Positions 1 to 64,000 of a stretch of 64,000 nucleotides of DNA are shown here, one piece after another. How positions within the stretch are numbered: position 1 is the first letter of the stretch; every line of letters begins with the position of its first letter. Source of the stretch: Azospirillum brasilense (GTDB lineage: Bacteria; Pseudomonadota; Alphaproteobacteria; Rickettsiales; UBA3002); assembly GCA_003241645.1 (NCBI GenBank), contig QFOX01000003.1, positions 1,500 through 65,499 of the forward strand, read 5' to 3'. A model generated the notes under the pieces. It did no database searches, was not told the origin of the DNA, and saw nothing but the letters and a program-made list of their open reading frames with translations. The position numbers and the translations under genes were made by a program.

Positions 1-752
1 GCTCCTCCGGCGCGCATGCCATTGGCGACGCGGCCCAGCTGATCATCAACGGCAAGGCCGACGTAATGGTGGCCGGCTCCGCCGAGGCGACCATCTGCCG
101 CATCGGCATTGCCGGGTTCGCGGCGGCACGTGCGCTTTCCACCGGCTACAACGAAACGCCGACCAAAGCTTCCCGCCCGTGGGACGAAGGCCGTGATGGC
201 TTCGTGATGGGCGAGGGCGCGGGCATTCTTGTGCTGGAAGAATACGAGCACGCCAAAGCCCGTGGCGCAAAAATTTACGCCGAGTTCGGCGGCTACGGCC
301 TCAGCGGCGATGCCTACCACATCACCAGCCCGGCCGATGACGGCGACGGCGGCTACCGCTCCATGCAAATGGCGCTGGACGATGCGGGCATGAAACCTGC
401 TGACATTGGCTACATCAACGCCCACGGCACCAGCACGCCCAAGGGCGACGAGATCGAGGCCGGGGCCGTGCGCCGCCTGTTCGATGGCGTGGATATGAGC
501 ATGTCCAGCACCAAGTCGGCCATTGGCCACCTGCTGGGCGGTGCCGGTTCGGTGGAAGCCATTTTTGCGATCATGGCGGTGAAGACCGGCGACCTGCCGC
601 CGACGCTTAACCTTGAGAACCCGAGCGAGTCGGTGAAGGGGATGGACCTTGTGCCCCTGAAATCGAAGAAGAAGAACGTGGCCGCGGCCCTGTCCAACAG
701 CTTCGGCTTTGGTGGCACGAACGCTTCCGTGATCTTCAAGAAAGCCGAGTAA
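1..752 (+). CDS. fabF: 3-oxoacyl-ACP synthase II (KAS II), C-terminal part; 5' end outside window
   Basis: Frame 3 is open from the window edge to TAA 750-752. The translation (SSGAHAIGDAAQLIINGKADVMVAG, INAHGTSTPKGD, SAIGHLLGGAG, SNSFGFGGTNASVIF) matches the C-terminal part of a KAS II condensing enzyme. Confidence 0.9.
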   Translation, partial: SSGAHAIGDAAQLIINGKADVMVAGSAEATICRIGIAGFAAARALSTGYNETPTKASRPWDEGRDGFVMGEGAGILVLEEYEHAKARGAKIYAEFGGYGLSGDAYHITSPADDGDGGYRSMQMALDDAGMKPADIGYINAHGTSTPKGDEIEAGAVRRLFDGVDMSMSSTKSAIGHLLGGAGSVEAIFAIMAVKTGDLPPTLNLENPSESVKGMDLVPLKSKKKNVAAALSNSFGFGGTNASVIFKKAE

Positions 753-780
753 CGCACCGCGCGTTGCGTAGACACGATAA

Positions 781-815
781 ACCCCGCGCCATGAAAATGA
801 CGCGGGGTTTTTTCG
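781..815. terminator. Rho-independent hairpin terminator between convergent fabF and glycine-zipper gene
   Basis: ACCCCGCG (781-788) pairs with CGCGGGGT (801-808) and is followed by T6. Confidence 0.65.
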
Positions 816-829
816 TTCAGGCGGCCCTG

Positions 830-1186
830 TTAGTTACAGGTCGCGCCGCGGGTGGGGATGAACTTATTGCCCAGCGCGGCACCGCCGAGGATGCCCGCGG
901 TGGTCGCTACGGTCTTACCGTTGCCGCTACCGAAGCGGCTGCCGACCAGACCCCCGGCAACACCACCGCCGACCGTGCCGACGATGTTGTTATCGTCGCA
1001 GGGCGGGGCGGCCTGACGCACCGGCTCGCTGGCGGCCATGTTGGTGGGTTGGTAGCGCACCGTGCGGCTTGCCGTTTGTTTGGGTGCTTCCTGTTGTTGC
1101 ATCAGGTACGCGCCACCAACAGCGGCACCAGCCAGTAGCAACACGGCAGCAGCGCCACCGAGCATAAATTTATATTCGCGTTTCAT
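830..1186 (-). CDS. glycine-zipper (17-kDa-antigen-like) membrane protein
   Basis: The ORF spans 830-1198. GGAGGA just upstream of the ATG at 1186 favours the MKREYKF start. An N-terminal hydrophobic anchor is followed by the Gly-zipper tail GTVGGGVAGGLVGSRFGSGNGKTVATTAGILGGAALG. Confidence 0.7.
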   Translation of the reverse strand: MKREYKFMLGGAAAVLLLAGAAVGGAYLMQQQEAPKQTASRTVRYQPTNMAASEPVRQAAPPCDDNNIVGTVGGGVAGGLVGSRFGSGNGKTVATTAGILGGAALGNKFIPTRGATCN

Positions 1187-1350
1187 GGGTTCCTCCATGG
1201 TTGGTTTCGCCCAACCAATACGCCTGTTGCGCTAAAATACCTGCGCGCGGCATGGCAGGCAGGTATCAATGCTGCATCAATTTGGCCGGCGACTGGCAGT
1301 GCGATGCAATTACTATTTGGCATTGATGCGCGATGCGGCATGGTGGCGGC

Positions 1351-2319
1351 ATGAAATATGTGATCGGATTCGTGGCGCTGTGCGCGCTGGTGGCTGGAAG
1401 CTTCGCCCTGTACAGCTTCACCGTGTATCGCGCGCCGAGCGTGCAACAAACCCGCACCGTCATGATCGAGCGGGGCACGGGCGCACGCGCCATGCTGGAA
1501 CAGCTGCACCGCGAAGGCCTGCTGCCCGCGCCGTGGAAGATCCTGCTGCCCGTGGCGCTTGGCGGTGAATACCGTGCGTTCAAGGCGGGTGAATATGAAT
1601 TTGCCGAGGGCGTGTCGCCGCATCAGGTGGTCAGCAGCATCGCGCGGGGCGAAGTGGTGGTGCATGCCGTGACCGTGCCCGAGGGCTGGACGGTGGCGCA
1701 GGTGCGTGAAGCGCTGCTGGCCGAGCCGTTGCTCACCGGTGACGTGCCCAGCAACATTGCCGAAGGCTCGCTCTTCCCCGACACCATGCATTTCCAACGT
1801 GGCGATACGCGCGCATCGATCATTTCACGCATGCAGGCGAAGCAGCGCGAAGTGTTGCAACAGGCGTGGGAGAACCGCGCCAAGGGGCTGCCCGTCGCCT
1901 CGGCGCAGGAAGCGTTGATCCTCGCCTCGATCGTCGAGGAAGAAACCGGGGTGGACGCGGAACGCCGCCGCGTCGCCGCGGTCTATAGCAACCGGTTGCG
2001 CATGGGCATGCCGCTGCAGGCCGATCCCACCGTGGCCTATGGCATTGCGCCCGAAGGCATGAAGCGCATGCTCACCCGCGCCGACCTGAAGCGTGACACG
2101 CCGTATAACACGTACACCCGCGCCGGGCTGCCGCCGGGGCCCATCTGCAATCCCGGTAAGGACTCCATCGAGGCGGCATTGAACCCGCTGGCAAGCGACG
2201 AGCTGTTCTTCGTGGCCACCGGCAATGGCGGCCATTGGTTCGCGCGCACCGTGCAGGAGCATAACGCCAACGTGGCGAAATACCGCGCGGCGCTACGCGC
2301 CCAGAAGGCCGTTCCGTAG
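1351..2319 (+). CDS. mltG: endolytic murein transglycosylase MltG (YceG family)
   Basis: It has an N-terminal TM helix (MKYVIGFVALCALVAGSFALY), EGWTVAQV, ASIVEEETG and YNTYTRAGLPPGPICNPG motifs. The start is placed at ATG 1351, inside ORF 1333-2319. Confidence 0.85.
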   Translation: MKYVIGFVALCALVAGSFALYSFTVYRAPSVQQTRTVMIERGTGARAMLEQLHREGLLPAPWKILLPVALGGEYRAFKAGEYEFAEGVSPHQVVSSIARGEVVVHAVTVPEGWTVAQVREALLAEPLLTGDVPSNIAEGSLFPDTMHFQRGDTRASIISRMQAKQREVLQQAWENRAKGLPVASAQEALILASIVEEETGVDAERRRVAAVYSNRLRMGMPLQADPTVAYGIAPEGMKRMLTRADLKRDTPYNTYTRAGLPPGPICNPGKDSIEAALNPLASDELFFVATGNGGHWFARTVQEHNANVAKYRAALRAQKAVP

Positions 2320-2324
2320 ACGGA

Positions 2325-2708
2325 TTATTTTTCGGGTTTGAAATCCAGCGAGATGCTGTTGATGCAATAACGCAAGCCAGTGGCCTCGCGCGGGCCATCG
2401 GGGAACACATGGCCCAGATGGGCGTCGCACTTGCCGCAGGTCACTTCGGTGCGCACCATGCCGTGGCTGGCGTCGCGGTGTTCGGCTACGGCCTGCTGCG
2501 CGGCCGGTTGGGTAAAGCTCGGCCAGCCGGAGCCGGAATCGAATTTGCTGTCGCTGGCGAACAGCGCCTCGCCACACACGGCGCAATGGTAGATGCCGGG
2601 CGCTTTTTCGTTCAGCAAGGCACCGCTGAACGGGGCCTCCGTGCCTTTCTGGCGGGCAATGCGGTAGAGATCTGGGGCTAGTCCTTCATAATTATCATTA
2701 TTATTCAT
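2325..2708 (-). CDS. msrB: peptide-methionine (R)-S-oxide reductase MsrB
   Basis: It has two CxxC pairs ([21 protein letters not shown]) and the RYCINS active-site motif. ATG 2706-2708 (MNNNDNYEG) is preferred over the upstream in-frame ATG at 2825. Confidence 0.9.
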
Positions 2709-2907
2709 TGTATTAGCCTCTAAAATGACGTTTGGGACACAGGCTGATGCAAAGATGCAACAGTGGGGCATTCTCCTTCGGCACTTTTTGCCGTGGGCGA
2801 CGCAATGGTTGCGTAACTCCTTCAATTTCGCCAGAGATAGTGCCGATGCATCGTGGATTCAATGCCGTGATGTAGGCAAACATAATACTAAATTAAGGGA
2901 AGTTATC

Positions 2908-3459
2908 ATGAAACTGATCAACACTTCGACGATTCTGGCCGCCTCTGGCGCGCTGCTTCTCGCTGCATCGGCAAACGCAGTGGATGCTCCGAAAGACGTA
3001 GTAAAAAGCTCGGCTGGCCGCGTTTGGGTCAACAGCTTCAACAACTGCGTTGTGACCAAATGGGATGCTAACGTGAACGAGTGCGATGCTGGCGTTGGCG
3101 GCAACCTCGAACTGCGCAGCGTATACTTCGACTTCGACAGCGCCGTGCTGACCCCGGCCGCAAAAGCGAAACTGGATGTGCTGGCCAACAGCCTCGCATC
3201 GCAGAACGCGCAAAAAGTACGCATCGTTGGTTTCGCTGACCAGATCGGCACCAACAGCTACAACGCGAACCTGTCGCAGCGCCGTGCAAACGCCGTTAGC
3301 CGTTACCTCGCTGCCAAAGGCCTGACCGTTGATGGCAACTACGAAGTACGTGGTCTCGGTGAGACCGCTTCGCAAAGCAAGTGCGAAGGCGTTCGTGGCA
3401 ACGAGCTGAAGGCCTGCCTGTGGCGTGACCGCCGCGTAGAAGTGGAAGTAGTGAACTAG
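2908..3459 (+). CDS. OmpA-family peptidoglycan-associated outer-membrane protein
   Basis: AAGGGA RBS lies at 2895-2900 and the ATG at 2908. Signal peptide is MKLINTSTILAASGALLLAASANA. The OmpA C-terminal domain reads VYFDFDSAVLTPAAKAKLD...VRIVGFADQIGTNSYNANLSQRRANAVSRYL. Confidence 0.85.
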   Translation: MKLINTSTILAASGALLLAASANAVDAPKDVVKSSAGRVWVNSFNNCVVTKWDANVNECDAGVGGNLELRSVYFDFDSAVLTPAAKAKLDVLANSLASQNAQKVRIVGFADQIGTNSYNANLSQRRANAVSRYLAAKGLTVDGNYEVRGLGETASQSKCEGVRGNELKACLWRDRRVEVEVVN

Positions 3460-3492
3460 TTCACGCTTCACTGCTTCGTGCAGGAATGGATC

Positions 3493-3522
3493 AGGGGCCC
3501 CGGACCGGGGCCCCTTTTTCGT
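3493..3522 (+). terminator. Rho-independent terminator after OmpA-family gene
   Basis: AGGGGCCCC / GGGGCCCCT form a 9-bp stem with a 5-nt loop, followed by TTTTTCGTTT. Confidence 0.7.
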
Positions 3523-3623
3523 TTGGGCCCCCTGCAAAATAACCAAGTGATTATCTCAACCATTGACGCGGGCGAAAAACGGTGGAATGGTGCCACCGTT
3601 TCCAAAACCACACTAATAGCGCT

Positions 3624-4538
3624 ATGAACTCGTCGATCCTTGTTTATCTTCCCAGCTTCGTCAAAGTGGTGGAGCTCGCCAGTTTCTCGAAAGCCGCGCA
3701 GGCGCTGGGCATGACCAAGTCTGCCGTCAGCAAGCAGGTGCAGGCACTGGAAGATTCGCTGAAAGTACGGCTGCTGAACCGCACCACCCGCACCGTGCGC
3801 CTGACCGACGAGGGTGAGCTGCTCTACCAGCAGGCCCGCCAGATCGTGGATGCCGCCAACGAAGCGCAGCGGCAGGTGAAGAACCTGAATGAACAACCCA
3901 GCGGCTCGCTGAAGATCAACGCGCCGCAGAGTTTCGGCATCCTGCACCTTGCCCCGGCGCTGGCCGAATTCGCCAAGCTGTACCCCGAGATCCAGCTGGA
4001 AGTGGATTTCACCGACAAGTTCATCAACATCCTCGAAGAAGGCGTGGATGTGACGTTGCGCATCGCCTCGCTGACCGATTCGTCGCTGATCGCGCGCAAG
4101 ATCGCCCGTTGCCAGGTGGTGTTCGTGGCCGCGCCCGAATATTTGAAACGTTTCGGCACGCCCAAGCACCCGGATGAGCTCATCAACCACCGCTTCCTTG
4201 AATACAGCTACATCGACCGCCCGAAGGAAGTGCGCTGGCGCAATCTCGATGGCACGCCCGGGGTCATCACCATCAACTCCGCGCTGCGCGCCAATAATGC
4301 CTTCATGCTGATGGAAGCGCTGCGCAGCGGCGTGGCCATGGGGGCGTTCCCCACCTTTATCATCAGCGACGCCATCAAGGCAGGCGAGGTGGTGCAGGTG
4401 CTGCATGAGTTCACCGTCGAGCCGGAGCGCAACATCTACGCGCTGTTCCCGCATAACCGCCACATGTCGGCCAAGGTGCGGCTGTTCATCGATTTCATTT
4501 CCGAGCGCTTCGGCGGCGCGCCGTACTGGGAACTCTAA
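3624..4538 (+). CDS. LysR-family transcriptional regulator
   Basis: The N-terminal wHTH reads FSKAAQALGMTKSAVSKQVQALE, followed by a LysR substrate-binding domain. The start is moved to ATG 3624. Confidence 0.85.
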   Translation: MNSSILVYLPSFVKVVELASFSKAAQALGMTKSAVSKQVQALEDSLKVRLLNRTTRTVRLTDEGELLYQQARQIVDAANEAQRQVKNLNEQPSGSLKINAPQSFGILHLAPALAEFAKLYPEIQLEVDFTDKFINILEEGVDVTLRIASLTDSSLIARKIARCQVVFVAAPEYLKRFGTPKHPDELINHRFLEYSYIDRPKEVRWRNLDGTPGVITINSALRANNAFMLMEALRSGVAMGAFPTFIISDAIKAGEVVQVLHEFTVEPERNIYALFPHNRHMSAKVRLFIDFISERFGGAPYWEL

Positions 4539-4590
4539 AAACCGTTCCGGCTGTCATCATCCCGTCATCAAACCGCGCTAATCTCATGCC

Positions 4591-5748
4591 ATGTTATGGC
4601 GATTACAGCGCAAGGCGGGGCAGCCCCCGCAACTCACCCCGGTTGACCCGCAAAGCCTGCACCATGAGGCGGGCAAGCGACGCGTCATCCTGTTTCCCGG
4701 CGCGGGCGTGTGGGACCGCAGCGAGCCACGCACCCTTGCCGGCAGCATCAAATACGTGGAGCAGACATTAACGGGCACCACTGCGCGCGGCGACGCCGAC
4801 ATCGACATCCTGCTCATGACCTACGAGCTGCCCTACGAGGATTATTACGCCAAGCGCCCGCATTACCAGCGCAACGCCACCCAGCAGTCGCATTACGGGC
4901 GCATGGCCTGCGACCATGCGTTGCTGCCCCTGCTGCTGGGCGAGGGTGAGCGGGTTTCACATCTGACGCCCGAGGTGCTGAAAGAACGGCTTTCGCAGGT
5001 CACCCTCATTGGCCATAGCTATGGCTCGATCGTGATGCAGGATTTGGCCAACAGCCTGGCCGCCAAACTGCGTATGAACGGGTGGGAAGAGCCCACCATT
5101 GCCGACACGCTCAAAGAATGCGTAGGCATAGCGGTGGCGCCGATTGCCCGCACCGATTTTCCGGCCCCCAATTTCACGCAGTATTTCTTCACCTCCATCA
5201 ACGACATGACGGCGGTGGATAGCATTCGCCGTGAAAATCCGGACACGGCGGTGCATATTCCGCTGCTCAAGTCCTGCGGATACGAGCGCATCAGTAACAT
5301 TCTGCAGCGCCACGATGGAAAAATCAGCCGCGCTGACCTGCTGGCCGAGGCGGAAGAAGAAGTGAATGCCACGCGCAAGCCCGGCCGCACGCCGCGCGCC
5401 ACGCTGCAAAAGCAGCCCAGCGGTTATGTGCTGAGCGCGATGTTGCCGGACAAGGAAATCCGCTGGATGGAAAAACGCCCCGATGGGACGGATATTTGCC
5501 GCATGCTGAACGCCCACACCGCTGAGCGCGACCAGACCGCCGTGGTGCATGACTACCGCACCTACCTGCATGGCCACCATAAGCTGGGCGAAGTGCTCAT
5601 CAATGTGGCGAACAATGCCGTGCAGCGTGAGCCCGGCATTGGCGATGGCCACCGCCTCATGTTCACCACCGAGCTGACGCAGGGCCAGCACGCGCGGCGT
5701 TACGAGGGCAGCAAGCGCGCCGAGGTCAGCGAGCGCGGCATCGCTTAA
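4591..5748 (+). CDS. hypothetical protein, putative serine (alpha/beta-fold) hydrolase
   Basis: This is a 385-aa ORF. The only motif I recognise is a nucleophile elbow, [13 protein letters not shown] (GxSxG), preceded by [10 protein letters not shown] recognise no other family signature. Confidence 0.5.
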
Positions 5749-6632
5749 AGCGCGAAGGCGATCCCGTTGGCCGCGCAGGCGGCCTGCAGCGTGTTGCGCA
5801 GCAGGCAGGCAATGGTCATGGGGCCGACACCGCCGGGCACCGGCGTAATGGCTCCGGCCACGGCAGAAGCGCCCGCAAAATCCACGTCACCCACCAGTTT
5901 CGTTTTGCCGTCGCGCTCGATGCGGTTGATGCCCACATCGATCACGCAGGCACCGCGCTTGATCCAGTCGCCGGGCACAAATTCCGGCTTGCCGATGGCG
6001 GCGACCACAATGTCGGCGCGGCGCACTTCGGCGGCAAGGTCGGCCGTGCGCGAATGGCAGATGGTGACCGTGCAGCTTTCGCGCAGCAGCAATTGCGCCA
6101 TGGGCTTGCCCACGATGTTGCTGCGGCCGATGACCACGGCATGCTTGCCGGAAAGATCGCCCAGCGTGTCGCGCAGCAGCAGCAGCGAACCCAGCGGCGT
6201 GCAGGCCACCAGCCCCGGCAGGCCCACCGCCAGTTTACCGGCGTTGACCACATGGAACCCGTCCACGTCCTTCGCGGGGTCGATGGCATGGATGACCGCC
6301 TGCTCGTCGATATGGCGGGGCAGGGGAAGCTGCACCAGAATGCCATGCACGGCAGGGTCTGCGTTCAGCCGGGTGATCTCGTCGAGCAGCTGTTTTTGGG
6401 TGATATCTGCCGCAAAACGCGTTTCGAACGAGGCAATGCCCGCCTCGGCGCAGGCTTTTTGCTTGTTGGCCACGTAGACATGGCTGGCCGGGTCGTCGCC
6501 CACCAGAATGACCGCAAGGCCGGGCGTAAGCCCATGATCCTGCTTCAGTTTTGCCACCTGCGTGGCCAGCGTGGCGCGCAGGTTCGCGGCAAAGGCTTTT
6601 CCATCGATCAACTGGGCAGGGGCGTGGGCCAT
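5745..6632 (-). CDS. folD: bifunctional methylenetetrahydrofolate dehydrogenase/cyclohydrolase FolD
   Basis: [33 protein letters not shown] and [16 protein letters not shown] are typical FolD motifs. The start is either ATG 6632 or GTG 6644. Confidence 0.9.
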
Positions 6633-6714
6633 GGTCAATTTCACATTATCTTAATATTAAAAATACAAGGTTGGGCGTATGTAGCAGGCATTACCGCCCA
6701 CCACAAGGTAGCCC

Positions 6715-7983
6715 GTGGCAAAATACACGCATCGCCATCGCCTGCATGCCGACGATCCGAACCTGCGTCCCGCGGGCAGCGAGCGCGCGCGCGTCATCCG
6801 TGCCGCGTTCGATCTGGCGACGCTGGCGCATGCCGGGCAAAGCCGCGACAAGATCAACCCCACGATCGATTACATCAGCCACCCGATCATGGTGTACGAC
6901 ATCCTGCATGAGCTGGGCGAAGATGACCCCGCGCTGCTGGCCGCCGGCTTCCTGCACGACGTGCTGGAGCAGCCCGCCTACCGTGGCGACCCGGAGCGGT
7001 TGCTGCGCGAGCTGGAGGTGGCGCTGGAAAAAGAGGGCGTCGACGCATCGCGCGCGAAGCCGCTGGCGCAGCAGATCTACACGCTGGTCTACGAAGTCAC
7101 CAACCCGGCGGTGCTGCCCAAGAACAAGGAACTCTATCAGATCGACCACGGCACGCAGATGAGTTTTGCGGCCAAGAAACTGAAGATCGCCGATCAGGCC
7201 GCGTCGCTGGTGTGCAACCTGCTGTTGCCCAATGATGCGGAGGTGATTTCCTACGAGAAGGAGCGCGGCTTCAAAGAAAAAGCCGAAACGCTCTGCTATT
7301 CCATGATCGCCTCGGTGCAGCAGCACCCCGCCGAACGTGAAGCCATGGCACCGTATGACGCGTTCTTCTCGCGCGTGCTGCGGCAGGCGAACCAGCTCTT
7401 TCCGCACCCCAAATCCACCCCGCAATATATCTTCCGCGAACGCATGCGTGTGCGCCACCATTTCGATTTCTACGAACTGTTCACCGGGCCGGTCGCGTCG
7501 CTGCTCGCGCCGAAAAGCGCGATCGCCGAGAAACTCTATTTGTACGATCCTGACGCCTTGCCCGAGAAGCTGGAGAAGGACGCCCCCCTCGGCCTGATCC
7601 GGCTGGATTACGACGCACAGGGCCGCGTGGCGTCGTTCTACCTGCATGTGAGCAACGATTCCTCGCGCGAGAACGAGATCAACCAGCTGCAGCAAAAACT
7701 CACCGCTGAGATACGTGACCGGCTTCGCTGGGCTGGCCAATATACGGAAACTGCGAAACAACCGGTGCAGATGAGCATGCTGCAACCCGGCGAATTAGCC
7801 CCCATCGACCAGAATATCCGCCGCTACGACCTGCACCCCGCCATGCACCACGACGCGTTCGCCGCCGCGGCCAAAAGTGCGGGCGTGACCAGCATGCGCG
7901 ATGCGCAGCTCATCAAGAAAATTGGCGGGCAGTTGCGGCAGGACCACGACCGGCTGCACAAGGTGCCGGGGCGGAATCTTTAA
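6715..7983 (+). CDS. Mesh1/SpoT-like HD-domain (p)ppGpp-hydrolase homologue fused to an uncharacterised C-terminal domain
   Basis: GTG start at 6715. The N-terminal ~200 aa read AHAGQSRDK...YISHPIMVYDILHELGEDDPALLAAGFLHDVLE ... YEVTNPAVLPKNKELYQIDHGTQMSFAAKKLKIADQAASL, giving the H...HD...(K)IAD pattern of RelA/SpoT hydrolase (HD_4) domains. I do not recognise the remaining ~220 aa. Confidence 0.7.
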   Translation: MAKYTHRHRLHADDPNLRPAGSERARVIRAAFDLATLAHAGQSRDKINPTIDYISHPIMVYDILHELGEDDPALLAAGFLHDVLEQPAYRGDPERLLRELEVALEKEGVDASRAKPLAQQIYTLVYEVTNPAVLPKNKELYQIDHGTQMSFAAKKLKIADQAASLVCNLLLPNDAEVISYEKERGFKEKAETLCYSMIASVQQHPAEREAMAPYDAFFSRVLRQANQLFPHPKSTPQYIFRERMRVRHHFDFYELFTGPVASLLAPKSAIAEKLYLYDPDALPEKLEKDAPLGLIRLDYDAQGRVASFYLHVSNDSSRENEINQLQQKLTAEIRDRLRWAGQYTETAKQPVQMSMLQPGELAPIDQNIRRYDLHPAMHHDAFAAAAKSAGVTSMRDAQLIKKIGGQLRQDHDRLHKVPGRNL

Positions 7984-9095
7984 GCGGCGGCGGGCACGCC
8001 CTTGCTGGTCGAATATTCGAAATGGTGCGCCACGCCGGGATACACGATCTCGCGGATCGCATGCGCGGCCTGCGCCGCTTCGGCAAAGCCACACAGGATC
8101 AGCTTCAGCTTGTGCGGGTAGGTCGCAATGTCGCCAATGGCAAAAATGCCGGGCGCACTGGTGGCGCTGGTGCCCACCTGCGTGGCAATGTGGTTGCCAT
8201 GCAGGTTCAGCCCCCAGTTGGCGATGGGGCCCAGCTCCATGCTCAGCCCGAAGAAGGCGAGCAGATGGTCGGCCTCCACTTCGCGGATGGACCCATCCAT
8301 GGATTTCAGGCCAACGGCCGTTAGCTTTTTCTTAAGAAGGGGGGCTTGCCCCCCCTTCGCTTCGCTGACCCCTGCCGCAAGCGGCTCGCGCAGCTGCGGC
8401 GCTACGCTATCGCTAACTTCAACACCCGCCAGTGATTCCAGCTGGTAAGGCACCACGAATTCAATTTTACCGGCTTCGGCCAGCGCCTGCATTTTGCTGA
8501 CCGATTCGGGCATGGCGCGGAACTTGTCGCGGCGGTGCACCATGTAGATCTTCTTGGCCACTTCCGCGAGCGAATTGGCCCAGTCCACCGCGCTGTCGCC
8601 ACCCCCGGCAATGACCAGCGTCTGGTCGCGGAAATCTTCGCGTTTGGCCACCATGTAATGCACGCTGGTGCCCTCGAACTGCTCGATATTGGCCAGCGGC
8701 GGGCGGTTCGGGCCGAACGCCCCGCAGCCAGCCGCAATGATCACGGCCTTGCAGTCGATCACGGTGCCTTTGTTGGTGCCCACGCGCCAGCCGCCGTCGC
8801 GCTTTTCCACGAGGGTCACCTGCTGGTCGAGGTGGTAGACGGGGTCGAACGGCGCGGCTTGGGCTGCAAGGTTATCGATCAGCCCCTGGCCTTCAATGCT
8901 GAGAAAGCCCGGAATATCGTAGATGGGTTTTTCCGGATACAGCGCGCTGCACTGGCCGCCCACGGCGGGCAGCGTGTCGATCACATGGGCGCGGATCTTC
9001 AGCATGCCCAGTTCAAAGATGGCAAAAAGCCCCACCGGGCCCGCGCCAATGATGGCCACGTCGGTTTCGTGTGTTGTGCTGTGCGGTATGGTCAT
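7980..9095 (-). CDS. ferredoxin-NADP(+) reductase, thioredoxin-reductase-like type, carrying an in-frame repeat insertion
   Basis: Motifs are VAIIGAGPVGLF (FAD), VIAGGGDSAVDWA (NADPH) and FAIGDIATYP. The start is ATG 9095 (MTIPHSTT). At 371 aa it is about 30 aa longer than I recall for this family. The excess maps to the repeat at 8336-8407. Confidence 0.85.
   Translation of the reverse strand: MTIPHSTTHETDVAIIGAGPVGLFAIFELGMLKIRAHVIDTLPAVGGQCSALYPEKPIYDIPGFLSIEGQGLIDNLAAQAAPFDPVYHLDQQVTLVEKRDGGWRVGTNKGTVIDCKAVIIAAGCGAFGPNRPPLANIEQFEGTSVHYMVAKREDFRDQTLVIAGGGDSAVDWANSLAEVAKKIYMVHRRDKFRAMPESVSKMQALAEAGKIEFVVPYQLESLAGVEVSDSVAPQLREPLAAGVSEAKGGQAPLLKKKLTAVGLKSMDGSIREVEADHLLAFFGLSMELGPIANWGLNLHGNHIATQVGTSATSAPGIFAIGDIATYPHKLKLILCGFAEAAQAAHAIREIVYPGVAHHFEYSTSKGVPAAA
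8336..8407. repeat. GC-hairpin repeat (family R), copy inside the ferredoxin-NADP reductase ORF
   Basis: GAAGGGGGGCTTGCCCCCCCTTCGC..TGACCCCTGCCGC..GCGGCTCGCGC..CGGCGCTACGC is near-identical in blocks to 21319-21401 and related to 34816-34941. Confidence 0.8.
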
Positions 9096-9142
9096 TTGAC
9101 GAAACGCTTTAAAAGAGTGATAGTGATTAGGCAATGAAAACT

Positions 9143-9227
9143 GTCATTGCGAGCAAAGTGCGCAGCAATCCAGCCATGAAGCCCAGAGGCCTCTGGATTG
9201 CCACGTCGCTTCGCTTCCCGCAATGAC
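9143..9227. repeat. 85-bp palindromic element (family A), copy 1
   Basis: GTCATTGCGAGCAAAGTGCGCAGCAATCCAG ... CTGGATTGCCACGTCGCTTCGCTTCCCGCAATGAC has arms that are inverted repeats. Copies occur at 21773-21857 and 61443-61526. Confidence 0.9.
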
Positions 9228-9239
9228 GAAGGAGTATGC

Positions 9240-10919
9240 GTGGCCGATCATCCTTGGTTGAAAAACTACCCCAATGGCGTTTCCTGGAACGAGACCTTCC
9301 ACGGTAAGCCCCTCTATTTCCTGCTGGAACATGCCGCCGCCACCTGGCCAGAAAACACCGCCCTCGAGTTCTTCGGGAAAACCTATACCTACGCCAAGCT
9401 GAAAGAAATGGTCGACCGCATCGCCCGCGGGCTGCAGGGCATCGGCGTGGGCAAGGGCACACGGGTGGGGCTGTTCATGCCCAACTGCCCGCAATTCGTG
9501 ATGGCCTATTACGCCATTTTGAAATGCGGCGGCACGGTGGTTAATTTCAACCCGCTCTATTCCGAGAAAGAGATCGCCCACCAGCTGAAGGACGCGAAGG
9601 TGGAGGTGATGTTCACCATGAACCTGCGCCTGACCTATGCGAAGCTGATCCCCTTCATTGGCAACAGCTCGCTGCGCAAGATCGTGATGTGCCAGTTCCA
9701 AGAAGCCATGGGGCTGACCAAGCGCGCCCTTTTCACCGCGGCCAAGCAGAAGGACATCCTCAACGCGCCGAAGGACAGCTACCACGTGGCGCTGAACGAT
9801 TTGCTCGCCTCGCCGGACCTTGTCGTGTCACCGAATGTTCGCCCCGACCACGACATCGCCGTGCTGCAATATACCGGCGGCACCACCGGCGTGCCCAAGG
9901 GCGCGGCGCTGACGCACAGCAACCTGTATGTGAACGTGCAGCAATGCAGCCGCTGGATGGTGGGGCTGGAGCCGGGCAAAGAGACGATGCTCGCGGTCAT
10001 TCCGTTCTTCCATGTGTTCGCCATGACGGTGTGCATGAACCTCGCCATCGCCAATGGCATGATGATCGTCATCCACCCGAAATTCGACATCAAGCAGGTG
10101 CTGGCCGACATCGACAGCAAGAAACCCACGCTGATGCCGGGGGTGAGCATGCTGTATGCCACCATCTGCAACGCGCGCGGGCTCGAGAAATACGACCTGC
10201 GTAGCATCAAATTCTGCATCTCGGGCGGTGGCCCGTTACCGGTGGATGTGAAGCGCCGCTTCGAAGAGCTCACCCGCTGTGTGCTGGTGGAAGGTTATGG
10301 CCTCACCGAATCCTCGCCGGTCACGCATTGCAACCCGCTGGATAAAAACGCGAACAAGACCGGCTCCATCGGCCTGCCGCTGCCCGGCACGTTGTGCGAG
10401 GTCATCGACAAGGACGACCGCATGACGCCCATGAAGCTGGGCGAGGTGGGCGAGATCTGCCTCAGCGGCCCGCAGGTGATGCAGGGCTACCTCGACAAGC
10501 CCGAGGAGACCGACAACGTGCTGCGCAATGGCCGCCTGCACACGGGTGACCTCGGCTACGTGGATGCTGAGGGATATTTCTACATCGTTGATCGCTTGAA
10601 AGAGATGATCATCGTCGGTGGCTACAATGTGTACCCCCGCAATGTGGAAGAGGTGCTCTACACCCACCCGGCGGTGGCCGAAGCGGCCGTGGTAGGGCTT
10701 GAGCACCCCACCCGCGGGCAGATGATCAAGGCCTATGTGGTGCTGAAAGAGGGCCAGAAGACCGACGAGGCCGAGCTGAAAAGCTACATGAAGGGCAAAA
10801 TGAGTGCCTACGCCGTGCCGCATGCCGTGGAATTCCGCGAAGCGCTGCCCAAATCCATGATCGGCAAGATCCTGAAAAAGGAGCTCGTCGCCGAAGAGAA
10901 AGCTAAGCACCCCGCGTAA
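9240..10919 (+). CDS. fadD: long-chain fatty-acid--CoA ligase
   Basis: AMP-binding motifs are LQYTGGTTGVPKGA, GYGLTE and TGDLGYVDAEGYFYIVDRLKEMI. I place the start at in-frame GTG 9240, 6 nt after GAAGGAG. The ORF-track ATG at 9198 lies inside the family A repeat. Confidence 0.85.
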   Translation: MADHPWLKNYPNGVSWNETFHGKPLYFLLEHAAATWPENTALEFFGKTYTYAKLKEMVDRIARGLQGIGVGKGTRVGLFMPNCPQFVMAYYAILKCGGTVVNFNPLYSEKEIAHQLKDAKVEVMFTMNLRLTYAKLIPFIGNSSLRKIVMCQFQEAMGLTKRALFTAAKQKDILNAPKDSYHVALNDLLASPDLVVSPNVRPDHDIAVLQYTGGTTGVPKGAALTHSNLYVNVQQCSRWMVGLEPGKETMLAVIPFFHVFAMTVCMNLAIANGMMIVIHPKFDIKQVLADIDSKKPTLMPGVSMLYATICNARGLEKYDLRSIKFCISGGGPLPVDVKRRFEELTRCVLVEGYGLTESSPVTHCNPLDKNANKTGSIGLPLPGTLCEVIDKDDRMTPMKLGEVGEICLSGPQVMQGYLDKPEETDNVLRNGRLHTGDLGYVDAEGYFYIVDRLKEMIIVGGYNVYPRNVEEVLYTHPAVAEAAVVGLEHPTRGQMIKAYVVLKEGQKTDEAELKSYMKGKMSAYAVPHAVEFREALPKSMIGKILKKELVAEEKAKHPA

Positions 10920-12204
10920 GGTTGCCCTGCTGCTGTTGCTGTTCTTGCGCCGCGCGAATGCTGGCCGGATGGATGCGCGGCATGGCGGCAGCTGCCTTCA
11001 GTGGCATGCGCCGTGCATCACGCAGGGTGCTGAAGATCGCTTCGCTCGCCCCTTCCAGCCCCGTGCAATTCAGCGGTTCGGCCGCAGGCCCTTTTGCATG
11101 CTGCTGCGCCAGCGCCGTGCCCATCGCTTCCGCGCTGGCCTGTTCGGGGTGCACGAAGGCGCAATAGCCCAGCGATTCCATGCGCTGCGCGCGCGGCAGC
11201 TGGTCCGAGAAGGTGTACTTCCGCGGCACACTGATGAACGGCTTCTGCACCGCCGCCAGCTCGAAACAGCTATTGTAACCACCGCGCATAATGGCACCGC
11301 CACAGTCGCTCAACCGCTGCTGGAAATCGGCATGCGCAATGGGGTGTTGCACGCTGATGCTGCCATCGGGCGCAACCGTTTGCGCCAGCGCCTGCAGCGC
11401 CTGCATGTCTTCCGGCGGGCAATGGGCGGAAACATACAGCTGCCACGGCGCATGGCCGAGTGGGCCTGCATGCGCCCGCGCTTCAATGGCGTTGGCAAAG
11501 AACGGGAAATCCTCGCTGTGTTTATATCCACCCCCGCCGAACACCACCACGGGGTCGTGCGCGCTGGGCGTGGTGCTGCGCGCCGGCATGGGGCTGACGA
11601 TGTTGCCGGTATAGTGAATGGGGGTGGTGATGCGCTGCCATTCGGGCATGGAATCTTCCAGTTTGCTGAACAGCCCGTCGCCGCGCACCAGAATGCGGTC
11701 GATATGTTTGTCGAGCAGCTGCAGCACGGTCTCCGGCTCGTTCGAGCGGATCAGGTCGCGGCAAAGGCTGACCACCGGCACGGCTTTGCCACGCGCATGC
11801 ATCCAGTCGCGGCAGGCATCCAGGTCGGGGGCGCGGTAGCTGTCTTTGAAGGGGAAAAGTTCTGCCACGATGATGTCGGGTTTGAACTGTTCACAAATTT
11901 CGCGCATGCGCTCCTGCCGCGCTTCCACCAACGCGCCTTTGTAGGGCGCGCCGCTGGCAATGTCGTAAGGCTCGGCGCAGGCACTGTACACGCCCGGCAG
12001 GCTGTATTTGTGCATGTGCTTGAAATCAAAGCTGACTTTGGCATGGTCGAAACTGCCCGAAGCCAGCGCCACGGTCGCGCCGCGCTGCGAAAGGGTGGTG
12101 CCCAACTGGTCGGTGATGTTGAAATGGCCAAAGCCCTCCGGCGATTCGGAGAGGATCAGGATACGCGGTTTAAAGCGGTGTTCCATCCTCGCACTATACT
12201 GCAT
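10903..12204 (-). CDS. glycosyltransferase (GT-B fold, GT28/MurG-C-like)
   Basis: PRILILSESPEGFGH..., VVVFGGGGY..., GGAIMRGGYNSCFELAAVQKPFISVP resemble UDP-sugar GT-B transferases. The start is ATG 12204 or 12186. The C-terminal tail is Gln-rich. The 3' end overlaps fadD convergently by 17 bp. Confidence 0.55.
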   Translation of the reverse strand: MQYSARMEHRFKPRILILSESPEGFGHFNITDQLGTTLSQRGATVALASGSFDHAKVSFDFKHMHKYSLPGVYSACAEPYDIASGAPYKGALVEARQERMREICEQFKPDIIVAELFPFKDSYRAPDLDACRDWMHARGKAVPVVSLCRDLIRSNEPETVLQLLDKHIDRILVRGDGLFSKLEDSMPEWQRITTPIHYTGNIVSPMPARSTTPSAHDPVVVFGGGGYKHSEDFPFFANAIEARAHAGPLGHAPWQLYVSAHCPPEDMQALQALAQTVAPDGSISVQHPIAHADFQQRLSDCGGAIMRGGYNSCFELAAVQKPFISVPRKYTFSDQLPRAQRMESLGYCAFVHPEQASAEAMGTALAQQHAKGPAAEPLNCTGLEGASEAIFSTLRDARRMPLKAAAAMPRIHPASIRAAQEQQQQQGNLTRGA

Positions 12205-12320
12205 TGCAGCGCCCGCAAAGATGAAAGAAATGTTACATTTGCCGGGCCGTTCGGCCTTGTCAGGCCGGGGGCAATGGCTTACAAGCCCGGCATTAGTCAT
12301 TTTTCGCAGGATGGAAGACC

Positions 12321-13634
12321 ATGGCACAGCCCGCCGCACAGCATAGCTTCACCGATTACAAAGTGGCCGATATTGGCCTTGCCGAGTGGGGCCGCCGCGA
12401 GATCGCCATCGCCGAGACCGAAATGCCGGGCCTGATGGCGCTGCGCGAGGAATATGCGGGCAAGCACCCGCTGAAAGGCGCGCGTATCGTGGGCTGCCTG
12501 CACATGACCATCCAGACCGCGGTGCTGATCGAAACGCTGGTGGAACTGGGCGCTTCCGTGCGCTGGTCCAGCTGCAATATTTTCTCGACGCAGGATCAGG
12601 CCGCCGCCGCCATTGCCGCCGCGGGCATTCCCGTGTTCGCCTGGAAGGGTGAAACGGAAGAAGAATACGAATGGTGCATCGAGCAGACGCTGCGCGGGCC
12701 GGATGGCTGGGTGCCCAACATGATCCTCGACGATGGCGGCGACGTGACGCTGCTGATGCACAATAAATACCCCGACATGCTGAAGGATGTGCGCGGTGTG
12801 TCGGAAGAGACCACCACCGGCGTGCAGCGCCTGCTCGAGATGGAGCGCGACGGTAAACTGTTGATCCCCGCCTTCAACGTGAACGATTCGGTGACCAAAT
12901 CGAAGTTCGACAACCTCTATGGCTGCCGCGAATCGCTGCTGGATGGCATCAAGGCCGCCACCAACGTGATGATCGCCGGCAAGACCGCCGTGGTCTGCGG
13001 CTATGGCGACGTGGGCAAGGGCTGCGCCGCCGCGCTGCGTGGCATGGGCGCGAAAGTGGTCGTCACCGAGATCGACCCCATCTGTGCGCTGCAGGCCGCC
13101 ATGGAAGGCTACACCGTGGACACGCTGGAAGAATACGCCAGCAAAGCCGATATTTTCGTGACCACCACGGGCAACAAGGACATCATCACCCTCGACCATA
13201 TGCGCCAGATGCGCGACCGCGCCATCGTCTGCAATATCGGCCATTTCGACACCGAAATTCAGGTGGCGAGCTTGCGCAACATGAAGTGGCACAACGTGAA
13301 GCCGCAGGTGGACGAGATCGAGTTCCCCGATGGTAAGCGCATCATCCTGCTGGCGCAGGGCCGCCTGGTGAACCTTGGCTGCGCCAACGGCCACCCCAGC
13401 TTCGTGATGAGCTCGAGCTTCACCAACCAGGTGCTGGCGCAGATCGAACTGTGGGCGAATGCGGGCAAATACGACAAGAAGGTCTATGTGCTGCCCAAAG
13501 CGCTGGACGAGAAAGTGGCCGCCCTGCACCTGAAAAAGATCGGCGCGAAGCTGACCAAACTCAGCAAAGAACAGGCCGATTACCTCGGCGTGCCGGTGGA
13601 AGGGCCGTTCAAGAAGGACTGGTATCGTTACTAG
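12321..13634 (+). CDS. ahcY: adenosylhomocysteinase
   Basis: [44 protein letters not shown] (NAD site) and HFDTEIQV match S-adenosyl-L-homocysteine hydrolase. Confidence 0.95.
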
Positions 13635-13753
13635 TTTCGCTGAGCATGGCGCGCTGCGTTGTCGCGGCGCGTCCTCGCTCGGTCATGTACATGCACGTAC
13701 ACTCCCTTGCTGCGGGCGCTTGCTCCTAGCATCGCATCCATGCTGAGCGAAAC
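13634..13753. repeat. 120-bp palindromic element (family B), copy 1, abutting the ahcY stop codon
   Basis: It has perfect 16-bp terminal inverted repeats, GTTTCGCTGAGCATGG (13634-13649) and CCATGCTGAGCGAAAC (13738-13753). The core CTCGCTCGGTCATGTA..TACACTCCCTTGCTGCGGGCG recurs at 47742-47847. Confidence 0.85.
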
Positions 13754-13845
13754 CAAACGACGCCGCTGCACTCGCCCTATACCCTTTGATTCCACTGGAA
13801 TTTGCCGCCGCCCCGCGCTAGGCTCCCGTTTGTTGGGGAAAATGC

Positions 13846-15822
13846 ATGCTGAAATGGCTGAAACGCGCGAATGAAAAATCGCCGGAGATCAAACTGCCAG
13901 ACGTGAAGTCGGTGGTGGCCATGGTCGCACCCGATACTGCCCGCCTCGAACAGGAAAATGAGCGTCTCAAGCAGGAACTGCGCCGCTATTCCAACATCAT
14001 CAATTCCAGCCCCAACCTTGTGTGGCTGCGCGATGCGGAGCTGAACATCAATTTCTGCAACCTCGCCTTCTCCGAAGTGGCCGAGGAGACCACCGACGAG
14101 ATCGTGGCGCTGGGCGATGTGGAGCTGTTCAAAGGCCACCGCCAGCTGGCCCAGCGCATCTGGGAGCAGGGGGTCGAACACAGCGAGAACCGCCACATCG
14201 TGGTGGGCGGCGAACGCCGGCTGTACAACATCCGCGAGATCCCGCTGAAGCGCGAAGGCATGATGGTGGGCTATGGCAGCCATATCAGCGAGCTGGAGCA
14301 GGCGCAGGAAGAAACCCAGCGCCATGTCAGCGCGCTGCGCGACCTGCTGGAATCCTCCACCTCGGCCATGGCGATCTACGGCAAGGACCAGCGGCTGAAA
14401 TTCTACAACTTTGCGTTTGTCGCATTATGGAAATTCGACGAGGTCTGGCTGGATACCGAGCCGACCTATGGCGAGGTGCTGGAACATCTGCGCGAGCGGC
14501 GCAAGCTGCCCGAGCAGGCCAACTTCAAGGCCTTCAAGGAACAGCAGACGCGCCTGTTCACCACGCTCATCGAACCGGACGAGGAATTCTTCTACCTGCC
14601 GGATGGCAAGACGCTGCGCGTCATCGCCATTCCGCACGCGCTCGGTGGTATCCTCTTCGCGTACGAGGACGTAACCGACCGCCTCGCGCTCGAGCGCAGC
14701 TACAACACGCTGATCGCCGTGCAGCGCGAAACGCTCGACAACCTGCACGAGGGCATCGTGGTGTTCGGTGAGAATGGCCGCCTGAACCTGTGCAACCCCA
14801 CCTTCCACAAACTATGGGCGCTGAATGCGGAATTCACCGGCAGCGAGCCGCATATCCGCGTGGTGCTCGAGAAATGCCGCGAACTGTTCATTACCGACGA
14901 TTGGGAGCGCTTCCTCGAGAACCTCGTGGCACGCTTCCAGCAGCGCCAGTTCTTCGCGCTGCGGTTCGAACGCAGCGACGGCACCGTGATCGACTGCACC
15001 TGCGTGCCGCTGCCCGATGGCGCGACGCTGCTAAGCTTCATCGATGTGACCGCAAGCACGCTGGTGGAGCGGTCGCTGCGTGAGCGCACCGAAGCGCTGG
15101 AGACCGCCGACAAACTGAAGACCGAGTTCCTCGCCAACATGAGCTACGAGCTACGCTCGCCGCTGACCTCCATCTCGGGCTTTGCGGAAATGCTGCAGAA
15201 GCAATATGTGGGGCCGCTCACCGAGATCCAGAAAGATTACGTGGGCGGCATCTACCAGTCGGCGCAGCAGCTTGCCTCGCTGATCTCCGATATTATCGAT
15301 TTGGCGACGGTGGAAGCGGGCTATGTGAGCCTCGAGGTCAGTGAGTTCGATATTCGCCACGCGATCGATAACGTCATTGCCCTGCTGAACGAGCGCATGA
15401 AGCTGCAGGACGTGACCATCACCGTGGCGGTGGATGCCGACATCCAGCAGATGGACGCGGATGAAGTGCGCGTGAAACAGATCATCGGCAACCTGGTGAG
15501 CAACGCGGTGAAAACCACCAAGGCTAAAGGCAACATCATCATCGAGGTGAGCTACACCACGCTGCCCGACGGTGCGCGCGGCCCCATCGCCGTAACGGTG
15601 CGCGACGATGGCCCGGGCATCGACCCCGAGCGGCAGGCGCACCTGTTCGATCCGTTCTTCCGCGGCACCCTGAAGCAAGGGGCGGATGCGGCGCTTGGCC
15701 TCAGCCTCGTGAAGCGCTACGTGGAATTGCATGGCGGCGAGGTCACGGTGCAGTCCGACACGGGCATGGGCACCGCCATCCGCTGCACGTTCCCGCATCC
15801 GCGGCTACGCGCTGCTGGCTGA
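13846..15822 (+). CDS. divL: DivL-type PAS-domain histidine-kinase homologue with Tyr in place of the phospho-accepting His
   Basis: It has multiple PAS-like repeats, then a DHp H-box reading FLANMSYELRSPLTSISGF (TAC at 15145-15147 where His is expected). The CA domain has N (IIGNLVSNAVK), G1 (DDGPGID) and G2-like (ALGLSLVKRY) boxes. Confidence 0.7.
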   Translation: MLKWLKRANEKSPEIKLPDVKSVVAMVAPDTARLEQENERLKQELRRYSNIINSSPNLVWLRDAELNINFCNLAFSEVAEETTDEIVALGDVELFKGHRQLAQRIWEQGVEHSENRHIVVGGERRLYNIREIPLKREGMMVGYGSHISELEQAQEETQRHVSALRDLLESSTSAMAIYGKDQRLKFYNFAFVALWKFDEVWLDTEPTYGEVLEHLRERRKLPEQANFKAFKEQQTRLFTTLIEPDEEFFYLPDGKTLRVIAIPHALGGILFAYEDVTDRLALERSYNTLIAVQRETLDNLHEGIVVFGENGRLNLCNPTFHKLWALNAEFTGSEPHIRVVLEKCRELFITDDWERFLENLVARFQQRQFFALRFERSDGTVIDCTCVPLPDGATLLSFIDVTASTLVERSLRERTEALETADKLKTEFLANMSYELRSPLTSISGFAEMLQKQYVGPLTEIQKDYVGGIYQSAQQLASLISDIIDLATVEAGYVSLEVSEFDIRHAIDNVIALLNERMKLQDVTITVAVDADIQQMDADEVRVKQIIGNLVSNAVKTTKAKGNIIIEVSYTTLPDGARGPIAVTVRDDGPGIDPERQAHLFDPFFRGTLKQGADAALGLSLVKRYVELHGGEVTVQSDTGMGTAIRCTFPHPRLRAAG

Positions 15823-16257
15823 ATCCGCGGTTTCCTGCGCGGCCAGTAACTGGTCCAGCACGGTATCGGTGAAGGGTTTCGCGCCGGGTGCAAACCCCAT
15901 ATCGATCTTCTTTTCGCGTTTCATCTGTTCGTTCATGGCCTGTTTCAGCTGCTCCTGCACCTCGCGCATGATCATCTCCAGCGCGGCGGCGCGCTCCTCC
16001 GGCGGCATGGCGTTCAGGTCTGCCTCGCTGATGCCTTTGGCCGCCATCACCTCTTCGGTGATCTTCTTTTTCAACTGCTCGATCTTCCATTCCATCAGGC
16101 TTTGCACGCCGCGATGGGTGATCTTGCCCAGCGTTTCCTCGGGGCTGTCTTCCTTCAGCAGCGCGGCAAACGCCCCGGAATCGGGTTGCAGGGTATTTTC
16201 CGTGGCCGTGGGGCCATAGGCAGGGGCGCTGAGTGTGCGGGTTGGATCAATGGCCAT
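15805..16257 (-). CDS. hypothetical protein (Glu/Lys-rich helical)
   Basis: The ORF spans 15805-16362, with the start placed at ATG 16257 (MAIDPTRT). I recognise no domain. It overlaps the divL 3' end convergently by 18 bp. Confidence 0.45.
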   Translation of the reverse strand: MAIDPTRTLSAPAYGPTATENTLQPDSGAFAALLKEDSPEETLGKITHRGVQSLMEWKIEQLKKKITEEVMAAKGISEADLNAMPPEERAAALEMIMREVQEQLKQAMNEQMKREKKIDMGFAPGAKPFTDTVLDQLLAAQETADSASSA

Positions 16258-16416
16258 AGGGGTGCCCTTTAACGTGTGAATGCTGGAAATAATGCAAGGA
16301 ACGTGCCGCCGGGCAGGGGCGGGCAACCCTGCCAGAATAAGGGCCCGAACGGGTAAATCCACGCCCGCATGCCGGAAATTATTGCCCCACCGCGGAAAAA
16401 TCTGTAATGGCGCGAC

Positions 16417-17286
16417 ATGAACCAGACCTCACAGACCCATTACGTGCTCACCCTTTCCTGCCGCGACACGCGCGGCATCGTGGCGGCGGTGACCGGTTTC
16501 CTCACCCAGCAGGACGGATTCATCATCGAATCCACCCAGTTCGGCGACCCTTCGACCGACCGCTTCTTCATGCGCGTGCATTTCGCCGCGGGCGCCGGCA
16601 CGCCGGACAGTGCCGCGCTGGAGCAGGCCTTCCGTAGCGAAGTGGGCGGCCCGTTCGGCATGGAGTGGCAGCTGCATGACGCGCACCGCAAAGCGCGCGT
16701 GCTGGTGCTGGTGAGCAAGCACATGCATTGCCTGAACGATTTGATGTACCGCCACCGCACCGGCCAGCTGCCGGTGGAGATCGTGGGCGTGATCAGCAAC
16801 CACGACGATGCCCGCGCCATGGTGGAATGGCATGGCATTGCCTACCACCACCTGCCGGTGACGGCCGACACCAAGGCCGCGCAGGAAGCGCAGATCCTTT
16901 CCATCGTTGAAGCCGAGAAGATCGATGTGGTGGTGCTGGCGCGCTACATGCAGATCCTCAGCCCCGAGCTGTCGCGCGCGCTGCATGGCCGCGCCATCAA
17001 CATCCACCATTCGTTCCTGCCCAGCTTCAAGGGGGCCAAGCCCTACCATCAGGCTTATGCGCGTGGCGTGAAGATCATCGGCGCGACCGCGCATTACGTG
17101 ACCAACGACCTCGACGAGGGCCCGATCATCGAGCAGGAAGTGACCCGCGTGGACCACACCCATTCGCCGGAATCATTGACCGCGTTGGGGCAGGACATCG
17201 AGGCGCTGGTGCTGGCGCGCGCGCTGAAATACCACACGGAACACCGCGTGCTTCTGAACGACACGAAGACCGTGGTCTTCCGCTAG
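16417..17286 (+). CDS. purU: formyltetrahydrofolate deformylase
   Basis: It has an N-terminal ACT domain (YVLTLSCRDTRGIVAAVTGFL) and a formyltransferase core (INIHHSFLPSFKGAKPYHQAY). Confidence 0.9.
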   Translation: MNQTSQTHYVLTLSCRDTRGIVAAVTGFLTQQDGFIIESTQFGDPSTDRFFMRVHFAAGAGTPDSAALEQAFRSEVGGPFGMEWQLHDAHRKARVLVLVSKHMHCLNDLMYRHRTGQLPVEIVGVISNHDDARAMVEWHGIAYHHLPVTADTKAAQEAQILSIVEAEKIDVVVLARYMQILSPELSRALHGRAINIHHSFLPSFKGAKPYHQAYARGVKIIGATAHYVTNDLDEGPIIEQEVTRVDHTHSPESLTALGQDIEALVLARALKYHTEHRVLLNDTKTVVFR

Positions 17287-17293
17287 GCGGCGG

Positions 17294-17596
17294 CTACACC
17301 GTCGGCGTGGTGAAGAGCAGGTCGTAGAGCAGGTCCATCAGGAAATTGAGCAGCAGGATGAGTACCACCGGCGACAGGTCGATGGGCACTTGCGGCAGGT
17401 ATTTGCGCAGCAGCTTGCGGATGGGGTTCAGCATCGGCTCCAGCAATTTACTGAGCGTCTGGTGCACGCGCAGCACCAGCGCGTTGCTGCGGTTGAGGAT
17501 GTCGAAATGGATCAGCACATCCAGCACCACATAGATGAACAACGCCAGGTTGATAAGGAAGACGATGTTATTCAATAGGTTGAGTATCGCGTTCAT
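17294..17596 (-). CDS. YggT-family membrane protein
   Basis: The 100-aa product MNAILNLLNNIVFLINLALFIYVVLDVL...IDLSPVVLILLLNFL has the size and pattern of YggT. The upstream part of the 285-aa ORF-track frame is antisense to the next gene and is rejected. Confidence 0.7.
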   Translation of the reverse strand: MNAILNLLNNIVFLINLALFIYVVLDVLIHFDILNRSNALVLRVHQTLSKLLEPMLNPIRKLLRKYLPQVPIDLSPVVLILLLNFLMDLLYDLLFTTPTV

Positions 17597-17658
17597 GGCG
17601 TTTGGCTTCCCGCTTGTAAGATTTCCTGAAATTGAGTATACTAAGGGCGTGAATAGGA

Positions 17659-17674
17659 AGGCAAGCACCCTGCG
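17659..17674 (+). promoter_or_regulatory. candidate sigma-54 (-24/-12) promoter
   Basis: AGGCAAG-CACC-CTGCG compared with consensus TGGCACG-N4-TTGCW. GG/GC spacing is correct. It lies ~90 nt upstream of ATG 17765. Confidence 0.25.
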
Positions 17675-17764
17675 TTTGCAGTTGCCCATTTCCATCGCCG
17701 CCACCCAAGAAGAGGTGCGCGTAACACACAAATGCCCACAGATAGCGGGCAGGAGCTTAGTACC

Positions 17765-18121
17765 ATGACGGTCTCGACCATTACCAATGTGGCGCCGGAA
17801 ATCCGCCGTGCCCTTGAGAACCAGAACAAACCGGTCACCCCCACCGGGCGCGACGCCAGCGCGGCGACGCTGCCGACCGACACGGTGCAGCTGAGCGCCG
17901 ATGTGGCCTTCAAGCCCGCGCTGCTGAACCTGAACGAGGCGATTGCTGAGTCCAGCGCGCAGAACTTCGTAGCCGCGCAAAGCACCCTGAGCGATGCGGA
18001 TTTCGACGTGGCCGACGCCACCGAGAGCGCGCAGGCACGTGTGCAGGCCGACGCGAAAGCCAGCACGCTGGCGCAGACCAACAAGCTGCCGCCCAACCTG
18101 ATCCAGCTGCTTCAGGAATAA
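17765..18121 (+). CDS. small protein with flagellin C-terminal (D0 helix)-like tail
   Basis: AGGAG lies 10 nt upstream of ATG 17765. The C-terminus DADFDVADATESAQARVQADAKASTLAQTNKLPPNLIQLLQE aligns with the flagellin C-terminus (..[38 protein letters not shown]). No flagellin N-terminal signature is present. Confidence 0.55.
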   Translation: MTVSTITNVAPEIRRALENQNKPVTPTGRDASAATLPTDTVQLSADVAFKPALLNLNEAIAESSAQNFVAAQSTLSDADFDVADATESAQARVQADAKASTLAQTNKLPPNLIQLLQE

Positions 18122-18192
18122 CCCCTTATATATTAAACTTTGGCTTCGCATGGCGGAATGCTATATTTAGTGGGCATCACTGAAGGGCTTGC

Positions 18193-18996
18193 ATGCGTCA
18201 CGCGTTCTCACTGGTCGAACTTTCCATCGTGCTGGTCATCCTTGGCCTGCTGACCGGCGGTATCCTTGGCGGCCAATCGCTTATCCGTGCGGCAGAATTG
18301 CGCTCGGCGGCAGCCGACATGCAGCGCTACCAATCCGCCATGTATACGTTCCGTGATAAATACCTCGGTCTGCCGGGTGATATCACCAATGCCGAGCAAT
18401 TCTGGGGCACCGACCCGGATGGCTGCCCGATCCACACGAACTGGAGCGTGAAAAAGTCGGCCACCTGCAACGGCAATGGGAACGGTCAGGTCACCAGTGG
18501 CGAAATGTTCCGTGCATGGCAGCAATTAGCCAATGCAGGGCTGATCGAGGGAAGTTACACCGGTGTTCCCGGCCCAAACAATAGTGGCACCTGCACGAAT
18601 ATCGACCATGAGATCGGCGTGAATGTGCCCGCAGCGCGCCTGAAGCCCGCCGGGTTTGGGTTGCTCACCTACAGTGGGGGATACGTGGCTCCGGGTGCCG
18701 TTTCGTTCCAGTTCGAGGGCAATTATTCGAACACACTGATTCTCGGTGCTTCCACCACGTCCTGTGAAACCGCCGGCCCGATCATGAAACCCGAAGAAGC
18801 CTGGAACATTGACACCAAAATGGATGATGGAAAGCCCGGCATGGGCAAGCTGGTAACGCGCACGTCGCTTCCCGTCGGTGGCCCGGGCGTTATGCCCAAT
18901 TGCAATGATGGCGACAACACCATGGCGGCTTCTGCGCAATATCGGCTCGATTTTAACGGGGTAAATTGTTCGCTTTTATTCCGCACGGCATTGTAA
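18193..18996 (+). CDS. prepilin-type N-terminal cleavage/methylation domain protein (pilin/pseudopilin-like)
   Basis: MRHA|FSLVELSIVLVILGLLTGGIL is a class III signal/pilin N-terminus with Glu at +5. The C-terminal globular part has 6 Cys. Confidence 0.8.
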   Translation: MRHAFSLVELSIVLVILGLLTGGILGGQSLIRAAELRSAAADMQRYQSAMYTFRDKYLGLPGDITNAEQFWGTDPDGCPIHTNWSVKKSATCNGNGNGQVTSGEMFRAWQQLANAGLIEGSYTGVPGPNNSGTCTNIDHEIGVNVPAARLKPAGFGLLTYSGGYVAPGAVSFQFEGNYSNTLILGASTTSCETAGPIMKPEEAWNIDTKMDDGKPGMGKLVTRTSLPVGGPGVMPNCNDGDNTMAASAQYRLDFNGVNCSLLFRTAL

Positions 18997-19011
18997 CCGT
19001 TCAGGCGCACG

Positions 19012-19049
19012 AAAAAGAAAAGGCCGGGGAAATTCCCCGGCCTTTTTTG
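19012..19049. terminator. bidirectional Rho-independent terminator (pilin-like gene / gltA)
   Basis: An A-tract is followed by GGCCGGGG (19022-19029), loop AAATT, CCCCGGCC (19035-19042) and T6. Confidence 0.75.
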
Positions 19050-19065
19050 TTGCGTGGTGCGGCGC

Positions 19066-20520
19066 TTACTTGCGCTTGGCCACCGGCTGGAACTTGCGCG
19101 GGCCAGAACCGATGAACAGCTGGCGCGGACGGCCGATCTTCATGCTCGGGTCCTCGATCATTTCTTTCCACTGGGCGATCCACCCGGCCGCGCGGGCCAC
19201 GGCGAACAGCACCGTGAACATGGTGCTGGGAATGCCCAGCGCGCGGTAGATGATGCCCGAGTAGAAATCCACGTTCGGGTAAAGCTTGCGCTCGATGAAG
19301 TAGGGATCGTTGAGCGCGATCTTCTCCAGTTCCATGGCGATCTGCAGCAGCGGTTCGTCTTCCTGCCCCAGCTCCTTGAGCACGTCGTGGCATGCCTTGC
19401 GCAGCACGGCCGCGCGCGGATCGTAGTTCTTGTACACGCGGTGACCGAAGCCCATCAGGCGGAAATTGTCGTTCTTGTCTTTCACGCGCTTGATGAAATG
19501 CGGGATGTTCTTCACATCGCCGATCTCCTGCAGCTGGTTGATGACCGCCTCGTTCGCGCCGCCATGGGCCGGGCCCCACAGCGTGGCAATGCCCGCGCCG
19601 ATGCAGGCGAACGGGTTCGCGCCCGAGCTGCCCGAGAGGCGCACGGTGCTGGTGGAGGCATTCTGCTCGTGGTCGGCATGCAGGATGAAGATCTTCTCCA
19701 TCGCATCGGCGATGATGGGGTTGACCACATACGGCTCGGCCGGGGTGGCGAACATCATATGCAGGAAGTTCTCCGCGAAGCCGAGCTTGTTGTCGGGGTA
19801 CACGAAGGGCTGGCCGATCGAATATTTGTAGGCCATGGCCGCCAGCGTCGGCATTTTCGCGATGATGCGCAGCGCGGCGAGCTCGCGCTCCTCGGGGTTA
19901 TGGATGTCCAGCGAATCGTGGTAGAACGCCGAGAGCGATGCCACCGCACCCACCATAATGGCCATGGGGTGCGCGCGGCGCGGGAAGCCGCGATACAGGA
20001 AATGCAGCTGCTCGTGCACCATGGTGTGGTGCGTCACGCGGTAGCGGAACCATTCGCTCTGCTCTTTGTTCGGCAGGTCGCCGTACAGCAGCAGGTAGGC
20101 GCATTCCAGGAAGTCCGACTTGTCGGCCAGATCAGCGATGTCGTAGCCGCGATAGCGCAGGATGCCCTTGTCACCGTCGATGAAGGTGATCTCCGAATCG
20201 GTGCTGGCGGTGCTGAGGAAACCGGGGTCAAACGTGAAATGCCCGGTTGCGGCATACAGCTTCTGGATGTCGATGACGTTCTGGCCTTCCACCGCTTTGT
20301 AGATGGGGAATTCCACCGTTTTGCCGGCCACCGACAGGCTGGCCGAACCCACCGTCTTAAAGCGCGAAGCGTTCTCTTTGCGGGGCGCCGAAAGCGCCGC
20401 CGGGCGCTGCGGGCAACCGCCAGTGCGGCCACCTTTGCGCGGCGCGGTCTTCGCTTTTACGGGTTTCGCCTTTGCTTTGGCAGGTTTGGCTTTGATGGTT
20501 TTCTTTGCGGCTTTGGCCAT
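19066..20520 (-). CDS. gltA: citrate synthase (type II) with Lys/Ala/Pro-rich N-terminal extension
   Basis: [23 protein letters not shown] and [14 protein letters not shown] are citrate synthase signatures. GGAG lies 7 nt upstream of ATG 20520. The first ~55 aa are [31 protein letters not shown]... Confidence 0.9.
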
Positions 20521-20574
20521 GGAACACTCCATTGGTGAGAATGGAGCAGAGCTTGGCCGCATGGGCCGTGCGCG

Positions 20575-21772
20575 TCAATCCGCGCGGGGTTTGCGCGGGG
20601 CTTTCGTTGCAGGTTTTGCCGCACTGTTGCGCTGCATCACCAGCCCTTGCAGCAGGGCCAGCACTTTGTGGTCCACGCCGGAGAGCGGTAGCGCCGAAAT
20701 TTCCTCACGGCTGAACCAGCCGGGGCTGTTCATGCGCTTGTGCAGCCGCGCATGCACGACGCGCCCTTCCAGCCGGAAATGGCTGTAGATATGCGTCACG
20801 TGCCCGATCTCTTCCCAATGTTCGGCGTGCATTTCGCGCATGGGGTAGCGCAGGTCGGTCGTTACCGGCACTTGCGGAAAGCCATACAGCCCACCCAGCA
20901 GCGCGGCCTCCCGCGCTTCCAGATGCAGGTGGCCCGCCGCGTCTTCCAGCACCAGCAGGTACATGGCGCGCGTCGGGGTGGCCTTCTTCGGCTTCGGGGC
21001 GGGGTAACGCTCCGGCGATTTTTTGCCCTTGCAAATGCTATTGGCCGGGCAGCTCGGGCAGTCGGGTTTCTTGGGTGTACAGACCATGCTGCCCAGATCC
21101 ATCATCGCCTGATTATGGTCGAACGGTTCGGCCGTGTTCAGCAGCGCCTGCGCGCCGTCCCATAACTCCGTATCGCTGGGCTTCTCCCACGCGAACACCC
21201 GCGCCACGATGCGCTTCACGTTCGCCTCTAAGATGGCCACCGGCTGGCGATACGCGAATGCCGCGATGGCATGGGCCGTGTTTTTGCCGATGCCGGGGAG
21301 GGATTGGAGCTGTTCAAGCGAAGGGGGGCTTGCCCCCCCTTCGCGCGTTTCACGCGCTGACCCCTGCCGCTTCGCGGCTCGCGCCACTTCGGCGCTACGC
21401 ACCGGCTGCATCAACCCCAGTGCCACGGCCTTCTTCGCGCCCTCATGCAGGAACCCGGCACGGCGATAATAGCCAAGGCCCTCCCACGCTTTCATGACCT
21501 GCTCGCGCGGTGCTTCGGCCAGCGCCTGCACGGTCGGGAATTTCTCTAGGAACGGGGGGTAGAACCGCGCCAGCACGGTGGCCACCTGCGTTTGCTGCAG
21601 CATCACCTCCGACAGCCAGATGCGGTAGGGATCATCCGTCTGCCGCCACGGCAAATGGTGCCGCCCCTGTGCCGTGTACCACGCTGCCATGGCCGCATGA
21701 AACCTGTGTAAATCACGCGGTTTTATTTGCGGCACCGTGGGGGTGGTGCTAGGAGTTTGTCTGATTTTACGC

Positions 21773-21777
<5 letters not shown>
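20575..21777 (-). CDS. mutY: A/G-specific adenine DNA glycosylase MutY, carrying an in-frame repeat insertion
   Basis: Motifs are WLSEVMLQQTQV, the HhH LPGIGKNTAHAI, the 4Fe-4S cluster CTPKKPDCPSCPANSIC and a Nudix-like C-terminal domain. Candidate starts at 21777 and 21810 both lie inside the family A repeat. Confidence 0.85.
21319..21401. repeat. GC-hairpin repeat (family R), copy inside the mutY ORF
   Basis: CGAAGGGGGGCTTGCCCCCCCTTCGCGCGTTTCACGCGCTGACCCCTGCCGCTTCGCGGCTCGCGCCACTTCGGCGCTACGC shares blocks with 8336-8407 and 34816-34941. Confidence 0.8.
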
Positions 21778-23721
<1,944 letters not shown>

Positions 23722-23723
23722 CT

Positions 23724-24164
23724 GTGGACATTCCGCATTTCGTATTAAAGCGCCAAGAAGCTTCTTTGAACTTTTCTACATTCTACCTGAAGACGATTGT
23801 TGTATTGTCATCAGGTAGTATCATCGCTTTACTTGCTCTAATAAGTCCAGAAATGCTCAAAGCATATCCCGGCTTGGTCACTAACATCAAATGCGTTATT
23901 CCGTTCTTTTTGGTATCCAGCTTTCATTCTCTAATGGCTGTTTTAGCAGCGCACCTTTGTGAGCGCGCTGGTTGGAGCCTAGGATACTATGAAAAAGAAA
24001 TTGAAAAATTTGAAGTTGGGTCTGACCAACATTTAGTAAGATTAAATGTAATTAGTTCATTGTCTAAAGATGAAGATGATTATGAGAAAATTGCTTATTA
24101 CACGGCGTTTTCGGCAACGGCATTTTTCTTCATAACTGCTTTTACTTTTGCGTATTTGTTTTGA
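23724..24164 (+). CDS. hypothetical low-GC membrane protein (about 3 TM helices)
   Basis: This 146-aa ORF starts at GTG 23724, 2 nt after the thiC stop, and ends in an ATGA overlap with the next gene. A hand count of the first 120 nt gives 38 % G+C, against >60 % in the flanks. Hydrophobic segments are TIVVLSSGSIIALLALI, VIPFFLVSSFHSLMAVLAAHL and [22 protein letters not shown]. Confidence 0.5.
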   Translation: MDIPHFVLKRQEASLNFSTFYLKTIVVLSSGSIIALLALISPEMLKAYPGLVTNIKCVIPFFLVSSFHSLMAVLAAHLCERAGWSLGYYEKEIEKFEVGSDQHLVRLNVISSLSKDEDDYEKIAYYTAFSATAFFFITAFTFAYLF

Positions 24165-24556
24165 TGACCGCCATCCAATCCACCACCCGCACCATCGCAT
24201 TGATTGGTGCAAGCAATAAGCCCGAGCGGCCGAGCTATGGGGTGATGGGGTTTTTGCTCGCCAAAGGATATATCGTGCATCCGGTGAATCCGGGTTTGGC
24301 GGGCGGGGAAATTCAAGGGCAACAAGTATATGCCACGCTGGCCGACTGCCCGGCCCCCATCGACATGGTGGATATTTTCCGCAACACGGCGGATGCCGCA
24401 ACGGTCATCGACGAAGCCATCGCATGTAAGGACAAACTCCACATCCAGACCATCTGGTGCCAGCTAGGAGTTACGCCGCACGAGGCCGCGTCGCGCGCGC
24501 AAGCCGCCGGGTTGACGGTGGTGATGGACCGTTGCCCCGCCATCGACTGGCGCTAA
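24161..24556 (+). CDS. CoA-binding domain protein (YccU-like)
   Basis: [32 protein letters not shown] and IDMVDIFR are typical of the CoA_binding_2 family. Confidence 0.75.
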
Positions 24557-24702
24557 GCGCCCTTGGCTTTCGCGGCGCGGCGGCAGCGGTCGCTGCAATA
24601 TTTTACTTCGTCCCAGCAGCGCGCCCATTTTTTACGCCACGCAAATAGCAGCCCGCATTGCACGCAGGCCTTCTCAGGCAAATGCGGTTTGGCGTGGGCC
24701 AT
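24553..24702 (-). CDS. DUF2256-type small zinc-ribbon protein (49 aa; below ORF-track cutoff)
   Basis: Manual translation gives [49 protein letters not shown]. It has the C-x2-C ... C-x3-C pattern and the WRKKW..CWDEV.YCS.RCR signature I associate with DUF2256. Its ATG overlaps the upstream gene's TAA (TAATG). Confidence 0.7.
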
Positions 24703-26210
24703 TATTTCGTCAGCCCGCCCAGCAAGCCGCGCAGCAATTGCCGGCCGATGCTGCGCCCGATCTGCCCGGTCACCTGCCGCACGGCGGCGTTGACCACCTG
24801 ATCGGTCACGCTCTGCGCGGCACGCCCACCGCTGCTGCGGCGCGGGGTGGTTTGCTGCGCCGTCTGCTGCACCGGCTGCGGTGCCTGCGCTGCTTTGCGG
24901 GCCTGCAGCATTTCATGCGCGGAATCGCGGTTGAGCGGCGTGTCGTACGTGTCGCCAATGGGGTCGCGCCGCAGCACGTCCTGCCGCTCGGCATCGCTCA
25001 GCGGGCCCATGCGCGAAATGGGCGGGCGAATCGCCGTGCGCTCCACCATGGTCGGGGTGCCGTCTTCCTGCAGGGTGGACACCAGCGCTTCACCCACTGC
25101 AAGGGTGGTGATGGCGGCCTGCACATCCACCGCCGGGTTGGGGCGGAAACTGCTGGCGGCCACCTTCACGGCCTTCTGCTCCTGCGGGGTGAAGGCGCGC
25201 AGCGCATGCTGCACGCGGTTGCCCAGCTGGGCCAGCACATCGGCAGGAATATCCTGCGGCTGCTGCGTCACGAAATACACGCCCACGCCTTTGCTGCGGA
25301 TCAGCCGCACCATCTGCTCCACTTTCTCCAGCAGGGCTTTGGGCGCGTCGGCGAACAGCAGGTGCGCCTCGTCGAAGAAGAAGACCAGTTTCGGTTTATC
25401 CGCATCGCCGATCTCGGGCAGGTTCTCGAACAGTTCCGACAGCAGCCATAGCAGGAAGATGCTGTACATGCGCGGGCGCTGGATCAGCTGCTCGGCGGCC
25501 AGCACATGGGCGATACCGCGCCCGTCCGGCGCGGTGCGCAGCAGGTCGTGGATGTCGAGCGCCGGTTCGCCGAACATCGCCTCGGCGCCCTCCTGTTTCA
25601 GCTGCAGCAATTTGCGCTGGATGGCATTCACCGTGGCGGCGGAGATATTGCCGTATTGGGCGGAATAGGGCTTCGCCTGCTCGCCCACATGCAGCAGCAG
25701 GCTGTGCAGGTCTTCCAGGTCGAGCAACAGCAAGCCCTGGTCATCGGCGATCTGGAAGGCAATGGCGAGCACGCCTTCCTGCGCGTCCGACAGATCCAGC
25801 AGGCGCGCCAGCAGGATGGGGCCGACTTCCGAGATCGTCATGCGCAGCGCATGGCCGCGCGTGCCGAATACATCCCAGAATACGGTGGGCATGCTGGCGG
25901 GCGCATAATCCTGCAACTGCAGTTTTTCTGCGCGCGCGCGTGCCTTTTCGCTGCCGCCGCTGGCCGCAATGCCGGAAAGGTCGCCTTTCACATCGGCCAT
26001 GAACACGGGCACACCGTGCGCAAGGAAGCCTTCGGCCAGCACCTGCAGCGTTACGGTTTTGCCGGTGCCGGTGGCCCCCGCGACCAGCCCATGGCGATTG
26101 GCGCGGCTAAGCGTGAGGTATTGCGGGCTGCTGCCCTGCCCAAGCAGGCAGGCGCCGTGCGGGAAGAGGGGGCTGGTGGTGGTGGGGTGCTGGGGGGCGG
26201 GCGTGGCCAT
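24702..26210 (-). CDS. HerA-like P-loop ATPase, DUF853/YjgR family
   Basis: The Walker A motif is [18 protein letters not shown] and the Walker B-like motif is [12 protein letters not shown]. Size is ~500 aa with a basic C-terminal tail. The start is placed at ATG 26210 (MATPAPQ). Confidence 0.75.
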
Positions 26211-26390
26211 GGGATGCTCCGTGCGCAGGGAATGCCCGACCATAGCGACGCATGCCGCCTTGGCAATGGATTTGCAGCCACGCCCCGCAGGGAAACGCGG
26301 CGCACCACGAAAAAATCCGTGATAATGCTCGCCTGAAGCGGCCTTTGTTGCTATGCAACATAAAAGACCCTGTGACGAAGGAGCGCACCC

Positions 26391-26672
26391 ATGAAATCCC
26401 CCGCGATCGTATTTACCCTAGCGGCGATCACCGCCGTCAGCGGTGCCTATGCCGACGATGAGATGATGGGCACCTACATTAACGGGCGCATGGAAACCCG
26501 CACCGAGCGCAGCGCCCGTGTGGCCGATCCGCAGATGGACCGCGAGATCATGCTGATCGACCGGCAGCGCCGCGCCCAGCGCGCGCAGGAGCGCACGCCC
26601 GAGCAGGCCGATGGCGAAATGGGGCAGGAAGACGTGCCGTTCGAATACAAGCCAAACGCGAACGGCCTGTAA
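26391..26672 (+). CDS. hypothetical secreted protein
   Basis: Signal peptide is MKSPAIVFTLAAITAVSGAYA, followed by a charged 70-aa mature part. I recognise no domain. Confidence 0.5.
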   Translation: MKSPAIVFTLAAITAVSGAYADDEMMGTYINGRMETRTERSARVADPQMDREIMLIDRQRRAQRAQERTPEQADGEMGQEDVPFEYKPNANGL

Positions 26673-26693
26673 GCCGCCACGGGCATGCGCGCA

Positions 26694-26729
26694 TAAAAAA
26701 AGCCGCATCGGATGATGCGGCTTTTTTGT
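26694..26729. terminator. bidirectional Rho-independent terminator (hypothetical gene / mscL)
   Basis: A7 is followed by AGCCGCATC (26701-26709), loop GGAT, GATGCGGCT (26714-26722) and T6. Confidence 0.8.
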
Positions 26730-26741
26730 TGGCTGCGCCGG

Positions 26742-27164
26742 TTACTTTTTGGCGTTCAGCGCGTCGCGGATCTCGCGCAGCAGCAGGATATCCTCCGGCG
26801 GTGCGGCGGGGGTTTCTGCTTCCTTCTTGATCATCGCGTCCTTGATGCGGTTGACCTGCTTCACCAGCATGAACACCACGAAGGCCACGATCAGGAATTT
26901 GATAACGGCGTTGATGAACAGGCCATACATGATCAGCGGGGCGCCGGCTTTCTTCGCGGCCTCGAGCGATTCGTAGCCGCCGAAGGACAGGTCGAAATAG
27001 TAGTTCGAGAAGTCCAGCCCGCCCAGCAGCATGCCGATCACGGGGTTGATGATGTCGCTGACCATGGAGGTCACGATGGCGGTGAAGGCTGCGCCCACCA
27101 CGATACCCACCGCCATGTCGATGACGTTGCCGCGGGCGATAAATGTTTTGAATTCCTTGAACAT
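26742..27164 (-). CDS. mscL: large-conductance mechanosensitive channel
   Basis: [41 protein letters not shown] is the canonical MscL N-terminus. Size is 140 aa. Confidence 0.93.
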
Positions 27165-27324
27165 GCGTACTCTCCTATGATTTGTGGCCCCATGAAGCCA
27201 AAAGCCTTGGAAAAGTCAAGATTATCCGCCGCTTAATGTTGGCTTGATGGGTGGGCTCGCATCGCCGCATCGCGTGCTGAGCCATGGTTGGCTAATGCTT
27301 TCGCTATCAACGAAAGGATTTTGT

Positions 27325-27618
27325 ATGCGCCGTTCCTTGCTTCTTCTTGCGCTTGTTGGCACCCCGCTGGTTGCCTGTGCGCCTTCCGCCCCGATGGCGA
27401 CGAACGCCCAGTTCCAACAGGCCGATGGCAACAAGGATGGTGCGCTGAGCCGCGACGAGTATGAGCACCTGCTTGCCATTCGCGCCTCGGAAGGCGATGC
27501 CGCAGCCGCCCGCGCCGTGAAAGCTAACCTGCAATACAACACCTACGATACGCGCTTCAAAGCCAGCGACCGCGATGGCAACGGGGCGATTAGCCGTAGC
27601 GAACTCGGCATCCGTTAA
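27325..27618 (+). CDS. EF-hand calcium-binding lipoprotein
   Basis: AAAGGA RBS precedes the start. The lipobox is LVAC (MRRSLLLLALVGTPLVAC). There are two EF-hand loops, DGNKDGALSRDE and DRDGNGAISRSE. Confidence 0.7.
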   Translation: MRRSLLLLALVGTPLVACAPSAPMATNAQFQQADGNKDGALSRDEYEHLLAIRASEGDAAAARAVKANLQYNTYDTRFKASDRDGNGAISRSELGIR

Positions 27619-27666
27619 GAGAACCGTTGCACCCGCGCGAGGATTCCTGCTAAGAGGGCATCCCGC

Positions 27667-27740
27667 GCGGGTGTAGTTCAATGGTAGAACGAAAGCTTCC
27701 CAAGCTTTAGGCCAGGGTTCGATTCCCTGTACCCGCTCCA
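27667..27740 (+). tRNA. tRNA-Gly (anticodon CCC)
   Basis: Hand-folded cloverleaf: acceptor GCGGGTG/TACCCGC, D arm GTTC..GAAC, anticodon stem AAAGC/GCTTT with loop TTCCCAA, T arm CAGGG-TTCGATT-CCCTG, and an encoded CCA. Confidence 0.85.
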
Positions 27741-27766
27741 ACATCCTTGCTTACTGTTCGCCTTCT

Positions 27767-28276
27767 TTAATCGTCCAGCATCGGGGTGCCGGGTGCTTTG
27801 CCTTCCCACGTGATGGGGGTCACGACCGACAGGGACGTGGTGGGCGAGCCTTCGATGATGCGGGTGGTGCGCACCACATACACAAGGCTGCTGTTCGTGC
27901 GGTCGAACAGGCGGCGGATCTCCAGCGATTTGAAAATGAGCGAGCGGCTCTCATCGAACACTTCTTCGCCTTTCTCATCGGCCGCGATGGGCGCGCGGTA
28001 GGTCACCGGGCCGGTCTGCACGCAGGAAACGCTGGCGATGGACGGGTCTTCCGCCAGCCCCAGCCCGCCCTTGATGCCGCCGGTGCGCGGGCGCGCCACG
28101 TAGCAGGTGATGCCGGTGATCTTCGGGTCGTCGAACGCGCTGACCACGATCTTGTGGTTCGGGCCGATCAGTTTGAAGGCCGTGCTGACCGCGCCGACCT
28201 CGCGGCTTTGCGCCACACACAGGGCGGGAAACAGCACCAGCGCCAGCGCGCGGGAAAGAAAAAGATGACGTTGCAT
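27767..28276 (-). CDS. creA: CreA-family periplasmic protein
   Basis: It has a signal peptide, then IVVSAFDDPKITGITCYVARPRTGGIKGGLGLAEDPSIASVSC and LVYVV, typical of CreA. The start is ATG 28276. Confidence 0.75.
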   Translation of the reverse strand: MQRHLFLSRALALVLFPALCVAQSREVGAVSTAFKLIGPNHKIVVSAFDDPKITGITCYVARPRTGGIKGGLGLAEDPSIASVSCVQTGPVTYRAPIAADEKGEEVFDESRSLIFKSLEIRRLFDRTNSSLVYVVRTTRIIEGSPTTSLSVVTPITWEGKAPGTPMLDD

Positions 28277-28347
28277 GCAAAACTCCGGGTAATAGGATGC
28301 AACGACGCGTAGCGTTCGGCGTGCAAAAAGACCATCAGGATGTGCCA

Positions 28348-28641
28348 ATGAACATGTTTCTTTACCTCGCGGTGATCAACGCACTCACCTTCGCCACCTA
28401 CTGGCTGGACAAACGCGCCGCCAAACGGTCCGGTGCACGCCGCATTCCTGAGGCCACGCTGCTGTTGCAGGGCTTCCTCGGCGGCACGCCTGCGGCGCTC
28501 GTCGCCCAGCGCCTGCTGCGCCACAAGAACCGCAAGCGGGCCTTCCAGTTCAAGTTCTGGGCCATCACCTTTGTGCAGCTTGCCCTGCTGCTGATGCCGC
28601 CGCCGGTGGTGCAGCGCCTGCTGCAGGCAGCGTTTTACTAA
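28348..28641 (+). CDS. DUF1294 membrane protein
   Basis: LAVINALTFATYWLDKRAAKRSGARRIPEATLLLQGFLGGTPAALVAQRLLRHK is the DUF1294 signature (W.DK..A......RIPE..L......GG..GA......RHK). Confidence 0.75.
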   Translation: MNMFLYLAVINALTFATYWLDKRAAKRSGARRIPEATLLLQGFLGGTPAALVAQRLLRHKNRKRAFQFKFWAITFVQLALLLMPPPVVQRLLQAAFY

Positions 28642-28682
28642 AATTAAGCGAAAATTAAAGATTCAGGCGTAGGGTCATCTTT

Positions 28683-28973
28683 ATGCCGCTCACCGTCCTT
28701 TTATTTTACCTCATCGCCGTGAACCTGATCGCCAGCTATATTTTCTGGCTGGACTGGCGCTATGCGAAGCACAAGCTCGGTGCGGGCGAGATCCCCGACC
28801 GAACGTTCCTTGCGATCAGCCTGCTGGGCGGGGCATGGGGCATCGTGCTCATGCAAAGCCTGCTGCGGCACCGCATTTTCCGCCGCCGTTCGTTCATCAA
28901 ATACCGCCTGGCGCTCGCCATGCAACTGATCGTGGCCGGCGTGTACGCCGCCTTTCCGTTGACGCAAATCTAG
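28683..28973 (+). CDS. DUF1294 membrane protein (tandem paralogue)
   Basis: LIAVNLIASYIFWLDWRYAKHKLGAGEIPDRTFLAISLLGGAWGIVLMQSLLRHR follows the same pattern as the preceding gene. Confidence 0.7.
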   Translation: MPLTVLLFYLIAVNLIASYIFWLDWRYAKHKLGAGEIPDRTFLAISLLGGAWGIVLMQSLLRHRIFRRRSFIKYRLALAMQLIVAGVYAAFPLTQI

Positions 28974-29102
28974 CCGCGTCGCCACGATAAAACTGCCACA
29001 GGTTCCGCTACAATTTTATCTATGCTGCGGGTGCAAAGCGATTGCTTTCATTACGCCGAATTTTGCCCTATATATAAAGACGTAACGAGAAATTGAGGTT
29101 CT

Positions 29103-30227
29103 ATGTCGCAGGCAGTGATTGTTGGTTATGTGCGTTCTCCGTTCACCCTCTCCAACAAGGGCGCCCTTGCCGGCACACGGCCTGATGATATTGCCACCGA
29201 AGTGGTCAAGGCGCTGGTCGCGCGCACGGGTGTGAACACACAGGATATCGACGATCTGCTCATGGGCTGTGCCTTCCCCGAAGGCGAGCAGGGTTTCAAC
29301 ATTGGCCGCATGGTGGCGTTGCAGGCAGGCCTGCCGCAGACCGTGGCGGGTGCCACCATCAACCGCTGGTGCGGCTCGTCCATGGAAGCCATCCACATCG
29401 CGGCGGGCAACATTGCCAGCGGCAAGGGCGAGGTGTTCATCTGCGCGGGCGTCGAATCGATGACGCGCATTCCCATGGGCGGCTATAACCCGTTGCCCAA
29501 CCCGGTGCTGTTCCAGTCGCTGCCGGAGGCGTATATCAGCATGGGCCTGACGGCCGAGAACGTGGCCAAGCAATGCAACGTCAGCCGTGCCGATCAGGAG
29601 CAGTTCGCGCTCAACTCGCACAAAAAAGCCGCCGCGGCCGATATGTCCGGCGAGATCGTGCCCATTCCTACGAAGGTGGGCGTGGTGGAGAAGGACGGCA
29701 TCGTGCGCCCGAATTCCACGGCGGAGGATCTGGCCAAGTTGAACCCCGCGTTCGATGTGTACGGCACCGTGACCGCCGGCACCAGCAGCCCGCTGACCGA
29801 TGGCGCGGCCGCGGTGCTGGTCACCAGCGAAGCCTACGCCAAGAAACATAACCTGCCGGTGCTGGCGAAGATCAAATCCATGGCCGTGGTGGGCCTCGAC
29901 CCGAAAGTGATGGGGCTGGGCCCCGTTTATGCCGTGAACAAGGCGCTGGAGAAAGCGGGCTTGACCATCACCGATATCGACGTGGCGGAGATCAACGAAG
30001 CCTTCTCGGCGCAGGCCATTCCCTGCGGCCAGCAACTGGGCATTGCGCCGGAGAAACTGAACATCGAAGGCGGGGCGATCGCCATTGGCCACCCGCTGGG
30101 TGCGTCCGGCGCACGCATCACCGGCAAGGCCGCGTTGTTGCTGAAGCGCGGCGGCGGGAAATACGCCGTGTCGGCCGCCTGCATCGGCGGGGGCATGGGC
30201 ATTGCCACCGTGCTGGAGCGCGCGTAA
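29103..30227 (+). CDS. fadA: acetyl-CoA C-acyltransferase (3-ketoacyl-CoA thiolase)
   Basis: Motifs are INRWCGSSMEAI (active Cys), the NEAFSAQ region and GGAIAIGHPLGASGARI. Confidence 0.9.
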   Translation: MSQAVIVGYVRSPFTLSNKGALAGTRPDDIATEVVKALVARTGVNTQDIDDLLMGCAFPEGEQGFNIGRMVALQAGLPQTVAGATINRWCGSSMEAIHIAAGNIASGKGEVFICAGVESMTRIPMGGYNPLPNPVLFQSLPEAYISMGLTAENVAKQCNVSRADQEQFALNSHKKAAAADMSGEIVPIPTKVGVVEKDGIVRPNSTAEDLAKLNPAFDVYGTVTAGTSSPLTDGAAAVLVTSEAYAKKHNLPVLAKIKSMAVVGLDPKVMGLGPVYAVNKALEKAGLTITDIDVAEINEAFSAQAIPCGQQLGIAPEKLNIEGGAIAIGHPLGASGARITGKAALLLKRGGGKYAVSAACIGGGMGIATVLERA

Positions 30228-30559
30228 TGCGTACGCTGCGTGTGATGAGTGCGGTGTGGCTGTGCGCGCTGGCGCTGCCTGCTGCGGCCGCCGTCGATAA
30301 CCGTTGCGACGATTTTCACGCCAACCAGACCATGGCCACGCTGAAGACCGAGCAATGGCCAGGCTGCCGCACCGACCGGGACTGCGTGGCCGTGCAAAGC
30401 CTGTGTGGCCAGACCATTGCCATCAACAAAGCGTTCCAGAAAGAGCATGCGCTGTTCGCGCTATGCACGGCGCCCATGGTGAAGTGTGCGCCCACCAAAC
30501 CCATGAATAAGCCGGTGGTGCGTTGCGTTGAGCAGCGCTGCACGGCCCACGAAGGATAA
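30227..30559 (+). CDS. small secreted cysteine-rich protein (8 Cys) embedded in the beta-oxidation operon
   Basis: Its ATG overlaps the fadA TAA (TAATG). Signal peptide is MRTLRVMSAVWLCALALPAAAA. The mature ~88 aa contain 8 Cys. I recognise no family. Confidence 0.55.
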   Translation: MRTLRVMSAVWLCALALPAAAAVDNRCDDFHANQTMATLKTEQWPGCRTDRDCVAVQSLCGQTIAINKAFQKEHALFALCTAPMVKCAPTKPMNKPVVRCVEQRCTAHEG

Positions 30560-30564
30560 TCCCC

Positions 30565-32952
30565 ATGGAAATTAAAAAAGTCGCGGTCCTTGGTTCCGGT
30601 GTCATGGGCTCGGGTATTGCGGGCGTCATCGCCAATGCGGGCATTCCCGTGCTGCTGCTGGATATTGTGCCCAAGGAAGGCCCGCGCAACGCGCTGGCCG
30701 AAGCCGCCATCGAGAAGCAAAGCAAGGGCGGAACCCCCGGTTTCGCCCACAAGAAATTCGCCAAACTCGTCACCCCCGGTAATTTCGATGACGACCTCGC
30801 GAAGCTCGCCGAATGCGACTGGATCGTCGAGGTGGTGGTCGAAAAACTGGAAGTGAAGCAGGACGTGTACCGCAAGATCGACGCGGTGCGCAAAAAAGGC
30901 AGCATCGTTTCGTCGAACACTTCGACGCTGCCGCTGCACGTGCTCACCAATGGTCTGCCGCAAAGCTTCGCGGATGATTTCCTCATCACCCACTTCTTCA
31001 ACCCGCCGCGCTTCATGCGCCTGCTGGAAGTGCTGAAAAGCCCCGGCTTCGATGCCGCGCGGTTCGACGCGTTCTGCCACTTCGCCGACACGGTGCTGGG
31101 CAAAGGCGTGGTGCCGGTGAAAGACACGCCGGGCTTCCTCGCCAACCGCATTGGTGTGTACTGGATGACCGCGGGCCTGATCGAAGCGGTGAAACTCGGC
31201 ATCGCCGTGGAAGATGCCGACGCCGTGATGGGCAAGCCGCTGGGCTTCCCGAAGACCGGCATGTTCGGGCTGTATGATCTGATCGGCATCGACCTGATGC
31301 CGCTGATCGCCAAGGCGATGCTGGCAACCTTGCCGGAGCATGACGCATTCCGCACGCTGTATAACGTGCCGCCGCTGGTGGAGAAAATGATCGCCGATGG
31401 CTACACGGGCCGCAAAGGCAAGGGTGGCTTCTACCGCATGAACAAAGGCGAGGGCGGGAAGAAGACCCTCGAGGCACTGAACCTGACCACCGGCGAATAC
31501 GCACCGCAGAAAAAATCCAAACTCGAAAGCGTGGATGCCGCCAAAGCAGGGCTTGCTGCGCTGTTCGCCCACAAAGACATTGGCGGGCAATATGCCAGCG
31601 CCGTGATGCTGCAGACGCTGCATTACGCTGCGTCGCTCATTCCCGAGATTTCCGACGATATCCAATCCGTCGATGCCGCGATGAAGCTGGGCTATAACTG
31701 GAAATACGGCCCGTTCGAAATGATCGACCGACTGGCGATCGACGGCAAGAGTGGCACCGAAGTGTTCGCAGGCGCCCTGCAACAGGCCGGCATGAGCGTG
31801 CCGAAACTGATTCAGGAATCGCTCGGCAAGAAGCTGTATGCAGTGGATGCGGGCCGCGTGACCCAATTCAACATCGGCGGGCAATACGCGCCCGTGCCGG
31901 TACCCGAAGGCTCGCTGATGCTCGAAGACATCAAGCGCACCAGCAAGCCGGTGAAGAAGAATGTGTCCGCGCAGGTCTGGGATCTGGGCGATGGCGTGGC
32001 CTGCCTGGAGCTGACCAGCAAGCAGAACACGTGGGACCCCGAGAACCTGAAAATGGTGATGGAGCTGCCGCAACTGGTGCAGCAAAAAGGTTTCCGCGCC
32101 GTGGTCATCGGCTCCGACGCGGAGCATTTCAGTTTCGGTGCGAATATCGGCTATTTCCTGCTGGCCTGCAACACCGCCAGCTGGTGGGCGATCTCTGACA
32201 TGGTCAAACAAGGCCAGCAAGCCTTCATGGGCCTGAAATACGCGCCGTTCCCCGTGGTGTCGTCGCTTTCCGGCATGGCGCTGGGTGGCGGCTGCGAACT
32301 GCAACTGCATGTGGACGCCGTGCAGGCGCATATGGAATCCTACCCCGGGCTGGTGGAAGCAGGCATCGGCGTCATCCCCGGTTGGGGTGGCTGTAAGGAA
32401 CTTTTGCTGCGCCACATGGCTGCAGCAAATGCTGCACAAAAATCCATCGCCAAAGGGCAGAAGCCTACGCACCTCATCAGCGGTGGGCCCATGGGTGCCA
32501 TCAGCAAGGCGTTCGAGTATATCAGCATGGCGAAGGTCGCAGGCAGCGCTGCCGAAGCGCAGGACATGCTTATTCTCAACGGCGCCTCGCGCATCAGCGC
32601 CAACCGTCGCCGCGTGCTGGCGGATGCGAAGCAGCTGGCCCTGTCGCTGGCCGAGAATTACACCCCGCCCGAGCCGGTGACGGTGCGGCTGCCCGGCGCT
32701 TCGGGCAAGCTGGCGCTGGATATGGCGGTGGAAGGCTTCGTCAAATCCGGCAAGGCCACGCCGCACGACGTGGTGGTCTCCAGCCACCTCGCCACGGTGC
32801 TGACCGGCGGCGATACCGACATCACGCAGGAAGTGACCGAGCAGCAATTGCTGGACCTCGAGCACGACCATTTCATGGCGCTGTGCAAGACCGACGCGAC
32901 GCAAGCACGCATCGCGCACATGCTGAACACAAGCAAGCCATTGAGGAATTGA
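30565..32952 (+). CDS. fused 3-hydroxyacyl-CoA dehydrogenase / enoyl-CoA hydratase (dehydrogenase N-terminal, hydratase C-terminal)
   Basis: The N-terminal Rossmann motif is VAVLGSGVMGSGIAGVIA and the HAD core includes SNTSTLP. The C-terminal crotonase-like part reads FSFGANIG...GMALGGGCEL. Confidence 0.85.
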   Translation: MEIKKVAVLGSGVMGSGIAGVIANAGIPVLLLDIVPKEGPRNALAEAAIEKQSKGGTPGFAHKKFAKLVTPGNFDDDLAKLAECDWIVEVVVEKLEVKQDVYRKIDAVRKKGSIVSSNTSTLPLHVLTNGLPQSFADDFLITHFFNPPRFMRLLEVLKSPGFDAARFDAFCHFADTVLGKGVVPVKDTPGFLANRIGVYWMTAGLIEAVKLGIAVEDADAVMGKPLGFPKTGMFGLYDLIGIDLMPLIAKAMLATLPEHDAFRTLYNVPPLVEKMIADGYTGRKGKGGFYRMNKGEGGKKTLEALNLTTGEYAPQKKSKLESVDAAKAGLAALFAHKDIGGQYASAVMLQTLHYAASLIPEISDDIQSVDAAMKLGYNWKYGPFEMIDRLAIDGKSGTEVFAGALQQAGMSVPKLIQESLGKKLYAVDAGRVTQFNIGGQYAPVPVPEGSLMLEDIKRTSKPVKKNVSAQVWDLGDGVACLELTSKQNTWDPENLKMVMELPQLVQQKGFRAVVIGSDAEHFSFGANIGYFLLACNTASWWAISDMVKQGQQAFMGLKYAPFPVVSSLSGMALGGGCELQLHVDAVQAHMESYPGLVEAGIGVIPGWGGCKELLLRHMAAANAAQKSIAKGQKPTHLISGGPMGAISKAFEYISMAKVAGSAAEAQDMLILNGASRISANRRRVLADAKQLALSLAENYTPPEPVTVRLPGASGKLALDMAVEGFVKSGKATPHDVVVSSHLATVLTGGDTDITQEVTEQQLLDLEHDHFMALCKTDATQARIAHMLNTSKPLRN

Positions 32953-32956
32953 TTTT

Positions 32957-33016
32957 GTCATCCCTGCGAACGCAGGGATCCACGTACAAGGAGATTCCCG
33001 CTTTCGCGGGAATGAC
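32957..33016. repeat. 60-bp double-hairpin palindromic element (family C)
   Basis: GTCA-TCCCTGCGAACGCAGGGA-TCCACGTACAAGGAGA-TTCCCGCTTTCGCGGGAA-TGAC. The reverse translation contains the FPRKRES / IPAFAGMT strings seen as spurious ORFs in many proteobacterial genomes. Confidence 0.8.
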
Positions 33017-33030
33017 AAGGAGAAGAAAGA

Positions 33031-34803
33031 ATGCCCACCTATTCCGCACCGTTGAAAGACTACCAGTTCCTCATCGACCATTTCCTCGAACTGGATAAGC
33101 ATGCCGCCGTGAAGGGCTTCGCCGAAGCGCGCGACATGGCGACCCCGCTGCTGGAAGCCAGCGCGCAACTGTGCGAAGAGGTGCTGTTCCCGCTCAACCG
33201 CGTGGGCGACGTGCAGGGCCTGAAACTGAAAGACGGCGTGGTCACCACGCCCGACGGCTTCAAGGAAGCCTACCAGCAATACGCCGAAGGCGGCTGGAGC
33301 ACGCTGACCTGGCCGACCGAATATGGCGGGCAGGACCTGCCGGAATTCCTGAACATGCCCATGCTGGAAATGGTCTGCTCGGCCAACCTTTCGTTCGGAC
33401 TCACCCCGGGCCTGACCCATGGCGCGATCCACGCGCTGGTGGTCTATGGCACCGACGAGCAGAAGCAGAAATACCTGCCCAACATGATCTCCGGCAAATG
33501 GTCCGGCGTGATGTGCCTGACCGAACCCACGGCAGGCACCGACCTTGGCCTGCTGAAAACCCGGGCCACCCCGCAGGCGGATGGCACCTACCGCATCGAG
33601 GGTAACAAGATATTCATCTCCGCCGGCGAGCAGGACCAGACCGAGAACATCATGCATCTCGTGCTGGCCCGCCTGCCGGATGCGCCGAAGGGCAGCAAAG
33701 GCATTTCGCTGTTCCTCGTGCCGAAGGTGCTGGTGAATGATGATGGCTCGCTGGGTGCGCGCAATGCGTTCAGCTGCTCGGCCATCGAGCATAAAATGGG
33801 CATCCATGCGAGCCCGACCTGTGTGATGAACTATGACGGCGCCACCGGCTACCTCGTGGGCAAGCCGAACGAAGGCCTGAAAGCCATGTTCGTGATGATG
33901 AACACCGCGCGCCTGTATGTGGGCGTGCAGGGCCTTGGCGTGGGCGAGGCGGCCTACCAGAACGCGCTCGCCTACAGTAAGGAGCGCTTGCAGGGCCGCG
34001 CGCTTAGCGGGCCGAAATTCCCCGAGAAAGCGGCGGACCCCATCACCGTGCACCCGGACGTGCGGCGCATGCTGCACACCATGAAATGCTTCACCGAAGG
34101 CAGCCGCGCACTGGTCATGGAGACCGCGTTGCAGATCGACATTGCGCACCGCCACGAGGACCCCGCCATGCGCGAAGCGGCGGATGATTTTGTGCAGCTG
34201 GTCACCCCCATCCTCAAATCCACCCTCACCGATGGCGGGTTCGAGACCGCCAGCACCGCCATGCAGTGCTTCGGCGGCTATGGCTACATCGAGGAATACG
34301 GGGCCGCGCAATACCTGCGCGATGCGCGCATCCCCATGATCTATGAGGGCACCAACGGCGTGCAGGCGATGGATCTGGTGGGCCGCAAGCTGGGCTATGA
34401 TACGGGGCGTTACCTGAAGCGTTTCTTCCACCCGGTGGATGCGTTCATTGCCGAAAACCGTGACGATCCGGCCATGGCCGAATTCACCAAGCCGCTGAAG
34501 GTCCACACCAAATACCTGCAGCAAGCCACCATGTGGGTGGGTGCGATGGGGTTGGCCAACCCCAACCATGCGGGGGCCGGCGCGGTCGAATACCAGAAGA
34601 TGTTCAGCCTCGTGCTGTTCGCGTGGCTATTCGCGCGGCAAGCCAAACTGGCGCTGGCGCTTCGCGATCAAGATCCTGAATTCTATGATCAAAAGCTCGC
34701 GACCTGCCGGTTCTTCTTCGCCAAACTGTTGCCGCAGACCACGGGGCTGCTGGCCAGCATCACCGCCGGGGCCGACCCGGTGATGGCGGATGCCGGGTTT
34801 TAA
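33031..34803 (+). CDS. acyl-CoA dehydrogenase (long, ~590-aa type)
   Basis: Motifs are GGWSTLTWPTEYGGQ, CLTEPTAGTDLG, GNKIFISAGE and GGYGYIEEYGAAQYLRDARI. AAGGAG RBS lies at 33017-33022. Confidence 0.88.
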   Translation: MPTYSAPLKDYQFLIDHFLELDKHAAVKGFAEARDMATPLLEASAQLCEEVLFPLNRVGDVQGLKLKDGVVTTPDGFKEAYQQYAEGGWSTLTWPTEYGGQDLPEFLNMPMLEMVCSANLSFGLTPGLTHGAIHALVVYGTDEQKQKYLPNMISGKWSGVMCLTEPTAGTDLGLLKTRATPQADGTYRIEGNKIFISAGEQDQTENIMHLVLARLPDAPKGSKGISLFLVPKVLVNDDGSLGARNAFSCSAIEHKMGIHASPTCVMNYDGATGYLVGKPNEGLKAMFVMMNTARLYVGVQGLGVGEAAYQNALAYSKERLQGRALSGPKFPEKAADPITVHPDVRRMLHTMKCFTEGSRALVMETALQIDIAHRHEDPAMREAADDFVQLVTPILKSTLTDGGFETASTAMQCFGGYGYIEEYGAAQYLRDARIPMIYEGTNGVQAMDLVGRKLGYDTGRYLKRFFHPVDAFIAENRDDPAMAEFTKPLKVHTKYLQQATMWVGAMGLANPNHAGAGAVEYQKMFSLVLFAWLFARQAKLALALRDQDPEFYDQKLATCRFFFAKLLPQTTGLLASITAGADPVMADAGF

Positions 34804-34815
34804 AATACTGTAATA

Positions 34816-34941
34816 GAAGGGATATGCTATCCCTTCGTCGCCTGCAGCTCCTTACCCTTTTGGCTCCCGATGGTCGCCTCTTTTCGCTTTGCTCCAAGTC
34901 GTTCGCTGACGCTCACGGCTCGCGCCACTTCGGCGCTACGC
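34816..34941. repeat. GC-hairpin repeat (family R), long intergenic variant
   Basis: The 5' hairpin is GAAGGGATATGCTATCCCTTCG. The 3' block TTCGCTGACGCTCACGGCTCGCGCCACTTCGGCGCTACGC matches the mutY copy almost exactly. Confidence 0.7.
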
Positions 34942-35201
34942 ATGGCATGCGTCGGCGTTTTTATTTCAGAGGAGCGCAGTAGCGCGACCCAGCCATGAGC
35001 CAGCGAAGCTGCGCGTAGGCATCGCGCAGTACGCGCGATCTGCCGGAGCAACGGTTAACTGTCATCATATCTTAACAAACACACATCCCTTGTTTTGCTA
35101 TATTTGCAGTGAAGGAGTCTATGCGCTAGGCGGAAACTCCATAACTTAACGCAATATTTACCGCGTTCCCACAGAATGGAACCAAGGTAGGAGCAGGCAA
35201 G

Positions 35202-37151
35202 ATGAGTGGTCGTGACGGTCTTTTAGGATTTGATATTCGTGGCGCGGGCCGTGAAGTGCGCGATTTGCGCCGCACCATGGACGAGGTGGGTCGCACCGTT
35301 GGCACCGGCGAGGCGCTGATTGGTGGCCACATCAACGGCGCCGAGGAAGCGCGCTACCGCACCCGCAATTACCGCACGCAGGGTCAGGCGAATGACGCCG
35401 AAGGCCGTTACATCATCAGCGAACATCGCCTCGAAGCCATTCGTGACGGTGATTTTGGCACCCCGGTGCGCCGCACCGCCGCACCGCGCCAAGCGAGCTA
35501 TGGCCAGGCACAGCCCGGCGGCTACAGCCAGCTGCCCCCCGAAGAATACCAGCGCGGTAGCGCACCGGAAGCACCCGTGGCGGCCCGTGCCGCCGCCCCG
35601 GCTGCAGCCCAGCGCGGCCCCGTTCGCCCGCTGGTGGCGAACGAGCGCCTGATCGAATCCGTCATGGGTGAGCTGGGCGATGCTGCCCGCGCCCAGACCC
35701 CGGCCGAGCGCGACGCCGCGCTTGATCGCTTCATTGCGGTGACCAACCGCATCGGTAAGGACACGCCGATCCAGTCCATCGGTGGCGAACTGAAAGTGAA
35801 TGGCGCCAACGGTGCGCAGATCGATATTCCGCTGCCGCCGCGCGGCCGCACCTTCACCATCACCGATATGGTGACGCCGTACCTGCGCCAGAACCGCGAG
35901 CTGGGCGATGCACTCGCCGCCCGTATCGCCGCGTCGAACGGCCAAACGGTGGAAGCACCCGCCAACCAACCGCAAGCACCGGCCACTGGCGCACCGACCA
36001 CGGCTGCGCCCGCCACTGGCGCTCCGGCTACGGCTGCTCCCAGCACTGGCGCACCCAGCACCGGCGCTCCCAGCACCGGCGCACCCAGCACCGGCGCTCC
36101 TGCACCGGCTACGGGCGCAACAGGCGCGCTGACCGCCGCTACCGGCGGTTCGGCACGCACCTACAGCCTGCGCACCAACACCGACGACATGCCGAAGATC
36201 GCCGCCAATCAGGTGGCTGACCTGCAGGGCCGTCTGGTGGATGCTGGCTTTGACCTTACCACCCGCCGCCAGGCCGATGGTAAGGACGGCAAATACGGCC
36301 CGAAAACCGAAGCCGCGGTGAACGCTATTGCCCGCGAAGCCGGGGTGAACCCAAAAGACATCGACTTCACTAACGCGCAAGACCCCGACACGGTGAAATT
36401 CATGCAAACGCTGGATGCGCGCATTGCCTCGCGCGGCCGTGCGGCGGCTCCGGCCCCCGTGGTGCCGCAAGGCCCGACCCCGGAAGAGCTGGCAGCTCAG
36501 GCGGAACGTGACCGCCTTGCCGCCGAAGAAGCCCGCATTCCCGAAGCGATCCGTGGCACGCACTACGACCCGCGCGTGAGCGCCACCATGAGCCAGGCCG
36601 AGCGCGATGCGCTTGCCCGCAAAGGCCTGCATGCGCTGGACGAGATCGCCTCCGAGAACGGGGCACGTGATCCCGAAACGCTGGCCCGCAAGATCCGCGA
36701 AGTACAGAAAGACGCTGGCATGCTGCAAAGCGGTGAAGCCAGCCCGCAAACGCTGGCCGCCCTTGGGGTGGCCGTGGCCGAACGCAGTGGCCTCGCTGGC
36801 CGCGCTGGCAACGTGTACGAGGGTGCGCAGTCGCAGGCGGAAATGAACGCGGCCGCTGCCGTGGGCTTCCATGCGCTGGACGAGACCGCGGGCATCACCC
36901 GCAACCCGGAAGTGCTGGCCCGCAAGGTGCGTGAGTTCGAACGCGAGAACAACCTGACCGTGGATGGTCGCGTAGACCCCGCCATGCTGCAGGCACTGGA
37001 GCAGGCCGTGGCCGCGCGCGGTGGCCTCACGCAGGTGCGTGGCGGCACCGAGGTGAGCGCCAACGGCGGTGAGCCGCCGGCATCGCCGACCGTACAGACC
37101 AACCCGCAGCTTCAGCAGACCCGTCTGGCTGAAGGTGGGCAGCGCGCGTAA
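35202..37151 (+). CDS. hypothetical 649-aa protein with peptidoglycan-binding-like repeats and a PSTGA low-complexity linker
   Basis: GGAG lies upstream of ATG 35202. VADLQGRLVDAGFDL...DGKYGPKTEAAVNAIAREAGV resembles PG_binding_1. Two further ~80-aa repeats end in LARKIREVQKDAGMLQSGEASPQTLAALG and LARKVREFERENNLTVDGRVDPAMLQALE. I do not recognise the N-terminal 250 aa, and there is no obvious signal peptide. Confidence 0.6.
   Translation: MSGRDGLLGFDIRGAGREVRDLRRTMDEVGRTVGTGEALIGGHINGAEEARYRTRNYRTQGQANDAEGRYIISEHRLEAIRDGDFGTPVRRTAAPRQASYGQAQPGGYSQLPPEEYQRGSAPEAPVAARAAAPAAAQRGPVRPLVANERLIESVMGELGDAARAQTPAERDAALDRFIAVTNRIGKDTPIQSIGGELKVNGANGAQIDIPLPPRGRTFTITDMVTPYLRQNRELGDALAARIAASNGQTVEAPANQPQAPATGAPTTAAPATGAPATAAPSTGAPSTGAPSTGAPSTGAPAPATGATGALTAATGGSARTYSLRTNTDDMPKIAANQVADLQGRLVDAGFDLTTRRQADGKDGKYGPKTEAAVNAIAREAGVNPKDIDFTNAQDPDTVKFMQTLDARIASRGRAAAPAPVVPQGPTPEELAAQAERDRLAAEEARIPEAIRGTHYDPRVSATMSQAERDALARKGLHALDEIASENGARDPETLARKIREVQKDAGMLQSGEASPQTLAALGVAVAERSGLAGRAGNVYEGAQSQAEMNAAAAVGFHALDETAGITRNPEVLARKVREFERENNLTVDGRVDPAMLQALEQAVAARGGLTQVRGGTEVSANGGEPPASPTVQTNPQLQQTRLAEGGQRA
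35976..36120 (+). repeat. in-frame tandem repeat (15-bp units, PxTGA/PSTGA)
   Basis: Four near-perfect units CCCAGCACYGGCGCW span 36039-36098, flanked by degenerate units. The region encodes APATGAPTTAAPATGAPATAAPSTGAPSTGAPSTGAPSTGAPAPATGATG. Confidence 0.9.
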
Positions 37152-37157
37152 CAACCC

Positions 37158-37814
37158 TTGGCATCGCTCGCCGATCACACTAGACCTTTCCCGGTGACCA
37201 CCGGAGAAATGAAACGCGTGATCGAACTGCTTGCAGCCCCCATCCATAAAGTCGGTATCGTGCTGCTGCGCGACGTGCAGTCCAACGATCCGCTGGTGTG
37301 CATCACGCAGGTGAAGGCCAAGAACCCGGCCGAGCAGGCGCAGGTGAAATTCGGCCTGCCGAAAGGAACCCGCCGCTACGACGACCCCGAAACGCACCAA
37401 TGGCGCGACGCCCGCGATTTCGCCACCGCTGCGCGCTACCGCGACCGGTTGGAGCCGCTGCATAGCTGCCTCATGAACGAGGCCAGCGAAGAAGCCGGGG
37501 TGGATGGCAAAAGCTTCGCCGAGCATGCGCCGCGCGAACTCGGCGCGCGCTTTTTCACCAGCGAAACCAGCGGCGCCACGTTCGATATTCAGTGGTATGG
37601 TATGGAGCTATCGGAAAAAGCGGCTTCCCGCATGAATCCCACCCCGCCGGATGCGCACGCCGTGCAATGGGTGCGCCTGTCGGAAATGAAAGCCATGACC
37701 GCGCGTGGGGAAATGAACCAGAGCTACTATCCCGTCGCGGCCGAAATGGCCGAGAAAATGCGTGCGCGCGAGTTGCGCCCTACGCAGTTTTTGGCAGATC
37801 AGCCGACCAGATAA
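37158..37814 (+). CDS. Nudix-fold protein with degenerate, interrupted Nudix box
   Basis: E-PLHSCLM-NEASEEAGV fits E-x7-[R->N]E-U-x-EE-x-G-U. The upstream GLPKG is separated from it by a ~25-aa insertion. The start is uncertain (TTG 37158 or ATG 37209). The 3' end overlaps rnd convergently by 35 bp. Confidence 0.5.
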   Translation: MASLADHTRPFPVTTGEMKRVIELLAAPIHKVGIVLLRDVQSNDPLVCITQVKAKNPAEQAQVKFGLPKGTRRYDDPETHQWRDARDFATAARYRDRLEPLHSCLMNEASEEAGVDGKSFAEHAPRELGARFFTSETSGATFDIQWYGMELSEKAASRMNPTPPDAHAVQWVRLSEMKAMTARGEMNQSYYPVAAEMAEKMRARELRPTQFLADQPTR

Positions 37815-38967
37815 GCCCGAAGCCGCCTTTGTAGGGCTGCACTTTCGCTACCAGCTTGCCGCTGAGCAATGCTTCCACATCGCGCCCATAGGCCTCGTAG
37901 CGCCAGCCATGGCTGAGATGGCTGTCGGCAAAGGCAAGCTTGCCGCGCACAATGGCTTCCAGTTCTTCTTTGTCCACCACCAGCCGCGGCACAAGGTGCT
38001 CTTCCTCGCAGCGCAGGCGCAGCAGCACCTTCAACTGGTCAAGGCAGGCTTCCTGCACGGCCGACATGGGCTTCACGCGCTCTTCCGCCTGCGGCCAAGT
38101 TTCTTTCGGCTCCATGCGCGCGGTGTGCAGCGCCTCCACCAGCGAGGCCAGCGCGTCTTTGTTCAGTTGGCCCTGAATGCCGCGCAGCTCCAGCAGGTCA
38201 TCCACGCTTTGCGGGGCCATGCCGGCGATCTGCACCACGAAATCATCCTTCAGCACGCGTTGGCGCGGCAGGTCGCGGCGCATGGCCTGCTGCTCGCGCC
38301 AGCGGGCGGTGGCGCGCAGCATCTGCAGATATTCCGGCGCGCGGCTTTTCACTTTCAGGCGCTTCCAGATATGGTCCACATCCACCCGGTAATGGGTGAT
38401 GAGCGTCAGGTCCGCCATTTCTTCTTCGATCCACGGACCGCGGCCATCGGCGGCGATGCGCTCTTCCAGCAATTCATACACTTTGCGCAGGTGGATCACA
38501 TCGTCCAGCGCGTAGTCGATCTGGCGCTGGGTGAGGGGGCGGCGCGCCCAGTCGGTGAAGCGGCTGGCCTTATCCAGCTTCGCGCCCACCAGTTCGCTGA
38601 CCAGCGTTTCGTAGCTGGCCGATTCGCCGAACCCGCACACCATGGCAGCGATTTGCGTGTCGTACATGGGCAGCGGTACGCGGCCCGAATCATGCACGAA
38701 AATCTCGATGTCCTGCTTGGCGGCATGGAACACTTTCAGCAGCCGCTCATCGGCGAAGGCTGCGTAGAGCGCGCTTAAGTCCATGCCTTCGGCCAGCGGG
38801 TCGATCGCCGCGGCCACTTTGCTGGTGGCCACCTGCATGAGGCACAGCTGCGGGAAGTAGGTGCGCTCGCGAATGAATTCGGTATCGACCGTGATGAAGC
38901 GTTCGTCGCCAAAGGTGGCGCAGAAGGCGGTGAGGTCTTCGGTGGTGGTAATGATGCGTGTTTCCAT
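37780..38967 (-). CDS. rnd: ribonuclease D
   Basis: It has a DEDD exonuclease N-terminus (ITVDTEFIRERTYFPQLCLMQV, FHAAKQDIEIF) followed by an HRDC region. Confidence 0.88.
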   Translation of the reverse strand: METRIITTTEDLTAFCATFGDERFITVDTEFIRERTYFPQLCLMQVATSKVAAAIDPLAEGMDLSALYAAFADERLLKVFHAAKQDIEIFVHDSGRVPLPMYDTQIAAMVCGFGESASYETLVSELVGAKLDKASRFTDWARRPLTQRQIDYALDDVIHLRKVYELLEERIAADGRGPWIEEEMADLTLITHYRVDVDHIWKRLKVKSRAPEYLQMLRATARWREQQAMRRDLPRQRVLKDDFVVQIAGMAPQSVDDLLELRGIQGQLNKDALASLVEALHTARMEPKETWPQAEERVKPMSAVQEACLDQLKVLLRLRCEEEHLVPRLVVDKEELEAIVRGKLAFADSHLSHGWRYEAYGRDVEALLSGKLVAKVQPYKGGFGLIWSADLPKTA

Positions 38968-38983
38968 GGGCGCGGCTTACCAT

Positions 38984-39244
38984 TCAGCGCGGCCGGTAGG
39001 CAATGATTTTGTGGCGGCTGGCCACACCCTTTGTAATGCTCAGGCTGGATTTGGGCAGCCCGAACTGCGCCGCCAGCAGCGCAATCACCGCCGCGTTGGC
39101 CGCCCCATCCTCGGGCGCGGCGCGCACCTTCACCACCAGCGCACCCGCGGCGTTCACGCCTTCTATGCCCTCGCGGCGCGTCTTGGGCGTGACGTTGAGG
39201 GCCAATTGTCCGGTCGAAAGCAGCAAATCTTTTGCATTTTCCAT
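38984..39244 (-). CDS. DUF167 (YggU) family protein
   Basis: [16 protein letters not shown]...[44 protein letters not shown] is the YggU pattern. The start is ATG 39244. Confidence 0.75.
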
Positions 39245-39291
39245 ACCCTCGGCTATACCCTGCGGCCAAGAAATCCCAAAGGAATACCGCC

Positions 39292-41127
39292 ATGCACGCA
39301 TACCGCACCCATACCTGCAACCAACTGCGCACCTCCGAGGTGGGGCAGGAGGTGAAACTTTCCGGCTGGGTGCACCGCGTGCGCGACCATGGGCAGCTGG
39401 CCTTCCTTGACCTGCGCGACCATTACGGCATCACGCAGATCGTCGCCAGCACCGAGAGCGGCCTGTTCGAAGCGTTTGGCAAGCTGAAGCCCGAGTCCGT
39501 CGTCACCATCACCGGCACGGTGGTGGCCCGCGCGAAAGAGGCGGTGAACACCAACCTGCCAACCGGCGAGGTGGAAGTGGCGGTGGCCAGTCTGCATATC
39601 GAATCCGCGGCGCAAACCCTGCCCATGCAGGTGAACTCGGATGCGGAATTTCCTGAGGCAACGCGCCTGACCTACCGCTTCCTCGACCTCCGCCGCGAGA
39701 AGCTGCACAACAACATCGTGCTGCGCAGCAAGATCATCTCGAGCCTGCGCCGCCGCATGACGGACCAGGGCTTCCTTGAATACCAGACGCCGATCCTCAC
39801 CGCCTCGAGCCCCGAGGGCGCGCGCGATTACCTCGTGCCCAGCCGCGTGCACCCCGGCAAGTTCTACGCGCTGCCGCAGGCACCGCAAATGTTCAAGCAA
39901 CTGCTGATGGTCTCCGGCTTCGACCGTTATTTCCAGATCGCGCCCTGCTTCCGCGACGAGGACGCGCGCGCCGACCGCAGCCCCGGCGAATTCTACCAGC
40001 TCGACATCGAGATGAGCTTCGTGACGCAGGAAGACGTGTTCGCCGCCATCGAGCCTGTGCTGCACGGCGTGTTCACCGAATTCTCCGACTGGAAAGTGAC
40101 CGACTACCCGTTCCCGCGCATCACCTATGACGAAGCCATGCGCAAATACGGCTCCGACAAGCCGGACCTGCGCAACCCCATCGAGATCGCCGGTGCCTGC
40201 AGCATCTGGCGCGATTCGGAGTTCGCCATCTTCAAGCAGGTGCTGGCTGCGGGCGGTAAGATCCGCGCCATTCCGGCCCCCGGTTGCGCCGACAAACCGC
40301 GCAGCTTCTTCGACAACATGATCGAGTTCGCCAAATCGCATGGCGCGAAGGGCTTGGCATACATTGGCTTCGATGCGGACGGCACGCCCAAAGGCCCCAT
40401 CGCGAAATTCCTGAGCCCCGAGAAGTTGGAAGAACTGAAGACGAAGGCCAAACTGAACAATGGCGATGCGGTGTTCTTCACCAGCGGCCCGAAGCTGGAA
40501 GCCGAGACCATCGCCGGCAAGGTGCGCACCGAGGTGGCCAATCAGTTGGGCCTCATCAAGGAAGGCGAATACAAATTCTGCTGGATCGTGGATTTCCCCT
40601 ACTTCGAGTGGAACGAGGACGAAGGCAAGATCGACTTCTCGCACAACCCGTTCTCCATGCCGCAAGGCGGGATCGAGGCGCTGGAAGCCGCCAAAACGAA
40701 AGAGGAGCTGCTGGATATCAAAGCCTTCCAGTACGACATCGTGTGCAACGGGGTGGAGCTTTCCTCCGGCGCGATCCGTAACCACAAGCCGGAAGTGATG
40801 GTGAAGGCCTTCGAGATCGCGGGCTACACCCGCGCCGACGTGGAAGGCAAATTCGCTGCCCTGTTCAATGCGTTCCATTACGGCGCGCCGCCGCATGGTG
40901 GCCTCGCCCCGGGCGTGGACCGCATGGTGATGCTGCTGGCCAACGAGCCGAACATCCGCGAGGTGATTACCTTCCCCATGAACCAGCAGGCGCAGGATCT
41001 GCTGATGCAGGCCCCCAACGTGGCGACCGTGAAGGCGCTGCGCGAGCTGCACATCCAGCTTTCGCCGAAGGCCGTGGCCGCACTGGAAGAGGAAGCCGCC
41101 AAAAAAGCGGGTGAAGCGGCCGCCTGA
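39292..41127 (+). CDS. aspS: aspartate--tRNA ligase
   Basis: It has an OB-fold N-terminus ([24 protein letters not shown]), class II motifs [24 protein letters not shown] and [14 protein letters not shown]. The start is ATG 39292. Confidence 0.95.
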
Positions 41128-41191
41128 CTTCACCAAAACGTCATATAACGTTGCGATCGCTTTGCTAAGGTAGCGTGCATCAGGAGGATGC

Positions 41192-42154
41192 ATGATGCGC
41201 CGTAGCCCGTTGCCTGCCGATTTCTCGCCGCATGATCTCGTGGCCCTTGCCCGCGCGGCGGGCGATGCCATCCTGCAGGAATTATCGAACGCCGAAACCC
41301 TCGGCATCGAGCGCAAAAGCGATGACTCGCCCTTCACCCGGGCCGATCAGCGCGCCAACGATATCGTGCTGGCGGGGTTAAAACGCCTGACGCCGGACAT
41401 TCCCGTGCTGTCGGAAGAAGACCCGCCAGAGCACCAGCAATGGGTCATGCAGCAACCCACCTATTGGTGCGTCGACCCGCTCGACGGCACGCGCACCGCG
41501 GTCCAATATTCCAAGGGCTTCACCCATTACGATGGGTTTGGCACGTTGATCGGGCTGGTGCATCACGGGGTGCCCGTGTTCGGTGTGGCCCATTACCCGA
41601 ATAATCGCATGACGCTGGACGATGGCACGCCCAGCGCGCCGGGTATCACCTATTTCACCAGTGCCGACGGGGCGCTTGCCTATCGCCAGCTGGGCGATCA
41701 GGCGGCGCAGCCCATCCATACGCGCCCCTGCCTGACCAGCACCATGCGCGTGGCCGAAGGCTATGGCGGGCAACGCCTGCAGGCCCTTGGTGGCCTTGCG
41801 GTGCAGGGCAGCAGCGAGGTGGGCGGTTCGCGGCTGATCCGTGCGGCGGAAGCTTCGGTGCATGCCGGCTATACGGGGGGAAGCAAGGTCGCCTCCTTTG
41901 GGTTCTGGGACGTGGCCGCGCCCCACGCCATCCTGCGGGCGGCAGGGGGCGAACTGGTGACCCTGCCGAGTGATTTTGCGCAGCACCAGCAAGCAGGCGC
42001 ACTGAAGAGCGGCGAAGCGCTGCGCTATGATGGGCGGCATTATGCCGCGGCCATGGGGCAGGGGAAACCCTACGTGCCATTGTGCGTGGGCGCGCACACA
42101 GATACCTTGCGTCGGTTGGGCTTGCCGGTTAGACAGGCCGGAATCGAAAGGTAA
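41192..42154 (+). CDS. inositol monophosphatase / CysQ-family phosphatase
   Basis: Motifs are SPFTRADQRANDIV, VLSEE and WCVDPLDGT. At 320 aa it is longer than I recall for CysQ. Confidence 0.7.
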   Translation: MMRRSPLPADFSPHDLVALARAAGDAILQELSNAETLGIERKSDDSPFTRADQRANDIVLAGLKRLTPDIPVLSEEDPPEHQQWVMQQPTYWCVDPLDGTRTAVQYSKGFTHYDGFGTLIGLVHHGVPVFGVAHYPNNRMTLDDGTPSAPGITYFTSADGALAYRQLGDQAAQPIHTRPCLTSTMRVAEGYGGQRLQALGGLAVQGSSEVGGSRLIRAAEASVHAGYTGGSKVASFGFWDVAAPHAILRAAGGELVTLPSDFAQHQQAGALKSGEALRYDGRHYAAAMGQGKPYVPLCVGAHTDTLRRLGLPVRQAGIER

Positions 42155-42157
42155 CCC

Positions 42158-42406
42158 ATGCCCCCCCTTCCCACTATCGTCGGCTTTGCCGGTGTGTTCA
42201 TCGTGCTGGTGGCCTATGCGCTGCTGGCCAGCGGCCGCCTGAGCAACGACGACATGCGCTACCCCGTGCTGAACATCGTCGGCACGCTCGGCATCGCTTA
42301 TTCGCTGCTGTACCAGTGGAACCTGCCGAGCATGGTCACGCAGCTGATCTGGATCGCGGTAAGCATCATCGGCATGATGCGCATCGCACGTAAACGGATG
42401 CGCTGA
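42158..42406 (+). CDS. small 3-TM membrane protein (paralogue 1)
   Basis: This 82-aa product has three hydrophobic helices. It shares the pattern G..G....L.AY..L......N....P.LN..G.L......L..QWNLP with the next ORF. Confidence 0.6.
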   Translation: MPPLPTIVGFAGVFIVLVAYALLASGRLSNDDMRYPVLNIVGTLGIAYSLLYQWNLPSMVTQLIWIAVSIIGMMRIARKRMR

Positions 42407-42407
42407 G

Positions 42408-42650
42408 ATGGAACCCCTGTTCATTGCCATTGGCTTCATCGGCCCCATCCTGTTCCTGTGGGCTTACATCATGCTGTCGATCGGCGCGTGGCATGGCAAC
42501 ATGCTGAAGCCGCATGTGCTGAACCTGCTGGGTGCGCTTGCCGTGCTGGTGTCGCTCAGCGCGCAGTGGAACCTGCCCATGTGCGTGCTGGAAGTGTGCT
42601 GGGGCGCGGTGAGCCTCTACGGCATCTGGCGCGCGAAATTCCGCGCGTAA
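42408..42650 (+). CDS. small 3-TM membrane protein (paralogue 2)
   Basis: This 80-aa product starts 1 nt after the previous stop. It has the same three-helix layout and the QWNLP motif. Confidence 0.6.
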   Translation: MEPLFIAIGFIGPILFLWAYIMLSIGAWHGNMLKPHVLNLLGALAVLVSLSAQWNLPMCVLEVCWGAVSLYGIWRAKFRA

Positions 42651-42687
42651 CGATTCATTCCACGAAGAAAGCCAAGGCGACGGCTGG

Positions 42688-45486
42688 CTAGGCCAGCGTG
42701 CCGTGGCAATGCTTGAACTTCTTGCCGGAACCGCACGGGCAGGGCTCGTTGCGCGCCACTTTGCCCCAGCTGGCGGGGTCGGTGGCCACGCGGTCCTGCG
42801 GCTTCACATGCATGCGCAGCGTTTGCGCCGAAGCTTGCGGGGCTGCCTCGTCCATCTGCGCGGCGAGGGCGGGGTCCACGCGGCTTTCATGCATTTCCTG
42901 CTGCGGCTTCATGCGCATCAGCTCGTCGGAAAGCTCGACGCGGATCTGCACGCGCGACAGGCGCGACACCACCACTTCGCGCAGGTGGTTCAGCATATGC
43001 TCGAACAGCGAGAAGGCTTCCTGCTTGTACTCGTTCAGCGGGTCGCGCTGCGCGTACGCCCGCAGGTTAATGCCCTGACGCAAATGGTCGAGCGACAGCA
43101 GGTGGTCCTTCCACAGCTGGTCGAGCGTTTCCATCAGCACGCGTTTTTCGGCAATGGCAAAAATATCCGGCGGGAAGTTCGCGGCGCGCACCAGCATGTG
43201 CTCGCGCGTGGCGTTCTCCAGCCGTGCGAGGATCTCCTCGTCGGCAATGCCTTCCTCGGCGGCCCAATCGGCCACGGGCAGTTCCAGCCCGTAGATGCGC
43301 TTCACTTCGCTGGCGAGGCCTGCCACGTCCCACGCATCGGCGTAGCTGCCGGCGGGAATGTGCGCGGCCACCAGCTGGGCGTTCACGTCGGCGCGCATGT
43401 CTTCGACGGTCTCGTGCACGTCGGTGAAATCCATCAGCTCCAGGCGCTGTTCATAGATCACTTTGCGCTGGTCGTTCATCACGTCATCGAACTTCAGCAG
43501 CGTTTTGCGGATCTCGTAGTTGCGTTGCTCGACCTTGGTCTGCGCGCGCTCGATGGCCTTGTTCATCCACGGGTGGAAGATGGCTTCGTCCTCTTTCAGG
43601 CCAAGACGGGTCAGCGCCGCGTCGATGCGTTCGGAGCCGAAAATGCGCATCAGGTCGTCCTGCAGTGACAGGAAGAATTTCGACGCGCCGGGGTCACCCT
43701 GACGGCCCGAACGGCCGCGCAGCTGGTTATCGATGCGGCGCGATTCATGCCGCTCGGTACCAATCACGAACAGGCCGCCGGCGTTGCGCACGACTTCCTT
43801 GTCAGCTTCGACCTGCGAACGGATGCGCTCCTGCGCCACGGCGTCCAGCGCTTCTACGCCTTTGTTCTCGGCCTCCTGCTTGATGAGCATGTCGGCGTTA
43901 CCGCCAAGCATAATATCGGTGCCGCGGCCCGCCATGTTGGTGGCGATGGTGATGGCACCGGGGCGGCCCGCCTGCGCAATGATCTGCGCTTCCTGTTCGT
44001 GGAAGCGGGCGTTGAGCACCTGATGCGGGATCTTCTCTTTCTTCAGCACAGCGGCGAAGGATTCGGATTTCTCGATGCTCACGGTGCCCACCAGCACAGG
44101 CTGGTTGCGCGCATGCGCTTCGGTGATGAGCTTGATCACCGCGCGGTCGCGCTCGGCGCTGGTGCGGTAGATCTCGTCGTCCATGTCCTGGCGCGCCACG
44201 GCACGGTGGGTGGGGATCTCGATCACTTCCAGCTTGTAGATGTCGTGGAACTCGCCCGCTTCGGTCATGGCGGTGCCGGTCATGCCCGCCAGTTTGGGGA
44301 ACAGGCGGAAATAATTCTGGAACGTGATGCTTGCCAGCGTCTGGTTCTCGTTCTGGATGGTGACTTTTTCTTTCGCTTCCAGCGCCTGGTGCAGGCCTTC
44401 GCTGTAGCGGCGGCCTTCCATCATGCGGCCGGTGAACTCATCGATGATGACCACCTTGTTGTTCTTCACGATGTAGTCGGTATCGCGCTTGAACAGCACA
44501 TGCGCGCGCAGGGCCTGCTGCACATGGTGCACCACCGATACGTTCTCGATGTCATAGAGCCCGGCGCCTTCCGGCAGCAGGCCGTGTTCGGCCAGCAATT
44601 GCTCCATGAATGCCACGCCCGCCTCGGTGAGCGACGCGCTGCGCTGCTTCTCGTCATGCTCGTAGAAATTGTTCGGCTCGTCGGGCTTGTTGGCGGCGGC
44701 CTTCTGCTGTGCCGTCAGCGTCGAGGGCACATGCGCAGCAAGCAGCGTGGGGATCAGGCGGTCCACCTTCATGTAGAGTTCGGAATTGTCTTCCGTGGGG
44801 CCCGAGATAATGAGCGGCGTGCGCGCCTCATCGATCAGGATGGAGTCCACCTCATCCACGATGGCGTAGTTGAACGGGCGCTGCACCATGTCTTCGCGGC
44901 TGTATTTCATGTTGTCGCGCAGGTAGTCGAAGCCGTATTCGTTGTTGGTGCCGTAGGTGATGTCGCAGGCATAGGCGGCGCGGCGCTGGTCATCGTCCAG
45001 CCCATGCACGATCACGCCGACGCTGAGGCCGAGGAATTCGTGGATCTTACCCATCCACGCGCTATCGCGCTGGGCGAGGTAGTCGTTCACGGTCACGATG
45101 TGCACGCCCTTGCCGGTGAGTGCGTTCAGGTAAGCGGGCAGGGTGGCCACCAGCGTTTTACCTTCGCCGGTCTTCATTTCCGAGATCATGCTCTTGTGCA
45201 GCACCAGCCCGCCAATGAGCTGTTCATCAAAGTGGCGCATGCCCAGCACGCGCTTGCCCGCTTCGCGCACCACGGCGAAGGCTTCCACGGTGAGTTTGTC
45301 GAGTGGGGTGCCATTGGCCAGCGCGGCCTTGAACGCATCCGTCTTGGCGCGAAGTTCGTCGTCGCTCAGTGCGCTGATCGTCGCTTCCAGCGCGTTGATC
45401 TCCTCCACCGTGCGGCGCAGGCTGGTGACAATGCGCTCGTTGGAGCTACCGAAGATTTTCTTGGCGATGTTGGAAAGCATGGTCAC
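42688..45486 (-). CDS. secA: preprotein translocase ATPase SecA
   Basis: Motifs are MKTGEGKT (Walker A), the [19 protein letters not shown] region and the C-terminal zinc finger [14 protein letters not shown]. Size is 932 aa. Confidence 0.97.
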
Positions 45487-45647
45487 TACGTTTCGTTAAA
45501 GAATGGGTGCAATCGCGCGGATATAGGCGCTGGGCGGCACAGTGTCAATTATCCCCCGCGTGTTTTCCGCAGTTTCTATGGCTTGTCAGGGGGGTGGTTT
45601 TGTGGCAATCCCATGGCCAGCAAAACCCAAACCGAAGAAGGTTCCCC

Positions 45648-46520
45648 ATGCGTCGCCAACTCCTCGCCCTCGTTGCTGCTACTGCGCTTACCACCCTTGC
45701 AAGCCCTGTCTGGGCCGACGATTACGTGCTGATGAAGGTCAACAGCCAGGACGTGACCAAGACCGAAGTGGACCGTATGTGGGCAGGCCTTTTCCCCGCC
45801 GGGCAGGCGCCTGAGCTGGAAGCCATGCAACCGCAAATGCGCGATAAGATCCTGCGCGGCGTGATGACCGAGCGCCTGCTGCTGGGCGAGGCCCTGAAGC
45901 AGGGCGTGGACAAGTCCGATGCGGTGGCGAAAGAACTGGAAGAAGTGAAGCGCAAGCTGGTGGTTCGCCACTTCCTTGAAGCCAAGACCTCCGACATCTC
46001 GGAAGCCGACCTGAAGCGCGAATACGAGACCATGGTCGCCAGCATGCGCGACCAGAAAGAAGTGCGCGCGCGCCATATCCTCGTGAGCACCGAAGCCGAA
46101 GCCAAGGACGTGAAGAAGAAGCTGGATGACGGCAAGAAGTTCGAGGACGTGGCCCGCGAATATTCGAAAGACCCCGGCAGCGCCAAGCAAGGTGGTGACC
46201 TCGGTTACTTCACCAAGGATAAAATGGTGAAACCCTTCGCCGATGCTGCGTTCAGCATGAAAAAAGGCGCGGTTTCGGAGCCGGTGAAATCCCAGTTCGG
46301 CTGGCATGTGATCAAGGTCGAGGATAGCCGCCCGGTCACCATTCCCACCTACAATCAGGTGAAAGAGCAGCTGCGCGTGTCGCTGCAGGAGAAAAAGCTG
46401 AACGATTACATTCGTGGGCTCGTGAAAGACGCGGAAGTGAAAGTGTATGACGCCAAAGGCGAAGAACTGCCCTTCAGCAAAGACATTCCCGCTGAAAAAG
46501 ACGCCGCGAAGAAAGACTAA
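45648..46520 (+). CDS. parvulin-type peptidyl-prolyl cis-trans isomerase (SurA/PpiD-like)
   Basis: Signal peptide is MRRQLLALVAATALTTLASPVWA. The PpiC domain reads RARHILV..., GGDLGYFTKDKMVKPFADAAF and SQFGWHVIKVE. Confidence 0.85.
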   Translation: MRRQLLALVAATALTTLASPVWADDYVLMKVNSQDVTKTEVDRMWAGLFPAGQAPELEAMQPQMRDKILRGVMTERLLLGEALKQGVDKSDAVAKELEEVKRKLVVRHFLEAKTSDISEADLKREYETMVASMRDQKEVRARHILVSTEAEAKDVKKKLDDGKKFEDVAREYSKDPGSAKQGGDLGYFTKDKMVKPFADAAFSMKKGAVSEPVKSQFGWHVIKVEDSRPVTIPTYNQVKEQLRVSLQEKKLNDYIRGLVKDAEVKVYDAKGEELPFSKDIPAEKDAAKKD

Positions 46521-47740
46521 TGGGTAAGCTCGCAACCTCGCCGCTGGCCCCTTCTGCCACGCCATCGCTGCCGCCGCTGGCGGGGGTGAAGCTTGGCGCC
46601 GCACAGGCGGGCATTCGCTATCAGGGCCGCACTGACCTGCTACTGGTTGAAATGGTAGCAGGCACCACGGTGGCGGGCGTATTCACCCGCTCCAAGGCAC
46701 CGTCGGCACCCATTGACTGGTGCCGCGCCGCCCTACCGCACGGCACGGCGCGGGCACTGGTGGTCAATTCCGGCAACGCCAATGCCTTCACCGGCAAACG
46801 CGGTGTCGCCTCGGTGCAGGCTTCGGCTGCTGCGGCTGCCGCGGCGGTGGGTTGCGCCCCGCACGAGGTGTTCCTTGCCTCCACCGGGGTGATCGGCGAG
46901 CCGTTGCCGCACGAGAAGATCGAAGCGGCGCTGCCCGCCTTGCATGCCAGCCTGAGCGATGACTGGAACGGCGCCGCCCGCGCCATCATGACGACCGACA
47001 CCTTCCCCAAAGCCGCCACCCGCAGCCTGCAGGTGGATGGGGTGAGCGTCACCATCAACGGCATTGCCAAAGGCTCCGGCATGATCGCGCCGGACATGGC
47101 GACCATGCTCGGCTTCATCTTCACCGACGCCGAAATCGCCCAACCATTGCTGCAGCACATGCTGCAGCGCGCCAATGCGAAAAGCTTCAACGCCATCACG
47201 GTGGATGGCGACACAAGCACCAGCGATTGCGCGCTGCTGTTCGCCACCGGCAAAGCGGGCGTGGCCGTGACGGAAGCGTCGCATGCGGCGTTCGAAGCGG
47301 CACTGACCGACCTGCTGATCGAGCTGGCGCAGCTCATCGTGAAGGATGGCGAAGGCGCACAAAAATTCATGACCATTCGTGTGCGCGGCGCGGAAAGCGA
47401 CCATGCCGCCCACCGCATCGGTCTGGCCATTGGCAATTCGCCGCTGGTGAAGACCGCCATTGCAGGCGAGGACGCGAACTGGGGCCGCATCGTGATGGCC
47501 GTGGGCAAAAGCGGCGAAGCGGCCGACCGCGACAAGCTGAGCGTGGCCATTGGCGGCGTGGTGATCGCGCGCGATGGCGAACGCGTGGAAGGCTACGACG
47601 AAGCGCCGGTGAATGCGCACATGAAAACCCGCGACATCCTCATCGAGGTGGATCTGCAGATCGGGCCGGGCACCGCCACCGTGTGGACATGTGATCTCAC
47701 CCACGGTTACATCGACATCAACGCGGATTACCGCTCCTGA
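46520..47740 (+). CDS. argJ: bifunctional ornithine acetyltransferase / N-acetylglutamate synthase
   Basis: Motifs are NSGNANAFTG, IMTTDTFPK, MIAPDMATMLGFIFTDA (self-cleavage site region) and DLTHGYIDINADYRS. Confidence 0.93.
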   Translation: MGKLATSPLAPSATPSLPPLAGVKLGAAQAGIRYQGRTDLLLVEMVAGTTVAGVFTRSKAPSAPIDWCRAALPHGTARALVVNSGNANAFTGKRGVASVQASAAAAAAAVGCAPHEVFLASTGVIGEPLPHEKIEAALPALHASLSDDWNGAARAIMTTDTFPKAATRSLQVDGVSVTINGIAKGSGMIAPDMATMLGFIFTDAEIAQPLLQHMLQRANAKSFNAITVDGDTSTSDCALLFATGKAGVAVTEASHAAFEAALTDLLIELAQLIVKDGEGAQKFMTIRVRGAESDHAAHRIGLAIGNSPLVKTAIAGEDANWGRIVMAVGKSGEAADRDKLSVAIGGVVIARDGERVEGYDEAPVNAHMKTRDILIEVDLQIGPGTATVWTCDLTHGYIDINADYRS

Positions 47741-47741
47741 G

Positions 47742-47847
47742 GTTTCTATGGCCGACCGCGTTGTCATCGCGCTACTCGCTCGGTTATGTAGGCCTTCTAC
47801 ACTCCCTCGCTGCGTGGCGGGATTCCTAGCGTTCGGCTCCTATAAAC
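47742..47847. repeat. palindromic element (family B), copy 2, abutting the argJ stop codon
   Basis: GTTTCTATGG...CGTTGTCATCGCGCTACTCGCTCGGTTATGTAGGCCTTCTACACTCCCTCGCTGCGTGGCGGGATTCCTAGC...CCTATAAAC aligns with 13634-13753. Confidence 0.75.
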
Positions 47848-47863
47848 CCTCAGGATACCATCA

Positions 47864-48286
47864 ATGAAAACTGTACTTGTTTCTGCCGTTGCCCTGATCG
47901 ATGCGGATGGTCGCGTGCTGCTGAACCAGCGGCCCGAAGGCAAGCATCTGGCGGGCATGTGGGAATATCCCGGCGGCAAGGTCGAACCGGGCGAGAGCCC
48001 GGAACGCGCCCTCATCCGCGAGATCCGCGAAGAGCTGGGTGTGGAACTCTGCGAGCGCTGCTTCGCGCCGCTGTCGTTCGTCAGCCATGCCTATGAAGAT
48101 TTCCAGCTGTTGATGCTGCTGTACGTGGCGCATCGCTGGGAAGGCATTCCACAAAGCCGCGAGGGGCAGGCCCTGACCTGGAAACGCCCGGCCGAGATGC
48201 GCGCCATGCCCATGCCCCCCGCCGATGTACCGCTGATCCACGTGCTGGAAGAATACGTGGCCAGCCGCATGAAATCACCGGCCTAG
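47864..48286 (+). CDS. mutT: 8-oxo-dGTP diphosphatase (MutT-type Nudix hydrolase)
   Basis: It has the canonical Nudix box GGKVEPGESPERALIREIREELGV. Confidence 0.85.
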   Translation: MKTVLVSAVALIDADGRVLLNQRPEGKHLAGMWEYPGGKVEPGESPERALIREIREELGVELCERCFAPLSFVSHAYEDFQLLMLLYVAHRWEGIPQSREGQALTWKRPAEMRAMPMPPADVPLIHVLEEYVASRMKSPA

Positions 48287-49131
48287 GGCTGGTAATCCTT
48301 CAGCACGTCGTTCAGGTGCACCATGCCGCTGCCGCGCTTGGCGGGCTGTTGCTGCGACGGCGCCGGCTTCCAGCCGCACAGAGTAATGATCTCCGCGGTG
48401 GCGTGCAGGCGGCCCTGTGCATCGCGGTAATGCGCGTTGTAATGGTTCGCGGCCTGCACAAACACCTGCCGCCGCGTGAAATGCTTCTGCCGCCCCTGCA
48501 GCATGTTCTGCTCGCCGCTGCCACGCAGCTCGCTCAGCAGCGCACCCAGTTCGGAATAATGCACCGGAAGGCTGATACTATCCACCACCGGCAGCGCAAA
48601 GCCCGCGCGCTGCAGCAAATTGCCCGCATCGCGCACCTCGAGGAACGGGGCGATGCGTGGGGTAATACCCCCGGTGACGGCCGCTTCGGCCTGCGCCAGT
48701 GCGTCGCGCAGTTCGCGCAGCGTGCCAGCCCCCGGCATGGTCGCAAGGAACAATCCATCGGGCTTCAGCGCGCGCCGCGCCTGAATGAGCAGGCCCGGCA
48801 GGTCATTCACGGTGTGCAGGCTAAGGTTGCTGACGATCGCGTCCAGCGAATCATCGGCAAAGGGCAGCAATTCCTCATCCATCACCAGCTGGTCGCCCGT
48901 GATAAGCAGTTGCGTGCCGGCCCGTGCGCGCAACACATCGCCCAGATGCGCCGTGCGCGGGTAGAGCTCAGCCACGCGCGCGAACGGCCGGGTAATGGGC
49001 AGCAGCGATTCGGCAAGGATATCCGCGCCCTCGGCGAACAGAAAGTCGTGCTCCGCCAGCGTCGATCGCGCACGCAGAAGATGCTTGCGCCGTGCCGCGC
49101 GGTCGAACAGAATGCTGGGCGTTTGCTGCAT
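48283..49131 (-). CDS. class I SAM-dependent methyltransferase
   Basis: DAIVSNLSLHTVNDLPG and LKPDGLFLATMPG are type-11 methyltransferase-like. Confidence 0.65.
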   Translation of the reverse strand: MQQTPSILFDRAARRKHLLRARSTLAEHDFLFAEGADILAESLLPITRPFARVAELYPRTAHLGDVLRARAGTQLLITGDQLVMDEELLPFADDSLDAIVSNLSLHTVNDLPGLLIQARRALKPDGLFLATMPGAGTLRELRDALAQAEAAVTGGITPRIAPFLEVRDAGNLLQRAGFALPVVDSISLPVHYSELGALLSELRGSGEQNMLQGRQKHFTRRQVFVQAANHYNAHYRDAQGRLHATAEIITLCGWKPAPSQQQPAKRGSGMVHLNDVLKDYQP

Positions 49132-49204
49132 GCCTGCAACCTAACGCGCGAGGTGCCGTTTGGCCAGCCTGAAACCTTCTCTGTGGCTTCGTCCCGTGGT
49201 TCCC

Positions 49205-49918
49205 ATGGCGCAATGGGCGTTGAGTGCCGCATTTCCCCCGCGCTGCCCCAGTTGCGATGATCTGGTCGATCGGCAGCATAATTTCTGTGCCCCGTGCTTC
49301 CAGCAATTGCAGCATATCAGCGAGCCGCTGTGCCATGCGTGCGGCATTCCCTTCGCGGTGCCCATGGGCGAGGGTGCACTGTGCCCCACCTGCATTGCCG
49401 AGCCTGCGAGCTACGACCATATCCGTGCGCCGCTGGTGTATAACGAGGCGAGCGGCCCAGTGATTCGCGCCCTGAAATTCCATGACCGTTACACCGGGCT
49501 GGATCGCAGCGTGCAGATGATGCGTGCCGCGCTCGGGCCCTTGGCCGACAGGGTGGATGTGGTGGTGCCCGTGCCGCTGCATTGGCGGCGGCTTGCGCAG
49601 CGGCGTTACAACCAATCGGCGTTGCTGGCGTTTGGCCTTACCCGCAGCATAAGCGTGCCCTGCCAGCCGGCATTGTTAAAGCGGGTGCAGGCCACTAAGC
49701 CGCAGGCGCGCCTGTCGCGCGCGCAGCGCCTGCTCAATGTAAAACATGCGTTTGCTGCGTTGCAGCATTGCAATGCTGCATTGCAAAACAAAACCGTGCT
49801 GCTGGTGGATGATGTGGTGACCACCGGCGCAACCGTCAATGCCTGTGCGCGAGCCCTAAAAGATGCTGGCGCGGCGCAGGTGCTTGTGGTTGCCTTGGCG
49901 CGCACCACCAAGGACTAG
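49205..49918 (+). CDS. comF: ComF-family protein (double zinc ribbon + phosphoribosyltransferase domain)
   Basis: Cys motifs are CPSCDD..CAPCF and CHACG..CPTC. The PRT motif is VLLVDDVVTTGAT. The start is ATG 49205 or upstream TTG 49160. Confidence 0.8.
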   Translation: MAQWALSAAFPPRCPSCDDLVDRQHNFCAPCFQQLQHISEPLCHACGIPFAVPMGEGALCPTCIAEPASYDHIRAPLVYNEASGPVIRALKFHDRYTGLDRSVQMMRAALGPLADRVDVVVPVPLHWRRLAQRRYNQSALLAFGLTRSISVPCQPALLKRVQATKPQARLSRAQRLLNVKHAFAALQHCNAALQNKTVLLVDDVVTTGATVNACARALKDAGAAQVLVVALARTTKD

Positions 49919-49922
49919 AACC

Positions 49923-50771
49923 ATGACCCAGCCATTTCTTGCCGCCGCCATCCAGCTCACCAGCGGCGACGATATCGCCGCCAACATTGCGCAGATCGCC
50001 CCATTGGTGGCCGAAGCTGCGCGGGCAGGCGCGAAGCTGGTGGCGCTGCCGGAGAACGCGTTCTTCATGCGCCGCGAGGGCACCGTGGTGACGGCGGATG
50101 TGCCCATGGCGCAGCATGAAGGGATCGCGTGGGCGCGCGCTGCGGCCCGCGAGCATGGGGTGGCGCTGCTGGTGGGCTCCATCCGGGCGCGCGAAGAAGG
50201 CGCGGCCTTGCCTTATAACCGCAGTGTCTACATCGATGCGAATGGCGAGATCGCCGCGACGTACGACAAGCTGCATCTGTTCGATGTGACGCTGCCCAGC
50301 GGCGACAGCTACAAGGAATCCAGCCAGGCGCAAGCCGGGGCACAGGCCGTGCTGCTGCGCACGCCACAGGCCGCCCTTGGCCTGAGCATTTGTTATGACC
50401 TGCGCTTCCCGGCGCTATACCGCGCACAGGCATTGGCCGGGGCGCAGCTGCTGGCGGTGCCTTCCGCCTTCACCCGGCCCACCGGGCAGGCCCACTGGCA
50501 TGTATTGCTGCGCGCCCGCGCCATCGAGAATGGGTGTTACGTCATCGCCCCGGCGCAGGCAGGCACGCACCCCGGCGGCCGCGAAACCTATGGCCACACG
50601 CTGGTGGTCAACCCATGGGGTGAGATCATCGCCGAGGCGAGGGATGATGCGCCGCAGGTGGTGCTGGCAACGATTGACCCGGCCCGTGTGGCGGCGGCGC
50701 GCGCGAGCATTCCGGTGCTGCAGCATCAGCGCAGCATTGACGGTGTGCGGGTGATCGAGGTTTCAGCTTAA
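49923..50771 (+). CDS. carbon-nitrogen hydrolase (nitrilase superfamily, Nit-like)
   Basis: ALPENAF (Glu), YDKLHLFD (Lys) and ICYDLRFP (Cys) form the catalytic triad context. The start is ATG 49923. Confidence 0.85.
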   Translation: MTQPFLAAAIQLTSGDDIAANIAQIAPLVAEAARAGAKLVALPENAFFMRREGTVVTADVPMAQHEGIAWARAAAREHGVALLVGSIRAREEGAALPYNRSVYIDANGEIAATYDKLHLFDVTLPSGDSYKESSQAQAGAQAVLLRTPQAALGLSICYDLRFPALYRAQALAGAQLLAVPSAFTRPTGQAHWHVLLRARAIENGCYVIAPAQAGTHPGGRETYGHTLVVNPWGEIIAEARDDAPQVVLATIDPARVAAARASIPVLQHQRSIDGVRVIEVSA

Positions 50772-51583
50772 GCGCGGGCCGGTTCGTGGCTGGCCAGCTC
50801 GGCGGCCGCTTGCTGCGCAGCAATTTTTTCGCCCCATGGCATGGCGGGGGGCTGCGGCAGGTTCGTTTCGATCTTCGGGCCTTCGACTTTCGGCGCGTCG
50901 ATCTTCGGCTCGGATACGCTCACCGGCGAATCCGTCTGCGTGGTCGCCAACTGGGCGGTGGCGGGCGCGGTATCCATGCGCGGCGTGTCATCGCCGGAAA
51001 CCTTGAGCGTGCCCTTTGCCACGGCCTGCGTGGTTTTCAGGTCTTCAAGCTCTATGCGCGTGGCCACGTATTTCTCGCGCAGCGTGCCAAGCTCGGCGCG
51101 CGTGGTGATAATTTCATCCTGCGCTTCCTGGAACTGGCGTTTGCCGTCGCTGGCGTGTTTGGTGCCCGTGAACATGAAATAAACGGGCGCCACGAAAAAG
51201 CCCATTACACCCATCAACCCGCCACCGAATACCACGGCGGTCAGGCGTTCTTTGGGCACTTTGCTCAGCAAGGTCTTGCTGAACGGGAAATGGTTGGCGA
51301 GCCCTTCGGAGCCGCGATGCATCTGGCCAGCGATGTAACGCACGGCTTTGCTAAAGAAGTTCGTGGCTTCGGGTGCAGTTTCCCCAAGTTCTTTGAATTT
51401 TTGTTCAGCTTTTCCGACCTGTTTGTGGAACAGGTAGGAGAGCGCGCCCCCGCCGAAGAATCCTGCGGTCGCGGTGCCATAATGCGCGATGGCGCCTTCG
51501 CCCACGCCGGTTACCAGCGCGCCGGGCCCCTTGTAGGGCTCGGTTGCGATATCGCGCACGGGTGGCTGTTCGGATTTATCCAT
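50768..51583 (-). CDS. hypothetical membrane protein with coiled-coil segment
   Basis: This is a 271-aa ORF with Gly-rich hydrophobic stretches (GTATAGFFGGGALSY, VVFGGGLMGVMGFFVAPVYFMF), then a heptad-like segment and a Pro/Thr-rich tail. I recognise no family. Confidence 0.5.
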   Translation of the reverse strand: MDKSEQPPVRDIATEPYKGPGALVTGVGEGAIAHYGTATAGFFGGGALSYLFHKQVGKAEQKFKELGETAPEATNFFSKAVRYIAGQMHRGSEGLANHFPFSKTLLSKVPKERLTAVVFGGGLMGVMGFFVAPVYFMFTGTKHASDGKRQFQEAQDEIITTRAELGTLREKYVATRIELEDLKTTQAVAKGTLKVSGDDTPRMDTAPATAQLATTQTDSPVSVSEPKIDAPKVEGPKIETNLPQPPAMPWGEKIAAQQAAAELASHEPARA

Positions 51584-51628
51584 GCTGCTACTTTACCAGC
51601 CGCATGTGACGGTTTGATGACGAACGGG

Positions 51629-52387
51629 CTATTTTGTGGCGGCGAGCAGGTAATTCACGTCAAGATCCGTGGGATCAAGGCTGAAGCTGCCTTTCAGCGG
51701 GTGGAAGACCAGCCCCATGGCGGGCTGCACGGCAAAGCCGCGGCGGCTTAAGGCCGAAGCCATTTCGCTGGGGCGGATGAATTTTTTCCAGTCATGCGTG
51801 CCGCGCGGCAGCCAGCGCAGCACATATTCTGCGCCGATGATAGCCATGGCGTAGGCCTTCGCGGTGCGGTTCATGGTGCTGAGGATCAGCAGCCCGCCGG
51901 GCTTCACCAGCGCCGTGAGCGCGTCGTAGAACAGGTCGATCTCGTCCACATGCTCGATGATCTCAAGCGCCAGTACCACGTCGAACTGCGTGCCCGCCTC
52001 GGCCAGCGCTTCGGCCGTGGTGGCGCGGTAATCGATGTGCAGGCCGGAGCCTTCGGCATGCGCGCCGGCCACGGCAATGTTGCGCTCCGAGGCGTCCACC
52101 CCGGTCACCTGCGCGCCCAGTCGCGCCATCGGCTCGCAGAGCAGGCCGCCGCCGCAGCCAATGTCGGCCAGCGTTAAATTCTTCAAAGGTGTGGCAGAAT
52201 CACCTTCCGGGCCGCAAACCTTGCCAAAATGCGCCTCGATGGCCTGGCGGATATAGCCGATGCGGGCGGGGTTCAGCCGGTGCAGCGGCGCGAATTTCCC
52301 GCGCTCGTCCCACCATTCTTCGGCAATTGCCGAGAATTGCGCGACCTCGGCGGCATTGATCGTGCTGGCGCGTGCTGTGGTAGCCAT
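51629..52387 (-). CDS. ubiG: ubiquinone biosynthesis O-methyltransferase
   Basis: Motifs are EEWWDERGKFAPLHRLNP, LADIGCGGGLLCEPMA and the WLPRGTHDWKKFI region. Confidence 0.9.
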   Translation of the reverse strand: MATTARASTINAAEVAQFSAIAEEWWDERGKFAPLHRLNPARIGYIRQAIEAHFGKVCGPEGDSATPLKNLTLADIGCGGGLLCEPMARLGAQVTGVDASERNIAVAGAHAEGSGLHIDYRATTAEALAEAGTQFDVVLALEIIEHVDEIDLFYDALTALVKPGGLLILSTMNRTAKAYAMAIIGAEYVLRWLPRGTHDWKKFIRPSEMASALSRRGFAVQPAMGLVFHPLKGSFSLDPTDLDVNYLLAATK

Positions 52388-52431
52388 TGCGTTTCAAACC
52401 CTTATCGTGATACCTTCCCCATGTAAGCCTT

Positions 52432-53454
52432 ATGCAGCAACCGCGCAATACACGATCGTTCTCGGAACTTTTTGTCGGGTTTGATAAAACCATCCGACAC
52501 TATGCGTATGACCGCCCGCGGGCCTATTTCCACACGCTGCGCAAGAAATTCGAGAACCTGCCGGAGACCAATTTCAACCTCGGTTGCAGCTTTGCCGAGC
52601 GGGGCAAATGGCTGGATGCGGCGTTCCGTTTCCGTTTCGCCATTTACCTGAAACCGGATTTTACGCAGGCGCACTACAACCTTGGCTGCTGCTACGCGCA
52701 GTTGAACAAACTTCCGCAGGCCGTGGCCAGCTTTAACAAGGCGCTTAGCCTGAAGCCCGAGCACGAGGATGCCCGCTTCATGCTGGCCGGGCTGAACCCC
52801 GGTGCGCCCCAGCCGCGCAGCATGCCGCACGCCATGGTGGCGGGGTTCTTTGCGCATATCGCCCCGGAATATGACGGGCTGGCCGAAACGAATGAATACC
52901 AGGGCCCGCGGCTGATCATGGAAGCGGCCAAACCTTACCTGACCAAACTGGCCGACATCCACTACCTGGAGCTTGGCTGCGGCACCGGGCTGGTGGCCCG
53001 GCCGTGGCGCGGCATGTGCCGCGAAGTGCTGGGGGTGGACGTGACGCCCGCCATGGTCGCGGCGGCGCAGGTGGCGCGCGCGGGCGACAATCCCGTGTTC
53101 GACCGCGTGCTGCAGGCCGACATCCACACCATCCCGCCCGGCACTTTCATGCCGAACGTGACCGACATCGTGGTCTGCTGCGACACCGCGCAGTATCTGG
53201 GCGAGTTGACCCCGCTGCTGAAGACCGCTTCGGCCACGCTGGCGCCCGGTGGGCTTTTCCTGCTGACGGTGGAGCCCTTCGCGGCGCCGCAGGGCTATGC
53301 CGTGAACCGTGCCACGGCGCGCTTCGGCCACAATCCCGACTATGTGCGCAAGCTGGCGCTGGCGCATGGGCTGGAACTCAAGCGCGATGGCAAAGTGCCG
53401 CTCTATGCCGGTCAGCCCGCCCATTTATTCGTTTTTGCCAAGAAAGTAGCGTAA
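52432..53454 (+). CDS. TPR-repeat / SAM-dependent methyltransferase fusion protein
   Basis: The N-terminal TPR-like repeats are NLGCSFAERGKWLDAAFRFRFAIYLKPDFTQAHYNLGCCYAQLNKLPQAVASFNKALSLKP. The C-terminal methyltransferase motif is YLELGCGTGL. Confidence 0.7.
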   Translation: MQQPRNTRSFSELFVGFDKTIRHYAYDRPRAYFHTLRKKFENLPETNFNLGCSFAERGKWLDAAFRFRFAIYLKPDFTQAHYNLGCCYAQLNKLPQAVASFNKALSLKPEHEDARFMLAGLNPGAPQPRSMPHAMVAGFFAHIAPEYDGLAETNEYQGPRLIMEAAKPYLTKLADIHYLELGCGTGLVARPWRGMCREVLGVDVTPAMVAAAQVARAGDNPVFDRVLQADIHTIPPGTFMPNVTDIVVCCDTAQYLGELTPLLKTASATLAPGGLFLLTVEPFAAPQGYAVNRATARFGHNPDYVRKLALAHGLELKRDGKVPLYAGQPAHLFVFAKKVA

Positions 53455-53458
53455 CGGC

Positions 53459-53917
53459 ATGCTCGACTACCGCATTCACCCGGTTGGCCGCGGCCATTCC
53501 AAGATCCTCGCTGACCTGCATAAAGGCTGCTTCACCAAAGGCTGGGGGCATCTCGAATTCGAGAGCTTCTTCGAGCGCGCGGGCGTGTTCGCGGCCATTG
53601 CCTACCACAAGGAATCCAAGGCCGTGGGCTTCGTGCTATGCTGGCTGATCGAGGACCAGTGCGACCTGCTTTCCATGGGCGTGCTGGCCGATTACCGGCG
53701 CGACGGCGTGGGCCAGATGCTGCTGGATTACGCGCTCGAGAACGCGCGCCATATGGGGGCCAAGCACATGGTGCTGGAAGTGAACGTGAACAACAAGGCC
53801 GCCCGCGAGCTGTACGAGGCGCAGGGCTTCGAGCAATTCAGCACCCGCAAGGACTATTACAGCAATGCCGATGGCACCCGCGCCGACGCCAGCTGCATGC
53901 GCAAACCGCTGGCATAA
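53459..53917 (+). CDS. rimI: GNAT N-acetyltransferase, RimI-like
   Basis: Size is 152 aa. The RRDGVGQMLL acetyl-CoA site (Q/RxxGxG/A) and LEVNVNNKAARELYEAQGF are present. Confidence 0.7.
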   Translation: MLDYRIHPVGRGHSKILADLHKGCFTKGWGHLEFESFFERAGVFAAIAYHKESKAVGFVLCWLIEDQCDLLSMGVLADYRRDGVGQMLLDYALENARHMGAKHMVLEVNVNNKAARELYEAQGFEQFSTRKDYYSNADGTRADASCMRKPLA

Positions 53918-53964
53918 ATTCCCCTAGCCAAGAGCGCGGCCCGGCCCTATAACCCCGGCCACTT

Positions 53965-55203
53965 ATGGCACTGATCGTACAGAAATTCGGCGGCACGTCC
54001 GTCGCGAATATTGAGCGCATCAAGCACGTGGCGACCCACGTGCAGCGCGAGCTTGCCGCCGGGCACCAGGTCATCGTGGTGGTCTCGGCCATGGCAGGTG
54101 TGACCAACCAATTGCTGGATTATTGCGCCCAGATGAACGATCTGGTGAGCGATGCCGCCCGCGCCAACTGCGACCATGTGAGCGCCGCCGGCGAGCAGAT
54201 CACCTCGGGCCTGCTGGCGCTGCACCTGCAAAGCCTCGGCGTGCCCGCGCGCGCCTGGTGCGGCTGGCAGATCCCGCTGCGTAGCGACGGCATGTACACC
54301 AAAGCGCGCATCGACAGCATCGACACCAAGGCGATCCTGCAATCGCTGGCCGAGGGCAACGTGGCCGTGATCGCGGGCTTCCAGGGCATCAGCCCTGAGG
54401 GGCGCATCACCACGCTGGGCCGTGGTGGGTCGGATACGTCGGCCGTGGCCATTGCCGCGGCTTTCAATGCCGAGGTGTGCGACATCTACACCGATGTGGA
54501 CGGCGTCTACACCAGCGATCCGCGCATTGTCACCAAAGCGCGCAAGCTGGAAAAGGTCAGCTACGAAGAAATGCTCGAGATGGCGTCGCTCGGCAGCAAG
54601 GTGCTGCAGACCCGCTCGGTCGAGCTTGCCATGAACTATAAAGTCCGGGTGCGCGTGCGCTCCACCTTCGATGAAGCGCTGGGCACCTTACTGGTCGATG
54701 AGGAGGAAATTGTGGAACAACAACGCGTAACGGGCCTTGCCTACAGCCGCGATGAAGCGCGCATCACCCTCGTGAATGTCGAGAACCGCCCCGGCGTTTC
54801 CGCCGCCATTTTCGGCCCGCTGGCCGAGCGCGGCATCAACGTGGACATGATCGTGCAGAACGTCACCGAAGACGGCAAGTCGACCGATTTGACCTTCACC
54901 GTCAGCAAGGGCGAACTGGCCCGCGCGCTCGAGATCGTCAAGGGCGCGAACATGCCCAAATTCGAGACCGTGCACACCGATAGCAACGTAGCGAAAGTGT
55001 CCGTCATCGGCGTGGGCATGCGCAGCCATGCGGGTGTGGCCGCCGACATGTTCAAAACGCTGGCCGAGAAGAACATCAACATCATCGTCATCAGCACCTC
55101 GGAAATCAAGATCTCGGTGCTGGTCGAGGAAAGCTACATCGAGCTGGCGCTGCGTGCCCTGCACACCGCCTATGGCCTCGACGCTGCGGAAGAGAAGAAC
55201 TAG
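53965..55203 (+). CDS. lysC: aspartate kinase
   Basis: It has MALIVQKFGGTSVANIERI, VVVSAMAGVTN and two C-terminal ACT domains. Confidence 0.95.
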   Translation: MALIVQKFGGTSVANIERIKHVATHVQRELAAGHQVIVVVSAMAGVTNQLLDYCAQMNDLVSDAARANCDHVSAAGEQITSGLLALHLQSLGVPARAWCGWQIPLRSDGMYTKARIDSIDTKAILQSLAEGNVAVIAGFQGISPEGRITTLGRGGSDTSAVAIAAAFNAEVCDIYTDVDGVYTSDPRIVTKARKLEKVSYEEMLEMASLGSKVLQTRSVELAMNYKVRVRVRSTFDEALGTLLVDEEEIVEQQRVTGLAYSRDEARITLVNVENRPGVSAAIFGPLAERGINVDMIVQNVTEDGKSTDLTFTVSKGELARALEIVKGANMPKFETVHTDSNVAKVSVIGVGMRSHAGVAADMFKTLAEKNINIIVISTSEIKISVLVEESYIELALRALHTAYGLDAAEEKN

Positions 55204-55215
55204 GTTCGCACCTGT

Positions 55216-55926
55216 ATGAAGCGCGCCGCACGGTATCTCGGTCAATTGGTGCGGGTTAGCGTGTGGGGTGGCCTTGCAAGCATTCTGCTGTACTTGGCAT
55301 ATACGCTGGTCACGCCTTATCGCTATGAGGACCTTCCGCCGCTGAAAGATGGCGACATTGTTTTCCAGACCATCAACACGTCCCAAACGCTGGCTATCAT
55401 GTTTGCGACACACAGCGTGTATAGCCACGTGGGTGTTGTTGAAATGCGCGATGGCAAACCCATGGTCATCGAAGCGGTCGGCCCGGTACGTGTCATCTCG
55501 CTTGATAAATGGGTGAACCAGGGCATGCGCGACCGTGTGGCCATTGCGCGCGTGGATGGTTTGACCGCTGAGCAGGGTAAGGCCACGGTTGCTGCCGCGA
55601 AAGCATATCTGGGCAAGCCTTATGACTTCTATTTTCTCGACGATGAGAAGCGAATCTATTGCAGCGAACTCGTCTACAAAGCGTTCCAAAAGGGTGCAGG
55701 CATTCCTGTCGGCACAGTAGAAAAAGTAGGTGATCTCAGCGTCGATAATTTCTTTGTTCGGGATCTTATCAGAAAGCGCTGGCACAACTATCCGCCCTGT
55801 GATGGACAAAAAAGTTTTGATGCCTGTTACGCAACTGTTATGCAGCAATCACTGGTTTCGCCCGTTTCGCTGGAGCGCGATGAAAAGGTGAAACTCATTT
55901 ACTCCAACTACGGTTTAACGCCATGA
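55216..55926 (+). CDS. YiiX-family permuted papain-like (NlpC/P60 superfamily) enzyme
   Basis: An N-terminal TM helix is followed by GDIVF, YSHVGVV (His) and IYCSELVYKAF (Cys) in permuted order. G+C is visibly lower than in the neighbours. Confidence 0.65.
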   Translation: MKRAARYLGQLVRVSVWGGLASILLYLAYTLVTPYRYEDLPPLKDGDIVFQTINTSQTLAIMFATHSVYSHVGVVEMRDGKPMVIEAVGPVRVISLDKWVNQGMRDRVAIARVDGLTAEQGKATVAAAKAYLGKPYDFYFLDDEKRIYCSELVYKAFQKGAGIPVGTVEKVGDLSVDNFFVRDLIRKRWHNYPPCDGQKSFDACYATVMQQSLVSPVSLERDEKVKLIYSNYGLTP

Positions 55927-56921
55927 CACATAATCTATCGCAACTCTGGGCCCGTGGAGTCGAATTTTTGGGCTCCAAACACGCCATCATGGGCGGGGCG
56001 ATGAGCTGGGTGTCCGAGCGGAATCTGGTAGCCGCCATGAGCAATGCGGGCGCGTTCGGCGTCATCGCCGCCAGCTCCATGCCGCCGGAGCTGCTGGATA
56101 AAGAGATCAAGGCCACGCAGGCGCTCACGCAGAAGCCGTTCGGCGTGAACCTCATCATCATGCACCCGCAGCTGGCGGAGCTGGTCGAAATTTGTATCGC
56201 CAACACCGTGACCCACGTAGTGCTGGCGGGCGGCGTGCCGAAGGGCCCCACCATTGCGCGCCTGAAGGAGGGCGGGGCGAAGGTCATCTGCTTCGCACCC
56301 ACGGCGGCGCTGGGCAAGAAGCTCGTTAAAATGGGGGCGGATGCGCTGGTCATCGAAGGCGCGGAAGCGGGTGGCCATATCGGCCCGGTTTCCACCTCCG
56401 TGCTGGCGCAGGAGATCCTGCCCGTGATCAAGGACGTGCCGGTGTTCGTGGCGGGCGGCATCGGCCGCGGTGAAGCCATGGTCAGCTACCTCGAGATGGG
56501 CGCCTCCGGCGTGCAGCTGGGCACGCGTTTTGTGTGCGCCGAAGAATGCGTGGCGCACGAGAATTTCAAGAAAGCCTTCATCAACGCCAATGCGCGCGAT
56601 GCGGTCGCCAGCGTGCAGTATCACCCGGATTTTCCGGTCATTCCCGTGCGCGCCATCGCCAACAAAGCGTCCGACGAGTTCACCCGCTTCCAGAAAGAAA
56701 CGGTGGAGAAGGTCTTCGCAGGTGCACAAACCAAGGACGAAGGCCAGCTGGCCATTGAGCATTTCTGGGCCGGCAGCCTGCGCAAAGCCGTGGTGGACGG
56801 CGACGTGGAGCGTGGTTCGCTGATGGCGGGCCAGAGCGTGGGCATGGTGCAGCGCATTCAAAGCTGCCAAGAAATTGTTGACGAACTGGTGCAGCAGGCC
56901 ACAGAATACCTGTCGCAATAG
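55923..56921 (+). CDS. nitronate monooxygenase / FabK-like NAD(P)H-dependent flavin oxidoreductase
   Basis: IMGGAMSWVSERNLVAAMSNAGAFGVIA, GVNLI, EGAEAGGHIG and VFVAGGIGRGE are typical of the NMO/2-nitropropane dioxygenase family. Confidence 0.8.
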   Translation: MTHNLSQLWARGVEFLGSKHAIMGGAMSWVSERNLVAAMSNAGAFGVIAASSMPPELLDKEIKATQALTQKPFGVNLIIMHPQLAELVEICIANTVTHVVLAGGVPKGPTIARLKEGGAKVICFAPTAALGKKLVKMGADALVIEGAEAGGHIGPVSTSVLAQEILPVIKDVPVFVAGGIGRGEAMVSYLEMGASGVQLGTRFVCAEECVAHENFKKAFINANARDAVASVQYHPDFPVIPVRAIANKASDEFTRFQKETVEKVFAGAQTKDEGQLAIEHFWAGSLRKAVVDGDVERGSLMAGQSVGMVQRIQSCQEIVDELVQQATEYLSQ

Positions 56922-57014
56922 CACGGCAGGCCTGCAATCTTTGCAGTATCGATAATACGCACGCGCCGATACCGTTGCAGCGGATGGAACAAACGTCTTA
57001 GCGGCAGGTGAATT

Positions 57015-59309
57015 TTGGCAAGCATCATCCCCATTGATCCAGCGATGTCGGCGCTTCAGGCGCCCATCCTGTTGTTGCGCAAAGTGCGCGACGCGATGAT
57101 GGCGCCGAGTGACTCTGCCCAAGGCCGGCTCGACACGCTGGTGAAGACCATCGCCGAAGCGCTGCAATCCGATGTGTGCTCGATCTACCTCGCGCGGCCG
57201 GGCGATATTCTGGAACTGTTCGCCAGCCATGGCCTGAAACGCGACGCGGTGCATGTGACCCGCCTGCGCGTGGGCGAGGGGCTGGTGGGCGAGGTCGCCG
57301 CCAGCGGGCTGGACCTCAACCTTGCCGACCCGGCCAAGCACCCCAAATTCGCTTACCGCCCGGAAACCGGCGAGGAAATTTACAATAGCTTCATCGGCGT
57401 GCCGCTGCTGCACAGCCACCGCACCATCGGCGTGCTGGTGGTGCAAAGCAAGGCCGCGCGCACTTATTCCGACGAGCTGGCCGAAGTGCTGCACGCGGTG
57501 GCCATGGTCATTTCCGAACTGGCCATCGGCAGCAAGGTGGTGGACCTTTACGAGATCACCGGCACCGAACACCCGACCCTGCAATCGCAGCAGATCACCG
57601 GGCAGACGCTGGCGGGCGGCATTGCCAAAGCACCCATCGTGCTGCACCGCCCGAAGATCGAGATCACCAAGCTGGTGAGCGACTCGCCGGACGAGGAGGA
57701 GCGGCGCTTCCACAACGCGCTCGCGTCGCTGCAGGAATCGGTGGATGCGATGATCACCGCCAGCGGGCTGGAAGAGGGCTCCGACCACCGCGATATTCTC
57801 GAAAGCTACCGCCTGTTCTCGCAGGACCGTGGGTGGATCGACCGCATCGTCGAAGCCATCCACACCGGCCTCACCGCCGAGGCTGCGGTGCGCAAAGTGC
57901 AGGAAGAAATGCACGCGCGCCTGAGCCAGATCACCAGCGTGTACATTCAGGAGCGCATCCACGATCTGGAGGACCTCTCCGAGCGGCTGCTGTACCACTT
58001 GCAGGGCATCAACCCTTCGGCGGCGCAGGGCGTGCTGCCGGATTCGTTCATTCTGGTGGCCGCGTCGCTGGGCCCGGCCGAACTGCTGGAATACGATGCG
58101 TCGCGCATCAAGGGCGTCATCATGGCGGAAGGCACGCCGACGAGCCATGTCGCCATCATTGCGCGGATGATGGATATTCCCATGATCGGCCGGGTCGAGA
58201 GCATTCTCACCATGGTGCAGCCGGGTGATCTGTGCGTGGTGCAGGGCGACCAGGGCCAGGTCTATGTGCGCCCGCCGGAAGATATTGAGGCCGCGGTGGA
58301 TGCCGAGATCGCCGCGCGCGCCTTCCAGACCGCCATCTATGCCGCCACGCGCGACCTGCCCGCCGAAACGAAAGATGGCGAGCGCATTTCGCTGAATTTG
58401 AACCTCGGGCTTTTCGTCAATCCCGACCACCTCGCCGCGCCCGACGTGGATGGGGTGGGCCTGTTCCGCACCGAGCTGCCCTACATGGCCAGCCGCGAAC
58501 TGCCCACGGTGGAAGAGCAGCAGCGCATCTACCGCGACGCGATCGAGAAGGCGCGGGGCAAGAAAGTCATTTTCCGCGCGTTCGATATTGGTGGGGATAA
58601 GCAGGTTCCCTACATCCAGACCGAGGACGAGGAAAACCCCGCCATGGGCTGGCGTGCTACACGCATCGGGCTGGATCGTCCGGTCATCCTGCGCCAGCAG
58701 TTCCGCGCGCTCATTCGCGCCGCCGCGGGCGAACAGCTCTATGTCATGTTCCCCTTCATTGCCGAGGTGAGCGAGTTCGACGCCGTGAAGCTGTTGCTGC
58801 AGCGCGAACTGCAACGCGCCAAGGACGAGGGCATCACCCCGCCCAAGGCCGTCAAGACCGGCACCATGCTGGAGATCCCGTCGTTGCTGTTCCAACTGCC
58901 GGAACTGTGCGAGCGGGTGGATTTCATCTCCATCGGCAGCAACGACCTACTGCAGTTCCTGTTCGCGTGCGACCGGGGCTCGTCGAAAGTGGGTGGGCGT
59001 TACGACCCGCTGAACCCTATCGTCATGCGCGCCATCCAGTCCATCGCCACCACCGCCGCCGAATACAAAGTCGAGCTGGGCTTCTGCGGTGACATGGCCA
59101 CCCGCCCGCTGGATGCGATGGCGCTGATCGCCTGCGGCGTGCGCGCGCTGTCCATGCCGCCAGCGTCCATCGGCCCGGTGAAAGCCATGCTGCGCAGCAT
59201 GGATGTGCGCGCCATGCGCAGCTACCTCGATTACGTCTGCACCGAGCCGCTGCACACCATCCGCCCGGCGCTGGAGCGCTTTGCCCGCGACCACGGCGTG
59301 GAAGTGTAG
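57015..59309 (+). CDS. ptsP: phosphoenolpyruvate-protein phosphotransferase EI-Ntr (GAF + PEP-utilising domains)
   Basis: The N-terminal GAF domain (SDVCSIYLARPGD...IGVPLL) is followed by GTPTSHVAIIARMMDIP (phospho-His) and GSNDLLQF. The start is uncertain (TTG 57015 or ATG 57045). Confidence 0.9.
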   Translation: MASIIPIDPAMSALQAPILLLRKVRDAMMAPSDSAQGRLDTLVKTIAEALQSDVCSIYLARPGDILELFASHGLKRDAVHVTRLRVGEGLVGEVAASGLDLNLADPAKHPKFAYRPETGEEIYNSFIGVPLLHSHRTIGVLVVQSKAARTYSDELAEVLHAVAMVISELAIGSKVVDLYEITGTEHPTLQSQQITGQTLAGGIAKAPIVLHRPKIEITKLVSDSPDEEERRFHNALASLQESVDAMITASGLEEGSDHRDILESYRLFSQDRGWIDRIVEAIHTGLTAEAAVRKVQEEMHARLSQITSVYIQERIHDLEDLSERLLYHLQGINPSAAQGVLPDSFILVAASLGPAELLEYDASRIKGVIMAEGTPTSHVAIIARMMDIPMIGRVESILTMVQPGDLCVVQGDQGQVYVRPPEDIEAAVDAEIAARAFQTAIYAATRDLPAETKDGERISLNLNLGLFVNPDHLAAPDVDGVGLFRTELPYMASRELPTVEEQQRIYRDAIEKARGKKVIFRAFDIGGDKQVPYIQTEDEENPAMGWRATRIGLDRPVILRQQFRALIRAAAGEQLYVMFPFIAEVSEFDAVKLLLQRELQRAKDEGITPPKAVKTGTMLEIPSLLFQLPELCERVDFISIGSNDLLQFLFACDRGSSKVGGRYDPLNPIVMRAIQSIATTAAEYKVELGFCGDMATRPLDAMALIACGVRALSMPPASIGPVKAMLRSMDVRAMRSYLDYVCTEPLHTIRPALERFARDHGVEV

Positions 59310-59362
59310 CCACCCGCATGCTGCCGCTTGCACGTGCGCGCGTAATTCACTAAAACCGCGCC

Positions 59363-60223
59363 ATGAGTGCTCACACCCCCATGCGTTTGCCGGATCATTT
59401 GTCGCGTGCCGATATCGGCGCTTACATGCGCGACCTGCGCCGCCATTACGGCCTGAGCGAGCAGGACGTGTCGGAACGGCTGCATATCCGCGCGAAATAC
59501 GTGACCGCGATCGAAGAAGCGAATTTCGACGCGATGCCCGGCAAAGCCTATGCGCGCGGCTATGTGCACACCTACGCTGAATTTCTGGGGCTGGATGCCG
59601 ACCATGTGGTCGAGCGCTGCTTCGGCGCCGAGCTGGCGCGCGAGGTGCAGGCCCACACCCTGCCGGATTCCACGCGCTGGACCATGGCGTCGCGCCGCAA
59701 TGGCAGCATGGCGTTGGTGGTGCTGGTGGTGGCGGCGCTGGGCTATTTCCTGTTCTTCAACGGCGACGATGCACCGCAGCAAAACCAGCCGGATGTGGCG
59801 AGCGTGCCCGCCGTGCCGGAGGAATATCTGGAAAGCATGCGCACGCAGCTGATGCCCACGCGCGACACGTTCGATTGCCTCGTTGCCGAGCGCACGCTTG
59901 GCTGCTTCAGCGCGCAGCGCGTCACCCGCCAATGGGTGAACCCGCATGCCGTGCCCGACATGGCCCCTGCCGCGGTGGAGCCGGATGCTTCGCCGCTGGG
60001 CGAGGACGCTGCCGCTGCTGAAAACGAGGCGCAGGACGAAGCAGAAAAACCCGCACCCAAGGCCGCATCCGAAGCACCGAAGGATCTCGCGGCGGAGCTG
60101 AAGAAAAAGCAAACGAACGCCGATACCAAGGCGGAAAACGCACCCGCGAAAAAGCCGGACGCCACGGCCGAAGAAGACACGCCCGCAGAGAAAAAAGAAG
60201 ACGCGACCGAGGAGCAGGAATGA
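59363..60223 (+). CDS. RodZ-like helix-turn-helix membrane protein
   Basis: HTH_25-like region is [61 protein letters not shown]. It has a single TM helix ([17 protein letters not shown]). Its position directly upstream of ispG matches rodZ-ispG in gamma-proteobacteria. Confidence 0.7.
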
Positions 60224-61440
60224 TGCGCCGCGTGTCGCATGCAGGGCGCATTGGCCATGTCGCCATCGGTGGTGATGCGCCCATCGTGGTGCAATCCATG
60301 ACCAACACCGACACGGCCGACGTGGCCGCCACCATCGCACAGGTCAAGCTGCTGGCGGATGCGGGCTCGGAGCTGGTGCGCATTACCGTGAACAACGAAG
60401 CCGCCGCGCGCGGCGTGGCCCCCATCCGCGAGGGGTTGGACGCGCTGGGTTGCAATGTGCCGCTGGTGGGCGATTTCCATTATAACGGTCACCGCCTGCT
60501 GACGAGCTTTCCCGAAATGGCGCAGGCGCTGGCGAAATACCGCATCAACCCCGGCAATGTTGGCTTCGGCGAGAAAATGGACAGCCAGTTCTCGCAGATG
60601 ATCGAGATCGCGCTGCATAACGATAAGCCTGTGCGCATCGGCGTGAACTGGGGCTCGATGGATCAGGCGCTGTTGGCGAAACTGATGGACGCGAACGCGG
60701 TCCTGCCGCAGCCGAAAGAAGCCGAACAAGTGGCGCGCGACGCGCTCGTGCAATCGGCGCTCAATAACGCCGCGCGCGCCGAAGCGCTGGGCATGGCACC
60801 GGGGAATATTTTCCTCTCGGCCAAGGTCAGCCGTGTGCAGGACCTCATCGCGGTCTACCGCGCGCTCGCGGCGCAATGCCGTTATGCGCTGCATCTTGGC
60901 CTCACCGAGGCGGGCATGGGCAGCAAAGGCATCGTCGCCTCCAGCGCCGCACTCGCTGTGCTGCTGCAGGAAGGCATCGGCGATACGATCCGCATTTCAC
61001 TGACGCCCGAGCCGAATGGCGACCGCCGTCAGGAGGTCATCGTGGCGCAGGAATTGCTGCAGACCATGGGGCTGCGCAATTTCACGCCGCTGGTCACGGC
61101 GTGCCCGGGCTGCGGCCGCACCACCAGCACCTATTTCCAGGAACTGGCCGACGATATCCAGAAATACCTGCGCGCGCGCATGCCCGTATGGGGCAAGGAA
61201 TATCCGGGGGCGGAGGCCATGAACGTGGCGGTCATGGGCTGCATCGTCAACGGCCCGGGCGAAAGCAAGCACGCGCATATCGGCATTTCCTTGCCCGGCA
61301 CGGGCGAATCGCCGGTGGCCCCGGTGTTCGAGGATGGCGTGAAGGTCGCCACTTTGCGCGGCGACAGCATCGCCGAGGAATTCAAGGCGCGGCTCGAAGC
61401 CTACGTGGCGCGAAAATTCGGACATCCCAAGGCGGCCTGA
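60220..61440 (+). CDS. ispG: 4-hydroxy-3-methylbut-2-en-1-yl diphosphate synthase
   Basis: Motifs are [22 protein letters not shown] and CPGCGRT, plus the GCIVNGPGE Fe-S ligand region. Confidence 0.93.
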
Positions 61441-61442
61441 TC

Positions 61443-61526
61443 GTCATTGCGAGCAAACTGCGAAGCAATCCAGTCCTGAGAGCCCGTATCCCTGGATTGC
61501 CGCGTCGCTTCGCTCCTCGCAATGAC
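61443..61526. repeat. 85-bp palindromic element (family A), copy 3
   Basis: GTCATTGCGAGCAAACTGCGAAGCAATCCAG...CTGGATTGCCGCGTCGCTTCGCTCCTCGCAATGAC starts 3 nt after the ispG stop. Confidence 0.9.
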
Positions 61527-61652
61527 GTATTATATGCTTGCCAGCCGCATTCCACCCGGCTAACAACCAAGCACCGCATGCAAGGGCGTGCGTGGAAGAA
61601 GCAGGCGAGCGACGCCGCTTCGCCAACCTAGGATAAGTGAATTGAAACGTTA

Positions 61653-62918
61653 ATGGCCCAAGCCCTCCAACCCGTTCGCGGCACGCACGACCTGCTGGCC
61701 GATGATTTCGCCGCCCACCAACACGTGGCGCTTACCGCGCAGGCCATTGCCCAGCGCTATGGCTATGGCCGGGTGGATACGCCCATTTTTGAATTCTCCG
61801 AAGTGTTCCACCGCGCCGTTGGCGAAACCTCGGACATCGTGTCGAAAGAAACCTACAGCTTCACCGACCGTGGCGGCGAAAGCCTGACGCTGCGGCCGGA
61901 ATTCACCGCCGCCATCGTGCGCAGCTACATCAGCAACGGGCTGCAGCAATTCGCGCCGTACAAATGCTTCTACCATGGCCCGGCCTTCCGCTACGAGCGC
62001 CCGCAGAAGGGCCGCCTGCGCCAGTTCCACCAGATCGGGGCGGAGCTGCTGGGCGCGTCGGAGCCGACGGCGGATATCGAGATCATCGCGCTGGGCATGC
62101 ATATCCTTGAATCGCTGGGTTTGAGCCAGTCCGTGCAGCTGGAGATCAATTCGCTGGGCGACGCTGAATCGCGCAGCAATTACCGCAACCAGCTGGTCGA
62201 TTATTTGCAGGGCCACCGCAGCAGCCTGTCGGAAGATAGCCTGAAACGGCTGGAGAAAAATCCGCTGCGCATCCTCGATTCGAAGGACGAGGGCGACCGC
62301 GCCATCATCGCCGAAGCACCGAACCTGCACGACGCGTTCAACGATGCGTCGAAGGCGTTCTTCGCCCGCGTGCTGGAAGGGCTCGCCAGCCTGAACATCA
62401 CCCCGGTCATCAACACCAAGCTGGTGCGCGGGCTGGATTATTATTCGCACACCGTGTTCGAGGTGACGACCACGCAGCTGGGTGCGCAAGGCACCGTGCT
62501 TGCCGGTGGGCGCTATGACGGGCTGGTGGAACTGATGGGTGGGCCCGCCACCGCCGGCATCGGCTTCGCCGCCGGGGTCGAGCGCCTCGCCGCGCTGATG
62601 CAGGAACTGGGCAGCATGCCCGCGCGCGCGGCCGTGGCCGACGTGGCCGTGGTGCCGATGCAGGACGCCGCCGAGGGCGCGGCCTGGGGCATCGCGCAAA
62701 GCCTGCGCCATGCCGGCTTCAAGACCGAGATCGCCTACAAGGGCAAAGGCGGCAAACGCCTGCAGCGCGCCGATAAACTGGGCGCGACCTTTGCCATCAT
62801 GCTGGGCGACGACGAGCTCGCCGCCGGCACCGCCACCATCAAAAACCTGAAAGACGGCAGCCAGCAGACCGTGCCGCAGTCGCAGATCATTCCTACCCTT
62901 TCCCGCATGAGCCGCTAA
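61653..62918 (+). CDS. hisS: histidine--tRNA ligase
   Basis: Motifs are [37 protein letters not shown] and GGRYDGLV, with an anticodon-binding C-terminal domain. Confidence 0.95.
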
Positions 62919-63991
62919 TGTCGTTTGAAAAGAAAATTGATGGCATCATTGCCCGCCACAAAGAGCTGGGCGATGCCGTATCCAACCCCGAAGCGCTGAA
63001 GGGCGGCGAATTCGCCAAGCTCAGCAAGGAATATTCCGACCTCACCGAGATCGTGGAGACCGCGCTGGCGTGGAAGACCGCACGGCAGGAGCTGGAAGAC
63101 GCGAAGGCCATGATCAACGGCAAGGACGCCGACATGCGCGAACTCGCGCTGGAAGAAAAAGCCCAGCTCGACGTGCTGGTGCCTAAACTGACCGAAGAAT
63201 TACAGGTGCTGCTGCTGCCGAAGGACGAGGCGGATGCGAAGAACGCCATTCTGGAAGTGCGCGCCGGCACCGGTGGCGACGAAGCGGCCCTGTTCGCGGC
63301 CGAACTGTTCCGCATGTACCAGCGTTTCGCCGAGCTTCAGGGCTGGCGTTTTGAGGTGCTGGAAGTGTCCGAAGGCAGCCTTGGTGGCTACAAGGACGCG
63401 CAGGCGAGCATCTCGGGCAAGAACGTGTTCCAGAAACTGAAGTTCGAATCCGGCGTGCACCGCGTGCAGCGCGTGCCCGCCACCGAAACGCAAGGCCGCA
63501 TCCACACCTCGGCGGCGACCGTGGCCGTGTTGCCCGAGGCCGAGGACGTGGACATCCAGATCAACGAGAATGACCTGCGCATCGACGTGTTCCGCAGCTC
63601 CGGCCCCGGCGGGCAGTCGGTGAACACCACCGACTCGGCAGTGCGCATCGTGCATATCCCCACCGGCGTGACCGTGCAGTGCCAGGACGAGAAATCGCAG
63701 CATAAGAACAAAGCCAAGGCGTTGAAAATTCTGCGCGCACGTTTGTATGACGCGGAATACCAGAAGCGCGAAGCCGAACGCTCCGCCAGCCGCAAAGGGC
63801 AGGTGGGCAGCGGCGATCGTTCCGAGCGCATCCGCACCTACAACTTCCCGCAGGGCCGCGTGACCGACCACCGCATCAACATGACGCAATACAACCTCGA
63901 TCAGGTGGTCGAGGGTTCGGGCCTTGCTGCCTTCTGCGATGCGCTCATCGCCGAGGATCAGGCCGCCAAACTGGCCGAGGTGCGCGAGTAA
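62918..63991 (+). CDS. prfA: peptide chain release factor 1
   Basis: It has the PAT anticodon-mimic tripeptide (RVPATE) and the GGQ motif ([18 protein letters not shown]). Its ATG overlaps the hisS TAA. Confidence 0.95.
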
Positions 63992-64000
63992 TGACCACCA

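What the first reader, a model, noticed from the sequence alone, without database searches (positions are those of the whole stretch)
8336..8407. Short GC-hairpin repeat inserted in-frame inside the ferredoxin-NADP reductase gene
The segment GAAGGGGGGCTTGCCCCCCCTTCGC..TGACCCCTGCCGC..GCGGCTCGCGC..CGGCGCTACGC recurs inside mutY (21319-21401) and intergenically (34816-34941). In this gene it encodes about 30 extra residues (..VSDSVAPQLREPLAAGVSEAKGGQAPLLKK..). These fall between PYQLESLAG and LTAVGLKSMDGSIREVEADHLLAFFGL. From memory, TrxR-type FNRs continue directly at this point, and they are about 335-345 aa against 371 here. The ORF stays open, so the repeat is either translated as a loop or the gene is tolerated in altered form. 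This mirrors Rickettsia palindromic elements (RPEs), which I know only from AT-rich Rickettsiales, not from a GC-rich genome.
Basis: partly seen in the sequence, partly recalled or inferred. Interest (0 to 1): 0.75.

Follow-up and report, generated by a model that had tools for sequence, protein, structure and literature searches.

The report
REP-like hairpin repeat inserted inside genes
A roughly 90-base GC-rich mobile repeat made of small hairpins sits in frame inside the ferredoxin-NADP reductase and mutY genes of an uncultured alphaproteobacterium, adding about 25-30 residues to each protein; this kind of in-gene repeat is already known, but the family appears undescribed and is unusually well conserved.

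Summary
Window 8336-8407 is the core of an insertion of about 90 nt (about 8327-8420) in a TrxR-type FNR gene on the minus strand. The closest orthologue (96% aa identity) and most others are 339-345 aa and lack it. The window protein has 29 extra residues in a beta-hairpin turn.

The same element lies in frame in mutY (21320-21400). A degenerate copy is intergenic (34816-34941).

I found about 40 copies in related alphaproteobacterial MAGs and metagenome contigs. Many are intergenic. Others lie in frame in CarB, PriA, MnmC, MutY and FNR. The same loops are hit repeatedly, and the mutY loop in both orientations.

The element is a head-to-tail mosaic of 3-4 short GC hairpins. Two units carry GTAG or GAAG heads, the stems show compensatory variation, and there are no terminal inverted repeats or clear target duplication. 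It is REP/BIME-like rather than a classical MITE or an RPE sequence family.

One result is unexplained. The mutY copy is 97.5% identical between lineages whose mutY genes are 80% identical.

Verdict: a new member of a known kind, of moderate interest.

The parts
7980..9095 (-). Host gene: TrxR-type ferredoxin-NADP reductase, 371 aa including the insertion
   Evidence: ORF. Pfam Pyr_redox_2/3. PDB best hit is 5ygq, ferredoxin-NADP reductase, E 8e-103, with the alignment split at query residues 216/257.
8327..8420 (+). Whole inserted element in FNR. Boundaries are approximate. The net gain is 87 nt relative to the empty site in L003. The gene reads the reverse strand.
   Evidence: DNA alignments of filled and empty sites. 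The family alignment shows a T-rich left flank and a conserved right end GCTACGC followed by about 10 nt.
8336..8358 (+). Hairpin H1, GAAGGGGGG-CTTGC-CCCCCCTTC (-18.6 kcal/mol). On the mRNA-sense strand it carries a GAAG head, which is GTAG in sister subfamilies.
   Evidence: Stem variants GGGGGG/CCCCCC, GGGGAC/GTCCCC, GGGGGC/GCCCCC, GGGGTG/CACCCC and GGGATA/TATCCC all fold into the hairpin.
8364..8385 (+). Conserved linker GCTGACCCCT followed by hairpin H3 (GCCGC AA GCGGC)
   Evidence: This motif retrieved 22 metagenome loci.
8386..8407 (+). TCGC, then the variable small hairpin H4 (GCGC AGCTGCG GCGC), then GCTACGC. On the mRNA-sense strand this reads GCGTAGC, a GTAG head.
   Evidence: H4 differs between copies but always forms a hairpin.
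20575..21690 (-). Host gene mutY (adenine glycosylase), 371 aa from the ATG at 21690. The longer ORF that runs to 21810 reads through a REP.
21320..21400 (+). Second in-frame copy, inside mutY, with an extra hairpin module H2 (GCGCG TTTCA CGCGC, 21343-21357). It encodes ..RSAEVARAAKRQGSARETREGGASPPS..
34816..34941 (+). Degenerate intergenic copy, starting 13 nt after the stop codon of an acyl-CoA dehydrogenase gene. It has an H1-like hairpin GAAGGGATATGCTATCCCTTC and the element's 3' end GCTGACGCTCACGGCTCGCGCCACTTCGGCGCTACGC.

Best explanation
The segment is one copy of a dispersed, non-coding, REP/BIME-like mosaic repeat of about 75-95 nt. It occurs in a clade of uncultured alphaproteobacteria whose sampled contigs have roughly 47-64% GC.

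Read on the mRNA-sense strand, the element has this order: GCGTAGC, a small variable hairpin (H4), GCGAGCC, hairpin H3 (GCGGC nnn GCCGC), AGGGGTCAGC, an optional small hairpin (H2), then GCG(A/T)AG with a 9-bp G/C hairpin (H1), then an A-rich tail. This amounts to two GTAG/GAAG-headed stem-loops arranged head to tail and joined by a conserved linker.

The element spreads as selfish DNA. By inference, a RAYT-like or IS200/IS605-type tyrosine transposase acting on single-stranded hairpins moves it in trans, with no terminal inverted repeats and no target duplication.

Most insertions into genes are lost. The survivors add a multiple of three bases, carry no stop codon, and fall in permissive surface loops or interdomain linkers. 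In the window FNR the insertion replaced the 3-residue turn of a beta-hairpin in the NADPH domain. It is most likely translated as a flexible loop of about 30 residues that does not abolish function.

Shown here: the repeat family, the insertion relative to orthologues, preservation of the reading frame, the hairpin architecture with compensatory variation, and recurrent use of the same loops.

Inferred: the transposase, actual translation, and neutrality.
For: (1) The repeat is real. The 25-mer has 2 exact copies against 0 expected. The family HMM finds about 40 copies in the window and 30 or more related contigs, with E-values down to 1e-21.

(2) It is an insertion. P0002 (96% aa identity, 91% nt identity, same gene neighbours) and 13 other aligned orthologues lack it.

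(3) The same DNA lies in frame in unrelated genes. These are mutY (window), CarB (L009), PriA with two copies (L012), MnmC with two copies each (L011, L033), and FNR at a different loop in the opposite orientation (L044, nhmmer E 3.6e-12). Every in-gene copy keeps the frame although insert lengths differ (+87, +72 and about +75 nt). At least three reading registers are used: EGGASPPS, KGGQAPL and, in the other orientation, EGGLTPPS.

(4) The architecture is REP-like. H1 folds in all 14 sequence variants tested and shows compensatory stem changes. H1 is GTAG-headed in the GGGGAC and GGGGGC subfamilies. GCGTAGC next to H4 is conserved. No terminal inverted repeats were seen.

(5) Insertion sites are loops or linkers. 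The FNR insert lies between strands E218-227 and E255-264 of the model and has pLDDT 29-33. It corresponds to 5ygq residues 213-224. The MnmC copies lie between the Methyltransf_30 and DAO domains.

(6) The FNR copy has a close sibling elsewhere. It is 71/72 identical to a copy just upstream of an apparent start codon, at a different locus, in another MAG (L008). That fits fairly recent copying, although strong constraint on the sequence (see the Against line) would also keep copies this similar.

(7) There is precedent. Intragenic REPs and RPEs are documented (PMC3733652; PMC10969869).
Against: No transposase was identified. Only about 0.3 Mb of the relevant genomes was available, and a crude HUH/Tyr motif screen of ORFs in the loci from the two collection scans (L007-L034) found nothing.

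The window's H1 head is GAAG, not GT(A/G)G, and the H4 stems are only 3-5 bp.

The units are head to tail, not the inverted pairs typical of REPINs and BIMEs.

There is no direct evidence of translation.

The in-gene copies are much better conserved than a neutral loop should be. The mutY copy is 79/81 nt identical between the window and L039, against 80% for the rest of the gene, and 26/27 against 61% at third codon positions (P about 3e-6 and 3e-5).

The FNR insert is present in the window and in UBA6189 (80% nt identity outside the insert) but absent from the closer L003 lineage. That pattern needs two gains at the same codon or a precise loss.

The structure model is only moderate (mean pLDDT 64).
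Confidence: 0.72

Rival explanations
1. The element is kept inside genes because its DNA or RNA hairpins do something there. Examples would be a protein-binding site for a RAYT, gyrase or nucleoid protein, or an mRNA structure that affects stability or translation pausing. On this view it is under purifying selection at the nucleotide level and is not merely tolerated.
For: The orthologous mutY copies are 97.5% identical where the gene is 80% identical, and divergence resumes right at both junctions. The only two differences form a compensatory pair in H3. L043 carries the compensatory change GAAG..CTTC to GTAG..CTAC in H1, and H4 is a different hairpin in each lineage. A formal count gives 2 pairs with changes on both sides, reached by 7 of 500 shuffles. 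The intergenic REP dimer next to the same gene has been replaced by a different variant between the same two lineages.
Against: Presence is patchy among close relatives. FNR is empty in L003, and mutY is empty in many lineages. Orientation and reading frame vary at the same site. Some copies show mismatches in H1, for example L028, L013 and L037. High similarity could also arise from re-insertion next to an old copy followed by deletion, from gene conversion, or from independent site-specific insertion. The covariation evidence is thin because most pairs are invariant.
Confidence: 0.18
2. The insert is a classical MITE, a deletion derivative of a DDE-type insertion sequence with terminal inverted repeats and target-site duplications.
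For: Its size (about 90 nt), dispersal and AT-rich flanks are MITE-like.
Against: The two ends are not inverted repeats of each other: GAAGGGG.. at one end and ..GCTACGC at the other. No direct duplication flanks the FNR or mutY copies when compared with empty sites. Internal modules come and go, as they do in BIMEs.
Confidence: 0.05
3. The segment is not expressed as protein. It is removed from the transcript or bypassed by the ribosome, as with intron-like elements or the 'byp' elements of yeast mitochondria.
For: It forms very stable hairpins inside a coding region (-42 to -54 kcal/mol for the whole element).
Against: All in-gene copies (about a dozen distinct sites and lineages) add a multiple of three bases and carry no stop codon, despite different lengths and registers. 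Removal or bypass would not require that. There is no Rfam intron or ribozyme match.
Confidence: 0.03
4. The extra residues are a native, lineage-specific loop of FNR, or an assembly artefact, and the similarity to other loci is coincidental.
For: Loop lengths do vary among FNR orthologues (P0070 and P0093).
Against: Nucleotide identity with copies in unrelated genes and intergenic regions is far beyond chance. The UBA6189 FNR insert is present in three independent assemblies (L001, L002, L010). The P0127 mutY insert is present in three assemblies.
Confidence: 0.01

Closest known systems
Intragenic GTAG/CGTC-tagged REPs (Di Nocera et al. 2013, BMC Genomics 14:522, PMC3733652); REPs and RAYTs (Nunvar et al. 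2010, PMC2817692)
   Same: Both are short GC-rich stem-loops with a GTAG-type head and compensatory stem variants. Both occur singly or grouped and are mostly intergenic. A subset lies inside ORFs, encodes about 20-30 aa, and is notably found in replication and repair genes (here MutY and PriA). In both cases the same site in a gene is hit in related species, as reported for Xanthomonas recB. The loop of H1 (GCTTGC) with a G-run stem resembles the Pseudomonas fluorescens REP GTGGGAGGGGGCTTGCCCCCGAT.
   Different: Here the unit is a fixed head-to-tail mosaic of 3-4 hairpins with a conserved linker (GCTGACCCCT plus H3), not a single REP or an inverted dimer. The window subfamily has GAAG instead of GT(A/G)G at H1. 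No RAYT was seen. The share of in-gene copies in the GGGGGG subfamily looks much higher: 7-9 of about 10 copies sampled, although that sample is small and was selected on the hairpin sequence.
Rickettsia palindromic elements (RPE-1 to RPE-10; Ogata et al. 2000 and 2002, from my own knowledge; reviewed in PMC10969869)
   Same: Both are selfish repeats inserted in frame in many unrelated housekeeping genes. Both sit at permissive surface positions, keep the ORF open, and also have intergenic copies.
   Different: RPEs are AT-rich, about 100-150 bp, single long palindromes, and occur in obligate intracellular Rickettsia. This element is GC-rich, is a chain of short hairpins, and is about 75-95 nt long. 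No sequence relationship was shown, and the hosts are uncultured alphaproteobacterial MAGs at about 58-62% GC.
BIMEs (bacterial interspersed mosaic elements of E. coli and Stenotrophomonas)
   Same: Both are modular combinations of palindromic units and conserved linkers, with modules present or absent between copies.
   Different: BIMEs have REPs in alternating orientation and are extragenic. Here the units are head to tail and many copies are in genes.
IS200/IS605-derived hairpin-ended mini-elements and REPINs (Bertels and Rainey 2011, PMC3116915)
   Same: Both lack terminal inverted repeats and target duplications and have subterminal hairpins. A short pyrimidine- or T-rich pentamer (TNATT or CTCCT) sits directly 5' of H1. 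That could be a target or cleavage site, as in IS608 and ISDra2 (comparison from my own knowledge).
   Different: There is no two-fold REPIN symmetry and no linked transposase. The pentamer may simply be part of the element.

Membership tests
Rickettsia palindromic elements (RPE) | Inserted in frame in several unrelated protein-coding genes, ORFs kept open | tested here: met
   FNR, MutY, CarB, PriA and MnmC all carry the element in frame.
Rickettsia palindromic elements (RPE) | Element is one long imperfect palindrome (about 100-150 bp, AT-rich) | tested here: not met
   Folding and alignment show 3-4 separate short GC hairpins with no overall dyad symmetry, about 75-95 nt in length.
Rickettsia palindromic elements (RPE) | Sequence similarity to an RPE family consensus | not testable with these tools
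   No RPE reference sequences were available. Rfam has no match at or near the site.
GTAG-tagged REP superfamily | GT(A/G)G head directly next to a GC-rich stem-loop (stems 5-13 bp) | tested here: inconclusive
   On the mRNA-sense strand, GCGTAGC plus H4 is conserved, but the stems are only 3-5 bp. H1 is GTAG-headed with a 6-7 bp stem in the GGGGAC and GGGGGC subfamilies, but GAAG-headed in the window's copies.
GTAG-tagged REP superfamily | Palindromy preserved by complementary changes among copies | tested here: met
   Five complementary H1 inner-stem variants all fold. Compensatory pairs occur in H3 (L039) and H1 (L043) at the orthologous mutY site.
GTAG-tagged REP superfamily | High copy number per genome and a RAYT gene flanked by the repeats (REPtron) | not testable with these tools
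   No complete genome of the host was available. There are 3 copies in 64 kb. A crude HUH/Tyr screen of ORFs in the loci from the two collection scans (L007-L034) found no candidate.
MITE | Terminal inverted repeats | tested here: not met
   The ends GAAGGGG.. and ..GCTACGC(ACG) are not complementary.
MITE | Target-site duplication | tested here: inconclusive
   No duplication is visible at the FNR or mutY junctions compared with empty sites. However, 3 codons were replaced or have diverged, so the exact boundaries are uncertain.
BIME | Mosaic of palindromic units and conserved linkers with optional modules | tested here: met
   H2 is present or absent, H4 is variable, and the linker GCTGACCCCT is constant.
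BIME | REP units in alternating orientation | tested here: not met
   The two headed units are head to tail, and the tandem copies in PriA and MnmC are direct repeats.

The most novel reading that the evidence does not exclude
The element is more than tolerated junk. It is a GC-rich counterpart of RPEs that returns to the same few protein loops: the mutY loop in both orientations, the MnmC linker in two lineages, and FNR at two loops. Once inside a gene, its hairpins are held by nucleotide-level selection stronger than the selection on the host gene's own synonymous sites. That would imply either a site-directed 'homing' insertion mechanism or a function of the hairpins inside coding DNA or mRNA.
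Probability: 0.2. Interest if true: 0.75.

Novelty: new member of a known kind. Interest (0 to 1): 0.45.

Why it matters
In-frame survival of selfish hairpin repeats is usually taught through Rickettsia RPEs. This case shows the same phenomenon, at what looks like high frequency, in uncultured alphaproteobacteria at about 58-62% GC. The affected genes are core ones: FNR, MutY, PriA, CarB and MnmC.

It has three practical uses.
- It supplies natural permissive-site maps for these enzymes.
- It warns annotators that 25-30 aa low-complexity inserts (..REGGASPPS.., ..EPLAAGVSEAKGGQAPL.., ..EGGLTPPS..LTPAASRLAP..) are repeat-derived.
- It offers a system for asking whether intragenic REPs are neutral or constrained, because the orthologous copies are far more conserved than the surrounding codons.

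Tried and rejected
- Rfam, both at gathering thresholds over the window and with a permissive scan of 8250-8500, gave only chance-level hits.
- An exact 23-mer scan of 185,579 species genomes found only 6 loci. Five were alphaproteobacterial MAG contigs. One was a Chthoniobacteraceae contig that shares only the hairpin.
- A look-up of the window's own FNR protein found no record.
- A search of 1.84 billion representative proteins with the 35-aa insert peptide gave 1 hit, a 36-aa fragment with E 5e-4. The query is too short, and 50%-identity representatives mostly lack inserts.
The range of host proteins could therefore not be measured at the protein level.
- Cluster look-ups returned no organism names, so the host's taxonomy stays at 'Alphaproteobacteria bacterium' MAGs.
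- GC skew across the window is flat, so nothing can be said about orientation relative to replication.
- A crude HUH/Tyr motif screen for a RAYT among 120 candidate ORFs from the loci of the two collection scans found none. This is a weak test.
- A literature search for the element's sequence strings matched only Pseudomonas REP papers, through the shared GGGGGCTTGCCCCC core. The supplement of PMC3733652 has none of the peptide signatures.
- The MAFFT alignment of H1 variants was out of structural register. The formal pair count therefore covers only the outer H1 pairs and H3, and it used copies from which I had removed H2 or normalised the linker. H3 was also part of the search pattern, so its invariance carries no information.
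Full report
**1. The observation**

It lies inside a minus-strand ORF (7980-9095, 371 aa). That ORF is a TrxR-type ferredoxin-NADP reductase. It matches Pfam Pyr_redox_2/3, and its best PDB match is 5ygq, a ferredoxin-NADP reductase, at E 8e-103.

The 25-mer GAAGGGGGGCTTGCCCCCCCTTCGC occurs exactly twice in the window, at 8336 and 21320, with none expected in shuffles. The 3' module GGCTCGCGC-N6-GGCGCTACGC occurs at 8383, 21376 and 34917.

The second copy is inside mutY, also on the minus strand (20575-21690). The third starts 13 nt after the stop codon of an acyl-CoA dehydrogenase gene and is degenerate.

**2. It is an insertion**

I aligned 15 of the FNR homologues returned by the protein search with the window protein. 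Fourteen show a 3-residue turn between ..PYQLESLAG and KL.AVGLKSMDG.., where the window has 32 residues.

The closest orthologue, P0002, is 342 aa and 96% identical at the protein level. It comes from contigs with the same neighbouring genes that are 91% identical in DNA. Its empty site reads GGC GAT GGT ACC AAG CTC. The window has a net 87 extra nucleotides there.

It has a T-rich stretch before the first hairpin and about 10 nt after GCTACGC.

In mutY, the PDB alignment of the window protein breaks between E. coli MutY residues 97 and 98, leaving about 25 extra residues. Many orthologues have only ..AKRAHNGLP.DVEGL.. at that point.

**3. The family**

An exact scan for the main hairpin in species-representative genomes found it in alphaproteobacterial MAGs: UBA6189, SOY_31_metabat_223, bins.32 and an 'Azospirillum sp.' bin.

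I then scanned metagenomes with a different part of the element, GCTGACCCCTGCCGC-N2-3-GCGGCTCGC. This returned 22 loci. All but two closely similar loci (L020 and L027) carry a hairpin in the H1 position.

A profile built from 27 copies finds about 40 copies in the DNA gathered.

The consensus on the + strand is: a T-rich stretch of about 6 nt; H1, GAAGGGG(nn)CTTG(nn)CCCCT(T/A)C; GC(T/A..)C; an optional small GC hairpin H2; GCTGACCCCT; H3, GCCGC-nnn-GCGGC; TCGC; a small variable hairpin H4; and GCTACGC(ACG).

There are no terminal inverted repeats and no visible target duplication.

H1 exists with five complementary inner-stem versions: GG/CC, AC/GT, GC/GC, TG/CA and ATA/TAT. All of them fold.

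On the strand that the host genes transcribe, the element reads GCGTAGC-H4 ... GCG(T/A)AG-H1. That is two GTAG- or GAAG-headed stem-loops arranged head to tail. This is the architecture of REPs: a GT(A/G)G head followed by a GC-rich imperfect palindrome (PMC2817692; PMC3733652). Here the units are combined in a BIME-like mosaic.

**4. Where the copies sit**

Many copies are intergenic. Some follow a stop codon (L015, L016, L030). Others lie directly upstream of a start codon, with H1 abutting AGGAG (L008, L017, L025/L028, L026).

A notable set is in frame inside genes confirmed by Pfam:
- CarB (L009).
- PriA, with two tandem copies inside the helicase domain (L012).
- MnmC, with copies in the linker between the methyltransferase and FAD domains in two different lineages, plus one N-terminal copy (L011, L033).
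- MutY in many lineages.
- FNR in the window and in UBA6189.
- FNR at a different loop, in the opposite orientation, in a 'Rickettsiales bacterium' MAG (L044, E 3.6e-12).

Every in-gene copy keeps the frame although insert lengths differ. At least three reading registers are used. The window FNR and mutY copies are read one base apart at H1 (KGGQAPL versus EGGASPPS).

Of the roughly ten copies with the window's exact H1 variant, most are in genes. Of the copies retrieved through H3, most are intergenic. Both samples are small and selected, so I do not give a rate.

**5. Recurrent sites**

The mutY loop is a hot spot.
- The window, P0127, P0131, P0151 and P0157 carry the element in one orientation.
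- P0128, P0129, P0130, P0133, P0137, P0138 and P0144 carry it in the other (..EGGLTPPS..LTPAASRLAP..).
- P0134, P0136, P0140, P0148, P0155, P0160 and others are empty.

I confirmed the two orientations and the empty site at the DNA level (L035 and L036 against the window and L037, with L038 empty).

For FNR, the window and UBA6189 (80% nt identity outside the insert) both have the element at the same codon. The closer L003 lineage (91%) and P0003 lack it. This requires either two gains at one site or one gain followed by precise loss. I cannot decide between these.

**6. Structural position**

The AlphaFold model was built from a shallow 16-sequence alignment and is only moderate (mean pLDDT 64). 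It places the insert (residues about 230-254, pLDDT 29-33) between two strands, E218-227 and E255-264. That is the turn of a beta-hairpin, and it agrees with the gap in the 5ygq alignment (residues 213-224). A disordered surface loop is the most likely outcome, but I did not map it against the cofactor sites or the dimer interface.

**7. An unexplained result**

The in-gene copies are much better conserved than their hosts.

For mutY, the window and L039 share the same junctions and the same rare H2 module, so the two copies are probably orthologous. They are 79/81 identical inside the element and 26/27 identical at third codon positions. The rest of the gene is 80.1% identical overall and 61.2% at third positions (binomial P 3.5e-6 and 3.2e-5).

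Divergence resumes at both junctions. The only two differences form a compensatory pair in H3.

Across five lineages, H1 and H3 persist. L043 has the compensatory change GAAG..CTTC to GTAG..CTAC, and H4 is a different hairpin in each lineage. The formal pair count is modest: 2 compensatory pairs, reached by 7 of 500 shuffles, with most pairs invariant.

By contrast, the intergenic REP dimer next to mutY has been replaced by a different variant between the same two lineages.

Possible causes are:
- selection on the hairpins;
- renewal by insertion next to an old copy followed by deletion (tandem copies exist in PriA and MnmC);
- gene conversion;
- repeated site-specific insertion.

**8. Comparison with what is known**

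Functionally this behaves like Rickettsia palindromic elements. A 2024 review still treats RPEs as the outstanding case of in-frame fusion (PMC10969869).

However, Di Nocera et al. 2013 already listed GTAG and CGTC REPs lying inside ORFs in Opitutus terrae, Thauera, Xanthomonas, Stenotrophomonas, Sphingopyxis alaskensis and Erythrobacter litoralis. Those inserts encode 20-30 aa, many lie in replication and repair genes, and some occupy the same site in related species (PMC3733652). That these hosts are GC-rich is my own knowledge.

I found no description of this particular mosaic family. Sequence strings matched only Pseudomonas REP papers, through a shared hairpin core.

**9. Verdict**

The best explanation, at about 0.7 confidence, is a REP/BIME-like selfish repeat that survives in permissive loops and is translated. 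Mobilisation by a RAYT-like enzyme is an inference only. I rate it a new member of a known kind and of moderate interest. The interest rises if the nucleotide-level conservation and site recurrence reflect function or homing.

Noticed in passing
window 9142-9228, 21772-21858, 61442-61527: Three inverted dimers of a second repeat family, (C/T)GTCATTGCGAG..GCAATCC(AG). They fit the CGTC-tagged REPs that PMC3733652 reports as predominant in alphaproteobacteria. Two of the three lie directly 5' of the two genes that carry the in-frame element (FNR and mutY).
   Followed up: partly
window 21691-21810: The longest mutY ORF (411 aa) starts inside the CGTC REP dimer (..LLDCFALLAMT..). The real start is probably the ATG at 21690, which gives the 371-aa product matched in the protein collection.
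   Followed up: partly
L039 2753-2889 (thiC-mutY spacer): At the position of the window's CGTC REP dimer, this related lineage has a different REP variant (TGTCATCCCTGCGCAGGCAGGGAT .. ATTCCCGCCTTCGCGGGAATGACA). Intergenic REPs therefore turn over while the in-gene element is conserved.
   Followed up: no
window 35954-36145: A 15-nt tandem repeat with about 8 overlapping register copies inside a 649-aa ORF (35202-37151). It encodes a Pro/Thr/Ala/Gly-rich stretch (..APSTGAPSTGAPSTG..).
   Followed up: no
L008, L017, L025/L028, L026 (left flank of H1): In four independent loci the main hairpin is followed directly, on the gene's strand, by AGGAG or AGGAA and then a start codon 5-9 nt further on. 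The element may supply, or may prefer to insert next to, a Shine-Dalgarno-like purine tract. In L025 and L028 the upstream ORF also reads through the element to its stop codon.
   Followed up: partly
alignment A1, P0070 (columns about 103-120): Another FNR orthologue has an unrelated-looking 14-residue insert (SREPCTDSVDGQRS) at the loop where L044 carries the element. I did not check it at the DNA level.
   Followed up: no
mutY orthologues P0135, P0162, P0163: The same mutY loop carries other, longer or dissimilar inserts in further lineages, for example ..AAPRSSSPCGRRLGGGGEPCAPSDAPPPQPSPARGKGV... The loop is hypervariable across the clade.
   Followed up: no
L007 1813-1835 (Chthoniobacteraceae MAG): The exact 23-nt hairpin occurs in a verrucomicrobial contig without the rest of the element. 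This could be convergence of a simple G-run hairpin or an unrelated REP.
   Followed up: no

What the first reader, a model, noticed from the sequence alone, without database searches (positions are those of the whole stretch)
21319..21401. The same GC-hairpin repeat inserted in-frame in mutY, read in a different frame
Between the conserved helix (..LHEGAKKAVALG) and the HhH motif (SLEQLQSLPGIGKNTAHAI), MutY here has about 31 extra residues, LMQPVRSAEVARAAKRQGSARETREGGASPP. They are encoded by the family R repeat. The shared G6CTTGC7 hairpin is translated as REGGASPP here but as AKGGQAPL in the FNR gene. The same DNA element is therefore open in at least two frames on the same strand, and both host genes are on the minus strand. 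That argues for DNA- or RNA-level insertion followed by selection only for an open frame, not for a conserved peptide.
Basis: partly seen in the sequence, partly recalled or inferred. Interest (0 to 1): 0.75.

Follow-up and report, generated by a model that had tools for sequence, protein, structure and literature searches.

The report
Selfish hairpin repeat translated inside mutY
A short GC-rich hairpin repeat of the REP type sits inside the DNA-repair gene mutY (and a reductase gene) and is read through as an extra protein loop; this kind of event is already known from Rickettsia and other bacteria, but here it involves a new repeat family in uncultured aquatic alphaproteobacteria.

Summary
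An 81-nt repeat (21320-21400, minus strand) lies in frame in an intact mutY gene that is under purifying selection. A 72-nt copy (8336-8407) lies in frame in a ferredoxin-NADP reductase gene and is read in another frame. A third, 127-nt copy is intergenic. Orthologues with empty sites exist for both genes, so the segment is a derived DNA insertion and not a native loop.

The element is a chain of four small hairpins behind an invariant GCGTAG head. It belongs to a family found in several 'Rickettsiales'/alphaproteobacterial MAGs. Most copies there are intergenic, and about 10% lie in frame in housekeeping genes (carB, kdsB, rsmE, mnmC, thiG, an IMPase gene), in either orientation.

In MutY orthologues the same loop carries this element forward, reversed, or other repeat families; 35 of 115 orthologues are empty. 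Alleles are exchanged by recombination.

One result was unexpected. The element is far better conserved (97.5%) than synonymous sites of its host gene (52%), and its stem changes are compensatory. Something more than an open frame therefore preserves it.

The closest known cases are intragenic GTAG/CGTC-tagged REPs and Rickettsia palindromic elements. I class it as a new member of a known kind, of moderate interest.

The parts
21320..21400 (-). 81-nt copy of repeat family R inside mutY. It encodes ORF residues R138-P163 (plus parts of V137 and S164).
   Evidence: Head profile E = 1.5e-11.
21381..21400 (-). Invariant head GCGTAG followed by hairpin H1 (GCGCC-GAAGT-GGCGC)
   Evidence: GCGTAG is invariant in 55 copies, but the search pattern required it. 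The element starts sharply there, with a pyrimidine at -1 in 53/55. Alignment and consensus fold.
21366..21378 (-). Hairpin H2 (GCCGC-GAA-GCGGC)
   Evidence: Consensus fold. Compensatory C-G to U-A in L001 and L077.
21343..21357 (-). Hairpin H3 (GCGCG-TGAAA-CGCGC). This is a variable module, replaced in other copies by GCCTGCG..CGCAGGC or by a short GCGAAGC.
21320..21342 (-). Hairpin H4 (GAAGGGGGGG-CAAG-CCCCCCTTC), the 'GC hairpin' of the finding, read as EGGASPP
20575..21777 (-). mutY coding sequence (ATG at 21777; the mechanical ORF extends to a GTG at 21810)
8336..8407 (-). 72-nt copy of repeat R inside the ferredoxin-NADP reductase gene. It lacks the long H3 and is read in the other open frame (VAPQLREPLAAGVSEAKGGQAPL).
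7980..9095 (-). Thioredoxin-reductase-like ferredoxin-NADP reductase gene, the second host gene
34815..34941 (-). Third, intergenic copy of R. It is a long variant with the same head and a different tail ending GAAGGGATAGCATATCCCTTC. It lies just 3' of the acyl-CoA dehydrogenase gene (33031..34803 +).

Best explanation
The segment is a copy of a REP-like, GTAG-tagged repeat family, called R here. R has an invariant head, GCGTAGCGCCGNAGCTGCGCGAGCCGC, followed by two to three variable GC hairpins, for a total of about 60-130 nt.

The family is dispersed through the genomes of a lineage of uncultured aquatic alphaproteobacteria, mostly between genes.

**Shown.**
- Copies entered mutY and the reductase gene as DNA.
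- Both landed in a surface loop or turn and added a net multiple of three bases (87 nt in each).
- The element is so GC-rich that four of its six frames have no stop codon.
- The host genes stayed intact and under purifying selection.
- The encoded peptide differs with frame and orientation.

**Inferred.**
- The element is transcribed and translated with the gene as a tolerated 29-residue loop.
- The peptide itself is not what is maintained.
- The family spreads as other GTAG REPs are thought to, through a RAYT-type single-strand tyrosine transposase or through recombination between copies.
- The MutY loop collects inserts because it is one of the few places in the protein that tolerates them.
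- Cassette alleles are then passed between lineages by homologous recombination.
For: **Repeat identity and frames.**

**Derived insertion.** Empty sites occur in 35/115 MutY orthologues. The closest reductase orthologue (L083, 90.5% nt identity) is also empty. E. coli MutY and R. palustris FNR lack the segment.

**Same site, opposite orientation.** L003, L004 and L007 carry the element reversed. Net insert sizes are 63, 75, 75, 78, 87 and 87 nt.

**Family distribution.** A scan of 185,579 species genomes found 74 loci. About 50 fall in only five alphaproteobacterial MAGs; the remaining loci look like chance single hits.

**Position of copies.** Most copies are intergenic, and few lie between divergent genes: 3 of the 29 copies that had a long ORF on both sides.

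**In-frame copies in other genes.** Copies in either orientation occur in RsmE-like, CarB, IMPase, KdsB, ThiG and MnmC genes, with host identities confirmed by Pfam.

**Host gene functional.** mutY passes the TIGR01084 cut-off, has dN/dS 0.10-0.20, and keeps its catalytic motifs and the 4-Cys cluster.

**Insert is a loop.** In the AlphaFold model the insert has low confidence (pLDDT 41-64) between two confident helices.

**Not an artefact.** The same allele appears in independent assemblies.

**Recombination.** L001 and L007 are about 99% identical except for a roughly 240-nt tract around the cassette, where L007 is 93-97% identical to L003.

**Literature.** Intragenic GTAG/CGTC REPs and RPEs behave this way (PMC3733652, PMC10969869, PMC2229807).
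Against: - No transposase was found. Only about 0.5 Mb was screened, and the query sequences were recalled from memory.
- There are no terminal inverted repeats and no clear target-site duplication, so the insertion mechanism is unknown.
- Orthologous copies are much better conserved than a neutral passenger should be. Window and L001 share 79/81 bases where synonymous sites of the host gene differ at 48% and the immediate flanks are only 73-77% identical. The reductase copies share 48/50 against 79.5% for the gene.
- Translation of the insert has not been shown experimentally.
Confidence: 0.8

Rival explanations
1. The element is not only a tolerated passenger. Its nucleic-acid structure is itself under selection where it sits. 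It could act as an RNA or DNA cis-element, for example an mRNA-stabilising or pausing hairpin set, or a protein-binding site as proposed for REPs. Alternatively, a sequence-specific process such as gene conversion or RAYT-mediated replacement could keep it uniform. This reading adds to the main explanation and does not exclude it.
For: - The element is 97.5% identical between window and L001, while host synonymous sites differ at 48% (P about 2e-20).
- Both changes are compensatory within H2.
- The H3 variants GCGCG/CGCGC and GCCTGCG/CGCAGGC differ in sequence but both fold.
- The reductase copies share 48/50 bases across genes that are 79.5% identical.

Against: - No Rfam family matches.
- H1 shows no covariation.
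- Copies do decay: there is an 18-nt head deletion in L085 and GTATAG in L006.
- The same MutY site tolerates either orientation and unrelated repeats, so no single strand-specific function is needed there.
- Copies found by exact-pattern search are biased towards intact heads.
Confidence: 0.3
2. The inserted peptide is an adaptive addition to MutY. A basic helix (AEVARAAKRQ) placed before the helix-hairpin-helix motif would modify DNA binding.
For: The insert lies immediately upstream of the HhH motif. The model predicts a short helix at residues 140-149.
Against: - Orthologues carry the reverse-orientation peptide (EGGLTPPSPAAQATPAA..), other frames, other repeat families, or nothing at the same site.
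- The same DNA gives unrelated peptides in other enzymes.
- Synonymous positions are as conserved as the others, which points to the DNA and not the peptide.
Confidence: 0.05
3. The G7 and C6 runs inside a mutator gene act as a slippage-prone switch that reversibly inactivates mutY (a phase-variable mutator).
For: Homopolymer runs G7 and C6 lie in the coding sequence of a gene whose loss raises the mutation rate. Di Nocera et al. speculated that REPs in repair genes may favour mutator states (PMC3733652).
Against: - The runs are a generic feature of the repeat family, wherever a copy lies.
- Run lengths are identical in window and L001 despite dS of 0.77.
- No frameshifted allele was seen among the 120 listed orthologues, though protein searches favour intact genes.
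- From general knowledge, runs of 7 slip only weakly.
Confidence: 0.04
4. The segment is an assembly artefact, or the gene is a decaying pseudogene.
For: Repeats can cause misassembly. The source is a metagenome contig.
Against: - The same insert occurs in frame in independent assemblies from different samples (L001, L002).
- The ORF is intact, dN/dS is 0.10-0.20, the catalytic motifs are kept, and the mutY equivalog cut-off is passed.
Confidence: 0.02

Closest known systems
Intragenic GTAG-/CGTC-tagged REPs (Di Nocera, De Gregorio & Rocco 2013, PMC3733652)
   Same: Both are short GC-rich stem-loop repeats with a GTAG tag at one end, present in many copies and mostly intergenic near the 3' ends of ORFs. 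A minority of copies lie entirely inside known genes, where they encode 8-30 extra residues. Many of the hosts are replication and repair genes. Different REPs have been reported at about the same site of recB in two Xanthomonas species.
   Different: - R is a fixed chain of hairpins behind one tagged head, not a single stem-loop or an inverted dimer.
- No RAYT gene has been linked to it.
- mutY is not among the listed host genes.
- The GTAG families in that paper are mainly gammaproteobacterial.
- Use of two frames and both orientations at one orthologous site, and conservation above synonymous sites, were not found in the passages of that paper that I read.
Rickettsia palindromic elements, RPE (Ogata et al. 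2000, as reviewed in PMC10969869 and PMC2229807)
   Same: Both are selfish repeats inserted in frame in unrelated housekeeping genes of an alphaproteobacterium. The insertions are compatible with protein fold and function. One RPE-bearing enzyme (Gmk) has been shown to be translated and active.
   Different: - RPEs are 105-146 bp and fold as one long stem-loop with inverted termini. R is 60-130 nt and forms independent small hairpins.
- RPEs are described as encoding a conserved peptide. R does not.
- R is very GC-rich and shows no sign of sequence relationship to RPEs.
- The hosts appear to be free-living aquatic bacteria with 49-65% GC.
ERIC, Correia (107-bp form) and YPAL MITEs fused in frame to ORFs (Delihas 2007/2008, PMC2229807)
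   Same: Both are small non-autonomous repeats with open frames that occasionally form translational fusions.
   Different: Those elements have terminal inverted repeats and TA target duplications. R shows neither.

Membership tests
GTAG-tagged REP superfamily | GTAG tetranucleotide at one end of the repeat | tested here: met
   GCGTAG is present in all 55 copies, but the search pattern required it, so this is not independent evidence. Similarity stops sharply just upstream of it, where position -1 is T or C in 53/55. Whether the tag is unpaired is unclear, because RNAalifold pairs part of it.
GTAG-tagged REP superfamily | A 20-40 bp GC-rich stem-loop with a 5-13 bp stem directly after the tag | tested here: inconclusive
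   H1 has only a 4-5 bp stem and no covariation. It is followed by three further hairpins, so the unit is 60-130 nt.
GTAG-tagged REP superfamily | Many copies per genome, mostly intergenic, between convergent or unidirectional ORFs | tested here: met
   One MAG has about 27 copies, another 12 and another 11. About 90% lie outside verified genes. Only 3 of the 29 copies that had a long ORF on both sides lie between divergent ORFs, although the ORF calls are crude.
GTAG-tagged REP superfamily | Associated RAYT (Y1 transposase) gene flanked by the repeats | tested here: inconclusive
   phmmer found no hit in ORFs from about 0.5 Mb (window plus loci). The IS200 and RayT queries were recalled from memory, and the genomes were sampled only around repeats.
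Rickettsia palindromic elements (RPE) | In-frame insertion in conserved housekeeping genes that remain intact | tested here: met
   mutY, FNR, carB, kdsB, rsmE-like, IMPase, mnmC and thiG
Rickettsia palindromic elements (RPE) | A 105-146 bp element folding into one long stem-loop through its inverted termini | tested here: not met
   The copies are 72-81 nt. Only local hairpins form and the ends do not pair.
Rickettsia palindromic elements (RPE) | Each family encodes a conserved peptide | tested here: not met
   There are two forward frames, a mid-element frame change in L006, and reverse-orientation peptides.
Rickettsia palindromic elements (RPE) | Sequence similarity to RPE-1 to RPE-10 | not tested
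   No RPE sequences were at hand.
MITE | Terminal inverted repeats of 15-30 bp | tested here: not met
   Only internal hairpin arms were found. The reductase copy is flanked by a 6-nt inverted pair, which could be chance.
MITE | Target-site duplication | tested here: inconclusive
   In the filled-versus-empty comparison of the reductase gene, 24 unaligned flanking bases replace 9. No clean duplication is visible.
MutY adenine glycosylase (host gene) | HhH-GPD domain with catalytic Glu and Asp, a 4-Cys cluster, and a C-terminal NUDIX-like domain | tested here: met
   SEVMLQQT, NQAMMDLG and CX7CX2CX5C are present. Pfam and TIGR01084 scores are above their cut-offs.

The most novel reading that the evidence does not exclude
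REP-type hairpin elements inside genes may be actively maintained nucleic-acid modules and not passive passengers. Their sequence and stems are preserved across lineages that have diverged by dS of about 0.8. The loop of MutY that holds them behaves as a cassette whose alleles (forward, reverse, other repeat families, empty) are shuffled between lineages by recombination. If so, the elements would have a cis function in the mRNA or DNA, or a dedicated maintenance machinery. They might then influence expression or recombination of a mutation-avoidance gene.
Probability: 0.15. Interest if true: 0.75.

Novelty: new member of a known kind. Interest (0 to 1): 0.45.

Why it matters
The finding adds a well-documented case, outside Rickettsia and in free-living uncultured alphaproteobacteria, of repeats being absorbed into essential enzymes as extra loops.

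The same element appears in two frames and both orientations at one orthologous site. This shows cleanly that such loops originate as DNA and not as peptides.

There are practical consequences. Extra loops like these inflate protein length variation, can mislead annotation and structure prediction, and mark permissive insertion sites in enzymes.

The conservation of the element above synonymous sites is the one result that could bear on the long-standing question of whether REPs have a function.

Tried and rejected
- **Rfam.** Searches at gathering and at permissive thresholds found nothing for the element.
- **In-situ inversion.** I tested this as the cause of the forward/reverse difference between the near-identical L001 and L007 and rejected it. 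The two elements are only about 80% alike, and the divergent tract extends beyond the element and matches L003. Recombination explains it better.
- **Conserved extension or target motif upstream of the head.** Only a pyrimidine at -1 and C-richness at -2 to -4 were found.
- **Target-site duplication.** I looked at the reductase empty and filled sites and found none that was convincing.
- **RAYT/IS200 screen.** There were no hits, but this is a weak test.
- **Metagenome pattern scan.** My pattern excluded copies with a 2-nt H2 loop, so it returned only 6 loci.
- **Intrinsic-terminator role.** I rejected this on reading the sequence, because no T-run follows H4 in either orientation.
- **DNA-uptake-sequence analogy.** I considered and set this aside. 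Uptake sequences are about 10-30 nt and arise by point mutation, not as 80-nt insertions.

Full report
**Observation.** The ORF 20575..21810 (-) is mutY.
- It matches HhH-GPD, HHH and the MutY-type NUDIX_4 domain.
- It scores 288.1 bits on the TIGR01084 mutY equivalog model, above the 286.5 cut-off.
- It keeps the catalytic Glu (SEVMLQQT), the catalytic Asp (NQAMMDLG) and the four cluster cysteines.
- The likely start is the ATG at 21777.

E. coli MutY (1kg2) aligns to ORF residues 36-129 and 155-275, with chain residues 97 and 98 adjacent. Orthologues with an empty site have 20 residues between '..LH' and 'PGIG', where the window has 49. The net addition is therefore 29 residues, or 87 nt.

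The repeat itself is 81 nt at 21320-21400 (-). A 72-nt copy lies at 8336-8407 (-) inside the ORF 7980..9134, and a 127-nt variant at 34815-34941 (-) is intergenic. A profile of the repeat head finds these three copies and nothing else in the window, with E = 1.5e-11, 5.5e-13 and 1.1e-7. The 16-mer of the terminal hairpin occurs twice against 0.13 expected.

That hairpin is read EGGASPP in mutY and KGGQAPL in the other gene. The other gene is a thioredoxin-reductase-like ferredoxin-NADP reductase. Its best solved relative is 5ygq (E = 8e-103), with about 30 unmatched residues at the insert.

**The segment is a derived insertion.** Among 115 MutY orthologues whose flanking motifs could be located, 35 have the short, empty form of the loop (EAAKRAHNGLPxDVEGLRAL). 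For the reductase, nearly all orthologues are 340-343 residues long. The closest one (L083, 90.5% nt identity) reads GGC GAT GGT ACC AAG where the window holds the repeat. A more distant orthologue (L085, 79.5% identity) has the same insert with an 18-nt deletion in its head.

**Anatomy.** On the sense strand of the host genes the element starts sharply at GCGTAG. There is no conserved sequence upstream apart from a pyrimidine at -1. It consists of:
- hairpin H1 (GCGCC-GAAGT-GGCGC);
- hairpin H2 (GCCGC-GAA-GCGGC);
- a linker, AGGGGTCA;
- a variable hairpin H3;
- hairpin H4 (GAAGGGGGGG-CAAG-CCCCCCTTC).

H2 and H4 show compensatory changes among copies. H3 is replaced by different sequences that still fold. 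H1 is invariant, so it gives no covariation evidence. The ends do not pair with each other, and there are no terminal inverted repeats. The mutY copy has no stop codon in four of its six frames. The closed forward frame is the one that reads the TAG of the tag.

**The family.** I scanned one genome per species (185,579 genomes) for GCGTAGCGCCG-N4-7-GCGCGAGCCG. This returned 74 loci, and about 50 fall in five MAGs:
- three named 'Rickettsiales bacterium' (Deming_bin.116 with about 27 copies, a Lake Mendota bin with about 12, and P.bin.123);
- one named 'Azospirillum sp.' (about 11 copies);
- Alphaproteobacteria UBA6189.

The remaining loci are single hits in unrelated high-GC genomes and look like chance. 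The head is constant, while the tails fall into several types.

Most copies are intergenic. Of the 29 copies that had a long ORF on both sides, only 3 lie between divergent genes; the ORF calls are crude. This is the pattern described for REPs (PMC3733652).

About one copy in ten lies in frame inside a real gene, with host identities confirmed by Pfam:
- an RsmE-like methyltransferase (reverse orientation);
- CarB (reverse);
- an inositol-monophosphatase family protein (forward, in the mutY frame);
- KdsB (two tandem reverse copies);
- the linker of MnmC (reverse);
- the N-terminal extension of ThiG.

A second site in the reductase of another MAG holds a reverse copy (P0213).

**The MutY loop.** DNA of orthologues shows the R element at the same place in three states:
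- forward, in L001, L002 and L006;
- reversed, in L003, L004 and L007;
- absent, in L005 and L008.

Net insert sizes are 63-87 nt, all multiples of three. In L006 the head is read in the 'reductase' frame and the tail in the 'mutY' frame.

Judged by their peptides, about 35 of the 115 orthologues carry R in one orientation or the other. Most of the rest carry inserts that look like other repeat families (GWWVV.., SRARPGISR..IPGQARDD, SPRRMTGS..GPRHKDGVT and others). Two of these resemble the CGTC-3 peptides listed by Di Nocera et al..

The states are interleaved on a neighbour-joining tree of the flanking protein sequence. At least part of this patchwork is due to recombination. L001 and L007 are about 99% identical over 2.2 kb, except for the cassette and the upstream intergenic region. 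In a tract of about 240 nt around the cassette, L007 is 93-97% identical to the otherwise more distant L003. Reverse-orientation alleles from distant backbones also share the same altered downstream helix (..ATQDILDFW..), which suggests that alleles travel. Whether the site is also a preferred target for insertion cannot be decided from these data.

**Host genes are functional.** Outside the cassette, mutY has dN/dS of 0.10-0.20 between insert-bearing lineages. The AlphaFold model built from the orthologue alignment gives the insert low confidence (pLDDT 41-64), with one short helix, between confident helices 115-130 and 165-169. In the reductase the insert sits at a turn, where the empty orthologues have only a 3-4-residue Gly-rich segment (G-DGT-K in P0122). 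I infer that it is a beta-hairpin turn. No second mutY is present in the window. The rest of the genome could not be checked.

**An unexpected feature.** Window and L001 differ at 48% of synonymous sites in mutY (dS 0.77). They differ at 23-27% of positions in the cassette flanks immediately next to the element. The 81-nt elements differ at only two positions, and together those two convert a C-G pair of H2 into U-A. The binomial probability of two or fewer differences at the synonymous rate is about 2e-20.

L003 and L007 share 80/82 bases, but there the whole tract was exchanged. The reductase copies of window and L085 share 48/50 bases, against 79.5% for the gene.

The mutY copies of window and L001 share private features, namely the H1 loop and the sequence of H3. 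They are therefore orthologous and not freshly converted from a generic copy. Something acts on the nucleotides of the element: structural or binding constraint, conversion among a subfamily of copies, or template-directed correction within hairpins. This is shown as a pattern; its cause is not established.

**Comparison with what is known.** In-frame repeats in housekeeping genes were first described for Rickettsia palindromic elements (reviewed in PMC10969869 and PMC2229807). Di Nocera et al. (PMC3733652) showed three relevant things:
- short palindromic repeats tagged by GTAG or CGTC occur inside genes in many species;
- they encode 8-30 residues, often in replication and repair genes;
- different REPs sit at about the same site of recB in two Xanthomonas species.

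MutY is not among their host genes.

R fits this class by its GTAG tag, copy number and genomic distribution. It differs in being a fixed multi-hairpin unit, and no RAYT gene has yet been linked to it (a weak test). It is not an RPE by structure or by peptide conservation, and it is not a MITE by the usual criteria. I therefore class it as a new member of a known kind.

The points that go beyond the literature I read are:
- the use of two frames and both orientations at one orthologous site;
- the breadth of the MutY loop polymorphism;
- the conservation of the element above synonymous sites.

Noticed in passing
window 21772-21858: A dimer of a second repeat family lies between the divergent thiC and mutY genes. 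Its units are CGTCATTGCGAG..GCAATCCAG at 21823-21858 and, inverted, at 21772-21801. The 'CGTCAT' ends read ATGACG on the opposite strand, which supplies the first ATG of both ORFs (thiC 21853, mutY 21777). The family fits the CGTC-tagged REP superfamily (CGTC tag, AT-first stem, CCA tail; PMC3733652).
   Followed up: partly
window 9143-9229 and 61443-61528: There are further dimers of the same CGTC-tagged repeat. The first lies immediately upstream of the reductase start codon at 9095.
   Followed up: no
L001 2890-4197 and L007 10001-11296 (alignment A1 columns 287-326 and 420-460): MutY orthologues have two more variable spots. One is a roughly 40-residue insert (HLSEASARKRHAQ..DKQIAQRNGLM) shared by P0002, P0005, P0103 and P0111, just before the PFDYNQAMMD motif. 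The other lies in the C-terminal domain.
   Followed up: no
L001 about 2750-2980 versus L007 (alignment columns 250-480): The two strains are otherwise about 99% identical, but they also differ completely in the thiC-mutY intergenic region and the first codons of mutY. This is the place where the window has the CGTC repeat dimer.
   Followed up: no
window 34942-35060: Upstream of the third R copy there is a GC-hairpin stretch (..GCTGGCTCATGGCTGGGTCGCGCTACTGCGCTCC..GAAATAAAAAC). It resembles the sequence upstream of R copies in L013, L017 and L065, so a longer composite unit may exist in intergenic copies.
   Followed up: no
window 35954-36145: A tandem repeat with a 15-nt period lies inside a long ORF. 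It would be Pro/Ala/Thr-rich if translated (family D1).
   Followed up: no
L011 (CarB ORF) and L055 3928-4072: The CarB gene that holds a reverse R copy also holds an in-frame 'GGGSWVVSGEDKSRPTTHH' insert of another repeat family. KdsB in UBA6189 holds two tandem reverse R copies.
   Followed up: partly
L078 7305-7373 and L091 about 1546-1625: In two genomes an R copy sits at the very start of thiG. The ThiG reading frame runs through it, and a GTG inside the element may serve as the start codon.
   Followed up: partly
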